A DNA stretch of 64,000 bases from contig NC_058368.1 of the NCBI RefSeq assembly GCF_018350175.1, forward strand, positions 28,894,001 through 28,958,000, read 5' to 3'. The notes beneath the pieces were generated by a model. The model saw only the letters and a list, made by a program, of their open reading frames with translations, was not told where the DNA came from and did no database searches. Made by a program: the position numbers and the translations under genes. The number at the start of each line of letters is the position of its first letter. Positions within the stretch are counted from its first letter, which is position 1. Below are positions 1-64,000 of this stretch, in pieces. This DNA comes from Felis catus. Taxonomy: Eukaryota.

Positions 1-89
1 AACCTGATGCAGAGCTCAAACTCATAAGCCATGAATGAGATCATGAGCCGAAGTCAGACACTCAACCGACTGAGCCACCTAGAAGCCCC
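1..89 (-). mobile_element. Can-SINE head, truncated by the window edge
   Basis: Reverse complement of GGGG...TGGCTCAGTCGGTTGAG (Pol III A box). Confidence 0.85.
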
Positions 90-121
90 TGAGTTGTTTG
101 TCTGTTTTTCCTTAATAAAAG

Positions 122-456
122 AGACATTGGACAATATGGGGATTCATGGCACCAACACCAAGCATGCAGTCAAAAATCCACATATAACTTTTACTCCCTC
201 TAAAACTTGACTATTATCAGCCTACTGTTGACCAGAAGACTTATCAGTAACATAAACAGTTGATTAACACATATTTTGTATGCTGTATGTATTATTACTG
301 TATTCTTAAAGTAAGCTAGAGAAAAAATGTTCTTAAGAAAATCATAAGGAAGAAAAAATACATTTACAGCACTGTACTTACTGTATTCTTTGGAAAAAAA
401 TCTGCATGTAAGTTGGACCCAGACATTTCAAACCCATATTGTTCAAGGGTCAACTG
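122..456. mobile_element. TcMar-Tigger MITE (Tigger2a-like)
   Basis: Ends GTTCAAGGGTCAACTG followed by TA (Tigger2-type TIR); homologous along its length to 33856-34217. Confidence 0.75.
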
Positions 457-746
457 TATATCTATAATAAATTAGATTGAGAATGTATGACACTCCTCCC
501 CCAATCCCACTCTTTCTCCATTCTTATTGTTTCTTGAGATTTTAGGCCTACTTATTCATTTATTCTAAGCTTAATGAACAAATTCATAAAGCATGTAAGA
601 TATTCTCATAGAGAATTGATATCAACAACTCTATGTATGTGTTTAAACATCATTATCCTGTTCAGATATATAAAAATGCTGTTGCCAGACAGACTGCCCC
701 TCTAAAAGTGTTATGTGTGACTACACGTAAAAATTGTCCCATAGCT

Positions 747-879
747 GGGGCACCTGGGTGGCTCAGTCAGTTAAGCATCCCACTCTTGATTTGGGCTCAG
801 TCTCAGGTCACCATCACACAGTTTCGTGAGTTTGAGCCCCACGTCGGGCTCTATGCTGACCCTGCAGAGCCTGCTTGGG

Positions 880-935
<56 letters not shown>

Positions 936-1016
936 ACTCTGCTCCTCCCCTGCTCATGTTCTCCCTATCTGTCTCAGAATAAATAAATAAACTTTAAAAA
1001 ATTACTTAAAAAAAAA
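747..1016 (+). mobile_element. Can-SINE with long (CT)n
   Basis: A and B boxes, (CT)n, AATAAA tail; degenerate TSD aaaattgtcccatagct / aaaactgtctcagagct. Confidence 0.93.
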
Positions 1017-1575
1017 CTGTCTCAGAGCTGATGAAGAAACCCTACTGGAGTCTTGAATGACTCTTCTGATGTCCTATTGACATCTGTATTCTCTCTCTGC
1101 TTTCAAATGCTTAAATTTTTTAAATGTTATTTTTCAGGCAAAATAAAATAACTTTGAATTAATAAAGTTTAGTTCCATATTAGCCAATATTTTTATTAAA
1201 CTTCTTAAATAGGTTCACAGTTTAAACAATTTAAAGATACCATTGTAGCTATTGATAGTAGTTGCCTTTGAGAGAGGCCCTGGAGTAGAGAAAAGAAGCT
1301 CTACTTTCTGTACCTTTTTAATATTCTAACATGTTTTTATTTTCTATATTTTATTTTTTAAATGTCCACCCACTATCTGAGCACTGGAATTTTGCATTTT
1401 GTTTTCTTATTTAAATAAAATAAGAACAATAAAGTAAAGGTCTTTTCTGAAATTGCTATATTTGGGGACCTTCACCCCTGGTACAGCAAAGCTTACACCA
1501 CACTGCAATGCCTACTCTAAGGGCAGAACATTGGCTCCCTTACCAATGGCAAAGGAGAAATCCAGTTAACTAGGC

Positions 1576-1787
1576 TTTTTTTTTTTTCAGTTTATTTATT
1601 TTGAGAGAGAGAGAGAGAGAGAGAGCAAGCGCACGAGCAGGGGAAGAGAAGTGAGAGAGAGAATCCCAAGAAGGCTCCACACCCAGCGCAGAGCCCGACA
1701 TGGTGTTCAGACTCACAAACTGTGAGATCATGACATAAGTCGAAATCAAGAGTCAGACGCTTAACCAACTGAGCCACCCAGGCGCCC
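1576..1787 (-). mobile_element. Can-SINE
   Basis: Poly(T), (GA)n, ends TGAGCCACCCAGGCGCCC. Confidence 0.93.
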
Positions 1788-2849
1788 AACCAGGCATTTC
1801 TATTGCATTTCCACACAGTATAAGTAAATGTATACATTGGTAGACATCAACATCAAGTGAGGATCAAGTGAGTATCAAGTGAGGAAAACACTTCTAAAGC
1901 AGCAGAAATAAAAACAGTTGTGCGCATTTGCAGACAGAACAGCTTCATCTATAGTGAATGTGTTTGAAAGAGTATTTGCCTAGAATTGGTTTCCTGCTTT
2001 AAAAACTTGTTCAGTGTAATTGGGACATCAATAGCAGTGGCTTCTGCTCTGACCACGACCAACCATGGGGTACCAGAGGCATCGAAGAGAAAGTTCCAGC
2101 CGGGGCCTCTCTTTGGAGTAACTTCATTAGGTTTGTCTTTGAAACTAGGAATGATTATTAGTTTACTGTTTATCGCATTAAGACTCTCTTAAGGTTTTGT
2201 GGCTCACGTTCCATTTTCCAAACTATAATATGCTATCATTTTCTTTTCATGTCTTGGTTTTTACAAATGAGTACATAGTACTCATCATGGAGTTCTAAGG
2301 TGTGCAATTCCACTCTGCATGATGAGGGACTTCCATTTCATAAAAGAGCTCTTAGTTTTCAAAAATAATAAGATTTACATAATGACATTCCAGAACTATC
2401 ATAAGCAAAAGATGGTATTAGATTTTATAGTTTCATAGCCCTTTGCCCTATATTCTCTTGGTATATTATTAAAGTAGCTTCACAGCCATTTCATTTGTTT
2501 TTAATTCCTTTATGAAGGTACCAAAAAATTTTAAATATAACCAATCTGTATATAGAAATTGTCAAGAGCTATGAATCTTCTATCATACTTATCTTAAACA
2601 GTCTCACAGAACTATCCTTGGATTCCCTTAAGCATCTGTAAGTGGTATCTGTCATTTGGCTGCATAGACATCCCCAGTCCCTATCTATAACTAACTCTTC
2701 CCAATACACCTGCCAAAGTAGATTGCATCATCTGTTGAGGGTAATGTAGTCAGGATGCAACGGGGGAAGAATGAATGCTATGGTGGTTTGCATCTTGCCA
2801 TTGAGATGAGAGATAAGTAGGTAAGTGAAGATGTTGACCGTTCTAATGC

Positions 2850-3510
2850 AGCCAAGCATTCACTTAGCAAACACTATTGAGCATTTATGTGGTAAACACT
2901 AGGTAGGGAGTCAGAATTAGAAAGGTGAATGAAGGAAGGCTTTACCTCTGCCTTCAAGGAGGTCACAGTTGAGTTGGAGAAGCACCCAAGTAAAGAGTGA
3001 CTTGTGTTAGAGCCACACTAGAGAGAATCAGAGAGGTAGGTTTGCTGCCTTCTGCCCTTGGGGGGAGAGTCAGGGAGGATAACAAGGCTGAATGCTTAAG
3101 GGATTAAAGGAGAAGAAAACATTGCAAGCAGAGACACTTTTACGAGGCCGTGGTGCATTTTGGAAACTGCAAGTAGTTTAGTGACTAAAACAAAGGGTTA
3201 AGTGAGGGCATGCCCCATGATGAGGCTAAAAAGGGAGAGAAGAGTCAGAGGGAATCCCAGAAGAATTTTAAGCCTGACAGTAGCATGGTCAAATTCATAG
3301 TCTCTTGGTTTGAAAGGCAGTCTCTTGGTTTGAAAGGCAGTGAAGCTGGCAGCAGGAAGACCTGTCGGGAAGCAGCTGCAGTAATCTTAAGTGACAGTCA
3401 GGGAGGCCCTGCTGGTGGCAGTGGGAAGGAAAGGAGGCCCACGAGCAAGAGAGATTTCAGTGGCAGAACCGATGGGTTCCGAGTGCCAGAGAGTCAAGGA
3501 TTCAAGTAAG
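2850..3510 (+). mobile_element. Degenerate L2-like fragments
   Basis: cattcacttagcaaacactattgagcattt start and purine-rich L2-like body; boundaries approximate. Confidence 0.45.
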
Positions 3511-6500
3511 ATGTAAGCCTTGCCCTCAATGAATTAACAGTCTTGCGGTCTTTTTGTCAGAAATAACAGAGGTTTCTTGTGTATGGTGCGGGGGGAGGGG
3601 AGGAGGGGGTTAAGTTTCCAACTGGGAAAGATTCAACCCCAGTCATCATTCTTGATGTGGATAATTAGAAAAGGAAAGAACTTAAGGTTAGAAAATACTC
3701 AGATGTGGTTGGTAAAGCAGATGGCAGAAAAAAGCTAGGTTTTTGCAGTAAAATTTCATGAAAGAGGAGAGAAAGGAAAGCCAGGCCCCAGAACCGTAGT
3801 CAGGCAACTTCTGTGAGGAGAAGGAAAGCCAGAGATGTGTGGAGCAAGCTGACAATATCTGCTTTAGCACAGAGTGACGCTAGGCACCAGCTCTAAGACA
3901 GCACAGTGTCATTCTGGATCTTGGGGAGCATATTTGAGAATTGTCAGCCAAGAATAGTAGGGTTCCCCAAATCTTTTTCCATCTCATGCATCCAAATGAG
4001 TCATTTCAGTGACGTCAGTGGGACCTGGGTGGCTGAGGCGTATACGTCTAAGTTATAAAGTGGAAACCATCACGTCTAATGCAGAGCCACCCAAAGAAAG
4101 GAAAAGCATACACATATTTGTTGTGTGCACATCACTTACAATGAAACAAAGTTAATTTACCAGTAACATGTGAGATTATAGAGAAGGGAGATTCAGAAGC
4201 TTCTAGCAAACAAGGGAGGGTAACTGGGAATAGTAATACCCATTATCACCAATTTAAAGCGTTTTGAGGGTTTTTTTTTCTATTTTCTCTTTTTAAGTAT
4301 GCTGACACTGTTTATTTTAATAAATATAAATATTTGCAAGAGACTCACTTCTGACCCTGCCCCCTAAAACTTTATTTTCTATCAGGCCGTAAACCTGAAA
4401 ATTGCAAATTTCTATAAAACTGTACCCTAAGAGTTTCTAACAGTTCCAAATGTGCAAATTTCCATGGAAACACAGAAGAGCAAGAGATTTGTTCTGCCCA
4501 GAAAGAAATCTGGGCAAGAGATGCAAGGGGAAGTAATGTTTGAATTGGGCCTTAAGAATGAGAAGGATTTCATCAAAGAGGCAGTAATAGCGAGGAGTTC
4601 GGGGCAGAGGTAATGGCCTCATGGAAGCATGAAAATGGGTAGCATGTTCAAGAAGAGCAAGTAGCAGTTCAAGGTGGCTAAGGCCGAAGTTGGCTGGAGA
4701 GTAAGAAGAAGGCATAGGAGCCAAACGTGGAAATACTTGTCAGGGTTATTCTATGAAAGGATCTAGCAAACTCAGTTGGACAGTCGAACCTAATTTTTAC
4801 CAGAGGTTAGATTTAAAACATTAGGAGTGAATGAGGACTGCTAAAATCGGAGCTGTTCTTTTTCTTTTCCGAGATGGTAGTAATTGATGAAGTTTGGGGA
4901 GTTGGCGGAACTACCCTGAGAGGTTCCACTATTCCCGTGAAAATTAGTAGTTGTTGTGGTAAGGAGATATTTTAGGAATTGTTGACAATACGTACGTCAA
5001 CAACTTTTAATTGCATAATGCCCCTAGAAAGATCCAAATCTTTTTCATGTGTTTCTTTCCGACTCCAGAAATAGTATTGGCAAATGTTCAGAGAAGGCAG
5101 AAATTTGCCAGAACATACTCTTCAAAACCCCAGCTCACCTCTTTATGGAAACAATCTTAGACAAATCGCTCGCGTGTCATTCAAACTGTATTACTCTGCT
5201 TTGGTGTCCATATGCATCATGTTATGAATTGTATGCATGATTAGAAAGAAAATTTTTTTCTTTTTATAACTTGCTCAAGTGCTATAATTTGATCTGAGTC
5301 ATAATTTTGGTGTCCATCTTTCTTTTAGTTAAAACTTTTACTTCCAGGCCTTTATTAATACTTCCACAAGGGATTAAGAAACATCACAACATATGAATTG
5401 AAATACTTCATTGTTTTAAAAAACATAAATTCATGAATGACATTGAAGATAAAAAGTAATACTATTTATAGGCCTTAAATTCATCCTCCTCCCCCTTCAA
5501 ATCAAATCCAGACATCAGTCCAGCTAAGACTTTAATGGAGTTAAATAATACAAGTGTCAGGATCTTAAAATCATGGAAAGTATCATTGTCATTTCTGTCA
5601 CATCAGTGTGGTTAGAGTTAGATGACAGATTTCAGTAATGAAATATAGGGCCTTTCATTTAGAGTTAGGTCCAAATTAATGTTGATTATGTTTCTAATTC
5701 CAAAGCTTGCTCATTCACCCAAATACAATGCTTCCCCTTTCTCCTGGCTATTAACTTATTGAAGGGGAAAGAGTTAGTAATAGATTTTTGCACAGCTTAC
5801 TGAGAGTACTTAGTCATGAAAAATAAATGAGGGGCTTTGGTTTACCTCAGCTGGCCAGTCTGGGGCCCACAGGAAAAGACTTAGAACAACACTTCGTATT
5901 ACCAAGGAGCAGGATGGATGGAGTCAGTTTGTTGTACAACTCTGGAACACCCCACATGTGTCTCTCTGTTATAGCTACTATTGCATTTGCAATTTTGTTG
6001 TGTGGTTCCAGAATCGTTTCTATATGGGGTACCTGAAGGTCCTTCCCATACCCTGCCAACCAGTTAGTGCTATATTTAGATGGAAACAGGCAGCCTGTAA
6101 TTTCTGTATTAATGTAGATTGAGTTTGTAAGTTCAAACCAGATTTCATGAGTATCCCAGAAACTGTCCATAAAAACTGGAAGCTGAATAAAGTTACTTTT
6201 TCTCAAAGGGATGAAGTGTTTTTTTAAGCGTCTGTATTTTTTGTGAGATTATTAAGGGATACTTTAGATCCATTGTTTAGGGTAGATCAACCAAGGATCA
6301 TTTTGTAAAGCAATTGTCCACTTCTAATTAGATTTCAAGATGTGTAACTGTTTCTGTTGTCTTCAAAGAGCTAATTTGGGGATGTATTTAGAGTCTCTTT
6401 TTATAAGCTTTAATAAAGCATACCTGTCTGTGAGGGCACTGATTCTATTTGTAGGTATAGGTATTTTCACTCTGATTACTTTTAACTTCAGAGCACCAAG

Positions 6501-6589
6501 GTGATGCAAGACTATTGAATCTAACACTGAGGCTTACCTCTACTCACTCCAGTGATCATCCAAGATTCCTCAGGCTGTGAGGAACTTGC

Positions 6590-6740
6590 AGATGACATCC
6601 GTCATTTCACAGAGGAAGAAATTAACACTCAGAGCAGTTAGCTGACTGTTCCCTCCCCGGGTTTGTAGAGCTGATTAATAAAAGAACTAGAACTAGAACC
6701 GGGGTCTCCTGCATTTTGTTACACTAAGTCTTCTAGGCCA
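6590..6740 (-). mobile_element. MIR fragment
   Basis: catttcacagaggaagaaatt...agaactagaacc core. Confidence 0.5.
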
Positions 6741-6943
6741 GAGGGAAATTAGGTGTGTCGTTCCTCTGTTTTCTCCTTCTCTATTTGAAAATCTAACTCT
6801 CCTTCAGTGAACTGCCAAAAGCGAGTGAAGAATACTGTTTGTTCCCTAAACAAGAAGAGAGAGATTCTAGTCTGCAAGATGTTTTCAGGATCTGCCCCTT
6901 TGACACAGAAATGTGTTTTTATTACATTTAAAAGAGAGTACAC

Positions 6944-7143
6944 GAGAGCCACAGGGTGGATCAGTCGGTTAAGCATCTGACTCTCGGTTTTGGCTCAGGT
7001 CATGATCTCACGGTTTGTGAGTTCAAGCCCCACGTGGGGCCTGCCTGGGATTTCTCTCTCTCTTTTCCTCTGCCCCTCCCCAGCTTACTCTCTCTCTCTC
7101 CCTCTCTCTCAAAAAATAAACATAAAAAATTTTTTTAATAAAA
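6944..7143 (+). mobile_element. Can-SINE
   Basis: Head, GAGTTCAAGCCC B box, (CT)n, A tail. Confidence 0.92.
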
Positions 7144-8084
7144 TAGAGAACACAACCGTAAATCCCGTAACTCAGTGCCCCTCCCACCTCATTTGCAGTT
7201 AAAACAGGGAAGTGGGTGACCAATCAGGATAATTGTCCAGACACTTAAAATGTTATTTGAGGTGATAGATAAATAAGCACATATATCCCTTTGAGAGATT
7301 TATGTCATATGAATTAGAAGAATTTCACTGTAAATTTCTTTTTAATTTATTTTGTGTATATGTTAAACATTAGCATTTCAAAGGGACAAAGCATATTCCA
7401 CCAGAATGTTTGGTTCCGTTATTTTATGTAAACAGTATCTGAGCCTTACATGGTCTTAGTATGCATATGGAAATATTGTGTATTTTACTGAAAATAAAAT
7501 AATTTCTAAATATAGATCTATACCCTTTTAATGATTATCAAACTCATTCTGAGCATGCATTTTAACCTATAGCCATACATGCATTATTTTTAAACAACTT
7601 CTTAACTGTGAATCATTTTTTGCTTTTCCTTACCACAGAATAAGAAATTTATAATAAATTAAATGACAAATTAATGGTTCTTTTTTTAAAGATTTGAAGA
7701 AAATATAGTATGATTAAAATGCGAAGGCTTTCTTCTCAAAAATTTGTCTGTGGTTTTATAGTTTAGCATTGCCATATTTTGACAAATCACTTTATTTAAA
7801 AGTCACTTTAAATAAAAAGGAATCTAAACACAGAATAATTCCATTAAAGTCAGGACAGTAACTCCCTTGGTGGAGGTAATGACCTGGATACACAGGTGTG
7901 TTCAGGGCTAAGTGACACATTTATATGAACATTTCTGTATGTATATTATACTTCAATTCAAAGTAGAAAAAAAGTTTAAAGAGCTAAAATACACTCTGAG
8001 ACTTGCCTTGTACAACTTACAAATATGTGATTGGTAGTTTCTTTACTGTTTATTATTTGATGCCAAATTTAAAAGAATAGACTA

Positions 8085-8294
8085 GAAGTGCCTGGGTGGC
8101 TCAGTTGGCTAAATGTCTGACTCTTGATTCAGCTCAGGTTATGATCCCATGGTTCATGAGTCCGAGTCCGTCATCAGGCTCCGCTCTAATCATGCGGAAC
8201 CTGCTTGGGATTCTCTCTCTCTCTTCATCTCTCTCTGCCCCTCCCCTGCTTGCACGCTATCTCTCTTTCTCAAATAAATAAACTTAAAAAAAAA
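8085..8294 (+). mobile_element. Can-SINE
   Basis: Perfect TSD AAAAGAATAGACTA at 8071-8084 and 8295-8308. Confidence 0.93.
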
Positions 8295-8490
8295 AAAAGA
8301 ATAGACTAAAAATATGGTTGGATTGCTTCATTTTTTCTTTAAATCCTTCCTGTACTCTGCTAGGAACTAAGATGTTAAATTGCGAAGTATTTTACCCATT
8401 CAAGGAAAAATATGTAAACCTTAATTATGTTTGTCATCAAGATAAAAACCAAATAGGACCTTAGCTTCTGAGTTTCAGAAATGTGAAGTC

Positions 8491-8861
8491 TTTTTTTTTA
8501 ACTTTTTATTTTAATTCTAGTTAGTTAACATACAGTGTTATATTAGTTTCAGGTGTACAATATAGTGATTCAGCAATTCCATACATCACTCAGTGCTCAT
8601 CATGACAAGTGCACTCCTTAATCCCCATCACCTATTTAGCCCATACCCCCATCCACCTCCCCTCTGGTAACCATCAGTTCTCTATAATTAAGAATCTGTT
8701 TCTTGATTTCTCCCCCTCTCTCTGCTTTTTCCCTTTGCTGATTTGTTTTGTTTCTTAAATTCCACATATGAGTGAAATCATATGGTGTCTGTCTTTCTCT
8801 GACTGACTGAATTTCGATCAGCATTATGCTCTCTAGCCCCATCCATGTCATTGCAAAGGGC
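8491..8861 (-). mobile_element. 5'-truncated carnivore L1 (ORF2 C-terminus plus 3'UTR)
   Basis: Encodes degenerate PFAMTWMGLESIML; homologous to 42655-43007. Confidence 0.88.
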
Positions 8862-9040
8862 AAAAATGAAATCTTCCTCTTAAAGTATATTCCAAGTGTT
8901 GTATCATAGACTGTCTTAAAATAAAATATAATTCACTTGTAAGTAAAACATTCTTCAAATTTACTTGTATAATAGATGGGTTGGGTTTTTCCTGTGACTC
9001 GGAAACAAGAAATGTTTACTTTTCAAATCATCCTTGACAG

Positions 9041-9149
9041 GTTGCCTCTGCCAGAGCAGACGTTCATGGGCTTCTGGACGTTTGGTCAGTCAAGAAATGG
9101 AATGCAAAAGCTGTTGTGTCCAGCAGTAACTCGTCACATAGATGTAAAG
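9041..9149 (+). CDS. VWA8: VWA8 internal coding exon (about human exon 27), 109 nt
   Basis: ccttgacag|G TTG CCT...GTA AAG|gttgac; encodes LPLPEQTFMGFWTFGQSRNGMQKLLCPAVTRHIDVK, matching recalled VWA8 (LTLPEQTFMGYWTIGQ...); frame continues into the next exon. Confidence 0.93.
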
Positions 9150-9636
9150 GTTGACACCATCATTTCTTCATTCAAATACTGAATGTTACAACTTTTTCTA
9201 TATGTTCCCTGGGGAAAACTCCATACAATCTCCAAAATAACTTGTTCTGAGGTTATGTTAGATTTAACTTCCACTCCAACTCTCAAGCCAGCCTGGCCTC
9301 TGAGGAACTCAGTGTAGGTCATTGTCAGTGACTAGTAGAATTCCTAAGAGCCAACGTGAATTAGAGTCAGGTATGTTGTGTGTCCTCCTAAAAGAGTTAC
9401 TCCATGATCCTTGTTTTCATGTAAAAAGGCAAAGGAAAGGAGTATCAGTTGTTACAACAGAAAGTCCTTTAGGTATTCAAGCAGAAAGGGATTTACTGTG
9501 GGGAATTGGATGCTTGTAATATCATTGGAAAGGACAGAAGAAACAGCAGTCAAGGGGCCACCACTGGACTTTGAGTCTCAAGTTCAGTGTGTCTGCTTCT
9601 ACTACCATCCCTGCTGCTGGCAGCGACACGGCGAAG

Positions 9637-9833
9637 CAGGATCAGCAAACTTTTTCTGTAAAGAGCCAGATGGTTAATGTTTTAGGCCATACAGATTCTG
9701 TTGCAGCTACTTAACTTTACTGTGATAGCACAAAAGCAACCGTAGGTAATAGGCTAACAGATGAATGTGGCTGTGTTGTAGTCAAGTTTTATTTACAAAA
9801 GCAAGCAATGGGTCACACTTGACCTGTGGGCCA
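9637..9833. mobile_element. MER58-like hAT-Charlie element, apparently nested in an old MaLR LTR
   Basis: caggatcagcaaactttttctgtaaagagccagat...gacctgtgggcca. Confidence 0.65.
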
Positions 9834-10022
9834 TTTAAGTGCGTTTAATTGGCAGAACCGAAATCACATCCAGAACCCTTACTGCAAGGGAGTTTGAGGA
9901 ATGTTGTTTTTAGATTTCCAGCTCCAGAGATGCAGACTAGATAGAAAGGGGCAGGATGGAGGGTGGCAGGGATGCCACAACAGTCACCATCCAACCCAGA
10001 CATTTTTGATTAATTAAGGACT

Positions 10023-10212
10023 GGGGGCACCTGGGTGGCTCAGTCAGTTAAGCATCCAATTCTGGATTTCAGCCGAGGTCATGATCTCACAGTTCGTGCT
10101 GACATCGTGGAGCCTGCTAGGGATTTTCTCTCTCCGTCTCTCTGTACCCATCCCCTACTTGTGCACGTGCTCTCTTTCTTTCTTTCTCAATAAGTAAATA
10201 AACTTTAAAAAA
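10023..10212 (+). mobile_element. Can-SINE with internal deletion (B-box region absent)
   Basis: Head intact; cacagttcgtg joins directly to ctgacatc; TSD aaggactg. Confidence 0.88.
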
Positions 10213-10864
10213 AGGACTGTATGGCATGGGAATATTGAAAGTGTAGTTACATCTATATAATTCTTCTATATAGTTGTTTTCTCTAAGTACCAGCCCTAAT
10301 ATCAATAATATTATTAAATTAGATCCTCTGCTTATGTTTATATTGAATAATTTTCACTATGTGTATAATATTCTACCTTTTGTAAACAACAGTAGTTATC
10401 AGCAAGCTTTTATTTCAAAGACTGAAGTTTAGCCATTATATTCTATATAATGGTATAATAATCATTCTTTACAATGGAGCTATATAAGGTCCTGATTCAT
10501 GCATTTACAGATTATTTTCCTAGTTTGGACAGCCCTGGGTCCCAATACTTGGAGTTCAAACCTTGACCATTGTTTAGGAAGGCATAAAGTAATCAGAAAT
10601 CCTATGGGGTTTTTCATCTGGTGTACCTTGTGAGTAAAAAGAAAAGAAAGTGAGCAATTAAGATAGGACAATTGAAAGCATTTATAAATGCAAGTATATG
10701 GTATTATTATTGTTATAGGTACCATGATAGTCAACAAAATAAGAAGAGGTATATCAAGATGTTGGGTATTTGAATTTAAATTTCATATTTTAGAAAAACT
10801 TCAGTTTTTCTACATTTTAGTAACTATCCAAAATTCCTTAACTCAGACAACTACTCTATTATAG

Positions 10865-11003
10865 GGTCCAGCACTTATAAACATACAGGAGTATCCAATA
10901 GAAAGATATGAAGAAAGGTCCCAAACCTTTACTGAAGAATGTGCCTCCTGCAAATTACCATTGGATGAAATTAATTTAATCTGTGACATTGCTACGTCAT
11001 GTG
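10865..11003 (+). CDS. VWA8: VWA8 coding exon (about exon 28), 139 nt
   Basis: attatag|GGT CCA...TGT G|gtatgt; GPALINIQEYPIERYEERSQTFTEECASCKLPLDEINLICDIATSC. Confidence 0.93.
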
Positions 11004-11711
11004 GTATGTCAATTTATTCTTTTGATTTTTCTTTCCTGTACTGACTTTTTTCTAAAAGAGGGATTGAAAGAATCTCTAGACATCAAAAAGTCTATGATAG
11101 ACTCAGTAACTGTGTCATATTGGATTGGATAGTAATTATATGCAATTTAGACCTGATTTCCTATAACAACCTAACAAAATACTATTGTGGAATCCACATA
11201 AGCACCGCTAAGTTTGTATGCATATGTCTGTTTCTCATTACAACTGTAGCACAAAGTTAAACACACCCAGACATGTGCTAAAAATAGAAGGGAACAAGAA
11301 AAAGAGAAACATTGGATTTGGGGGCTGGGATTCCAGTTTGATGATGGCGTGAACCACCAAAGCACGGCTGGAGTGCTTTGCAGTCATTACATTTATTTTA
11401 AAGAATGGCAAATGAAGGATGTGAATTTTTGGCATCTACATTTCTGGACTGCTGCCATTTCCTACTGACTCATACAGTGTGCCCTGGGTACTTTTTGGCA
11501 GAAGTTTTCAATCGAGGGCAGTTCATAAGGTCCTATTAAACAGAGGTGATGACAGAACAAAGGGAGAGAGTTTCTAACTTGCCTAGGATGGGGATTGTTG
11601 AGGGGAAAATTCAGAAGCAAGTTTTTGTTATCTAAGTTCTATGAATATTATTTATTCCCAAAATCAGCTTTGTGGAATAAAAATATATGCTTTAAAAATA
11701 TACAAGGTTTT

Positions 11712-11884
11712 GGGGCACTGGGTGGCTCAGTCAGTTAAGGGTCTGACTCGGTTTCAGCTCAGGTCATGATCTCAGGATTCACCAGTTCGAGTCCCACATC
11801 GGGCTCTGCGCTGACAGCTGGCTTGGGATCCTCTCTCTCTGCTCCTCCACCCCACCCCCATCAAAATAAGTAAAATGAGGGCAA

Positions 11885-11888
<4 letters not shown>
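11712..11888 (+). mobile_element. Can-SINE (short variant)
   Basis: A box, GTTCGAGTCCC B box. Confidence 0.88.
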
Positions 11889-11889
<1 letters not shown>

Positions 11890-11933
<44 letters not shown>

Positions 11934-12065
11934 TATATGCACATATATGTATGTGTATATACACACATATATATACGTGTATATACACATATATGTGTGT
12001 GTATATACATGTGTGTGTGTGTATATATATATATATATGTGTATATATATATGTACATATACACA
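11890..12065. repeat. Compound (AT)n/(AC)n/(GT)n microsatellite
   Basis: About 175 bp of alternating purine-pyrimidine sequence. Confidence 0.95.
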
Positions 12066-12648
12066 GGGGTTTTTGGTAACAGACAGGTGCTCTTATGAAG
12101 ATATTTTACATTCACCAGTAGAGAATAAATATGGATTTTATGTATAAAGCTTGAACTTTGGCCCTTGTCCCATCTTTCAGAATTGGAAATAAGTATGCTG
12201 TGATCCTCTGCCCCATGCCAGTGAGAGGCATCGCTAACCAGGAGCGCTTTTCTGGTTAAATCTTGTCCTGGCCTCATGGTTCTCAGAACAACATTCCAGG
12301 CAGCTGCCGTCAGTCAGAATCGGCCCATAAAAATAATGCTGCTCTTTCTGTAATTGAACTCTCTGTTTCAGTATTGTCCACTTATGCAAACTAGAGTTTT
12401 AATTGTTTTTTGTTTCTTTGTTTTTATACCTTTTCTGTATTTTTGGGAGAAAAGAGCATTTTGGGAGGTTAGAATTAAAGTTAATTGATATATATACATA
12501 ACGTATGTATATCCTAATCAATCCATCACGGTTTGTCCACTGAGTTCCAGCTGTGTGCTCAGTCTCATGATTCAGATTTCACTGGACCTCTTGACCAGTC
12601 AGAAAATCTACTGCAGATCACACAGTTAACACCTTTTTGTCATTACAG

Positions 12649-12848
12649 AAAATGAGGAAAATACCCTCTATGTAGTTGCATGCAATCCCATCACCTTATA
12701 CTTTCTGAACATGACGGGGAAAAGTGGCTACATGGTGGACCTCTCTGACCTCTTCCCAAGAATGGCCGGTAGAATTTGGCACCCATTTGTGACAGTGGCA
12801 CCGCTGGGAAATCCCCTCAAGGGTCAAGTGGTTCTCCACGAGCAGCAG
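12649..12848 (+). CDS. VWA8: VWA8 coding exon (about exon 29), 200 nt
   Basis: cattacag|AA AAT GAG...CAG CAG|gtaagg; (E)NEENTLYVVACNPITLYFLNMTGKSGYMVDLSDLFPRMAGRIWHPFVTVAPLGNPLKGQVVLHEQQ. Confidence 0.95.
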
Positions 12849-13066
12849 GTAAGGCATCCCGGGCTACTCACATGGTACAATTACTCCAAGAGTAAGCTGT
12901 GTGAAGAAAAAGGCAAAGGTGATTCGCAACCTACAAGTGAAAATACGTGCTTTCATAAACATCAAGGAGGGATCAGAGCTGTGTTTTGTCAGTACCACAA
13001 AGGCAGGCTAATATCTTCTCTGCAGAGACTTCAACATGACCTATAATTCTGGAAGCATGTAAATTA

Positions 13067-13125
13067 GGCTTTCTCAACCTCAGCACTAATGACATTTGAG
13101 GCCGGATAACTCTTTGTTGTGAAAC
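13067..13125. mobile_element. MER20-like hAT fragment
   Basis: ggctttctcaacctcagcactaatgacatttgaggccggataactctttgttgtg. Confidence 0.65.
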
Positions 13126-13368
13126 TTGCATTCTCTTTGGGGAGACAGACCATAAAGTAAGCCAACAAATAAATATGCTGGTTTCAGGCGGTGATAAGTG
13201 CTGTATAGAAACGAGACAATGTCCTGGGGAGTGATAGGGGTGGGGGAGGAGGAAGTGGAAGGTGGAAGTAACAGTATGAAGGGGTGCTCCCCTTAGGAGA
13301 TGTGTTTTATTTGAAACCTGAATGACATCCTTAATGTAGACACAGCCACAAACATATAGTGAATGGAC

Positions 13369-13739
13369 TTGTCTTGGTCTTGTTTGGGCTACTATAACAC
13401 AAGTAGCATAGACTAGGGAGCTTATAAACAACAGAAATTTATTTCTCACAGTTCTGGAGGCTGGGACATCCAAGATCAAGAATAAGCAAATCTGGATCTG
13501 GTGTCTGGTGAGAACCCACTTGCTAGATAGCTGTCTGTTCATTGTAACCTCACGGGGCAGAAAGAGTGAGGGATCGCATTGGTGTCTCATTTATGAGACC
13601 ACTGATCCCATTCAGGAGGACTCCACCCTAATGACCTAATCACCTCCCATAGACCCCTACCTCCTAGTAATCCTAAATGCCAGGGTTTAGGATTTCAACA
13701 TATGAATTTTGGGAGGACATAAACCTTCCGTTCACTGCA
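13369..13739. mobile_element. MaLR solo LTR (MLT1A-like)
   Basis: TG...CA termini; aacaacagaaatttatttctcacagttctggaggctgg and atgacctaatcacctccc motifs. Confidence 0.8.
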
Positions 13740-13856
13740 CGATGACACTGAACTCCTTTGGTATGTAATGAAGCTCAAGTTTTAACCATCACTTCTAGTG
13801 TAAGATAGCACTAATGAAAAGTACAGGTGTTTAGAGTCAAGCTTAAAATAATTCCA

Positions 13857-14080
13857 GGGGCGCCTGGGTAGCTCAGTCGGTTAAGTGTCTGATTTTGGCT
13901 CAGGCCATCATCTCACGCTTCGTGGGTTCAAGCCCTGGGTGGAGATCTGTGCTGACAGCCCAGAGCCTGGAGCCTGCTCGGATTCTGTGTCTCCCTCCCT
14001 CTCTGCCCCTCCCTGCTCGTGCTCTGTCTCTCTCTGTCTCTCAAAAATAAATAATAAAAAACACTAATTTAAAAAAAATA
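13857..14080 (+). mobile_element. Can-SINE (felid type)
   Basis: GGGGCGCCTGGGTAGCTCAGTCGG head; TSD ataattcca. Confidence 0.94.
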
Positions 14081-14249
14081 ATAATAATTCCAAATAGAAG
14101 GTATAGATCAAAAAGCAGGCTGTGTCTCAATTAGTGAGAATTCTGAAGGTCTAAGTTAATCTGTACCATACCAATAGAAAGGAGTGTAATGCTTTTGCAT
14201 GCTTATTATCCACCTAGTATCTACGAAATACCATACTATTCATTCAAGC

Positions 14250-15420
14250 ATATTATTCATTCAACAAACTATATCATGTGCCTATTACTGGGGATGCTGC
14301 AGCAAAGAAAACAACAATAATTTTTGTCCTGAAAAGCTTACATTGTGGTACAGGAAGACAGACAATCAGCAAAAGAAGTAAATTATATCTCAAGCTAGAA
14401 GAGGAGAAGCAAGGCTGACAGGAAGATTGCCATTCAAAGTAGGGTAGATGGGCAGGGATCGTCTAACTGAGGAAGGGATATTTAAGCAAAGGCTTGAGGG
14501 ACGTGAGGGGGAGAACAGATATCTAAAATAAGGGCATTCCAGGCAGAGGCCCAGAGGCTGGAGCATGCTTTTGTTCCATCTTTAAAGAAGTGTGATGGGG
14601 AAGATTGAGCAAGGGGGAGAGCATAAGGAGGTGAGATCACAGGTTACTCAGCTAGTTAGAGCAGGGACGTGGTGCAGGGAGTGAGGAAGCAGGCTGTGCA
14701 GAGCCTCGTAGACCATTGTAATGTCCCGGGCCCTGACTGTGGGTGGAAGAGGAAGGTGTTAGAGCATCTCAAGCAGAGGAGTAGCGTGACCTGACTTAGA
14801 TATTTAAAAGATTTCTCTGGCTCCTCTGCAGCAAATAGTCTGTAGGTGGTAAGGCAGAATGAAGGAGACTAGTAAAGAAATTTTTGCAGTGATCCAGCGA
14901 GAGGTAATTGCAGTTTAGAGTGTGGAGGTTGTAAGTAACGATGGGTTCTGGATATATTTTGAAGGTAGAACCAACAGGATTTCCTAACAGATCAGATGCA
15001 TGGGGTGAGAGAGGATGGAGCTAATTAAGAGCAACTTCAAAGTCTAGGGAATGAGCAACTGAAAGAACAGAGTCACCATCAACTGAGATGAGGAATTGAT
15101 TTGGGAGGGAGTAGACCTTTGATTAAATGTGAGATGCCTGTTAGACATCCCAGCAGATGAGCCTGGAGTTCAGGGGAGAGATCAGAACATTTGGGAGTCT
15201 TGGCATGTACATGTTACTGAAAACCACGAGGCTGAAAGAGGTCACCAAGAGAGTGAGTGTGGGCAGAGAAGTCCAAGCCCTGGGGCAATGAAATATTAAG
15301 AAATCAGGGAGATACGGGAGAATCAACCAAGGGGATTGACGATGAGTGGCCAGTGAAGTAGGTGGACAGGGCAGGGAGTGTGGTATCCCAGAAGGCTAAG
15401 TGATGAGCCTCGCAAACAGA
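14250..15420 (+). mobile_element. L2 fragment
   Basis: ttcattcattcaacaaac end motif; ctggatatattttgaaggtagaaccaacaggattt and gagatgcctgttagacatcc motifs; orientation given as read, boundaries approximate. Confidence 0.65.
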
Positions 15421-16013
15421 AGGAGCAGTTATTAAATGTTGGCAGTGTGCCAAATGAAAGATTACATACATCATCCCATGCTGTTCTTCCAGTAGACCAC
15501 TGCGATACCCGTCAGCCAGATTTACATTTGAGAGAATGGAGGCTCAGAGAGTTTCAATAACCTGCCTGGTAGCTACATAATGAACTGAGATTCAAACCAG
15601 ATTGGATTGGCCCCCCCAGAATTAAACTCCATCCACCATCTCACTCACTGTAGCTACTTGGGGAAAAGAATAGTGTGAAAACTTAAAAAGTATTCATAAT
15701 AGGAAAATATTAAAGAAATGCAGTGTTGCTATTTACGAATACTTAAAGTCACTAGGAGAACAAAGTGTTACCAAGAAACAATACTTTTAGTGTTGCATAA
15801 ATAACATGTCAGTGTTTCACTGAGTAAATAAGTCAACTTTAACTTTAGGCCTTGTGTAAATAATTATCATGAATTCTGAGTTAAATTTTTTCAGGTTTTC
15901 ACTTTTTTTTTCATTTTCACTTTCTCCTGCAAGCAGAATTTATAAATATCCACATATTGCTTATAAAAGTTTGCATCCATCACATGGAATAAGGGTTTTG
16001 CTTTATAGGTTCT

Positions 16014-16233
16014 TTTTTTTTTTTAAGTTTATTTATTTATTTTGAGAGAGACAGAGAGAGAGAGAGAGAGAGACCATGAGCATGAGCAGGGGAGGGGCAG
16101 AAAGAGAATTCCAAGCAGTCCCTGCACTGTCAGTGCAGAGCCCAACGTGGGGTTTGCACTCACAAACTGAGATCATGACCTGAGCCAAAACCAAAAGAGG
16201 GATGCTTAACCGACTGAGCCACCCAAGCACCCC
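16014..16233 (-). mobile_element. Can-SINE
   Basis: Poly(T), (GA)n, reverse-complement head; TSD ttataggtt. Confidence 0.93.
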
Positions 16234-17723
16234 TTGTGTTATAGGTTTCTAATAAAATATCAGTGGCATTGAATTGCATTCTACAATGAGAAGAATCTGT
16301 CATAAAAAACACATGCTATCTTGGTGATTTTTAATTCAGCAAGCCAATTGAGTAAGAATCTAAATTTGGAGTATTTATTCAAACAATCCTGCCAGATTTT
16401 CAGCTGTCAAATTAACTTCCAATTTTACATATACCAATTCTTGGAAAGTACTAGATTTTTAGATTCTTAGCAAGTATTTTATTTTCTCAGAAGATCCAAT
16501 TATTTGGCAACATTGCTGATTAATACTCTGTTCAGCATTTTACAACTGTCGTGGCCAGACTGTCAACTTCCATGGCCAGCACTTTGTCTCCTGACATTCT
16601 GACTTGTCCCTTTGACCACAGCCTGAACAGTTTTCTAGAAAGCTACCTCAGCACCCTGAGAAGGCATGCCTAGCTTGTAGGAATATTCCCACTGTACCCT
16701 CTGAACTGACTCTTCTTTTCCCAAAGAGGGTATCTTAGCCATCATATTAAAACCCTGTTAGGAGGTAAGACCTCTTTAGTTTCAAATGAACAGCATGCGT
16801 CTGTAAAATTGGACAAATGATAAATAATTCTAATCAAATAACAAATGTGTGCACTGCCATCAGTTCCTCCTTCCCCATCCTGCCCTCACTGAGAGCAGAG
16901 CTAAAATATTGCAGAGAATCACTGCCATTAATTCCACTATCCCTTGTCTAAAGCTTGCTATGGATGCATTTCCCTGGTTAAAGAAGTTGTTCAAAGCTTC
17001 CTCGCTAAAATAAAATCTTAAGTGAGGAAAGGGAAACTTGGCCATGCCTAAAAATAAAGACCCTCCACCCTTCCCCCTCTCCTGCCATGAGATTACTTAT
17101 TACATCTGTACGAAGTTTAGAATTTCAGACTTTAGGACATTGGGGTCATCCAGAGGTTACTTTTCTCCCAGTCAGATACAAACATAATAAAATTGCTCAC
17201 TTCTTCTCCCTGCCCCCTTAAAGGAGCACCAAAGCCACAGTTACATGTACTCATGTGTGACGCAAAATTCTATTTTTAAACTCAGAATATATCATTAGTC
17301 ATTTACAGAAGGAAACCATTAACATCCAAAAGGATGGACCAACAGAACTCCTTCATGTTGCCAATTGTTTCTAAAACTAATTCTAAGTCCAACGACGGCT
17401 GCAAATACATATATGCTTTCTGTCGTTCGGAAAGGCACAGGTTTTCAATTTGCTTATGCCAAGTTATGAGTATATAAGTATTAGACCCTAAAAAGGAAGA
17501 AAAATGCAAAACCATACTTATTTTTCTGCTTAATCGTATCTGTTTAATCATCTGCTTATTCTTCTGCTTAATTATATTTTGGAATCAAACATTATTTTTA
17601 GAACTTTCTTTTGCTTAGAAAAGTTAATATTATCCCAAACTGCTAAAGCGCTAAGAATTCATGTTAATGTTGTTCATATTTATCATACAAGAAAGAGTTT
17701 CTCCTTTAAAAAAATACTTCCAA

Positions 17724-18005
17724 GGGGCGCCTGGGTGGTTCAGTCGGTTAAGTATCCGACTTCAACTCAGGTCATGATCTCGCAGTCCGTGGGTTCGAGC
17801 CCCGCGTCGGGCTCTGTGCTGACATCTCAGAGCCTGGAGCCTGCTTCGGATTCTGTGTCTCCCTCTCTCTCTGACCCTTCCTCATTCATGCTCTGTCTCT
17901 CTCTGTCTCAAAAATAAATATTAAAAAATAAATAAAATAAAATAAAATAAAATAAAATAAAATAAAATAAAATAAAATAAAATAAAATAAAATAAAATAA
18001 AAATA
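17724..18005 (+). mobile_element. Young felid Can-SINE with expanded (TAAAA)n tail
   Basis: CpGs retained; about 15 TAAAA units at 17929-18008; TSD aaaaaatacttcc. Confidence 0.95.
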
Positions 18006-18455
18006 AAAAAATACTTCCTCAAAAAAAAGATTTAATCTAGAATGGAATAAGACTGTCACTTTTTAATTTGTTAATTAATACATTTTCTTAAGTAACTTTA
18101 AGGTACTTTAAGGTACTGCCATCCTTTTCAAACTTTCAAAGGCCAGAAATAATACCTCTCATATGAAATGATTTTAAAAAGAATATCTGTAACACACGTC
18201 CTGAATGGAAAATTGCCTGTCATACCAATGATGCATTCTAAGAGTGATGTTTGTGGAGAAGTTTAAACTCTGTCAACATGTTTAATAGAATTTTTTAACA
18301 GCCAGGATTCAGTGAAGGAAACTGCACGGTACAAATACTACTTTAATTTTTGAGCACTTCAGTACAATTAGCTAGTAAAATACACTTGAAACCGCACTAT
18401 GAGGTCCCAGGTTAGTGGATGAATCATCAATCTTTCTGCCTTTCTTTTTATTTCT

Positions 18456-18599
18456 TTTTTTTAACTTTAATATAATTTATTGTCAAGTTGGCTAACATAC
18501 AGTGTATACAGTGTGCTCTTGGTTTTGGGGGTAGATTCTCATAATTCATCACTTATATACAACACGCAGTGCTCATCCCAAGTGCCCTCCTCAATGCCC
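18456..18599 (-). mobile_element. Very short L1 3' end fragment
   Basis: tttattgtcaagttgg...cagtgctcatcccaagtgccctcctcaatgccc, similar to the 3'UTR at 19733-19800; long flanking direct repeat. Confidence 0.85.
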
Positions 18600-18986
18600 A
18601 TCATCAATCTTTTTGCCTTTCTTTTTATTTCTAACTGGACCACATAAGAGAGGGCAAGGGTCATGGTTAATTCATTATTGTGTCCTCCTTTGTGCTTTAA
18701 ATATAAGCTGCTCAGTAAATACTAAGAAACAAGCCAACAAACATTTTTTATTTTGTCTCCTATATTTCACAAACTATACAGTAATTCTTTGGGTGCTTTA
18801 TGACTTCATTTTCCCCAAAGAAAGTTTTTGAAATGAAAAGTTCCTAAGGGTTAGGATAGCTAGAGAAGCCCCAAATTTAAAACAAAACAAAACAAAAACT
18901 TTCTAGAAAAAGACCATTGCATAACAATGTGGCTTGACAAACAGCTTGTACGTGCCTTTTTGCGAACGTTTTTGGGGCTCTCGGAG

Positions 18987-19210
18987 TTTTTTGATTTTTG
19001 TTTTATTTTAGAAAAAGAGTGTGTGTGAGTGGGAGAGAGAGCAGAGGGGGAGAGAGAGAAAGAAAGAGAGGGAGGGAGGGAGAAAGAATGAATCCCAAGC
19101 AGGCTCCATGGTCACTGGTTCAGCATGAGTCAAACATGGGGCTCAATCCCAAGACCCTGGGATCATGACCAAGAGTCAGACGCTCAACCAACTGAGCAAC
19201 CCAGGTACCC
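18987..19210 (-). mobile_element. Can-SINE (older, diverged)
   Basis: GA-rich tract and reverse-complement head; TSD tgcgaacgtttttg / tgcaaacctttttg. Confidence 0.88.
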
Positions 19211-19590
19211 TGCAAACCTTTTTGTCTAATCTTCAAACATGTTTAAATTTTAACTTAAAAAAAAAAAAACCAAGCTAATAGCATCTCTTTAAAATATTTA
19301 ATCTTTTCTGGCTTTCTCAATTTTAAGTTCTTATTCATGTATTTCTGTTCATTGATTGTAATGCTTGAGATTTACTTAAATTTTTTTTCTTGAAAAAACA
19401 CTGCTAATTACTGGGAGATTATTACTTCATTTGCAAAACTGTGATTAATACCGCTGGAGAGAAATCTCTTGTTTGTACATTATTACAGCACCAACTGTGA
19501 GTTTTGAAATGAAGACACACTCATTATGAATTAAGTTCTTGAGATCCTGATATTTTCTTGCTAACCCATCTATTTATCATGTACACATTT

Positions 19591-19632
<42 letters not shown>

Positions 19633-19948
19633 TTGTATTTTTGCTTTATTTCTTTTTTTTTTTTTTTTTTTTTTTATTTTTTATTTTTTTATTTATTTTT
19701 TTTTTTTTATTTATTTTTTTTTTAATATGAAATTTATTGACAAATTAGTTTCCATACAACACCCAGTGCTCATCCCAAAAGGTGCCCTCCTCAATACCCA
19801 TCACCCACCCTCTCCTCCCTCCCACCCCCCATCAACCCTCAGTTTGTTCTCAGTTTTTAAGAGTCTCTTATACTTTGGCTTCTCCCACTCTAACCTGTTT
19901 TTTTTTTTTTTTTTTCCTTCCCCTCCCCCATGGGTTCCTGTTAAATTC

Positions 19949-22900
19949 TCAGGGTCCACATAAGAGTGAAACCATATGGTATCTGTCTTTCTCTGTATGG
20001 CTTATTTCACTTAGCATCACACTCTCCAGTTCCATCCACGTTGCTACAAAAGGCCATATTTCATTTTTTCTCATTGCCACGTAATATTCCATTGTGTATA
20101 TAAACCACAATTTCTTTATCCATTCATCAGTTGATGGACATTTAGGCTCTTTCCATAATTTGGCTATTGTTGAGAGTGCTGCTATGAACATTGGGGTACA
20201 AGTGGCCCTATGCATCAGTACTCCTGTATCCCTTGGATAAATTCCTAGCAGTGCTATTGCTGGGTCATAGGGTAGGTCTATTTTTAATTTTCTGAGGAAC
20301 CTCCACACTGCTTTCCAGAGCGGCTGCACCAATTTGCATTCCCACCAACAGTGCAAGAGGGTTCCCGTTTCTCCACATCCTCTCCAGCATCTGGAGTCTC
20401 CTGATTTGTTCATTTTGGCCACTCTGACTGGCGTGAGGTGATACCTGAGTGTGGTTTTGATTTGTATTTCCCTGATAAGGAGCGACGCTGAACATCTTTT
20501 CATGTGCCTGTTGGCCATCCGGATGTCTTCTTTAGAGAAGTGTCTATTCATGTTTTCTGCCCATTTCTTCACTGGGTTATTTGTTTTTCGGGTGTGGAGT
20601 TTGGTGAGCTCTTTATAGATTTTGGATACTAGCCCTTTGTCCGATATGTCATTTGCGAATATCTTTTCCCATTCTGTTGGTTGCCTTTTAGTTTTGTTGG
20701 TTGTTTCCTTTGCTGTGCAGAAGCTTTTTATCTTCATAAGGTCCCAGTAATTCACTTTTGCTTTTAATTCCCTTGCCTTTGGGGATGTGTCGAGTAAGAG
20801 ATTGCTACGGCTGAGGTCAGAGAGGTCTTTTCCTGCTTTCTCCTCTAAGGTTTTGATGGTTTCCTGTCTCACATTTAGGTCCTTTATCCATTTTGAGTTT
20901 ATTTTTGTGAATGGTGTGAGAAAGTGGTCTAGTTTCAACCTTCTGCATGTTGCTGTCCAGTTCTCCCAGCACCATTTGTTAAAGAGGCTGTCTTTTTTCC
21001 ATTGGATGTTCTTTCCTGCTTTGTCAAAGATGAGTTGGCCATACGTTTGTGGGTCTAGTTCTGGGGTTTCTATTCTATTCCATTGGTCTATGTGTCTGTT
21101 TCTGTGCCAATACCATGCTGTCTTGATGATGACAGCTTTGTAGTAGAGGCTAAAGTCTGGGATTGTGATGCCTCCTGCTTTGGTCTTCTTCTTCAAAATT
21201 CCTTTGGCTATTCGGGGCCTTTTGTGGTTCCATATGAATTTTAGGATTGCTTGTTCTAGTTTCGAGAAGAATGCTGGTGCAATTTTGATTGGGATTGCAT
21301 TGAATGTGTAGATAGCTTTGGGTAGTATTGACATTTTGACAATATTTATTTTTCCAATCCATGAGCAGGGAATGTCTTTCCATTTCTTTAAATCTTCTTC
21401 AATTTCCTTCATAAGCTTTCTATAGTTTTCAGCATACAGATCCTTTACATCTTTGGTTAGATTTATTCCTAGGTATTTTATGCTTCTTGGTGCAATTGTG
21501 AATGGGATCAGTTTCTTTATTTGTCTTTCTGTTGCTTCATTGTTAGTGTATAAGAATGCAACTGATTTCTGTACATTGATTTTGTATCCTGCAACTTTGC
21601 TGAATTCCTGTATCAGTTCTAGTAGACTTTTGGTGGAGTCTATCGGATTTTCCATGTATAATATCATGTCATCTGCAAAAAGCGAAAGCTTGACTTCGTC
21701 TTTGCCAATTTTGATGCCTTTGATTTCCTTTTGTTGTCTGATTGCTGATGCTAGAACTTCCAGCACTATGTTAAACAGCAGCGGTGAGAGTGGGCATCCT
21801 TGTCGTGTTCCTGATCTCAGGGAAAAAGCTCTCAGTTTTTCCCCGTTGAGGATGATGTTAGCTGTGGGCTTTTCATAGATGGCTTTTATGATCTTTAAGT
21901 ATGTTCCTTCTATCCCGACTTTCTCAAGGGTTTTTATTAAGAAAGGGTGCTGGATTTTGTCAAAGGCCTTTTCTGCATCGATTGACAGGATCATATGGTT
22001 CTTCTCTTTTTTTTTGTTAATGTGATGTATCACGTTGATTGATTTGCGAATGTTGAACCAGCCCTGCATCCCAGGAATGAATCCCACTTGATCATGGTGA
22101 ATAATTCTTTTTATATGCCGTTGAATTCGATTTGCTAGTATCTTATTGAGAATTTTTGCATCCATATTCATCAGGGATATTGGCCTGTAGTTCTCTTTTT
22201 TTACTGGGTCTCTGTCAGGTTTAGGAATCAAAGTAATACTGGCTTCATAGAATGAGTCTGGAAGTATTCCTTCCCTTTCTATTTCTTGGAATAGCTTGAG
22301 AAGGATAGGTATTATCTCTGCTTTAAACGTCTGGTAGAACTCCCCTGGGAAGCCATCTGGTCCTGGACTCTTATTTGTTGGGAGATTTTTGATAACCGAT
22401 TCAATTTCTTCACTGGTTATGGGTCTGTTCAAGCTTTCTATTTCCTCCTGATTGAGTTTTGGAAGAGTGTGGGTGTTCAGGAATTTGTCCATTTCTTCCA
22501 GGTTGTCCAGTTTGTTGGCATATAATTTTTCATAGTATTCCCTGATAATTGTTTGTATCTCTGAGGGATTGGTTGTAATAATTCCATTTTCATTCATGAT
22601 TTTATCTATTTGGGTCATCTCCCTTTTCTTTTTGAGAAGCCTGGCTAGAGGTTTGTCAATTTTGTTTATTTTTTCAAAAAACCAACTCTTGGTTTCGTTG
22701 ATCTGCTCTACAGTTTTTTTAGATTCTATATTGTTTATTTCTGCTCTGATCTTTATTATTTCTCTTCTTCTGCTGGGTTTAGGCTGCCTTTGCTGTTCTG
22801 CTTCTAGTTCCTTTAGGTGTGCTGTTAGATTTTGTATTTGGGATTTTTCTTGTTTCTTGAGATAGGCCTGGATTGCAATGTATTTTCCTCTCAGGACTGC

Positions 22901-23773
22901 CTTCGCTGCGTCCCAAAGCGTTTGGATTGTTGTATTTTCATTTTCGTTTGTTTCCATATATTTTTTAATTTCTTCTCTAATTGCCTGGTTGACCCACTCA
23001 TTCGTTAGTAGGGTGTTCTTTAACCTCCATGCCTTTGGAGGTTTTCCAGACTTTTTCCTGTGGTTGAGTTCAAGCTTCATAGCATTGTGGTCTGAAAGTA
23101 TGCATGGTATAATTTCAATTCTTGTAAACTTATGAAGGGCTGTTTTGTGACCCAGTATGTGATCTATCTTGGAGAATGTTCCATGTGCACTCGAGAAGAA
23201 AGTATATTCTGTTGCTTTGGGATGCAGCGTTCTAAATATATCTGTCAAGTCCATCTGATCCAATGTCTCATTCAGGGCCCTTGTTTCTTTATTGATCGTG
23301 TGTCTAGATGATCTGTCCATTTCTGTAAGTGGGGAGTTAAAGTCCCCTGCAATTACCACATTCTTATCAATAAGATTGCTTATGTTTATGAGTAATTGTT
23401 TTATATATTTGGGGGCTCCGGTATTCGGCGCATAGACATTTATAATTGTTAGCTCTTCCTGATGGATAGACCCTGTAACTATTATATAATGTCCTTCTTC
23501 ATCTCTTGTGACAGCCTTTAATTTAAAGTCTAGTTTGTCTGATATAAGTATGGCTACTCCAGCTTTCTTTTGGCTTCCAGTCGCATGATAAATAGTTCTC
23601 CATCCCCTCACTCTCAATCTAAAGGTGTCCTCAGGTCTAAAATGAGTCTCTTGTAGACAGCAAATAGATGGGTCTTGTTTTTTTATCCATTCTGATACCC
23701 TATGTCTTTTGGTTGGTGCATTTAATCCATTTACATTCAGTGTTATTATAGAAAGATACGGGTTGAGAGTCAT
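19949..23773 (-). CDS. LINE-1 ORF2p (1274 aa; APE endonuclease, reverse transcriptase, Cys-rich domain)
   Basis: ATG at 23773 ([18 protein letters not shown]); EN motifs QETH, GDFN, KIDH, SDH; RT motifs QGCPLSP and [22 protein letters not shown] knuckle; no stops or frameshifts. Confidence 0.97.
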
Positions 23774-23823
23774 TGTGATGTCTGTATGATTTATGCTTGT
23801 AGTGATGTCTCTGGGACTTTGTC

Positions 23824-24717
23824 TCACAGGGTCCCCCTTAGGATCTCTTGTAGGGCTGGTTTAGTGGTGACAAATTCCTTCAGTTTTTGTTTGTTTGGGA
23901 AAACCTTTATCTCTCCTTCTATTCTAAATGACAGACTTGCTGGGTAAAGGATTCTCGGCTGCATATTTTTTCTGTCTAGCACCCTGAAAATCTCGTGCCA
24001 ATTCTTTCTGGCCTGCCAAGTTTCAAAAGAGAGATCAGTCACGAGTCTTATAGGTCTCCCTTTATATGTGAGGGCACGTTTACCCCTTGCTGCTTTCAGA
24101 ATTTTCTCTTTATCCTTGTATTTTGCCAGTTTCACTATGATATGTCGTGCAGAAGATCGATTCAAGTTACGTCTGAAGGGAGTTCTCTGTGCCTCTTGGA
24201 TTTCAATGCCTTTTTCCTTCCCCAGTTCAGGGAAGTTCTCAGCTATGATTTCTTCAAGTACCCCTTCAGCACCTTTCCCTCTCTCTTCCTCCTCTGGGAT
24301 ACCAATTATGCGTATATTATTTCTTTTTAGTGTATCACTTAGTTCTCTAATTTTCCCCTCATACTCCTGGATTTTTTTATCTCTCTTTTTCTCAGCTTCC
24401 TCTTTTTCCATAACTTTATCCTCTAGTTCACCTATTCTCTCCTCTGCCTCTTCAAGCCGAGCTGTGGTGGTTTCCATTTTGTTATGCATTTCGTTTAAAG
24501 CGTTTTTCAGCTCCTCGTGACTGTTCCTTAGTCCCTTGATCTCTGTAGCAAGAGATTCTCTGCTGTCCTGTATACTGTTTTCAAGCCCAGCGATTAATTT
24601 TATGACTATTATTCTAAATTCACTTTCTGTTAAATTATTTAAATCCTTTTTGATCAGTTCATTAGCTGTTGTTATTTCCTGGAGATTCTTCTGAGGGGAA
24701 TTCTTCCGCTTGGTCAT
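23824..24717 (-). CDS. LINE-1 ORF1p (297 aa; coiled coil, RRM, CTD RNA chaperone)
   Basis: ATG at 24717 ([10 protein letters not shown]...); motifs [34 protein letters not shown] at 23826-23824. The track start at 24756 is a non-ATG extension. Confidence 0.96.
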
Positions 24718-25194
24718 TTTGGATAGTCCCTGGCGTGGTGAGGACCTGCAGGGCACTTCCCCTGTGTTGTGGTGTATAACTGGAGTTGGTGGGCGGGGCC
24801 GCAGTCAGACCTGATGTCTGCCCCCAGCCCACCGCTGGGGCCACAGTCAGACTGGTGTGTGCCTTCTCTTCCCCTCTCCTAGGGGCGGGATTCACTGTGG
24901 GGTGGTGTGGCCCGTCTGGGCTACTTGCACACTGCCAGGCTTGTGATGCTGGGGATCTGGCGTATTAGCTGGGGTGGGTAGGCAAGGTGCACGGGGGTAG
25001 GAGGGGCAGGCTTAGCTCGCTTCTCCTTAGGTGATCCTCTTCAGGAGGGGCCCCTCTTCCGTGGGCCTCTCGTCTGCGTTTGGCTCCGTCGACTCCGTTC
25101 TGCTAATCCTCTGGCGGTTTTCTGGGTTATTTAGGCAGGTGTAGGTGGAATCTAAGTGATCAGCAGGACGCGCGGTGAGCCCAGCGTCCTCCTA

Positions 25195-25208
25195 AGCCGC
25201 CATCTTGC
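25195..25208 (-). promoter_or_regulatory. YY1-type site at the L1 5' terminus (CAAGATGGCGG)
   Basis: Minus strand reads GAGATTGAAGCGGCAAGATGGCGGCTTAGG; AAGATGGCG is the YY1 motif typical of mammalian L1 5' ends. Confidence 0.8.
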
Positions 25209-25630
25209 CGCTTCAATCTCCATGTACACATTTTCTGAAGTAAATCTGGATTTGTGAAAAGCATGAGTGAGATTTAGTTATGCACAATGTAAGACAATTT
25301 TCAACAAAACACTCTTGACATGTAAATTTTATGAAAGTAAATGGACTTTAAAAATTATCAATCCTCTTAATTTCAAGTATATAATAAAACAGAACCATGG
25401 TTAAAATAGCCTGTGTATAGAAGGGGATGGTTTTAAGATAAAATCTTCAAAGAGACTCCCTTCTGCATTACATAATTGAAATATTTTCATAAAACCATCT
25501 ACTACTTTAAATTCTGTATTAAGGAAAACCATTTAGTATCTTTATGGTGTCTCTTAAGTATTTCAATATTGTCATCTTCCTTTCGGTTTACCACTATATG
25601 TTTTATTCCCAGGTTGTCAAGAAGCTGCTG

Positions 25631-25667
<37 letters not shown>

Positions 25668-25701
25668 ATCTTGAGCTGTTTACTGTTCTCTTTATTTCCA
25701 G

Positions 25702-25812
25702 AGTAATGTCATCCTCTTATTAGACACCACTAGCCGAGCCCTTCGACGTCTCATCCTCCCTTCCGAAGAGGTTACACCTAAGAAATCTTCCTGGTGGAAC
25801 AAGGAGGAAGCT
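25702..25812 (+). CDS. VWA8: VWA8 coding exon (about exon 30), 111 nt
   Basis: ttatttccag|AGT AAT...GAA GCT|gtaagg; SNVILLLDTTSRALRRLILPSEEVTPKKSSWWNKEEA. Confidence 0.94.
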
Positions 25813-26755
25813 GTAAGGAATACCCAACTTGTCCAGCAAGTTGCCAAGGACTTCTGTAGTTTTCTACCTTAAAGATGCATGCATGGCCATTCTTCTCAGG
25901 GCCTTTTATTTACAGCACAAGAGAATTCTCTTATTGTGCGCTTGTAGATTTTAACGCAATATGAAAAGACACTGATACACATATAAGTAAGACACTGATA
26001 CACATATAACTAACACCAATAGCTTTTTTTTGTATACATCGTATTCACATGAAGACTTGTCAGGACTGAGCTATAATAGTGATAGAGCTTCGTGGGCTTC
26101 TTGAGGGTGATATTCATGACAAATTCCTAATCATGCAGTCACTGAACTGTTTTTGAGTTAATATGTTTATGTTTTGGATTTATATGATAAACTGACAAGT
26201 ATGACACCCGAGTGCACCTACTAGATGAATAAACATTTGAACTTATTAACTAAATTAAACTAGTAAATAAGTTTCAGGCCAACCCAAGAGAATTTATTCT
26301 GCCATTCAGAGAAAGGTAATGGATATAAAATACGACTTACCTTCTGCCCTGCAATACATAAGTCTTAAAAGACCATGGAAAGAAAAAAAAAAGAGAGATG
26401 TTTTTAAATGCCGTAAATACATCCAAATCTACAAAAAGCAGTATTTCCTTTATGTCTATATTATGGTATAAATTCCACAGTTACTTGCCAGATAGCATAT
26501 TTATCTCTAACCAGTATTTGGCATTACTTTTTAAACTTTTATCCTAAAAGATGTTTTAGCACATAGTTCACAATAAATTTTGAATTGTATTTAAATCCAC
26601 ATCACCGTAAGAGCCTTGGAGTAAATAAAGAGGCGGCTTCTCACAGGATTACATGTTTTACATGTTGGAGAACTTTATTTAAGGGAAAGCAACTGAAGAC
26701 ACATGACTGCATCTCACACATTTAATGTGAATATTTTGTTTGGTTTTGTCTTTAG

Positions 26756-26820
26756 GAAACTTATAAAATGTGTAAAGAATTTTCGCACAAAAACTGGCTA
26801 GTATTCTACAAAGAAAATGG
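26756..26820 (+). CDS. VWA8: VWA8 coding exon (about exon 31), 65 nt
   Basis: gtctttag|GAA ACT...AAT GG|gtgagt; ETYKMCKEFSHKNWLVFYKEN(G). Confidence 0.94.
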
Positions 26821-27250
26821 GTGAGTGCTTTGCTATAGAAGATTTAAACTGGGATCCTGAGTTTGCCCATTCTGTTTCCTCATTTAATTATACTTGCTTA
26901 TTATAAAACCAATATAACCACATTACAAATATGCTATTGTAAAAGCAACTCATCCCACATTGCGAGAACATTTAAATCCAGACCTAAGAAAAGACAGTGC
27001 TCTTAATTTCAAAGTACCACCACTGCCAGCTTTGCGGTTATCAGCATCCATTATTTCTTCTTATGCATACCCCTACAGAGTTTAGAGTTTTATAGATCTG
27101 TTTTCTCAATTAACATTTCTCTTTATTATTATTTAGTCTTGAAAACATTCTCTTCAGGGTTGCATGAAGTATCATGAAATGACTGTGCCATTGTTACTCA
27201 ATCGTTACCCTCATCATTTCCTTTCAGATAGTTTTCTTCTCCTCTTTCAG

Positions 27251-27376
27251 GAACAGCCTGACTGTGCTGGATGTTCTCGAAGGGCGAACACACACCATCT
27301 CACTTCCCATCGACCTCAAGACAGTCTTCCTTGTAGCGGAGGACAAGTGGCTTCTGGTGGAGAGTAGAACACACCA
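27251..27376 (+). CDS. VWA8: VWA8 coding exon (about exon 32), 126 nt
   Basis: ctctttcag|G AAC AGC...CAC CA|gtgggt; NSLTVLDVLEGRTHTISLPIDLKTVFLVAEDKWLLVESRTH(Q). Confidence 0.92.
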
Positions 27377-28220
27377 GTGGGTGGATTTACGTAGCGTCTC
27401 ATAGAGCATTTACCCAGCATCCTTACTGTTCTGTCTTCCAGTCTGTCTTTTCACACACAGTTTCTGAATTTGGCATCTCTATAGGTGAAAGAAGAAGGGG
27501 AGGGAAAAAATGAAAACCAATTAAATATCACTTCACGGAGGAATCATGAAAGTGTTTCAGAGAATGACATTGAAATGAACAGTAGAAACATAATGACTTT
27601 TATGTCTGATCCATATTTCTTTGGATTTTTCCTATTAGTATATTGAGAATCCACTGTATTCTTACCAAACCAGAGATGCTTCAAAATAGATTTTTGATTT
27701 ATCCTCTCTTCAGAGGGTCATAGTCTCTGCCCTAGAACTGTTGCCTTTTTGGAACTTCACAGAATTCACCCCTTAGAAGTTTCTTCTTCATTCTATCTTG
27801 GTTGCTCTTACTTAGTTATGTTCATGTTTGTGTTGCCTGCCACCATTGGACTATATACACTTCTTGAAGAAAGGGCCATTATATGCACTTGACATAAATA
27901 GGGTGCACAGTAAATTTTAAGTCCCCCTCTCTCACACATTACCTCTACTGGCTAAATACAGACTCTCTCTTCCCCTCGGGTCACAAGCAGAAGTAGCCTG
28001 CTGCAAAAGATGTCTGCCTATTTATACATCCCTATTTTAGAAATCTTAAAAATAAGTAGATCAAGGGGATTACAGTGGTTACAATGGTTAGGGCTTCTGT
28101 CCCTCAGCTGGTCAGAAATCAGAGACCAGGCTCCCTCTTGACTGACTGACTGATGAAACAGTCATATCAATAGCGGGTCCCATGATACAGGGGTGGGGGT
28201 AGTTTCTCATTAGAATTGCT

Positions 28221-28253
28221 TTATTTATTTGTTTATTTATTTTATTATTATTA

Positions 28254-28293
<40 letters not shown>
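28221..28293. repeat. (TTTA)n/(TTA)n microsatellite
   Basis: Direct read. Confidence 0.9.
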
Positions 28294-28294
<1 letters not shown>

Positions 28295-28554
28295 TTTGCA
28301 GCCCTTCCTCTTACAGGAAGTGTTAGATTTTGGCTCATATTTATTAGTGCATTGTTATTATGTGCTGCTCCTTATACACAGTATTGAGAAGTTATTTGTT
28401 AATTCATGAGGTAACTCAGAAACTACAAATTTTACTCTGAATATAAAAAAGAAGCCTTGGGGGAAAGGGGTAGAATTCTGATTTTTCATAGTCTGGACTC
28501 ACAATTATTAAAAAAGAAGAACTTTTTTCACTTAGATGTTTTGTTTGTTTGCAG

Positions 28555-28664
28555 GAAATATCTTTTAACTAAGCCTGCACACATCGAATCTGAGGACAGC
28601 GGGGTTTGCCAGTTGTACGCATTGAAAGAGGAGCTGCCTAGCACAGGATTTGGAGTCATACAAG
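28555..28664 (+). CDS. VWA8: VWA8 coding exon (about exon 33), 110 nt
   Basis: tttgcag|G AAA TAT...CAA G|gtaaat; KYLLTKPAHIESEDSGVCQLYALKEELPSTGFGVIQ. Confidence 0.94.
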
Positions 28665-29084
28665 GTAAATCCCATGTTCTTTGTGTTTATGACTGTATGG
28701 GTACGTGCTTACAGTCCCCTAGAATCCTTTTAGAGCAGTAACATCAACATATGTTAAGTTCATACTAAAAGGGAAAGCTTAGTAACTACTTTAGAAATAG
28801 TAAATGAGAATCTACTCTTTTTTTAAGTTCTGTCATTGATTTTTCTAACAGAGAAATCAGAATTTTTATATACATTCAGGTGCCAAGTCTAATAGTCTTT
28901 TAGGGTAGCATCTTTTCTTTTTTTACACAGACCATTAGATGTCTACTTAATTCACCACAGTTTTGGGGGGTGAATAGTACTTATGGAAAAAATCTAAAAC
29001 ATACCATTACCAGCACTGGTTAGGGCAGTTTCACATCATTTCTTCAGGGTGCTATTAGTGATAATATGCATTGCTAATAAATTT

Positions 29085-29267
29085 TTTTAATGTTTATTTA
29101 TTTTATTTATTTTTTAATATATGAAATTTATTGTCACATTGGTTTCCATACAACACCCAGTGCTCATCCCAAAAGATGCCCTCTTCAGTACCATCACCTA
29201 CCCTCCCCTCCCTCCCACCCCCCCATCAACCGTCAGTTTGTTCTCAGTTTTTAAGAGTCTCTTAAGC
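29085..29267 (-). mobile_element. Short felid L1 3' end, same family as the full-length copy
   Basis: Close match to 19720-19869; approximate TSD gctaataaa(a)tttt on both sides. Confidence 0.9.
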
Positions 29268-29493
29268 GCTAATAAAATTTTGAATTCAGTAAATACTTGC
29301 ATTCACTTAGAGAAGACACCTTGACTGTAAAAATGGAGTTTTCTCAAACAAAAGGCCATGAATATAATTAAACTGTTTTCTCTTTTTTAACTTGTGCTTT
29401 TCTATTTGAGTTGGCAAGAATGAAATCTTGCAAAAATTAATTCCTGGAGCATTGTAGGGGCATATGGTATCTAATGTTTCTCTGCCACTGCAG

Positions 29494-29648
29494 AAACAGA
29501 TTTCAGCATACCTCATAAAATTTCAAGTGATCAACTATCATCTGAAAATCTAAGTTCAGCAGTGGGACAAAAGATTGCCTCTCCTAACCGAATTCTCTCA
29601 GATGAGACTAGTTATGCTACGGTTGTTGTCGGTTTCCCAGATCTCATG
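29494..29648 (+). CDS. VWA8: VWA8 coding exon (about exon 34), 155 nt
   Basis: ccactgcag|AA ACA GAT...CTC ATG|gtaagc; (E)TDFSIPHKISSDQLSSENLSSAVGQKIASPNRILSDETSYATVVVGFPDLM. Confidence 0.94.
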
Positions 29649-30934
29649 GTAAGCACCAGTATTTTCAATTATTTAATAGATGTTTTTTTTCTACTTGGTT
29701 TAGCCTCTAATCTATAAGGCTAGTTGAGGAGTGATTAAAAATGTAATGATATTCTGGTAAACATTTTAGATCAAGACTATATTCCAAATCAGTCATTAAA
29801 AAATGCATTCTACATAAAGAGTTTCATTGCTTTTTTAAAATTACCATTTATAGGGTAATGCAATTATATTGGTTCGTAAGGGAAAGCCCGTATTCTCTAT
29901 ACATGGGAGTTCATGTGATACAGTTAACTGCTTAACCTACTGATGGTAATTTTATATCATATTGTCTTGTTGTGTGCTCGTGTAATCTGTCAAGAGGAAC
30001 ATTGGAAACTTAACAAAATAACATGTCTTCCGGAATTTTTTAAAGTTAAATTTGTTGGGGTCTCATTACTGTCAATTAAATTTTTTCAACACTCACGAAC
30101 ATCTATTCACCTTCCGCTGAGTTTTGCTCTGACTTACTGTGTCTTTGCAGCATCCAGATTATGGTGATAGTCTCAACTTAATCTGCCTTAGATGGTCCCT
30201 CCTGCCATTACATACTGTTATGTGTAAAGAAGGGACTATTTGTAATTGACTTCAGGTGAAGCTAGGTCCCATCTTCCTCTGATGGAAATGTGGGAAAATG
30301 AAATATAAAGGTGATTTAAGTCCATGTTGCCATCTAATAACCTTAGAGGTAGCTCCATGTGTTTTGATTAAACATTTAATTTTCATAATTTCCTTTGTAG
30401 CTCTTATTTTTAAATAGAATCATTTAAAGATAAAAACATGGGCTCTGCATGATGGTACACCAATCTCACATAAGCTCAACTTTTTAATGTAATTAATGAA
30501 TGATGAGTACTTCAGGGTATAAGGCATTTGAAATCCAAAACCCAGTGGATAATATGTGGCTTAGGATTTTGCCATATGTCTTCCTAATTATCAAGGAGAA
30601 AGCATTTGCTATGGTATTATATAACTGAAAATGAAACATGTTGTTGGAATATAGTGTCTACTGCAGCCTTGACTGAATGAGAGTTGTGTTTAGTATGCTT
30701 TCTTAATGAGTGCTGTCATCAATAGAGAAAATGCTAGAGCTATTTTTCTGAAGGTGGAATCCTTTAAAATACTGATCTTCCAATTGAAGAAACTAGTATA
30801 GAAATGTAATGTCACTATAAAGATTTAGAAAGTAAAAGTATTTTACACTGAGTATAAGACACCATTTGTATTAACCTTATAGGAATCCTTTATAGCCTGT
30901 AGGACTAGTAACCTTATTAAATTAAAAGGTCTAT

Positions 30935-31027
30935 CCCCACTTCTCCCTCTCCTCTCTCTCTCTGCCCCTCCCCCCACTCAGGTCCTCTCTCTCCATCTCT
31001 CGAAATAAATAAATAAACATTAAAAAA
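30935..31027 (+). mobile_element. 5'-truncated Can-SINE (CT tract and tail)
   Basis: ctctctctgcccctccc...aaataaataaataaac; TSD aaaag(g/c)tctat. Confidence 0.8.
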
Positions 31028-31827
31028 AGCTCTATCTCCCCCTACTTAATATGGCACACAACATACAGGAGGTGTTCAGTGAATATTTGTTAAATGAAAG
31101 ACTAGGGTCAGTTAAGGAGCCTTTCAACATTTTATGGTAACAGTCATACCTTTTAGGACCTAACACAAAAGTCAGGCATTGCACTATTCTAAAACCTTTC
31201 ATGCATGATAATTAATTTTTAAAATAATTTTACAAGGTTTTATAGATGAAGAAGCAAACAGAGAAGATATATCTCCTGGGACACACAAATTATGGGTGAG
31301 GGAGCTGGGATTTGAAGTCAAGTGTGACTGACCCTCAAATCTGTATCCTTTCTCTTGTATCACAGTGCCTTCCTGCTTTTATGTGAGTTTCTTTTAATCC
31401 TTCATAAAGCTATCAATAAGGGGGTATGTCACCTCTCATTAACTTTTTATAGCATTATCAGAGGCACTTAAATTATTATAAGCTTATTATCACTTTCCTA
31501 ACTTCATGCCACATAGTCACAAAAACCTATAGCAAATATCATCCTCAATAGTGAAACACTAAAAGCATTCCTTTTCATATCAAGAATAACACAAGGATAC
31601 CCATTATCGCCACTTCTATTAAACATTGTACTGAGAATCTTAGACATAATCCATAACAAAATTTTTGATCAATTGAATTTCATCAAAATTTAAAGTTTTA
31701 GCTCTGTGAAAGACACTGTTAAGAGAATGAAAAGATAAGGCTGGGAAAAACTATTGGCAAATCACATTTCCAACAAAGGACTTGTATCTAGAACATATAA
31801 AGATTTCTTAAAACTCAAGAGCAAGTT

Positions 31828-31992
31828 GGAGCATCTGGTGGCTCAGTCGGTTAAGTGTCTGACTTCAGTTCAGGTCACAATCAGTTCAGTTCATGAGTTC
31901 AAGCCCCGCATTGGGCTCTGTGCTGACACTCAGAGCCTGCAGACTGCTTCAGATTCTATGTCTCCCTCTCTCTCTGCCCCTTTCCCGCTCAT

Positions 31993-32047
<55 letters not shown>

Positions 32048-32057
32048 ACAAAATAAA
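31828..32057 (+). mobile_element. Can-SINE nested in old L1
   Basis: Head, (CT)n, tail. Confidence 0.92.
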
Positions 32058-32695
32058 ACACCTCTAGAGCAAGAAAACAAATATTCCAATATAGAAAACG
32101 GGCAAATAGTGACCCAGTGTGAGGTATCAGAGGTCAGAGACTGAGCAGGTGAGGACATCCGTGATGGGGGAGGGTGTCGTCACTTGTGATGGGAATTCAC
32201 TCCAGGCAGGATGCAGACGGTGCCCATGAAGAAGTAGAAGTAACATGGTGTAGGCGCCCAAGTAAGGCAAGGAGGGCATCCTTTCATGAGCGTAGCCCAG
32301 TGTGGACTGTCAGGACCAAGGAGAGTAAGGAGGGCATTTGCCCAGGAAGGAAGGTTAGTAATGGGATGGGATATGAGTCACATACAGTAGAACCGAGCTA
32401 GAAAGTAAATATATTAAAGATAATGAAATCTAGTTTCTCATTAGAAGGGAGTTTCAGATAAAGACTAAAATGAATCTCGTTGAATTGGAATTGGATTTAT
32501 TTGTGTGAACTCACAGTTTTCAATATATTTAGATAGATATAGAAATAACTTTGGAGGTAAATGTGAAAAAAAAAGGGGGGGGGGGCAAAAGACTTAAACA
32601 GAGACTTTACCTAAGAGGATACAGAGATTAAGTACATGAAAAGATGTTCACCATCATTAGTCATTTAGGAAATGCAAATTAAAGTCATGATGAAA

Positions 32696-32950
32696 GGGAC
32701 ACCTTAACTGACGCAGTCAGTTAAGCATCCGACTTTGACTCAGGTCATGATCTCATGGTTCATGAGTTCAAGCCCTGCATTGAGCTCTGTGCTGACAGCT
32801 CAGAGCCTGGAGCCTGCTTCAGATTCTGTGTCTTCCCCTCTTTCTGCCTCTCCCCCACTCACACTCTGTCTCTCTCTCCTTCAAAAATAAATAAACATTA
32901 ATTTTTTACTGACAATAAATTATAATAAAAAAATTAAAGATAAAAAAAAT
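32696..32950 (+). mobile_element. Can-SINE nested in old L1
   Basis: Head and tail; TSD-like tcatgatga on both sides. Confidence 0.9.
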
Positions 32951-33855
32951 TTTTTTAGATCATGATGAGATACTATATACGCCTTTGAAATGGCTAAAAT
33001 AAAAAAAATACAGTAACAAGTGCTGACAAGGATACAGAGCAAATGCAACTTTCATACATTTTTATGGAAAAGCAAGGACAAGGAATAATCAAGACGTTGC
33101 TGAAGAAGAACCTACTAAATTTCAAGGTTTATTATAAAGCTTCAGTAACTAAGACAGTGTGTTATTGGCGTGGGGGAAGAAAAATAAATAAGAGAGCAGA
33201 ATGAAGTACCCAGCAACAGATGCATGCATATAGAGAACTGTATTTTATGATAGCAATGTTAATCAGTGCCATTTAGTATCTGGTGGTATTTGGACAATTA
33301 GCTATCCATGTGAAAAAAGGACGAATATGAATCCCTGCCTCATGCCATTCACAAAAATAAATCCCTAATGGGTTTAGGATTTAAATGTGAAAGACAAACT
33401 TTAAAATGTTTAGAGAATACATAGGAGAATGTCTATGATCTTGGAGTAGGAAAGGATAAATACATATTTGGTAAAAATTTGAAGTCAAGCAAGAGGGAAA
33501 AAATAACACAAAATTCCAGAAGAGTTATAAACATCTAGGGCAGACAGGAGATATGAATGGGATACAGCATTCAGGGACCTCAGAATGCTGGTAATGTCCT
33601 GTTCCTTATGCTAAAGAATGAATGAACCAGATATTTGTTTCATTTATTTCAAGGTAAAAAATATATATATATATGTTTTATGTTTCACATTTGCCTAAAA
33701 ATTATAATTATTGGTGAAGCAGCTATTGTCTACGCCAGATTCAAAAAGGTCAAGGAATAATTTGGTTTTCTTATACTTGTGAAATACAAGTTTACCACCG
33801 GTATCTGCTTAAAGGGCTGCATTGTAGCAGGTGTGGTGAATATAGTTTATAGTAC

Positions 33856-34217
33856 CATAGCCCCTTGAACAACAAGAGGGGATATAGGGTGCTGACCCCC
33901 TTCACACAATCACAACTCCACAAATATAACATCTGACTCCCCAAAACATAACTACTAATAGCCTACAGTTGACTGGAGGCCTTACTGATAACATAAATGA
34001 TCAACACATATTTTGTATGTTATATACATTACATATGTGCAATAAAGTGAGTTAGAAAAAAGAAAATGTCATTAACAAAATCATAAGGAAGAGAAAATAC
34101 ACTTATTGCAATTAAAGAAAGAAAATCATAAGGAAGAGAAAATACACTTACTGTAATAAAAATCCACATGTAAGTGGACCTTCACAGTTCAAACCTGTGT
34201 TGTTCAAGGGTCAACTA
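33856..34217. mobile_element. TcMar-Tigger MITE (Tigger2a-like)
   Basis: Inverted termini cccttgaacaac ... tgttgttcaaggg. Confidence 0.8.
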
Positions 34218-34254
34218 TGTTTCGGTACTTTAATCTTTTTTTTTTTTCTTTCAG

Positions 34255-34450
34255 TCACCCAGTGAAGTCTATTCTTGGAAAAGGCCATCATCTCTTCATA
34301 AACCAAATGTCACTGACACAACATTCTATGGAGGAAAGAAAACAAGTGAAAGTCCAAAGCAGAGCAATTGTGTGACTCTTTTAGATACTAATCAGATAGT
34401 CAGGATTTTGCCCCCAGGAGAAGTCCCTCTAAAAGATATCTACCCAAAAG
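34255..34450 (+). CDS. VWA8: VWA8 coding exon (about exon 35), 196 nt
   Basis: ttctttcag|TCA CCC...AAA G|gtaaga; [65 protein letters not shown]. Confidence 0.94.
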
Positions 34451-37086
34451 GTAAGAAACTTACCAATTCCTAATTTGCCAAAGTAGTAAACCTAGTTTTC
34501 TTTTGGTAGGGATATTTAACTTATCATTGTCATTCTGTATTTATAAATGTGGATAAGTCTACCAGGATCTAGCAGCTTAAAAAGTCCGAGGGGTGGGCTC
34601 AGAAAGTTTTCAGTCAGTTTCTCGCAGTCTCTGATTGAAGCCACTGCTGTTAGAACTCTTTTTCCTTTGCTTTATAATCTGTACAATAACTTAACTTAGA
34701 AGATGTATTCAAAGGGACTTTTAAAAATTCTTAGACTACTAGGCATAGAAAATGGGGCCCGACTTATGATGAAAGACCAGGGACTCATGCAGACTGATTC
34801 ACTTAGTAGTTCTCTCAAAGTCGTCTTATATTTATTACCGCAAGATATATGCCAGGTCCTGTGCCACTTTTCCTTATATACCTTTATTTAATCTTCAAAT
34901 CCCCATTCTGTCATCAGTGTACTCTCTAGCTTATATGCAGGGAAGCTGACAAAGGAAGGCAAGATGGCGTGCCAAGGGCCACAGCACCGATGGCTGGTAG
35001 AGCCCAGATCTGCACTAAGGTCTTCCTGTCCCAAGTCTAGAGCTACTTTTGCTGGACCACATAGGCTTTCATCATAATGGATAATTATGAAAATGTTTGA
35101 TCATTGAGCCACAGATTATTATTTGCATCGTAGTGGTAGTAATATGTTGTCGTAGTGGTAGTAATATGTTGTCCTGTGTTTACATTCATTATATCACCGT
35201 GAACTTAAGAACTATAATGCTACATGTATTATAATCTATTACTGGGTTTGGAAGTCCTGGTTATATGATAATATTTAGAATTCACTTCTTCCAAATAAAT
35301 CACCATTTCCTCAAAATGTTTTTTATGGTAGAAGAGGCAGGTAAAGAAAGTGACAGTCTCAGTACAGTGCCATGGTAGGAATACTCACAAGGTGATCTAT
35401 GAAAGGGGAAGCTTACAGTCCAGACTGGTGATGATGAGCTGACCCTTGAAAGGATAAATGGGATTGAATCAAATGAAGGAATTGTTTCAGGAACAGGGAA
35501 TCCTATGTGAAAGGTACAGAGCCATGAAGGCATCCCAGGAAATACAAGAAATTCTATACCAGAATTTAGTGTTATCTCCAACTACCCAGAAACCTGGGAG
35601 TCAGCCTTGATACTTCTTCTTCATCTTCCTCTCTATCTAATCCAATCACAAATCATCATGTCCTTTTGATACAGCCTGACTACTGTATTTTGTATCTACC
35701 CACTTGACTAGAGTTCTATTACCAACATCCAAATCACTGCCATCTTGCACCAGAATATTGCAACAGCCTCTTGAGAGTTTCCTCTTCCAACTCTTTCCGC
35801 ATCCTACCCATTCTCCACACATCAGACAGAGTGATATTTTTAAAGTATGCATTTGTTCTTATTAAGTTTCAGATTATACAGAGTAACATTCACCCTTTTT
35901 TGTATATAGTTCTGTGAGTTTGACAAACACATACGGTTGTGTAACCATCACCATAACTGAACAGAGGACAGTTCCATCTTTCCAGAACCACCCCCCCCCA
36001 GTGCTTCTTTGTGGTCAACCTGTCTACCTACTCCCTAACCCCTGACTGATCTGTTTCTGTCCTTACGGATTTGCCTTTTCCAGAATGTCATATAAATGGA
36101 ATCATATAGTATATGGTCTTTCAAGTCTAGCTTCTTTCACCCAATATCATGTATTTGAGAATCGTTTATATTGTTTTGTGTACCAGTAGTTCATTTTATT
36201 GCCAAGTAGTAACCTGTTGTGTATATGTGCATGCTTTGTTCATGCTTTGTTGGTAGATAGTTGGATCATTTCCACTTTTTGACAATAATGAATAAGCCTA
36301 CTCTGAACATTTATGCACAGATCTCTGAACATAAGTCTTTGCTTCACTTGGGTAAATACGTAGGAATGGCATTTTTACATTATATGATAGAACTGCCAAC
36401 CTGTGTTCCAAAGTGGCAATCATTTCACATTCCTACCAGCAATGAATGAGAGTTCTAGTTGTGCCTCCTCACCAGTTCTTGGTGTCATCAGTCTTTCCGG
36501 CAGGTGTGTAGCAATAGCTCATGATGATTTTAATTTGTATTTTCCCTAGTGCCTAATGATGTTGAGCATCTTGTCACATGTACCTTCTTTAGTGAAAGGT
36601 CTGACTGTTTGCCCTCAGGTTATTTGGTGTTTTTGATTGTTTGTTTATTTGTTTTAGGAGTTTTGTGTGTTCCTTATATATTCTGGATACAAGTCCACTA
36701 TCAGATATATTCTTTTCAAACATTTTCTGCCTTCTTGATGAAGGGAAAATCTTCCCTTCTAGAAATTTTATAGTTTTAGATGCTCCATTTTGAGATAATA
36801 TTTTTTTTAAATGGCACAAGGTATGGATTGAGACTCATAGTTTTGTATGGAGATACTCACTGTTCCAGCATCATTTGCTGGAAAACCTGTCCTTCTCCAT
36901 TGAATTGCAGCATTCGGACCTCTGCTGAAAATCAACTGACCACCTATGTCTGGGTCTGTTTCTGTATTTTGTATTGTGTTCCATTGATCTCTGTATCTAT
37001 CCCTTCACTAACAGCACAGTCTTGGTTATTTCCTAGCTTTGTAGTTTATAACGAGTGTCAAAATCAGGTAGTATAGATCCTCTAAC

Positions 37087-37634
37087 TGTTGGTAGGGATC
37101 AGTGGATAGAAAATTACTAAGAGGAAATCAGGGATAAGGAAACCTATGGGCTAAATCGACCTAACAGGATTCTTGCTGAAGTCAGGCCAGGGTGATCAGA
37201 CCTTACCTGGGGGGAGTAGAGGATGAGGAACCTGATCACATATTGAGGCGAGGGAGAGGATTCTTGCTAAACTTACTTATTAGCAGGACTCTCGCTGAAA
37301 GTGGACAAGACAGAGATGGACACAGAAGCCCAAAAGTCGGGGTCTGTTTGGGAAGAGGATCCAGAAGAGCCTGACCAGAGTTTGGTTAAAGGAGATAATC
37401 TTTGGGGCGCCTGGGTGGCTCAGTTGGTTAAGCGTCCGACTTCAGCTCAGGTCACGATCTTGTGGTCCGTGAGTTCGAACCCCACGTCGGGCTCTGGGCT
37501 GATGGCTCAGAGCCTGGAGCCTGCTTCGGATTCTGTGTCTCCCTCTCTCTCTCTGCCCCGTTCATGCTCTGTCTCTCTCTGTCTGAAAAATAAATAAAAA
37601 CATTAAAAAAAAAAAAAGGAGATAATCTTTGTCA
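37087..37634 (-). mobile_element. ERV1-class LTR fragment
   Basis: Ends ...gagcctgaccagagtttggttaaaggagataatctttgtca (TG start on the minus strand); family uncertain. Confidence 0.55.
37404..37614 (+). mobile_element. Young felid Can-SINE nested in the LTR
   Basis: Perfect 16-bp TSD AAAGGAGATAATCTTT at 37388-37403 and 37615-37630. Confidence 0.95.
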
Positions 37635-37802
37635 CCATCCATGTCAATAGCACTTTCATTTACTTTCACTGCTGCACATATTACAGTTTATTCATCTGGT
37701 CTTTGTTGATGCACAGTTAGGTTCTTTCCAATTTTTGCTGTTACAGATAGTGGGCAATGAATATTCTTATATCCCTCTCCTTGTATATATGCTGAGAGTC
37801 TG

Positions 37803-37834
37803 TCTATCTATCTATCTATCTATTTATCTATCTA
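37803..37834. repeat. (TCTA)n microsatellite
   Basis: Direct read. Confidence 0.85.
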
Positions 37835-40572
37835 AAAGTAGCATTATCAAATTGTTTCCCAGCATTGTTCCAGCAACATAAAAGGGTTCCTGGTGCCCCA
37901 ACCTTATCCACTCTTGTAGGCATCTGACCCCGTTATTGTGGTTTCAGTTTATCTTTCCCTAATTTCTAGTAACTTGAAGAATCTTTTTACATGTTGCAAT
38001 TTACTCTTCTGAGAATTGCTTGTTTATATCTTTTACCATTTTTCTCTTAGATGCCAGGAGTTTTATTTCCCCTCACTTGTTTAAGTAGAATTCCTTAAAT
38101 ATTCCAAACGTATATAAAGTGCTTAGCATAGTGTCTAACACACAGGAGGAATTTTATAAATGTGGGCTGTTAAAAAAAAAAAAAAAACTAGGAGAATGAC
38201 AAAAGGAGATACCAGGATGATAGTTGTGCACAGATCTAGGGATCAACCCATTCAGATGAGAACATGAAAAAAGAATAAATATGTGACTAACAAGCATTAT
38301 CATAAGGGATAAAAAGTAATGAAATTTTGTGAAATTTTAAGAAGCATATATCAAAACTATGAGATAATTATCATCTATAAGTTAGGAGAGGAGTAACTGA
38401 TGTTAAAGTGTTCTAGTGCCTTACATTGTTCAGGAAGAAGGCAATGATATTAAGGTGATGTGTTGGTAAGTTAGGAATTGAGTATATAACTTCCAAAGTA
38501 GTAGTGAAAAGATTATAGCGTCAAACATACTTTTGCTGGTTAAGAAGCAATCTTTGAGCTGATGCTGGTATAAAAAAATTTTTTTTAAGTAAATAGAATC
38601 CAACCATCTATCTGATTAGCCAGGAACTATTGCATATCAGCCTTTTATTAAAGAAATCAATAGAAACTGTAAAGGCTACTCTCTTGGTGGCTTTTACAAA
38701 GATGGTATAGCTTTTGTTTAATGCAAACGAGGAGAGATTTACTGCTTTCTTCCAATCATTTTTCATCTAGGGAAATGTTAGCTGTTTTTGTTTTTTTGTT
38801 TTTTTGTTTTTTTATCACAGTTCTCAGCTCTTTAAGCACAAAATAATGACTCTGGATTGAAATTGATGCCCTGTGTTTTGAACTTTGAGTAAATTCAAAG
38901 ATTTGGCATTGGCACGATTGCAGGGCACACATCACTCTTAATCTGTAAACACAGAAGTGCGTTAAACCTGGCAGTTAACAAATGTCCATCAAATTACATT
39001 GCTAGAAGGAGTGAATTTTTTAATATAATTTCATCTTCCCTCTGAATGTGTTCGTGGTTGTTTTGCCTGACAGCTTTTATACCTCCTCCTAACCTTGGCA
39101 CTGTGCACATAAGCTGTCCCCACTGTTTGCGGGAACTATGCAGGAAGCACTGCAGCCGTGACTTCCCTTTAATCATTGGTAAACTCATCCTCGCGCGTAG
39201 CTTACACCTATCTTGGAAATCCACCTGGATTATAAATGTAATGGAAATTTACTGAGCCTCTGTCCTCTCTACAGCGTTGAAACATTTAAAACGGATTGAC
39301 AAGGATTTGGCTAAGTTTGCAGGGAAGTCTGGCCACGATTTTCACTTCCTTAATTCAATCATGTATTCTAAGCTGATTCGTTTTCAAATCAGTAAACATC
39401 AACTCTGATCATTTTTCAAGCACTTACCATTACCACCGCTACCACTACCCTTAATACTGCTTTGATGTGCTTTATAACCATGAATTGCCTTTTCTGATAC
39501 ATGAAAAATATTTTTTAGCACCAGGAGTAAAATTCTTGCTTTCTCCTTCTTGAAATAGACACAGTCATTATTGCATTTTCTCACCCTCTTTATGCCATGG
39601 AATTAATTTGCACAGTGAAAGAAAAAAACGATGTAGGGAAAAAAAATATTTTAAAATAAGTTGACTTACTTTGTTTTCACAGGCCATCTAAAAGCATTGA
39701 TGGCCATAGCTCAGCTTCATTCTGCTATGTATGAAAAAAGTTCCCATGAGTGACAAGCCAAAAATATAAGTCTGTTAGCTAGACAGCTCTAGGCATCCCA
39801 ACCTCTTCAGTAACTGGTCATTTTTGGCAAAGAACCTGGGTCCATAAATAATTCAACCTACTTCAGCTGGGTCTTAGCCACAGGAACTGTCAAAAATGAT
39901 AGATGGTGCAAAACTTTATCCGAGACTGACCTTCTATCCTAGGCAGCATTTCCAGTGCAGGCCTGTGTGACAGATGATAAGCATGCTTGTTTTCTGTAAA
40001 TGGCCATCAGGGGACAGCCAATTGAGCTGGGTGGTCAGATTACCATAGTAACTCTCTTGTCTTACCCTCTGTTATCCCTGGACATTACCTCCATTTCCTC
40101 CTAAACCTCTGACCCCTGGCACTCCTTCTTGCCTTGCTCTGCAGCTCATACCTGGCCCCAGGCCCATGAGTCTCACCCTGGAGTCTTTTCCAAGTCCCGA
40201 AAGGCCCTCGGTGGGTTGGATTCGGTCTGGTTTGGTTAAAAGGAACTTTCCTCATTGTGCTTTGGGCACCTTGAATAAGGGAGGAATCAACCTCCTTCTT
40301 CTCTATCCTCAGTGCTTTGTATAGTATCTGGTGCAAAGTGAGCTTAACCATGTTTGTTGAATAAATAAGAGATATTTTGAGTTTTGAATTTTTCAGATGG
40401 TCTAACTCAGAAATCTTCAGCTAAAAACATGAAATAAAAATGTGAAGTTTTTAATTTTTTTGGAAACTACATTGGATAAATCCAGTGTGAACATCCTGGA
40501 TATCTCATTCTAATCTGGAATTGTAATAAGATATAGACAACCGAGAAAATCTTTAAGAGTAAGGGTTCTGTA

Positions 40573-40711
40573 GAGGCGCCTGGGTGGCTCAGTCAGTTAA
40601 GCATCCACCTTCAGCTCAGGTCATGATTTCCTGATTCATGAGTTTGAGCCCTGCGTCAGGCTCTGTACTGACAGCTCAGAGCCTGGAGCCAACTTCAGAT
40701 CCTGTGTGTGT

Positions 40712-40756
<45 letters not shown>

Positions 40757-40827
40757 CGCCCCTCCTCAACTCGTGCTCTGTCCCTTTCTCTCTCTCAAAA
40801 ATAAACATTAAAAAAAAAATTTTTTTT
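40573..40827 (+). mobile_element. Can-SINE with (TG)n(CT)n
   Basis: TSD agta(a/t)gggttctgt. Confidence 0.93.
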
Positions 40828-41142
40828 AAAGTATGGGTTCTGTGTAAGGGAGATTTTTTTAAGAGATACTGATAGCCAATATTTTGTAAAACAATTTTAA
40901 AAGTTGTTGCCCTAGGGTCAGCCTAGGTAGGAGCTGTTTAGAGTGGTGGACAGAGCAGAGACTTCAAAGCTGGAACGGCCTGGTTTGAAAGCCGCCTACA
41001 TCACCCTCCAGCTATGTCGCCACAAGCAAGTCACATTATTACCATAATTCTGTAAGCCTCAGCTTCCTCATCTCTCGAGCAGGAATCATAAGTCTTTGTT
41101 GTCAGTATTAAAAATACTACCTGTAAAGACTAAGCAGAGTCT

Positions 41143-41312
41143 GGGGCACCTGGGTGGCTCAGTCGGTGAAGCGCCGACTTTGGCTCAGGTCATAATCTCA
41201 CAGTTGGTGAGTCTGAGCCCTGCTTTGGACTCTGTGCTGACAGCTCAGAGCCTGGAGCCGGCTTCAGATTTTGTGTCTCCCTCTCTCTCTGCTCCTTCCC
41301 CACTCCCACACA

Positions 41313-41362
<50 letters not shown>

Positions 41363-41386
41363 TCAATGAACATTAAAAAAAAAAAA
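41143..41386 (+). mobile_element. Can-SINE, adjacent to a MIR fragment (about 40940-41125)
   Basis: TSD gactaagcagagt. Confidence 0.93.
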
Positions 41387-41659
41387 AAGGACTAAGCAGA
41401 GTTTCTGACACAGCAGTGGCAGCTAGGGATGATGGGTGGTGTAACTCAAGGCTTTGGAAAAGAAATCAGCAGGCCCCTGGAATCCTCCTGGAAACACCTC
41501 CAGAACTGGAGATGGGAGCTCTGGCCCCTCTATGTCATTCCCCTCTTCTTCCCCCACCATTTCATAGTTTCTGTGATCCAGAGCCCTCACCTCACTGGCC
41601 CATGCTCCCCTCACCCTCTCCCGTCTTGCGTGGCCCTCATTACTACAGGTACCGTGTGT

Positions 41660-41880
41660 CGAGCAACTGCTAATTAAGCGCTTTGCAATTACCCAATTCA
41701 TCTGATCCCCCAAATGATGTTTATGATGCTCAGATGCTGTTGTTACCCCCATTTCACAAATGACAAAAGCAGTGAGATCATTAACTTGACCAGCCAAAAA
41801 CGCAATTAGGACATATCAGAGCCAAGATTTTATACCAGGCCAGTCTGATTACAAAGTGGGTACTGATTCCACTACGTTAT
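41660..41880 (-). mobile_element. MIR fragment
   Basis: ttacccccatttcacaaatgacaaaagc...agagccaagattt core. Confidence 0.55.
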
Positions 41881-42250
41881 ACTGTCATTGTGACTTCCCA
41901 GGAAGGAAAAACAGAATTCACGTGATGAAATAATTTCATATAAACTCTAAGTGCTGAAACTTCTCATCTTGGGAAGCTAGCAAAGACAATGAAAAGAACT
42001 TGGGTAATTTTCTGACAGCAAAGAATCATAGCCTAATATGCATGTATTTGACAATCTTTGTGTTTCCTTGACAAAAACATAACCTAGAGACTAGACTTGG
42101 CCCAGGACCTTGTCAGGTGGGTCTCAGAGTTTTGCCTGAGTGTACTGGTAACTTCATTCCACTTTTAGCAACATTCATGCTTTCTTTTGGTCTTATTTTG
42201 CTATCCTGCTGTAATTTAATACTCTGCTCAATGTCGTGACTTGTTTGTAG

Positions 42251-42332
42251 ATGTTACCCCTCCACAAACAGCTGGTTATATGGAAATCACTGACCTTCGA
42301 TCAAAGAAACTCCGATACATCCCTATTCCCAG
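42251..42332 (+). CDS. VWA8: VWA8 coding exon (about exon 36), 82 nt
   Basis: gtttgtag|AT GTT...CCC AG|gtaatc; (D)VTPPQTAGYMEITDLRSKKLRYIPIP(R). Confidence 0.94.
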
Positions 42333-42654
42333 GTAATCCACTTTCACCTTTGTCCTCCGTTTGTATGTCAGATAGAAAGTGAGCCAAGTCTTCCCAAGTG
42401 CTCTGAATAAATGTGTGCTTTTGCTTCCTTAAATAGCAAGCTCTTTTTTCCCCCCAGTTGCACTTGGCTTATGTCTTGCTGCTGTTCTGCATGGTTTATT
42501 GCTATTTTTATTTTCATTTGGGAAAAATGTCATATAGGTATAAGTCTAACAAACTTCAAGGCTTCATTTCTCTTTTTTGATCTGTCCTAATAAGTTTTTC
42601 TGTAACTGAAATAGCATTTTCAGTATTGCAGAAATCTTCGGGCTTCTTAAATGT

Positions 42655-43007
42655 GTTTAAGTTTTTATTTAATTCCAGTTAGTTAACATACAGTGTAATA
42701 TTAGTTTCGGGTATAGAATATACTGATTCAACAATTCCACATATCACCCGGTGCTCATCACAAATGCACTCCTTAATCCCCATCACCTATTTAACCCATC
42801 CCCCCACCTACCCCCCACCTCTGGTAACCATCAATTTCTTCTCTACAGTTAAGAGTATGTTTCTTGGTTCATCGCTCTCTGTCTTATTTTTTTCCCTTTG
42901 CTTGCTTGTTTTGTTTCTTAAATTGCACATGTGAGTGAAATCATATGGTATTTGTCTTTCTCTGACTGTCTTATTTTGCTTAGCATAATACTCTCTAGCT
43001 CCATCCA
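42655..43007 (-). mobile_element. 5'-truncated carnivore L1 3' end
   Basis: Homologous to 8491-8861. Confidence 0.88.
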
Positions 43008-44141
43008 CCGTATCTATTAACTTTACATATTAGTTTTTGGAGGCAAATGTGTTCAAAATGTCAAAGGAATTTAAATAGCATTTGTTTAATATTGTTTTTA
43101 AATGTGCTACTGTGCATCTGCGGTTGTGAAGGCTATGTAGTAGCTAAAGGCTTCCAGAGATTTAGAATGAAACTCATGATCATTCACTGCTCTTATTATT
43201 GTCCAATGACGGAAGCAAAGTATTCAAACCAGTTGGATGGAGGATACAGAAGGGAAACAACGTGTTTGGTGTCTACCCTTGAGGAGCACAGGTGTCCTCT
43301 CCAGTAGCCCATCCCTTTCTGGATGCATCCATGCCTGATCTCTCTCTCTCAGCCTAACTGAGCCCCTGCTCTGGTCCACCTGGCCTAGATTCTTCCTTAC
43401 ATTGCCCCCCTGGGGCCAACTCCTCCTTCTTCTAATTTTTTACTCTGCTTTGGCCTAGATTGACATCACATCCCCCTACTAACATATATTTCCTGACAGG
43501 CAACTGAGACCTCACAACACAAGGGTGAAAGCCTCAGCTGAGATGCCAAGCAGAGGACCCTGGAGAGCCATCCAACAGGAGAGAAAGGCCAGCCACACCA
43601 AGGCTGTCAGTCATCCACGGCACCCGCAGGCCACGTTTGCACCCATTCCTCTAACCCCTAGAAGTAAATAGCTCAGCATGACAGTACACAGTAACTCAGA
43701 AGCACAGCTTTATTTCTTAGGACCCTTAATCAAGGTCAATAAATATGAAGAATAAAAGCATTACTCAAAAAAATAGGTTTACTCGTTCCAACATATAGAA
43801 GTATGGCTTCTTAGAGCATCTCACCTTGTCAATTTCATGGAAAATGGCTTTTGGTCATTTGGGGAAATTCCTTACTCCATATGAATTATATGCTTATTAA
43901 AATATACTATTAGTTCAAGCAACAGAAGCAAAGAACAACTTTTTGTTTTTTACATTTCTAAAGCATTAATAATCTTTTCCAATATTTCTCTTAATTTCTC
44001 CCTCATTGGCCCTAGGCTTTATTTTGTTGTTTTTCCGTTTTAACTTTCTATGTGGACCATGTTCTACCTGCCATAGGAACAACATCTGGAAGAGCAGCTG
44101 TGTATATAGCCAGTGCCAACTGGTCACTGTAATGCATTCAT

Positions 44142-44420
44142 TTAGAGCTGTACTGTTCACCGGAAATATAATGCAATGTCATTTTATGTTCCTTCCTTAG
44201 CCATATTCAAAGAGGAAAAAGAAATTGGTGGAATTAACTTTAACTAAACATTTTATTAACCCGATGTATTTAAAATGTCATCATTTTGACACATATTCAA
44301 TATAAAAGTTTTAATGAGATATTTTACATTCCTTTTTTCTTCTAAGTCTTTGAAATCAGTATTTATTTTACACTTTGGGAACATCTCAGTTTGGACTTGC
44401 CATATTTCAAGTGCCACGTG
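44142..44420. mobile_element. MER33/MER3-like hAT element
   Basis: tagagctgtactgttc...gaaatataatgcaa; ttggacttgccatatttcaagtgc. Confidence 0.6.
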
Positions 44421-44847
44421 ATTTAGAGTCTGTTCATTATCAGTATATCCTGAATTTCTCTTGAGATTAGCTATTGCCATTTTTGGCATATATGCAGTCC
44501 AAGAGAACAACCCATCTGGATTTCAGTTTTCCTGCTAGTTGCTTAAATTTAGCATTCTGCTAGATAGCTGGAATTTTCCATCTGATGGCTAACTTCAGAT
44601 AACAGAAAATACAGTGACATTGCATGTAACTACAGAACCAAAATGAGTACATCACTTTTGCCCCCAGTAAAATTTGAGTATTTTTCCTCAAATTTTTGTA
44701 TTATTTCCATCTGTAAAATGATACTGCCTAGCTCTCATGTGTGGGTGTATGTAAATCTGGGCTTCCCTCTACTATGATTCTATGTGTTCCTTAAAGACCT
44801 TGCTATTATGTATAAAAGGGAATATGCATTTAAAACAAGGTGAAGAA

Positions 44848-45049
44848 GGGGCGCCTGGGTGGCTCCGTCAGTTGGGCATCTGACTCTGGATTTCGGCTCA
44901 GGTCATGATCTCACAGTTCATGAGTTTGAGCCCTGCGTCAGTTTCCACAAACAGCACAGAGCCTGCTTGGGATTCTCTCTCCCTCTCTCTGCCCCTCCCC
45001 TGCTCATGCTCTCTCTCTCTCAAAATAAATAAATAAAACTTAAAAATGA
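44848..45049 (+). mobile_element. Can-SINE
   Basis: Perfect TSD AAAACAAGGTGAAGAA. Confidence 0.94.
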
Positions 45050-46263
45050 AAAACAAGGTGAAGAAGAGATTCTAGAGCAAATTGCAGTAAATGTGATTTT
45101 TTCACCCTTTTTTTGACATATTTTGACATATTTCAAGTTTCATACTATGAAGAGTTAAACATTTAGCCAGTAGATACAGTACTCAACAGTCATACATCTT
45201 GAGTGCTCTTGGAAGAATTACAAACATTATTGTTTCACGTAGATAAATTTCATTATTCTTGAATAGCCCTTTACTTCACCATGTGTACCTATTAATTTTT
45301 TTCCTAAGGCAAATATTTCTGGCAGCAACGTGAGATAAATCCTGTATTATGTCAAATGTTGCCTTCTTTGAGTCCTATTATTGTAAAGTAGCTCTGAAAC
45401 ACTGAAGCAGTAGTTACCATCTTCTTCATATAAACATATTTTAAAGCTTCTGTGTCCCAGAGTAGCTGGCTGTGTCACCTGTGTTTAGTATCTACTAAGG
45501 CAGACTGGAAAAAAAAAAAAAAAAAGGTCAGGTAGTCTTGGTTTATTGTTTAGGAGGTTACAAGATTTGACCCAACATATAGTGGTTTTGTGGTTTCCCG
45601 AATCTACATTGATAGTTTATTATGTTTTTATTATCTGATGAGACTCCACCTTTAGACCATTTATTTTACATAGAAAATATCAGATGTATTTAGAGAGCCA
45701 ATGCTGGTAATTCGAATTTCTAATCTGTTTCTTTTGTATAGTGAAGGCTATACCTAGAAAAAGGAAATGTGCAGTTGACTCATAGAAGCAAAACTGCATT
45801 CCTAGAAATGAATATGTAGCAAATATGTATATGTATGAAATATATATAATATGACAAATATATAAATTCCTTGTTATAAATTCTTGTAACTTCCTAAGTC
45901 AGAAAATGCAAACTATTAAATATAAATGCAGGTAAAGCCCATAGAAAAGATATCAGCTTTAGCACTTAGACTGAAACTTAGACCCCTGAGGAGTGAGTCT
46001 AACATTGCAGGTGCATGAGATATGAGTTGGTTTAGAGTTCTTTTCTTTCTGACAGTGAACGCCAATACAATCGGGGGTCCACAAATACAGAAAAATGTAA
46101 GTAACCAATAGATACCTGTGTATTTCTTTTCTTACAGATGGATCTCTTGGTATCTTTTAATATGTTTACTATTAGAATTCTTTATAGCAAGTTTAATGAA
46201 CCACAATTAGGTAAACTAGCTTCGTTATTACCAACTGATTGACTACTGTAATTTCCTTTTCAG

Positions 46264-46468
46264 ATCAGAATCTCTCTCACCATATACCACATGGCTGTCT
46301 ACTATTTCGGACACAGATGCATTGCTAGCTGAGTGGGGCAAAGGTGCTGTTATTACTGTCGATATGGGAGGTCACATCAGGCTTTGGGAAACTGGACTTG
46401 AACGTCTGCAGCAATCACTCATTGAATGGAGAAACATGATTGGACAAGACAGTGACAGACATATGCAG
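46264..46468 (+). CDS. VWA8: VWA8 coding exon (about exon 37), 205 nt; the following intron runs past the window end
   Basis: ccttttcag|A TCA GAA...ATG CAG|gtacca; SESLSPYTTWLSTISDTDALLAEWGKGAVITVDMGGHIRLWETGLERLQQSLIEWRNMIGQDSDRHMQ. Confidence 0.94.
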
Positions 46469-48547
46469 GTACCACTCTAACCCACTTTCCCTCTTAAAGG
46501 TGCATATTTACGTATAAGGTTAGTTCCAAATGGAAGTAAACCTCTGGCCTCAAAACTTAAATACAGTTACTTAAATACCTAATTTCTCATAATAGAAAAA
46601 GACGTGTCTTTTTCTAGATAGTGGGAAAGTTAAAAGGAGCCCTTTTTGCGGTCAGTGCTTAAATATACAAGTTCCTCACATCACAACATGAGAATACAAG
46701 ACAATTGCTTCTGTTTGACCCCAAGCATTAATCAGCTTCTAGCATCACCTTTGCATTTGTTCTTTTATTACCATCATCTTGGGCATCTCTGCATGCTACC
46801 AAGGAGGCAGAAATACTGATATAAAAGGCAGCACATTACCATAAGGTCAAAACCTTTAGACTAGAGAAGATACGTATATTATGCATCCAGCAAAGATGTG
46901 TTTTTACCAACTTCCTTATCTCCAGATAATGCAAACTTAGCAGTAGATAGACCTAGCCCTGCCCTGAAAAGAAATATGGAAATAGGTCACCAAAGTGAGA
47001 GGAAACTCCAGAAATGACTCAGTCACCACCTACTCTAGTTGGTCTGGAACCAATGAGGAAAGCTGTGTACCCATAAATACTAAAGCATATAATAAAAGGA
47101 TTTATTTGTAATTGATTGATTTTAATCTTCAGAAGAAAACGTCTCTGTTTATGCTTCATTCTTATCCAGCAAGATAGTAAAGAAAGGCGGGTTCCTGCCA
47201 GCTGTGTTGCTCTGCAGAGAGCCAATTCACAAGATAAATTTCTACAAACTACTCCATTGATACTTGATTAATAATTACTATTTTGTGTGGTTATTTTTCT
47301 GATTTCCCTTAAAGGAGAATAATTGTGAATGAATAATACATATTTCTCTTAGATTCTTAAAACCTTATAGGAACATTCTGAAAATTCGACACCAATGTAG
47401 GCAAGCAACTTCAACTTCTTTTGAAAGGGTATGAATATATTAATTTAATTAAGCTAAAACAAATGTATTGCTCTAACATAAACATGCCATTAAGCGCAAT
47501 GAATCTATCATAGCAACAGACTGAATGTTGGTCACTATCCATAACAATAATTAGAAAATTAATTAACTATGGTTCTGATTCTCTTATTATCCTGAACATT
47601 AGTTTCTTCTCCCTTTGAATTAAGTTCCTCTTTTCATTACAGAGATTGGTAAATACTATTGTATTTGAATTTCTTGTATTTTATTTCAATTCCTCATGTG
47701 TCATAGAGATGAAAGGTCATATTTTTCCTATGGTCAAGAGTGTGGCCTAAATTAAGTGTCTTCCACAACAGAACTTTAAAAAAGAATTTTACACATGATT
47801 TTCATAACTGGTCCTGACTGCTACAAAAATTAACCCCTATTTGTGGGTTAGCCATACACTCTTCTTTCCCAGCGACTTCCCCGACTCTGTTGTTCATCTT
47901 TCTATTCCCAGCATAGTGACTGATACACAACAGGCAATTAATATATTTGTGTATGCTCATACTCATATATCCTAATTGCACTGGCCTTTGAAGCTATTTG
48001 ACAAAAAATGGAACTGTTCTTTTAAACTGTCACAAGTTATTCATTCATTTTTGTGTAACTGAATAAATATTTATTGGATGAATATATATAGTTATTAAGT
48101 TAGAAATGAACAGAAATATATTATCTAACATCTCAAAAATAATCAAAAGGTTTGGCTGCAGTATGCAGAGCAACATCTGATCCTTCCCAGACCTAACATT
48201 TTCCAGAAAATGCATAACTTTATGTCTCCCGTTCAAAGTTCAGCTATAACAGAAATAAGACTTATTCAGAAAGAAAGTTACACAATTCAGAAGTGAATGT
48301 TAGTTTCATTTGGAAAATTAGAATAGTTGTTATCCAACCTTCTCCTAACATCTCTGATGTTCCTTGATCCATTTTGGTCGATATTGAAATATATATTTAT
48401 CTACATACTCAAACTGAGAAACAAATTTTAAGCATACATCTTTATGTCTAAAGAGACAGGATTAATTGCCCAGATGGTCTAACGTTGTTTTATTTTTTGG
48501 TCGGATCTGTCCTCTTCTCCCTGCTTGGTCAATAATGAGACAGCACA

Positions 48548-48752
48548 GGGACGCCTGGGTGGCTCGATCGATTTGAGTGTCCCACTTGGGCTCAGGTCAT
48601 TATCTCACGGTTCGAGTGTTCGAGCCTCGCATCGGGCTGACAGCTTGGAGGCTGGAGCCTGCTTCGGATTCTGTGTCTCCCTCTCTTTCTCTGCCCCTCC
48701 CCCGCTCATGCTCTGTCTCTCAAAAGTAGATAAACTTTAAAAAAAATTTTTT
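48548..48752 (+). mobile_element. Can-SINE
   Basis: Head, CT tract, tail. Confidence 0.9.
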
Positions 48753-50383
48753 TAACAATGAGAGTATATTTAACTGCTCGCATGTAGACCAGTTCTTGTT
48801 ATTATTTACAAGTAGTGTACACAACCAGACCTAAATGGGAATCACTGTGGAGCAGTAGTAATAACAAGCAAAATATGTCTTTTACAGTTTCCCGTACGGT
48901 GCGATCCCTCAAGCTCTTCCTCATTTATGGGCCTTTTATTCAGCATATGTCTCCTCCTGGTTCAGGAGCTTGAAAAATGCCTTTCTAGAAATATTGAGAA
49001 AAGAGAATATGTTCTTAGTACCATACTTCTCGCTGGCTAAGTTCCAGCCCTCTCCCTGTTCCTGGCAGAGTAACCCGATCTCCATCTAGTGGCAAAATGG
49101 ACTTACTTTACATCGTAGAAATTAAAAGGCCTGTTTTGCATTCACTAGTTTAAGGAGGTTTACACACACCTGTATTGTTTGGTTCCTGTTGGTCACGAGA
49201 TGCTCCTTTAGGTCAACAGTGAAGGCTGGGCAAATACCCCACCACTTACTGACCCACTTTTTTCCTTGAGTCTTTTGAATGATAGCAAAAGAACTGTTTA
49301 TATTTAGATTAACTATGTCAGTTACATGCTTTACCACTTTCCTTTATATCTTGCTTCATTTCAGCCTTCTAGAGTTATCAATTCTGAAGCCATTGTTGCT
49401 TTGAATTTTAGTTTTTGCTTAATGAATTCATTGATAGTTCTCCTTCATGAGTAGTTTGCAAGAGAGTGTTTATTGAGCTCTTCATATAAAATGTGTTCAT
49501 TAATTTTACATGCTTTGATAGCAAGTGTGTTTTTCTTACAGCAAACAACTATAACAAATTCAAAGTGTCACTGTAGCTGTGGTTCTAAAAGCCCATGATT
49601 AAGAATTCATATTTATTACTTTTAGACTTCATATTTTCAGAAGCATGTGTTAATTATAAGCCAAAATTTTTCTGACCATGCTTCATAGTGTTCTCTCTAA
49701 AGCATATTTTTCATATTTTTATTTAGTTATACTTGGATTCATCCCAAGAAGGCTGTTAAAGCTACACCACAGGTTTCTTCAGAAATCAAACCATCTTCTT
49801 TAAAAAGCTCCTGGTGACTATTCTTGTGGGAACACAAAAGCTAAAAGGTTATAGCTTTCAAGTGTTATTGTCTGATTACAATAAACTAATTAGAAAGTAA
49901 ATCCTCTGTATGTTACTGGTAGAATCTCTTTGAGGCCTTTGAATAGTACTTCCTTATCTGTATACTTTTAAAATGGATAGGATCTTTGAAACACAGTGTG
50001 GGACTACAACTTACTCATTCTTACAGTGAAGATAGTGCCTGGTACACAATAGATACACAGTAGAGGCATCAGAAAACATACTTAGAAAAGATAACTAATT
50101 TATATTAAGCACCACTAAGACTTTACCCCTTTTAAAGAAGATACTCTAGGAATATGAGTAAAGGTAGTTGTTGTACTTTGGTAAACAAGACTGGCCTTTT
50201 CTTTAACTACAAGCCCAACAGTAAGGATTTTTTTAAGATATCAGTAAGATGGTAAGTCCTTCTTCCAGTTTTGGAAACCAGTAGATCGTTTCATTGGAGC
50301 TGTATTAGTACCTTTAGGTTTTCACTATGCAGACTATGTTTTCTCCACATACTCTGAGAGGGTTTACAATTTTTTGTTCTTTT

Positions 50384-50587
50384 TTTAAAGAAATTTTTTT
50401 AATGTTTTTTTTTTTATTTTTGAGAGAGAACAAGTGAAGGAGGGATAGAGAGAGAGGGAGACAGAATCTGAAGCAGGGTCCAGGCTCTGAGCTGTCAGCA
50501 CAGAGCCTGATGTGGGGCTTGAACCCATGAACTGCGAGATCATGACTTGAACTGAAGTTGGACACTCAACCGACTGAGCCACCCTGG
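50384..50587 (-). mobile_element. Can-SINE
   Basis: Reverse-complement head ...CCGACTGAGCCACCC, GA tract, T tail. Confidence 0.92.
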
Positions 50588-50996
50588 AATACAGAAGAAT
50601 TCTTTCTTCTTTTTAAGGGTAGCTTATAGTTTACTCTTGCACCACGTGCTTCACTTTGGCCAGTAACTGAAAATACTTAGCAGTCTGATTCAGTGGGTCA
50701 TTATCATTATCGTACGTATAACAATGTATATTTCATAGGATTGTTATATGTACATGTATCTTTGGGGATCTTCCTTGGCCCAAAAAGGCAATGCTTTTTT
50801 TTTTTTTAATTTTCATAAAAACATTCAGCAAGATGGCCTAGCCATTTGCCTATGCGGTAGCATTTGAGCAATGCCTCTAATGATTTTCCCATGTTTATTC
50901 CTGCTAGAGAAATTCCCAGCCATGGAAATCCATTTTGAATCTAGATCTTGAATAAGGTTTTCAGACTTGAATAAGGTACACTGGGAGTGTACTACC

Positions 50997-51155
50997 CGGT
51001 GGTGTGCTGATAGACCAGCCCTCTGGTGAGGTAAAGGTGGGGCAGTTTATAATGTTTGCCAATTTCCCTGGTGTAACTACTCCCTCCGTGGCCGATTTCA
51101 CGCTTCCAAAGGTTAATAATCAACTTGCTCGATTTCTGAGTATTTAGCAGCCATC
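50997..51155. mobile_element. MER63-like hAT-Blackjack fragment
   Basis: ccggtggtgtgctg start; tttgccaatttcc...actccctccgtggccgatttca. Confidence 0.55.
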
Positions 51156-53849
51156 AGAGAAAGGAAAGAAGTACTAGGAACACAGACAAGATGGTGCCAT
51201 CTTATCTCTGGGAAGTGCTGAAGCCCATAGTTGTGCCAGTTACAGACTGGCGATGCTCTTTTTGAACCACGAATACAGTTTGAGCAAAGAATTAGAAAGA
51301 AGTCTGCAGTCAAGTAGGATGACACTCATGAGTTCACAAGTACAAGCCTCCTTTCTTATAAACATCATTTCAGAAGGAAATTACCAGATTTTTACAGTCC
51401 TCCAGAAGCCGTGCTTCCATTAGATCGCAACTTTGTCAGTGATTGCTAAATATAACTAAAATTAAATGAGCAACCACCTCCCTCAGACAAGCAGATCAAC
51501 AAGCTTATGACTTTCAGGGAGGCCATGAGTTTTCATTAACCTTTTGTGCATATCCAACAAAAATAATAATCCTACAAATTATAATAATTAGGAGTACTAT
51601 AGAGTCTTAAACTAATATTAAAAACAGAAATAGCACCTAGCTTTCTCATTATAGAAAAGACCTAACCTTAGGAAATTGCTTTTCAAATCATCACTGACAG
51701 AAGCATTTCAACTCCTTTCTCTCATGACAGGCCTTAAGATCATTCTTTTATATGGTACTATATCTTCAGTGTGTGTTATTTAACAATATATCAGCCAGTA
51801 AAGAAGTAATCTTAGGAATATTTAAAGTATAAGGAAAACAAATTAATTCTGTAATATATCAGTTATAAATTGAGATGTCAAATGCAATGAATATGTTGAC
51901 AATTAATGGCTCTAGAATTTTTATGATTCTGAGCCTATTATATATATAGTTACATGTAATCAACACATCACATTGGCTACAGAAATAAAATCCTCCTGTT
52001 ATATTTATAAATAAAATTGTAATTTTATTCATAAGCAGGTATAGCCTATTGGCTATGCTTTCCAGTTATAATATAAAGATAATACCATTGTACCTTACAA
52101 AGTTGTCGTAAGACTGAAATGCATCAGTACCTGGCACAGAGTAAGTAAACAAATAACAATTAGAAACTTAGAATTTAGAATTTGGGCCATAGAATTCTTT
52201 AATGCTTATATGGAAACGCAAAGCCAAATTAAAAGGAAGCAGTGTTACCCAGTCACCTAATATTAAACCATGACCCAATGAGTTACATAATTCATCATCT
52301 ATCTTTGTGTTATAAGGTGTGAGGTTTGTTTATAATCCTATTTAGGAAAAGTTTTGTCAGGCCCAAAAAAGGAATTTTGGTCTGTGCCTAAACCTGTCAA
52401 CTTGAGGAAAAGCAGGAAATGAATGATAGGACAATTGTCAGCAGAGGATTATAGTGTTTAGCCTTATTCAAAAGACAAATTAGAACAGGACCAGAAAACA
52501 CACAGCAAATATATACATCATCTTTAGTCCTGAGTTCTGAGAACAGTGAAAAGAGCAAGTCAAATTTGGAGTTGTCTCTCTTAATTTTTCCATACGCAGT
52601 ACTCTTTGGTCTCTCCTTATAACATTCCAAAAATGTCTCTCTTTTTATTTTCTATTTCCTCACAAGGTCAGGCCACAGGTACCATTCTCTAACCTCTCTG
52701 AATAATCCCACCCATTCTTTCATTTATTTAATTAACATTTGCTTAGTACCCAGAATTGCTAGGATAAAGAAATAAATAAGATACAGGTGCAGACCCAGGG
52801 AACTTACAGTCAAGTAGAGCTATAATGAAATAAGTTGTAGTGCAATATGGCAGATAAACTGATAGGAGCATGATCAAAGGATCAGAAAACAGCCTAACCC
52901 CAGTTTTTCAGGAAGGGGGAAGGAACTCTTGATAAATCAAACGCATGTGATTAGTTTTGTCTCTTGCCAAAATCCCAGTAAAAGAGCAATAAAGGATCAA
53001 AAAACAGTCCCAACCCACTGGGGCAAAGAGAACTACAGACGCAGCAGTGCTTTGGAGGATAGAAAATAAACGGGTGGGTGATAACGGAGTTATCAGCTGG
53101 AGAGAGCTGAAACCTATTCTTCCAGAGGGGGAAGCCAATAAGATGCAAGCTGCCGTACTCTGCAGAAGCCCACAAAGCATCAGGGCTTGAAGGCACCATG
53201 TACCTCTGAAGGTTGGAGTGCAGGGTGGCACCAAAAATTGGGAGATGAATTGAAATTCTGTATAGAGACCATTTAGATAGCCAGATTTTCTCCTCTATTT
53301 TGCACCTGGGGCCACTGGCTCTTCTCTAGGCTTACCAAAGACAGGAGCTGTAATGGAGATTTGTACAATTGAGGACAAGAATGAGACCATGTAGACAGTG
53401 AGAAGATAAAGTGAAAGTCTACTTTTCTTATATAGATTCCATGAAGCTGACTTCCACATTTATACCCTTTGAACAGAAGAGTAGAAAAATCCTTTCTAGA
53501 AACTGACATATCCAAAAGAAAACCTTTCTGATCTAATATTTGGAAGTTTTTCCTTAGTAATCTTACAAGAAGAGCCACTTATTGTTGAGACCAGCCTTTA
53601 TGCAAAAACTTCAGTCCACTTTTTAATGCCTTCTTAAATATTAATGGATAGCCTCTTATACAAAAAAAAATGGAAATGAAATGAACAGAGAAAATAGAGA
53701 TGATGCAGAAAGAAGAAAAACATGTCACAAAGTGACAATTGACATTCTCAGACAGGCAAGAGAAAATATGATGATCATAAAACAAAAATGTGATGCTTTT
53801 TTAACATAGGAACCTTCAAAGAACAAGAAAGATGTCTTGGAAATTTAGT

Positions 53850-53952
53850 ACCGAGTAATGTATAGAAGTGTTGAATCACTATATTGTATACCTGAAACTA
53901 ACATAACACTGGATATTAACTGTACTGCAATTAAATAAACAACAAACCAACC
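53850..53952 (+). mobile_element. Short carnivore L1 3' end
   Basis: gaatcactatattgtatacctgaaactaacataacactg is the reverse complement of the motif at 8533-8570. Confidence 0.75.
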
Positions 53953-54119
53953 AGACATGGTATATGGAGAAATAAAAAGTGGTAGCAAAAATAAATTAAA
54001 TAGGAGGCGTTGGACATTCACTGGCTAGTGCTTCGCTTAACCAAGTCAACTTTCAGAACTGCATTCGTTATATGTGTTGTCTCATATCTCTATAACTCAT
54101 TTTAAGGTTTAAAAGTTAA

Positions 54120-54335
54120 GGGGCACCTGGGTGGCTCAGTCGATTAAGTGTCCTACTTCAGCTCAGGTCACGATCTCTCAGTCTGTTGAGTTCAAACCCT
54201 TCATTGGGCTCTGAGCCCAGAGCCTGGAGCCTGCTTTAGCTTCTGTGTCTCCCTCTCTCTTTGCCCCTCCTCCACTCACACTCTGTCTCTTTCTTTCTCA
54301 AAAATAAACAAACATTAAAAATATTTTTTTTATTA
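54120..54335 (+). mobile_element. Can-SINE
   Basis: Head, CT tract, tail; TSD-like aagttaa. Confidence 0.92.
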
Positions 54336-54382
54336 GAAGTTAAAAGACACAAGGCCTGATTGGGGGTTAAAATGATTTTCTA

Positions 54383-54599
54383 GGGGCACCTGGGTGGCCC
54401 AGTCAGTTAAAGATCCCACTTCGGCTCAGGTCATTATCTCACCATTGGTAAATTCGAGACCCGCATCAGGCTCTGTGCTGACAGCTCAGAGCCCGGAGCC
54501 TGCTTCAGATTCTGTGTCTCCCCCCCTTCTCTCTCTGCCCCTTTCCCACTCATTCTCTGTCTCTCTCAAAAATAAACATTAAAAAAAATTGCAATAAAT
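54383..54599 (+). mobile_element. Can-SINE
   Basis: TSD aaaatgattttcta. Confidence 0.93.
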
Positions 54600-57399
54600 A
54601 AAATGATTTTCTAGAACTAGTTTCATTTGAACCTCTGTAGGACTTGCTGATAGGAAGATAGGGGTAGGAAAATGGATCTTCTCCCATGGACTTCTGCTCA
54701 CTTTCCAGGCAGAGCACAGCCCATGTATTTCCCCCTTGACCTATATAGCCAAACAACAGAGCTGTTGATACTCTGCTTCCATCAGAAAACTGCTAAAAGC
54801 GTTGGATCCCATGGAGAAAAGTGCACTGTATCTGGAACAGGAGTGTGAAACCTTCAAGCTGTAGGGCAGAGCAGACAACCGGCTGGGACCAAAAAGCCAG
54901 AGGAGCTAGACTAGTTGGTCTGTCCTAGAGGAAGCAGGCATTTTATTCACTTAGAAGTTGCTTTTCTTTTCCAAACCGCTGTGTTCTCATGATTTTATTT
55001 AACCAGTCAAGTATCAATCTTATTTCAACCATGTTTGTATACCCACAAAAAAGATCACTGCATCTTTTCGATTAATTGATTTATCAGTAATTGTCTGCAT
55101 ATAAATATAGTGAAAACCTTTAAGTATATTCTCAATAGGTACTAGTGAGTCACCTCCCAGCAACAAATTTCAAGCAACATTTGACACCTACAGATACAAA
55201 TATAATTACATATTTGTCATCATAAATACTTTTTTTGGTGAGGAAGAAGTTTTCCTGTCATGTCATTATATCTATAATCTAATGGCTGTATTAGTTGAAT
55301 CTCAGTTCCTTAAAAGCTCTGTTGGTTCCCCCACCTGCATCCGGTATTTCTAGTTGATTTTCATATAACAGCAGTGTATATACTCTAGACCTGGCTTCAG
55401 GAAAATAGCAAACCATAATTTCCTAGGGAGATGGTGGTGATCCAAGCTGTAGAATTTCTTTGGGATAGGCAGGTGGTCATCTATTGAATTACAGCAATTC
55501 TGGACAAACAATAGATATTTGAGTCCCTTGGGAACTCAAATATCTATTCCCACTTGAGAACCACCATCCAGAATGTTCTTGTGGAGCACTTGCTCTGTAC
55601 CCACCAATGAAGGACCTGTGGGGAGGTGGTGGAATACTAAAACATAAAGCATGGTTTCTACCCTCAGAGAGTTTATTCTATGTGACTGGAGAGTTGAGGC
55701 TGATAGTCATGAAACAGCAGCATGTAGTACAAAACAATGTGTATTTCAATGGTAAATTGGGGAGTTTTGACCCTGTGCTATAGTAGTTCAGAAGGGAAGT
55801 ATATATGTATGATGAAAGTTGTAAGTGAAGGAAATGGGGCTTGGGTTGAACTTTTATTTTTGTCTTTAGATAGTTCAAAAAGAGAGGTCAGAGAATTCTA
55901 GACATTCTGAAAATCATACCACAGGCAGAGATATAAATGAGCACTGTGTGTTTCCTTAATAAGAGGATGATTTGTGCCATAGGCATGGATCACAACAAAT
56001 CCAAGAGTGACCTGGTGCAGATACCAGAGCAACAGTAAGTAAATATCACAGCCAGTGTGATGCACGCACAAAGCCCAGGGGGCAAATCCAGGTTGAATAC
56101 CAACTATCTCAAGGAGACAGTGGAGGGGATACCAGAGCAGGGGTGGGTATTAAGAGCTGGGTCTGGGGCCACCAGACACACACCTGCTGGGGGAATCTCA
56201 GAAGACAGGGTGCAATTTAGTTTCAGCACAGTCTTGCTGGCACAGGACACTTTTAAAAGCAGTTGAAAGGATTTTGGTCTGTTTAGGCATATCTGTAGCA
56301 TATTATAAGACAAACAACTAAAAGCAAAGGGTATCTTCTGGGGAGTGGTGTAAGAAGGAGTCACCCAAATAGGAGAAATTAGGATGTGTGAAGATCCAAT
56401 GAGGCTTTTAGGTTTCCTATTCCTAGGATTTGCGGAAGGTCCTTGAGTAGGAAAAATATAATAGTGGCGGCTAGATCAGAAAGAGGGACTTGGTAGTGAT
56501 GTGCAGTCTGGGAAAGAACCCCGAGTGAACTAGGGCAACTGTGAGGGCGGGTATGGTTTGGTGGGGAAAAGCTGAATATGGGTCATGGAGGCAGACATTA
56601 TGGACATTTCTAGTTTGGATATCTGGCAAAATGGCAGATCATTGTAGGAACAAGGAAGGTTGGAGAGGAGATAGGATTCAGGCATTTTGTATATGCTGAG
56701 TCTCAGGTAATGGTGAGATACTTCATTAACAGTGTGCAGTTAGTAATTGGAAATAGATCATTGGACCCAAGATCAAAGCTAGTGAGAGTTACAATGATCT
56801 TTAGCATGGAGCTTTTAGCTGAAACCATGAAAACAGTTAGATGCTAAGGAGAATAGAGAGAAAATGAGCAGAACAACTGAGCTTTGTTTTTAGAAAAACT
56901 TAGTTGTTTTTGAAAGCATATTCTCAGAACCCTCTTTAATAAGGAATCCATGTTCAAGCTGTTGGAAGACACTGTAACTTACTAGCCTCTTAGAGATGAA
57001 ATTACAATTAGTGAATATCTGGCTTTGAGAAGTCCCAGTAAAGAAACCTCTTTAATTTATTTAACTGAGTAGTCCCCAAATGTATTCAGAATCTTTTTAA
57101 TACTTCAACAAGTTGCCAGTCTTTATATTCCTGGTTTTCTTTGCTTCAGTTCACCGTGCACGCTGTGTAGTAGATCTCTTAGGACAAGACCTTCATGCTA
57201 ATTCTAAACCTGATTCAGGATACAAGCATGTTGCATGACATTTATGACTTCAGAGAATAAATCTGGAATGCTAGGGTTGACTGTTAGAAGAAGAATGTAT
57301 CCCTATACCTTTGAAGAGAGGACCTAGGCCTTAGGCTCAGCTCAAACCAAGGGCTCAATGTACGTCATGTGACCTAGTCTCTCTCCTCTTGGCTCTGCT

Positions 57400-57760
57400 T
57401 TTTTCTGGCTTCATTGTTACAAAGCCTTTCTCCATTTAGTGGCAGCAATAGCCCTGATAGCGCTAGGTAATACATGGTTCTCACAGCTGGCAATCTCAGT
57501 AAAAGGGGCACGTCTCTCCGAGTAATTTCAACACAGTCTTTAGGGGTATTACAATAGGCCCGTGAGGTCACGTGCCCATCCTGAACCAATCACTGTGACC
57601 AAAAGGACAGAATACTCTTAATTGGTCAGACTTTGGTCACGCATGCCTTCACTCCTAGAGTTTGGGATGAACGAGGCTGTATCAATCCCATCCGAACTAC
57701 AAAATTATGAATTAGGAATAGGGGAAATACCCCTAAAGAAATTCTGAATAAGCAAAAGAC
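57400..57760. mobile_element. Old MaLR LTR fragment (MLT1J/K/L-like)
   Basis: ggtcacgtgcccatcctgaaccaatcactgtgacc motif. Confidence 0.55.
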
Positions 57761-58771
57761 TTGACCATGTGTTTTGGGGGGGGGGGGTTGTTGTTTTTGG
57801 TAGTTTTGACAGCTAAAGCCACCCTCTTGCAAGTGACAGCTGATAACCTTTCTAGGGTTGGGCTTCCTGGAGACCAGAACTATCATCGGATTCATTTTGT
57901 TTTGCACTCAGCACAACATTCATAAAACCTGACTTTTACCAGATGCAATATGAAGGTAATTAGACCAGTGATGACCTATAGCATTCATTAATTTCATCTT
58001 CCACTTAAGTCCTAGAGTGAATACTTCAGAAACACATACTTAACTTTCTAAACACATGTAAGGCGGACATAAATATTCTAGTTACAATTGTCTTATGAGA
58101 CTTTCCAGTTGCAAAAGTTCTGAATAAAATTGTCAGGTCTGTCTTGACAGTGCTCTGATGGCATTACGGTGGGTTTTTCCTCTAATGAAAAGAACTTACT
58201 AATATTGGATCATTTTCATTATTTTTTTTTCTTTTAGATATTTCTGTTTTAAGAAGCAAACACAACACTATTAAAGGCCCTACATTTCACATTGCTGGTA
58301 TGGGTTGAATAATCCTTTCCATAAAGAGGAATGACATCTATAGAGCCCTAATAGGAAAGTCTAAAACTTAATAGGTTTTGTGCTAGCCAAAGGGGAAAGT
58401 GCTGCATTTGACTATGAGTCATCATTACCTCAACCACTCTGCCATCATATTTACATATATAAGTCATTGCCCAGAAAGGAGAAACCCTGACATAATATCA
58501 GAAACAAATTTCATGTGTTCTGAATCTGGTTGGAGTTAACCCGTAGAACTCCAACAAATATATAAGGACTATTTAACAGCAATAAATAGAAGTTATTATT
58601 GTTACTATGGCTCTCTTAATACTAAAATATAATATTTTTCCTATCCTATATTCCAAATTACTTAGAAGTTTAAAAATCAGTTGATTATAGGTATAAGCTT
58701 CTGACTGCTCCCGAGATTAAACAGACTTCAAGATTCTGAATATAATTCTCCTCATTCAGTTTGAGAAATAT

Positions 58772-58832
58772 TTAGGTAGGTAGGTACATAGGTACGTAGG
58801 TAGATAGGTAGGTAGGTAGATAGATAGGTAGA
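58772..58832. repeat. (TAGG)n/(TAGA)n microsatellite
   Basis: Direct read. Confidence 0.85.
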
Positions 58833-59065
58833 ATAGAAAGAACATTTATATTTATTTTTATGTTTATAAATATGAGACATATGTCTTTATATATATGCAT
58901 GTGTGTGTATATAAAACCTTTCTAAAGTTGCAATAGAATATCTTTTATGAAATAGGCCTTGATTCTTCCACTCTGAGTTTTTCACTGTTTCTTCTAAACT
59001 TTGGTGAATTTGAAAGAAGCATATTGTTTGTTTAGGACAACTGCTGATAAAAACAATAGAAAAGT

Positions 59066-59259
59066 GGGGCCTCTGGGTAGCTCAGTCGGTTAAGCATCCA
59101 ACTCTTGGTTTCAGCTCAGGTCATGATCTCATGACCTTATGAATTTAAGCACCACGTAGACTGCCTGGGATTCTCTCTCTCTCTCTCTGCCCCTCCCCCA
59201 CTCATACTCTTGTGCATGCTCTCTCATAAATAAATAAGTAAATAAATAAATACTTTTAA
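59066..59259 (+). mobile_element. Can-SINE (older, first of a tandem pair)
   Basis: Head, CT tract, (AAAT)n tail. Confidence 0.9.
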
Positions 59260-59273
59260 AAAAAACAATAGGA

Positions 59274-59491
59274 GGGGTGCCTGGGTGGCTCAGTGGATTG
59301 AGCATCCGACTTCAGCTCAGGTCATGATCTCGCAGTCTGTGAGTTCGAGCCCCGCGTAGGGCTCTGTGCTGACAGCTGGGAGCCTGGAGCCTGCTTCCGA
59401 TTCTGTGTCTCCCTCTCTCTCTGCCCCTCCCCCACTCATGCTCTGTCTCTCTCTCTCTGTCAAAAATAAATAAACATTATAATAAATAAAT
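59274..59491 (+). mobile_element. Can-SINE (younger, second of the pair)
   Basis: CpGs retained; TSD aaacaatagga. Confidence 0.94.
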
Positions 59492-59627
59492 AAACAATAG
59501 GAAAGAAAAGCATTCCCTTCAGAGCCTTAAATCCATGCCTATTTATAAGTTCTGTCTTCAAGTATAGACAAATAATTTAATTTTTTATTTTTCCTCACCA
59601 AATCTAATTACATATTCTAAAACTGTA

Positions 59628-59857
59628 GGGGCGGCTGGGTGGCTCAGTCGGTTAAGCGGCCGGCTTCGGCTCAGGTCACGATCTCACGGTCTGTGAGTTC
59701 GAGCCCCACATCGGGCTCTGGGCTGATGGCTCGGAGCCTGGAGCCTGTTTCCGATTCTGTGTCTCCCTCTCTCTCTGCCCCTCCCCCGTTCACGCTCTGT
59801 CTCTCTCTGTCCCAAAAATAAACGTTGAAAAAAAAATTTAAAAAAAAAAATTTTTTT
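59628..59857 (+). mobile_element. Very young felid Can-SINE
   Basis: Many intact CpGs (ttaagcggccggcttcggctc); TSD aaactgt. Confidence 0.95.
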
Positions 59858-59879
59858 AAACTGTTTATCTTTCTCTCCA

Positions 59880-60860
59880 TATATTTTTTTTCCATGAACC
59901 ACTTGAAAGTAAGTCAGAGACATGATACCCCATTACCTCTGAATGCTTCAGGGAGTATTTCCTCAAAACAAAAGCACTCTCCTACATAACCACAATACAG
60001 ACCTCAAAATCAGGAAGTTAACAATGATACATCATTAATGTCTAATCCACAGAGTTTATTCAAATTTCACACGTCCCAAGAGCATCCTTTTAGCACAAAG
60101 AAGCAATCCAAGATCATGTTCTCTGTCAATCCAAAACTTTCTTGTCTTTCCTTGGCTTTCATGACGACATTTTTGAAGAGCATAGGCTAGTTACTGTATA
60201 AAAATATCCCTCAATTTGGGTTTAACTAATGTTTCTGCATTGTAGATCCAGTTTATGCATCTATGGCAGGAATATCACAAAAATGATGCTGTATTTCTCT
60301 CAATGTGTCCTATTAGGTGGCACAGAGTGTTGGTTTGTCCCATTACTGGTGATGTTAACTTCAAATATCTGGTTAAGGTGTTATCTCCACTGTGTTTCTC
60401 CACTGTGAAGTTAATATTTTTTCCTTTGATAATTAATATATGTCTTTTGTGAGCTTACATTTTGAGACTATGTAAATATCTTATTTCTCATCAAGCTTTC
60501 TTTCATTAATTTTACCATCCACCAATGATTCTTATTTGAATCAACTATTATTACTGTGGTTGTCAAACAGTGATTTTTTTTCCAATTGCATCATTTCTTC
60601 TACATTAACAGTTGGCATTCTAAGCTAAGGAAGGACCCTCCCTTCTTATCCCTCTGTTTTTTTTATTAGTATTACCTCATGGATTTCTACCTTATTTGAT
60701 GGGTGATAGTCTATTGCCACTCTTATTTATTTTGATGTTCAGATTGTTCGTTTAGCCAGTGGGGACTCCTTCAAGCCAGTTCCTTTGTCCCTTTGACATG
60801 CTTCAGTCATTTTTTTAGTACTTCTTTAATTTGTGGCATAAAAAGTAGATCCAATTTCTT
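59880..60860 (-). mobile_element. Old L1MC-like 3' end
   Basis: gaaccacttgaaagtaagt..agacatgat; gtcccattactggtgatgttaact motifs. Confidence 0.7.
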
Positions 60861-61952
60861 TTGTCTCTGATTTTCTGTGCTGGTATAAATACTGTTTCGT
60901 TGGGCGGTTTCTCTGGGTATTATCTGTTGACTTAGATCACCCTGTTAATAAAAAAGAAGCATTCTAACCTACTTCCATTTAACCAACTCTCCAAATTAAC
61001 CTGCTCTCTTGAATGGATGTCCAGAGCACCCTGAACATTCATAGCTCATCAGCTTCCCTCCAATATTCCCTCATACTTCTGTTCCCACTAGTTGAGTTGT
61101 GCTTACATTTGACAGGAAACGTTTTAGCAGAGCCTTCAGGTTGAATGACCCATGCATAACAGTTATATTCAGAGAGTCTCAGAATGTTCTGTCACTCATA
61201 ATCATGTATATTGGAGAAAAATCAACAAAGATATGAGATCATATAGCCACCATATATGTTGAATATTTTTCTTCATGTTATTACAGAGTTAGGTTCTGAA
61301 CAAGGCCTAAGAAATCATCCATTATAATCTTTCAGTCTCTTTTGGTCAGAGAGAGAGAAATAATTCTTCCTCTGGCCATTGGCCAGGGCGTAAAATAATA
61401 TTATTATAGGGGCTCCTTATTATTGTTATTTGATGCCTATCTACCCATCTTGCTACACTTTATCATTAACTTTAAGTAGCTTCAGATTTTTCTTGTTCGT
61501 TTGGCTGGAATTATTATTTCTACTGACCACACGAGGGTGTCTGTGAGCTTAGAACAGGAATATTTCAGATAATTTCAACAACTAATAGAACTTCCATAAC
61601 TAATAACTGTTGTCATTTCACTATATTTGGAAGTTATAATTTAAAAAGTAGTTGAGGTAGCCAGAAGACATGAGTCAATGCTCTCTCCATTCGAAGACCT
61701 TTGGCTATTACATGAACGGCATTTATGAGAAGAATTCAGAACTTCTAGTGAAGTTAGGCTCACAGAATTTTCTCAGGTCAGGAATTAAGAGATCCCGATC
61801 CTCTTCCTGGTTTCACCACTGATGTGTGACTTTAAGCGGTCACGCTGTCTTAATTTCTTGTTCTATAAAATGAGATAGATTGTAAACTGATCCTTTAGGC
61901 CCTTCTACAAAAGGCAACAATGAAGATAGGATCTAAAAATAAGACATACATC

Positions 61953-62195
61953 AGGGCATCTGGGTGGCTCAGTTGGTTAAGCATCTGACTCTTGGTTTCG
62001 GCTCAGGTCATAAGCTCATGGTTCATGAGTTCAAGCCCTGCATTGGGCTCTGTGCTGACAGCGCAGAACCTGGTTAGGATTCTCTTTCTGTACCTCTCTC
62101 CCTGTCCCTCCCCTGCTCTCGTGCACTCTCTCTCTCCCTCTCTCTCTCTCTCTCTTTCAAAAATAAATAAATAAACTTTTAAAATTTTTAAATTA
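61953..62195 (+). mobile_element. Can-SINE
   Basis: Head, CT tract, tail. Confidence 0.92.
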
Positions 62196-64000
62196 AGGTA
62201 TACATTGAAGAACTTCTCCATACCAGTGATTTTCTTTTAATTGACTGCTTAGGATATGCTAGGTGCTATCAATACATAACCACCATTATATTGTTCTATT
62301 CTGAGGTTAGATTAAGTACTTTGCCCCAGATCACTCTCCTAAACAACGAACAAAGCTGAGATTTCAGCCTAGCTCTCTCCAACTCAGAAGCCCATGTTTT
62401 TATTCCTCTTCACCACATGGCTTCCCTAGGTCCAAAAGACTAGTTTCAGTGGAGATTGTACCCTTAGAGGAGAAAATCATTCTTTGTCTGTCCTGGAGAC
62501 CAAATGCTTACAGGTGCTGGATAGGGAACACAGATCTGGAGGGTCTGAGGTAAACAGGAAGTCATGCCCCTTCGAACTAAGAGGGCAGTCTCTACTTCGC
62601 TGTGGCCATGTGAGAATGCAGGCTCAACTTGGACAGTTTCAAGAGAAGACCGAAATCCAGACTTTTAAATGAAATCTCATTAATTTGAAAATTTGGCAAC
62701 AACTCAGCATTTTTTTGTGGATAGAGTGATGACAGAACACTCCAGGACCCACAGATCTCTCTTTCTTCTCACCAGGTTTGGGATGTATCAAGAAATGAAA
62801 CCCCATTCCCTTACAAGCTTTTTTCAAATAACTTACCTATGTTGGTAAATTCCCTTACTTGCTCTACAAAGTTTTTTAGTTCTCCTAATTAAATTAGGAG
62901 AATTCTAAACCCCCAGGTTTAGAATAAAAAGTCAAAAAGATGGGAAATCTACTGCCATGTTATATACCTACCCTGAAATTTAAAAAAAAAAAAAAAAAAA
63001 AAGGAATGTACCTAAATCAGAGGAAAGGAAAAGGGGGAAACAAAGGGAGAAAAGTAAACATAAATATCTCAAAATATTATCCAGGCATAAAGAGATAAAA
63101 ATTATGTTTCTTCTTCCTAAGTTGTGTGCATATCCTCTAAGAAAAGCCATAGTATATCAAAGGTACTTTTTTTTTTTTTTTTTTTTTTTTTTTAGTTTGT
63201 ATGCTGTTTAAGTTATAATGAGGAGTAATGTAGCTCTTAATTGTGAGGGAAGGAATCTAACTGGTCCCAGGGTGGTTTTGTTTAATGCATTTTATGAGCA
63301 ACAAAGCAAAATTCTCTACTCATGACAAGAATGAGAAGGATGAAACTAGAACGCTCTCCACATAGCTCTTCCACGTGCATTTTCATGTCCTGTGCCTTCC
63401 CTCACATTGTCCCCTCTGGCTGGGATGCCCATCACCCACTTCTGTGTCTCACCCTTCAAGGCTAAGCACACATGGCTCCAGCCTATCCACCCCCAGCTGA
63501 ATTCATCCCTCCTTCCTTGGTATCGCTGTGCCCTGGCCGCATGTGATCTATAACTGCTGTGTGTCAGAAGGGCAAGCTGCCCCACAGCAGAATTTTGTCC
63601 ATTGAGGCATCTGCCTGGTAGCCTGACATGGGACCAGAGCTCAATAAATTTGTGATGAATCAGTGAACCAATAAATGAATATATGATTAATTGGGGCATT
63701 AAAGCTTTTATAAGATCCCTGCGACGGGTCATAAAAGCTGCAAACTCCTTTGGTGTTTCTTAGAAGGCTACATCTTTTGTTTCTGTAAATGAGCTCACTG
63801 TTCACAAGCCGACTATTGCCTAAGTTGGCAGAGAACCAAATGGTAATAAATCTCCCACCCTTCCTTTTTTCCTACACTTGTTACTTTGTGGCTGTATCAT
63901 GAACACCTGTGAACCAGGTGGCCAAAACTGAATTTAATTCCCAGTTGTGTCCAGTCCCTTAGGCAAGTCATTCAACTTCTCTGGAGCTCCATTTTTGCAT

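What the first reader, a model, noticed from the sequence alone, without database searches (positions are those of the whole stretch)
19593..19723. Double poly(A) tail with a 23-nt 3' transduction tag identifying the source L1
On the L1 strand the 3'UTR is followed by an old interrupted A tract (19653-19723, with AAT interruptions). Next comes a non-A insert GAAATAAAGCAAAAATACAAAGC (19630-19652) containing AATAAA 15 nt before its end, then a pure run of 37 A abutting the TSD. This is the layout expected when transcription reads through a parent L1's tail, uses a poly(A) signal in the flank and is re-polyadenylated (3' transduction). The tag should locate the parent locus. If the parent already carries the 5'UTR deletion, a spliced L1 was itself mobile, which would contradict the dead-end model.
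Basis: partly seen in the sequence, partly recalled or inferred. Interest (0 to 1): 0.7.

Follow-up and report, generated by a model that had tools for sequence, protein, structure and literature searches.

The report
Short L1 3' transduction tag
A young LINE-1 jumping gene in a cat-family genome carries 23 extra letters between two poly(A) tails, most likely DNA dragged along from beside its source copy, which is a common and well-described by-product of LINE-1 copying.

Summary
The layout is real: a coding-intact felid L1, antisense in a VWA8 intron and bounded by a 16-bp target-site duplication, ends in a 71-nt A tract, a 23-nt tag with AATAAA 15 nt before its end, and 36-37 A. Point mutation of an A run cannot give the tag. 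Best reading: an ordinary short partnered 3' transduction. The source could not be located: no felid genome is held, collection scans were empty and the read tool skipped the tail. The hexamer placement is weak evidence (13% of shuffles). The claimed stake does not hold. One transcript of an unspliced source can be both spliced and read through; Larson 2018's S1 Table marks 5 of 144 human spliced L1s as transduced, one with a 39-bp tag found beside a full-length L1PA1. A mobile spliced L1 is already published (RAP1GDS1). The scan noted the same kind of tag before on other DNA (e1-664649, e1-7788097). Useful marker of a source L1; low novelty.

The parts
19578..19593 (.). 3' copy of the 16-bp target-site duplication (last letter shared with the tail)
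   Evidence: longest exact match between the two flanks
19593..19629 (-). new, pure poly(A) tail (36-37 A)
19630..19652 (-). 23-nt tag, probable transduced flank of the source L1 (15 A, 3 G, 3 C, 2 T)
   Evidence: origin inferred
19645..19650 (-). AATAAA in the tag, 15 nt before the new tail; probable signal used for cleavage
   Evidence: 1 of 9 hexamers in the 3' end lies 10-30 nt from the final run; use inferred
19653..19723 (-). first A tract (source element's genomic tail), six T interruptions, ending in A23
19733..19738 (-). L1's own AATAAA at the end of the 3'UTR, 103 nt from the final run (bypassed)
   Evidence: role inferred
19724..19948 (-). L1 3'UTR (225 nt), with an internal A18 at 19898-19915
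19949..23773 (-). ORF2, open, 1274 aa
   Evidence: motifs located (motif labels recalled)
23824..24717 (-). ORF1, open, 297 aa
24718..25220 (-). 5'UTR, 503 nt; putative splice junction at 25052/25053 (not tested here); YY1-like motif at 25198-25207, position +14 from the element's start
25221..25236 (.). 5' copy of the target-site duplication; nick context TTCT/G
   Evidence: TTCT/G is also listed for a human SpIRE
12648..25812 (+). host gene context: VWA8 exons at 12648-12848 and 25699-25812 flank the intron holding the L1 (antisense)

Best explanation
Short partnered 3' transduction from an ordinary, most likely unspliced, full-length source L1. RNA polymerase II starts at the source's own promoter, passes the L1 poly(A) signal and the source's genomic A tract, meets an AATAAA a few letters into the flank (probably inside the source's own A-rich target-site duplication), and the RNA is cut 15 nt later and given a new tail. 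The same RNA loses part of its 5'UTR by splicing. ORF2p nicks the VWA8 intron at TTCT/G, primes on the new tail and copies the whole RNA, leaving the 16-bp duplication. Shown: the order L1-tract-tag-tail inside one TSD, the hexamer spacing, open ORFs. Inferred: genomic origin of the tag, use of the hexamer, state of the source's 5'UTR.
For: One TSD encloses L1, tract, tag and tail. Tag not explained by point mutation. Of 9 hexamers in the 3' end only the tag's lies 10-30 nt before the final tail. In human tumours 248 of 349 transductions are under 100 bp, often between two poly(A) tracts, and 274 of 349 end 10-30 bp after a signal; about 20% of germline insertions carry one, with a described 17-A/44-nt/33-A case. 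[quoted passage not shown] Only 13 letters lie between the TSD and the YY1-like motif, so there is no host-exon leader, unlike the daughters of the mobile RAP1GDS1 SpIRE.
Against: No source copy seen: 0 hits in three collections, which showed no felid L1 at all, so the blanks are uninformative. 12.7% of 100,000 shuffles of the tag also put AATAAA 10-30 nt from the end. The tag holds a 10-letter repeat at period 13 that 1.4% of 20,000 shuffles reach (noticed after the fact), which suits slippage. The tag is unconfirmed in reads. The splice itself was not tested here.
Confidence: 0.72

Rival explanations
1. Transduction from a source that was already spliced, so that a spliced L1 was itself mobile.
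For: Both ORFs are open; the 168 nt upstream of the junction stay CpG-rich (observed/expected 0.93 against 0.23-0.25 in the flanks); human SpIRE97/622 keeps weak promoter activity; one mobile human SpIRE is described.
Against: Needs an extra rare step; nothing in the sequence favours it over one-step splicing plus read-through. The one human short tag with a named neighbour lies beside a full-length L1. No host-promoter leader here.
Confidence: 0.06
2. The tag is the 3' end of another polyadenylated RNA: a tiny 5'-truncated retrocopy that landed in the L1 tail with an invisible all-A duplication, or a template switch from that RNA to the L1 RNA.
For: AATAAA, 15 nt and poly(A) is also what any mRNA end looks like (sequence). 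Larson's table lists spliced L1s interrupted by later insertions.
Against: A second hit within 100 bp of a young element is unlikely (inference). In the passages I read of PMC13174262 the foreign RNAs are joined 5' of L1. No likeness to the 28 repeat ends printed from the window, judged by eye; nearest other window match has 6 mismatches.
Confidence: 0.08
3. The tag arose during copying or later by slippage and untemplated letters within the A tract (a degenerate 13-nt dimer), with no source elsewhere.
For: 10-letter internal repeat at period 13, 1.4% of shuffles; 15 of 23 letters are A.
Against: The two halves differ at 2 of 13 places and one half would still have to be made from pure A; the test was chosen after seeing the repeat; interruptions in the first tract are all single T.
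Confidence: 0.08
4. Sequencing or assembly artefact between two homopolymers.
For: Long homopolymers are error-prone (general knowledge); one search gave no depth over the tail.
Against: Such errors change run lengths rather than write 23 mixed letters with a correctly spaced hexamer (inference); 5 kb of open reading frame and a perfect TSD show clean sequence nearby.
Confidence: 0.04

Closest known systems
Partnered L1 3' transduction, short type (PMC13009371: passages and section 9 read; PMC6425141: passages read)
   Same: L1, internal A tract, short non-L1 tag, signal 10-30 nt before a second poly(A), all inside one TSD at an endonuclease-type site.
   Different: Felid germline copy, not human; source not located; 23 nt is below the modal tag lengths of 37-85 nt of the short-tag sources in that paper's Table 1.
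Human SpIREs with 3' transductions (Larson 2018, PMC5860796: passages and the whole S1 Table read), e.g. non-reference SpIRE(97-790)-2 and SpIRE(97-790)-3
   Same: Near-full-length L1 with a putatively spliced 5'UTR and a short transduced tag; intronic and antisense to the host gene like about 63% of intronic SpIREs.
   Different: Felid 5'UTR and splice sites; splice and source not verified here.
Mobile RAP1GDS1 SpIRE (PMC13174262: section 14 and passages read)
   Same: Would be the precedent if the source proved to be spliced.
   Different: Its daughters carry host exons at the 5' end; this element has none.

Membership tests
Partnered L1 3' transduction | L1 body, extra sequence and final poly(A) enclosed by one TSD | tested here: met
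   16-bp TSD at 19578-19593 and 25221-25236
Partnered L1 3' transduction | Extra sequence is not L1 and lies between two A tracts | tested here: met
   Single in the window, absent from the tail of the second L1 3' end at 29081-29264; no felid L1 library was available for a wider check
Partnered L1 3' transduction | Poly(A) signal 10-30 nt before the final tail | tested here: met
   15 nt; weak, as 12.7% of shuffles do the same
Partnered L1 3' transduction | Endonuclease-type target site | tested here: met
   TTCT/G, a variant also listed
Partnered L1 3' transduction | Source locus: tag behind an L1 tail, continuing into unique DNA | not testable with these tools
   No genome held; scans empty; tail skipped in reads
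SpIRE (spliced L1 copy) | 5'UTR deletion whose ends are splice donor and acceptor in an unspliced copy | tested here: inconclusive
Mobile SpIRE (RAP1GDS1 type) | Source element itself carries the splice junction | not testable with these tools
   Source not located
Mobile SpIRE (RAP1GDS1 type) | Host-gene leader joined 5' of the L1 | tested here: not met
   13 letters between TSD and YY1-like motif (motif recalled)

The most novel reading that the evidence does not exclude
The source is itself a spliced L1 that still transcribes from what is left of its own promoter (this copy has no host leader and keeps a CpG-rich 168-nt 5' end), so a short-leader L1 lineage made by splicing is spreading in cats without a borrowed promoter; the tag would lead straight to its founder.
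Probability: 0.05. Interest if true: 0.6.

Novelty: new member of a known kind. Interest (0 to 1): 0.17.

Why it matters
As it most likely stands, it is a handle on one recently active L1 source in a cat-family genome: an exact hit would be meaningful (under 0.01 expected by chance) and would show the source's 5'UTR. That is useful to people mapping active felid L1s, not surprising. Only if the source is spliced and self-driven would it add something new: splicing as a way to found a new L1 promoter type.

Tried and rejected
Own genome: none held. Exact tag scans: 0 in metagenome, prokaryote-genome and viral contigs. Attempts to get other felid L1 copies for their tails and 5'UTR: 0; ORF1 scans gave 0 confirmed of 188 and 0 of 48 pattern matches. 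These collections hold little or no felid DNA, so the blanks say nothing about the source. Runs: 20 of 24 listed hold the left flank, all one organism, 14 flagged as a possible source of this DNA. I laid 4 of the 24: 2 contigs and 8 reads on the flank, nothing over the tail, no joints or loose ends listed (4 loose ends at repeats dropped by the tool). Tag letters in papers: 0 in either orientation; VWA8 + LINE-1 + cat + insertion: 0; a felid L1 polymorphism search listed 10 papers, none on this by title or abstract start. The YY1 paper is not held. Rejected: point mutation of an A run (the first such sum used 9 changes in error, the tag has 8); 'interrupted therefore old' for the first tract; the hexamer as strong proof. 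The store of supplements gave no answer for PMC5860796; I read its S1 Table from the mirror and not its S1 Data; supplements of the other papers were not opened.

Full report
Observation. The segment is as described. On the minus strand an L1 runs from 25220 to 19724 with open ORF1 (297 aa) and ORF2 (1274 aa). It is followed by a 71-nt A tract with six single T interruptions, a 23-nt tag and 36-37 A; a perfect 16-bp duplication at 19578-19593 and 25221-25236 encloses all of it. The tag is single in the window at up to 3 mismatches. Eight non-A letters in 23 cannot come from point mutation of an A run at the low divergence that open ORFs imply (P 1e-8 at 2%). The pattern of two long A runs 10-200 nt apart occurs 2 times in the window, both in this element.

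Setting. An exon at 27252-27377 matches felid VWA8 (100% to two Prionailurus proteins, 98% to lynx), and tblastn of one of these places 11 exon hits on the plus strand, with the L1 antisense between exons at 12648-12848 and 25699-25812. The species was not determined. The nick context is TTCT/G, which also appears in Larson's table.

How strong is the poly(A) signal argument? Nine AATAAA/ATTAAA hexamers lie in the 3' end; eight are 43-103 nt from the final run and only the tag's is at 15 nt. That fits the 10-30 nt rule met by 274 of 349 human transduction ends. But the tag is 65% A, and 12.7% of 100,000 shuffles give the same placement; 2 of 44 other A runs in the window are followed closely by AATAAA. 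It is supportive, not proof.

Search for the source. No genome is held. The tag was absent from three contig collections, and these yielded no felid L1 at all, so nothing follows. Public runs hold the left flank (20 of 24 listed), but laying four of them gave no depth over the tail, which the tool skipped as a repeat. The decisive test is therefore open. It would be decisive: 0.0005-0.004 exact chance copies are expected in 2.5 Gb under four Markov models trained on this window, though such models undercount A-rich tails.

A side hint. In both contig runs (2 of 2) the contig over the left flank stops 28 letters beyond 19579, that is at 19607, which is 19577 + 30. With 31-letter words (word size taken from the tool text and recall) this is where a contig must stop if an empty allele and the L1's 5' junction both lead into the duplicated site. 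That suggests that both alleles are present and the insertion is polymorphic. It is an inference from lengths alone: no letters were shown, neither contig ran on through a clean empty site, and a filled allele ending after 15 T would give the same length.

Mechanism. Most likely one RNA from a full-length source started at the normal L1 start (13 letters before a YY1-like motif; motif and its usual position recalled), read past the L1 signal and the genomic tail, was cut at a flank signal, re-tailed, spliced in the 5'UTR and inserted by target-primed reverse transcription. The tag probably begins with the source's own A-rich target duplication (inference).

Comparison with what is known. About 20% of human germline L1 insertions carry 3' transductions, and a 17-A/44-nt/33-A example is described (PMC6425141, passages); long reads show 248 of 349 somatic ones under 100 bp (PMC13009371, passages and section 9). 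[quoted passage not shown] The paper calls such copies dead ends but allows rare second rounds (passages), and PMC13174262 describes one, driven by the RAP1GDS1 promoter, whose daughters carry host exons (section 14). So a tag on a spliced L1 is expected under the dead-end model, and the exception is already known. Tags are also inherited through lineages (14 members in PMC6425141), so this one would find the founder, not surely the parent. I found no paper on this insertion in two searches. The scan has noted the same kind of tag on other DNA.

Verdict. Real feature, probable short 3' transduction (about 0.78 in all; 0.72 from an unspliced source, 0.06 from a spliced one), new member of a known kind, interest 0.17. 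The bold case, a self-driven spliced L1 lineage in cats, is not excluded (0.05).

Noticed in passing
window 19276-19607 (runs X7, X20): Both contigs end at the place expected if filled and empty alleles coexist; the coding-intact L1 may be polymorphic in this species.
   Followed up: partly
window 19898-19915: Pure A18 on the L1 strand inside the 3'UTR, about 35 nt after the ORF2 stop; a possible internal priming site.
   Followed up: no
window 23824-24717: ORF1 is 297 aa, shorter than the human protein (338 aa, recalled); whether this is the normal felid length was not checked.
   Followed up: no
window 29073-29276: Older, severely 5'-truncated L1 3' end (89% identical to the young one) with a 9-letter flanking repeat at 29073 and 29268 that may be its TSD.
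   Followed up: partly
window 25634-25663 and 63167-63193: Pure A30 and T27 runs with no evident retro-element attached; the A30 lies about 35 nt upstream of a VWA8 exon.
   Followed up: no
window 25053-25220: The part of the 5'UTR upstream of the putative junction is CpG-rich (observed/expected 0.93), the part downstream is not (0.29).
   Followed up: partly

Follow-up and report, generated by a model that had tools for sequence, protein, structure and literature searches.

The DNA analysed here, referred to as the window, is a stretch of 64,000 nt from the genome of Felis catus. It carries on its minus strand a whole L1 insertion of 5,627 nt (25220..19594) with a short 5′UTR, designated short or spliced form in the following; all further features are likewise located on the minus strand. 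The insertion is enclosed by the target-site duplication AGAAAATGTGTACATG, whose 5′ copy (16 nt, 25236..25221) can be read directly and is identical to the 3′ copy (19593..19578), the first A of the latter being ambiguous with the tail. The 5′UTR comprises 503 nt (25220..24718) and is composed of two parts. The first one, an exon-1 equivalent of 168 nt (25220..25053), ends with ...CCCACGGAAGAGG, which long copies continue with GTAGGAAGGG. It contains, 13 nt from the 5′ end, the motif CAAGATGGCGGC (25207..25196), which is a putative YY1 box, named after the one in human L1. The second part, an exon-2 equivalent of 335 nt (25052..24718), starts with GGCCCCTCCTGA, which in long copies is preceded by ...CCCGCTGCCACAG. 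Both parts meet at the exon-exon junction 25053/25052, where 429 nt of the full-length 5′UTR are absent.

The UTR is followed by two open reading frames, and no others of at least 150 aa are present within the element. ORF1 (297 aa, 24717..23824) encodes a protein with the L1 RBD-like and dsRBD-like domains (PF02994, E 1.7e-25; PF17490, E 3.5e-24), and ORF2 (1,274 aa, 23773..19949) encodes a protein with endonuclease (PF03372, E 6.2e-24) and reverse transcriptase (PF00078, E 9.6e-49) domains, all four matches being far above the curated cut-offs of Pfam. Further downstream, the 3′UTR together with a first A-rich tail containing TAAA-type interruptions (19948..19653), a 23-nt non-A tag separating two A tracts (19652..19630), and a terminal pure poly(A) tract of 36 nt (19629..19594) complete the element. 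Its membership in L1 is evident from the ORF1p and ORF2p domains, the target-site duplication, and the 3′ poly(A), all of which are present. A search of the whole window against Rfam at the gathering threshold yielded no matches. The initial annotation of this region had described a true 5′ terminus with a YY1-like motif and an adjacent target-site duplication, a 5′UTR of 503 nt, a total length of about 5.6 kb, and two intact ORFs; all of these features were recovered at the positions it gave, and both frames are open and carry L1 Pfam domains.

The junction GGAAGAGG|GGCCCCTCCTGA, represented by the 20-mer GGAAGAGGGGCCCCTCCTGA (25060..25041), occurs once in the window, compared with zero occurrences expected from shuffled sequences. 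When the genome (2.43 Gb, 71 contigs) was searched with the 503-nt UTR, all 40 scored matches were contiguous short copies with 95-100% identity. In keeping with a felid L1, 74% of the sampled words of a long-form 5′UTR are also contained in a sequencing run labelled 'feline metagenome'. The long form was captured by two patterns that diverge from the short form at the junction. The 17-mer GGCCCACGGAAGAGGGH, consisting of the end of exon 1 followed by a letter other than G, occurs at 2,035 places in the genome; its last letter is T in 99 of the 100 matches listed, i.e. the unspliced end of exon 1 reads ...GGAAGAGG|GT in these. The pattern HGGGCCCCTCCTGAAGAGG, in which a letter other than G precedes the start of exon 2, occurs at 509 places and has A in first position in all of the 100 matches listed. 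Loci were then compared individually. Among the 90 loci fetched, the short copies showed a gap of exactly 0 at the junction (30 of 30), and the other 60 records comprised 57 with 425-443 extra nt, two with larger segments (635 and 688 nt), and one without exon 1; deletions of any other length were not seen at this point. The segment in the long-form loci measures 419-443 nt, or 429 nt in young copies, and lies exactly at window position 25053|25052. Full-length family members are thus interrupted at this point, and the case that they might be contiguous here, which the initial annotation had considered, does not apply. In young copies, the segment has a G+C content of 65% and contains 31 of the 53 CpGs of the 932-nt UTR. 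An instructive example is L035, an ordinary full-length copy which shares the 5′ end and ORF1 with the window copy and possesses the CpG-rich 429-nt middle part of the 5′UTR that the window copy lacks.

The borders of the segment have the appearance of splice sites. Long copies read CCACGGAAGAGG|GTAGGAAGGG ... CCTCCCGCTGCCACAG|GGCCCCTCCTGA, the segment itself reading GTAGGAAGGG...CTGCCACAG, and GT..AG borders are present in 62 of the 65 long-form locus records. The three exceptions are old copies in which an indel or a late start of the alignment has shifted the boundary that we called, with AG|GGCCC visible directly adjacent. The flanks GGAAGAGG|GTAGGAAG ... CCCGCTGCCACAG|GGCCCCTCCTG, which the initial annotation had given, are indeed the letters found in full-length copies of the same genome, and its proposal of an exact GT-AG intron after a first exon of 168 nt is borne out by these records. 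The donor AGG|GTAGGA after nt 168 matches the consensus MAG|GTRAGT at six of nine positions, a score that is also reached by two unused GT sites in the UTR. The acceptor CACAG|GG is preceded by a pyrimidine tract and by a branch-point-like CTGAC, the A of which is located at -20.

Taken together with the copy numbers and trees described below, these borders make it very probable that the window element is the felid counterpart of the human intra-5′UTR SpIREs (spliced integrated retrotransposed elements), i.e. that it was retrotransposed from an RNA from which an intron of 429 nt had been spliced. According to this mechanism, the full-length L1 5′UTR of about 932 nt would hold a working intron (429 nt, G+C- and CpG-rich), and the L1 transcript would occasionally be spliced from the AGG|GTAGGA donor to the CACAG|GG acceptor. 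The spliced RNA would retain both ORFs and could therefore be copied into DNA by its own proteins, and its recopying by target-primed reverse transcription would have given rise to the window element. We infer that the cut is made on the RNA by the spliceosome. In the RNA data, which consisted of Logan contigs, the contigs of four libraries (X6, X7, X10, and X21) that fall on L035:1348-2400 contained no donor/acceptor joint but were too short to weigh for or against splicing; in X6, the sole plain transcriptome, coverage of this copy did not begin until 16 nt ahead of the acceptor.

A different explanation would be that a single DNA deletion, caused for example by replication slippage, occurred in a master element which was then amplified as a short subfamily, the GT..AG borders being a coincidence. 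The 40 scored UTR matches, all short and 95-100% identical, do look like a subfamily at first, and the borders share a microhomology. This microhomology, however, comprises only 2 nt (G|G), and since no other deletion size was seen in the 90 loci either, a chance deletion is unlikely. In addition, given three equivalent placements of the cut, coincidental GT..AG borders would by our own arithmetic be expected in about 3 of 256 cases, and the branch-point-like motif and the pyrimidine tract are correctly placed. In view of these points and of the tree tests described below, a one-time deletion is a very improbable origin of the short form.

The spliced form is rare relative to the long form and occurs at many places. 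The genome-wide count of the junction 20-mer, which the initial annotation had suggested as a check, gave 51 exact places, with 5′ flanks that differ between copies, and a total of 131 places when up to two mismatches were allowed (51, 43, and 37 at 0, 1, and 2 mismatches, respectively), compared with 20 places for the reversed sequence used as control, so that the number of real copies is roughly 95-110. Variants with one mismatch, such as ...CCTCCCGA, show the letters with which exon 2 is written in older subfamilies, which indicates that older families also made spliced copies. Related to the 2,035 exact long-form donors, the spliced share ranges from 2.4% for exact junctions to about 5%, a rough estimate in that the patterns differ in length. 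In a subfamily defined by a single marker (107 matches), four of the 100 matches listed are short. Target-site duplications were examined for the window copy only, and not all of the places represent separate events: the pair L025 and L026 on contig C27 has 1,045 nt of flanking sequence in common and consists of duplicates of one event. As a separate observation, five exact-junction copies of like orientation lie less than 0.4 Mb apart (G000:C37:43478823-43862858), an arrangement that probably represents a segmentally duplicated array rather than five insertions.

With respect to the ancestral form, the most diverged copies, which are 78-90% identical to the window copy, hold the segment and are basal on the trees, which makes the long form the ancestral one. 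The opposite polarity, in which the short form would be the original one and the long form would have gained an insertion of 429 nt, is already contradicted by the fact that all of these most diverged copies hold the segment and that the short copies fall within groups of younger long copies, and it has next to no probability left.

The number of origins was addressed with two trees. The first one was calculated from 1,234 columns of sequence that both forms share, namely the two exon equivalents and 737 nt of ORF1, and included 67 rows (27 short and 40 long). Left out were nine records that covered these columns incompletely, 13 that repeated an element already included, one record without exon 1, and L082, which represents another locus and was dropped since it is identical to L035 over the 700-nt key used for de-duplication. 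On this tree, the label short or long changes 18 times, compared with a mean of 21.3 for shuffled labels, and 39-41 of 500 shuffles gave a number as low; on the second tree with 79 rows (30 short and 49 long), it changes 20 times. A single clade of all 27 short rows was rejected by the AU test with p = 3.5e-6, and a single clade, set against the long rows, of the 21 short rows outside the leader group described below with p = 0.004, the groups in both cases being defined by the trait and the split by leader having been chosen after the data had been seen. As is common for L1, the resolution of the trees is low: strong support is limited to four of 64 and eight of 76 inner branches, which by themselves force only two to three origins. 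Moreover, the long forms are represented by 49 rows compared with 2,035 pattern matches (about 2%), and 41 of these rows come from one contig. The 79-row tree is ladder-like, and short copies occur in at least three of its successive grades, each of which also includes long relatives. As a single origin is rejected and the short copies are dispersed over the tree between long relatives, the same cut was made repeatedly, in the manner expected of splicing. A recurrent and precise cut on varied templates fits what the splice sites predict, and is a poor fit to a one-off DNA deletion amplified from a master element.

Multiple origins could also be mimicked by repeated deletions after insertion, or by one deletion that was spread by gene conversion or template switching, since polyphyly alone fits recurrent splicing and recombination between short and long templates alike. 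Such a process is nevertheless hardly credible, because the 90 loci display no other deletion sizes at this point, the microhomology is limited to 2 nt, the borders are canonical splice sites, and the duplication and tail of the window copy show that it was inserted as a unit. Recurrent splicing thus remains the preferred explanation, and the SpIRE-type interpretation already put forward in the initial annotation is supported by the GT..AG borders, the 51 junction places, and the evidence for more than one origin on the L1 tree.

The window copy itself is young. Its end branch measures 0.0018-0.0019 changes per column, corresponding to about two private changes in 1,234 columns, and this short branch, the identical duplications, the pure A tail of 36 nt, and the open frames indicate a very recent insertion, for which we infer an age of about one million years or less from general mammalian substitution rates. 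Nearest to it are the long-form L035 and two short copies, L002 and L003, which form a group with the window copy (SH-aLRT 93%). Of the sampled rows, L035 is the one most similar to the window copy over the 1,234 shared columns and the one reached by the shortest path on the tree. Judged from these sequence relationships, the window copy is most likely a very young, first-generation product of a long-form source. L035 (G000:C1:18.09 Mb) and the second long-form copy L082 (G000:C1:56.90 Mb), which as mentioned above are identical over 700 nt, differ at one variable column, and with such near-identity the family looks to have been recently active.

As an alternative, the window copy might belong to a second generation, in which case an ancestor would have been spliced and the window copy would have been made from the transcript, itself not spliced, of a short element in the DNA, implying that spliced L1s of felids are still mobile. 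We consider this unlikely for the window copy, although, with about 2% of the long forms sampled, second-generation copying may occur to a small extent. The window copy retains the 5′ terminus, the YY1-like box, and both ORFs, its group includes the short copies L002 and L003, ORF1 is open in nine of the 30 short loci (compared with six of the 13 long loci with a whole ORF after de-duplication), and no source element with the 3′ tag of the window copy is present in this assembly. The same group, however, holds the long-form L035, the closest copy by both measures given above, and the sole state shared by L001 and L002 and lacking in L035, a C, turned out to be common, with 636 occurrences genome-wide that extend to long copies; L001 and L002 were therefore rejected as a parent/child pair. 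Furthermore, only two states recur in at least three short rows without appearing in any of the 49 long rows, one of them shared by L022, L027, and L029 and the other one by L009, L012, and L014. The former was rejected as the mark of a short-only lineage, since it occurs 107 times with 96 long copies among the 100 matches listed, and it therefore marks a mostly long subfamily. Among the 30 short and 49 long rows, no sign of a lineage founded by spliced copies was found, and the first-generation origin from a long-form source is retained here as the preferred one.

Elements of this kind are known from human L1. Larson et al. (2018; PMC5860796) define SpIREs, which account for about 2% of full-length primate-specific L1s, and describe them as promoter-poor and generally dead ends; the human splice donor is proposed there to be kept because it overlaps a transcription-factor site that the promoter needs. 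The felid element resembles the human SpIRE97/622 in that both ORFs are kept and an internal piece of the 5′UTR bounded by its own donor and acceptor is missing, and in that ordinary retrotransposition has placed such copies at many loci. Spliced copies also make up a few percent of the 5′-complete copies in both cases (about 2% in human according to PMC5860796; 51 exact junctions versus 2,035 donor matches in the felid genome), and neither the human SpIREs nor the felid spliced copies show signs of descendant lineages. The two differ in the position of the sites, the felid donor being located at nt 168 and the intron measuring 429 nt compared with 97/622 in human, and in the host lineage. The 5′UTR of felid L1 is presumably unrelated in sequence to that of primates, as the initial annotation also has it. 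For the human SpIREs, the loss of promoter and the spliced RNA are reported as shown, whereas their felid counterparts are deduced. Of the 53 CpGs of the 5′UTR, 31 are missing from the window copy, which by analogy with the human SpIREs has probably also lost most of its promoter.

No report on spliced L1 copies in cats was found in the open-access and bioRxiv literature, in agreement with the remark in the initial annotation that this had not been described for the species. The window element extends this kind, known from human L1, to a carnivore. The donor and acceptor have been kept through felid L1 subfamilies that differ by more than 10%. Together with the similar spliced share of a few percent and the lack of signs of descendant lineages, this suggests that L1 replication is generally and recurrently burdened by intra-5′UTR splicing, which would then be no peculiarity of primates, and carnivore L1 offers an independent system for asking why L1 leaders retain splice sites. 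There is also a practical aspect for annotation: some felid L1s that would be counted as full-length and intact are, as in the present case, devoid of 46% of the 5′UTR. For an older cat assembly, the number of full-length intact L1s given in L1Base 2 (PMC5210629) is one.

A part of the felid copies carries additional sequence at the 5′ end. A non-L1 leader of about 400 nt with a fixed 5′ border is located upstream of the L1 start in eight of the 30 short loci (L017, L019, L021, L023-L026, and L030; reference copy L026:1091-1498) and likewise on the long-form copies L091-L098, all eight of which carry the intron. In the genome, 521 first-look candidates for the leader were obtained, and the 40 that were scored gave 45 matched pieces with 87-100% identity, among which there are several structural variants. 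On the 79-row tree, the copies with leader make up the grade immediately beneath the young clade that lacks it, a topology from which this L1 line seems to have gained and later lost a 5′ module. The spliced share differs strongly between the two groups: 13 of 36 leader-bearing pattern matches are spliced (36%) and 23 are long, whereas about 2-4% of the leaderless ones are spliced (p = 6e-13 in Fisher's exact test, in which the leaderless group comprised 40 short and 2,012 long copies, the patterns not being the same in the two groups). Short and long forms are intermixed among the 16 leader rows, with seven label changes. The leader-bearing short copies have no private substitutions in common, so that a more efficient splicing of RNA with leader is likelier than a spliced lineage that breeds.

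A precedent for a mobile spliced L1 with foreign upstream sequence exists, as a human SpIRE is reported to have regained mobility from the host RAP1GDS1 promoter (bioRxiv 10.1101/2025.02.02.635956), and the leader of some felid spliced copies may be compared with it. Unlike in the RAP1GDS1 case, the felid leader is also found on long copies, marks a whole L1 stage, and is not accompanied by private substitutions among the short copies, and it therefore does not resemble the rescue of one spliced element. Capture of the leader as a promoter by one spliced element was accordingly rejected, given the 23 long forms among the 36 matches, the intron in the eight long copies fetched, and the intermixture of both forms. 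It is still conceivable, if rather doubtful, that the spliced L1s of felids are not all dead, in that the 503-nt UTR, in which the YY1-like box at the 5′ terminus is kept, may retain enough promoter for further rounds and the leader may drive transcription of spliced copies, which would go on multiplying, or may raise splicing about tenfold. If this were true, the architecture of the 5′UTR would set the share of L1 output that is diverted into promoter-poor copies, a self-limiting mechanism which could be tuned by hosts or elements. In any case, copies with and without leader differ so much in the spliced share that they provide a natural experiment on the control of L1 splicing.

The two ends of the window copy deserve mention. 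Apart from the window, the only genome match at up to one mismatch to the 23-nt tag (19630-19652) is a site on contig C15 (L100, G000:C15:54910590-54910800), which was rejected as the progenitor in this assembly as no L1 adjoins it. At this site, the tag includes AATAAA, and its end at a CA about 16 nt further on resembles a poly(A) site. Two readings are conceivable, namely that the tag is a 3′ transduction from a progenitor L1 which is absent at C15 in this assembly, or that it results from a template switch from the end of a cellular mRNA. At the opposite end, the window copy starts with GAGATT (25215-25220), 6 nt upstream of the start of most young copies; 12 of the 40 scored matches to the 503-nt UTR start at query position 7, and a few long copies reach positions 3-5, so that the transcription start seems to be heterogeneous.
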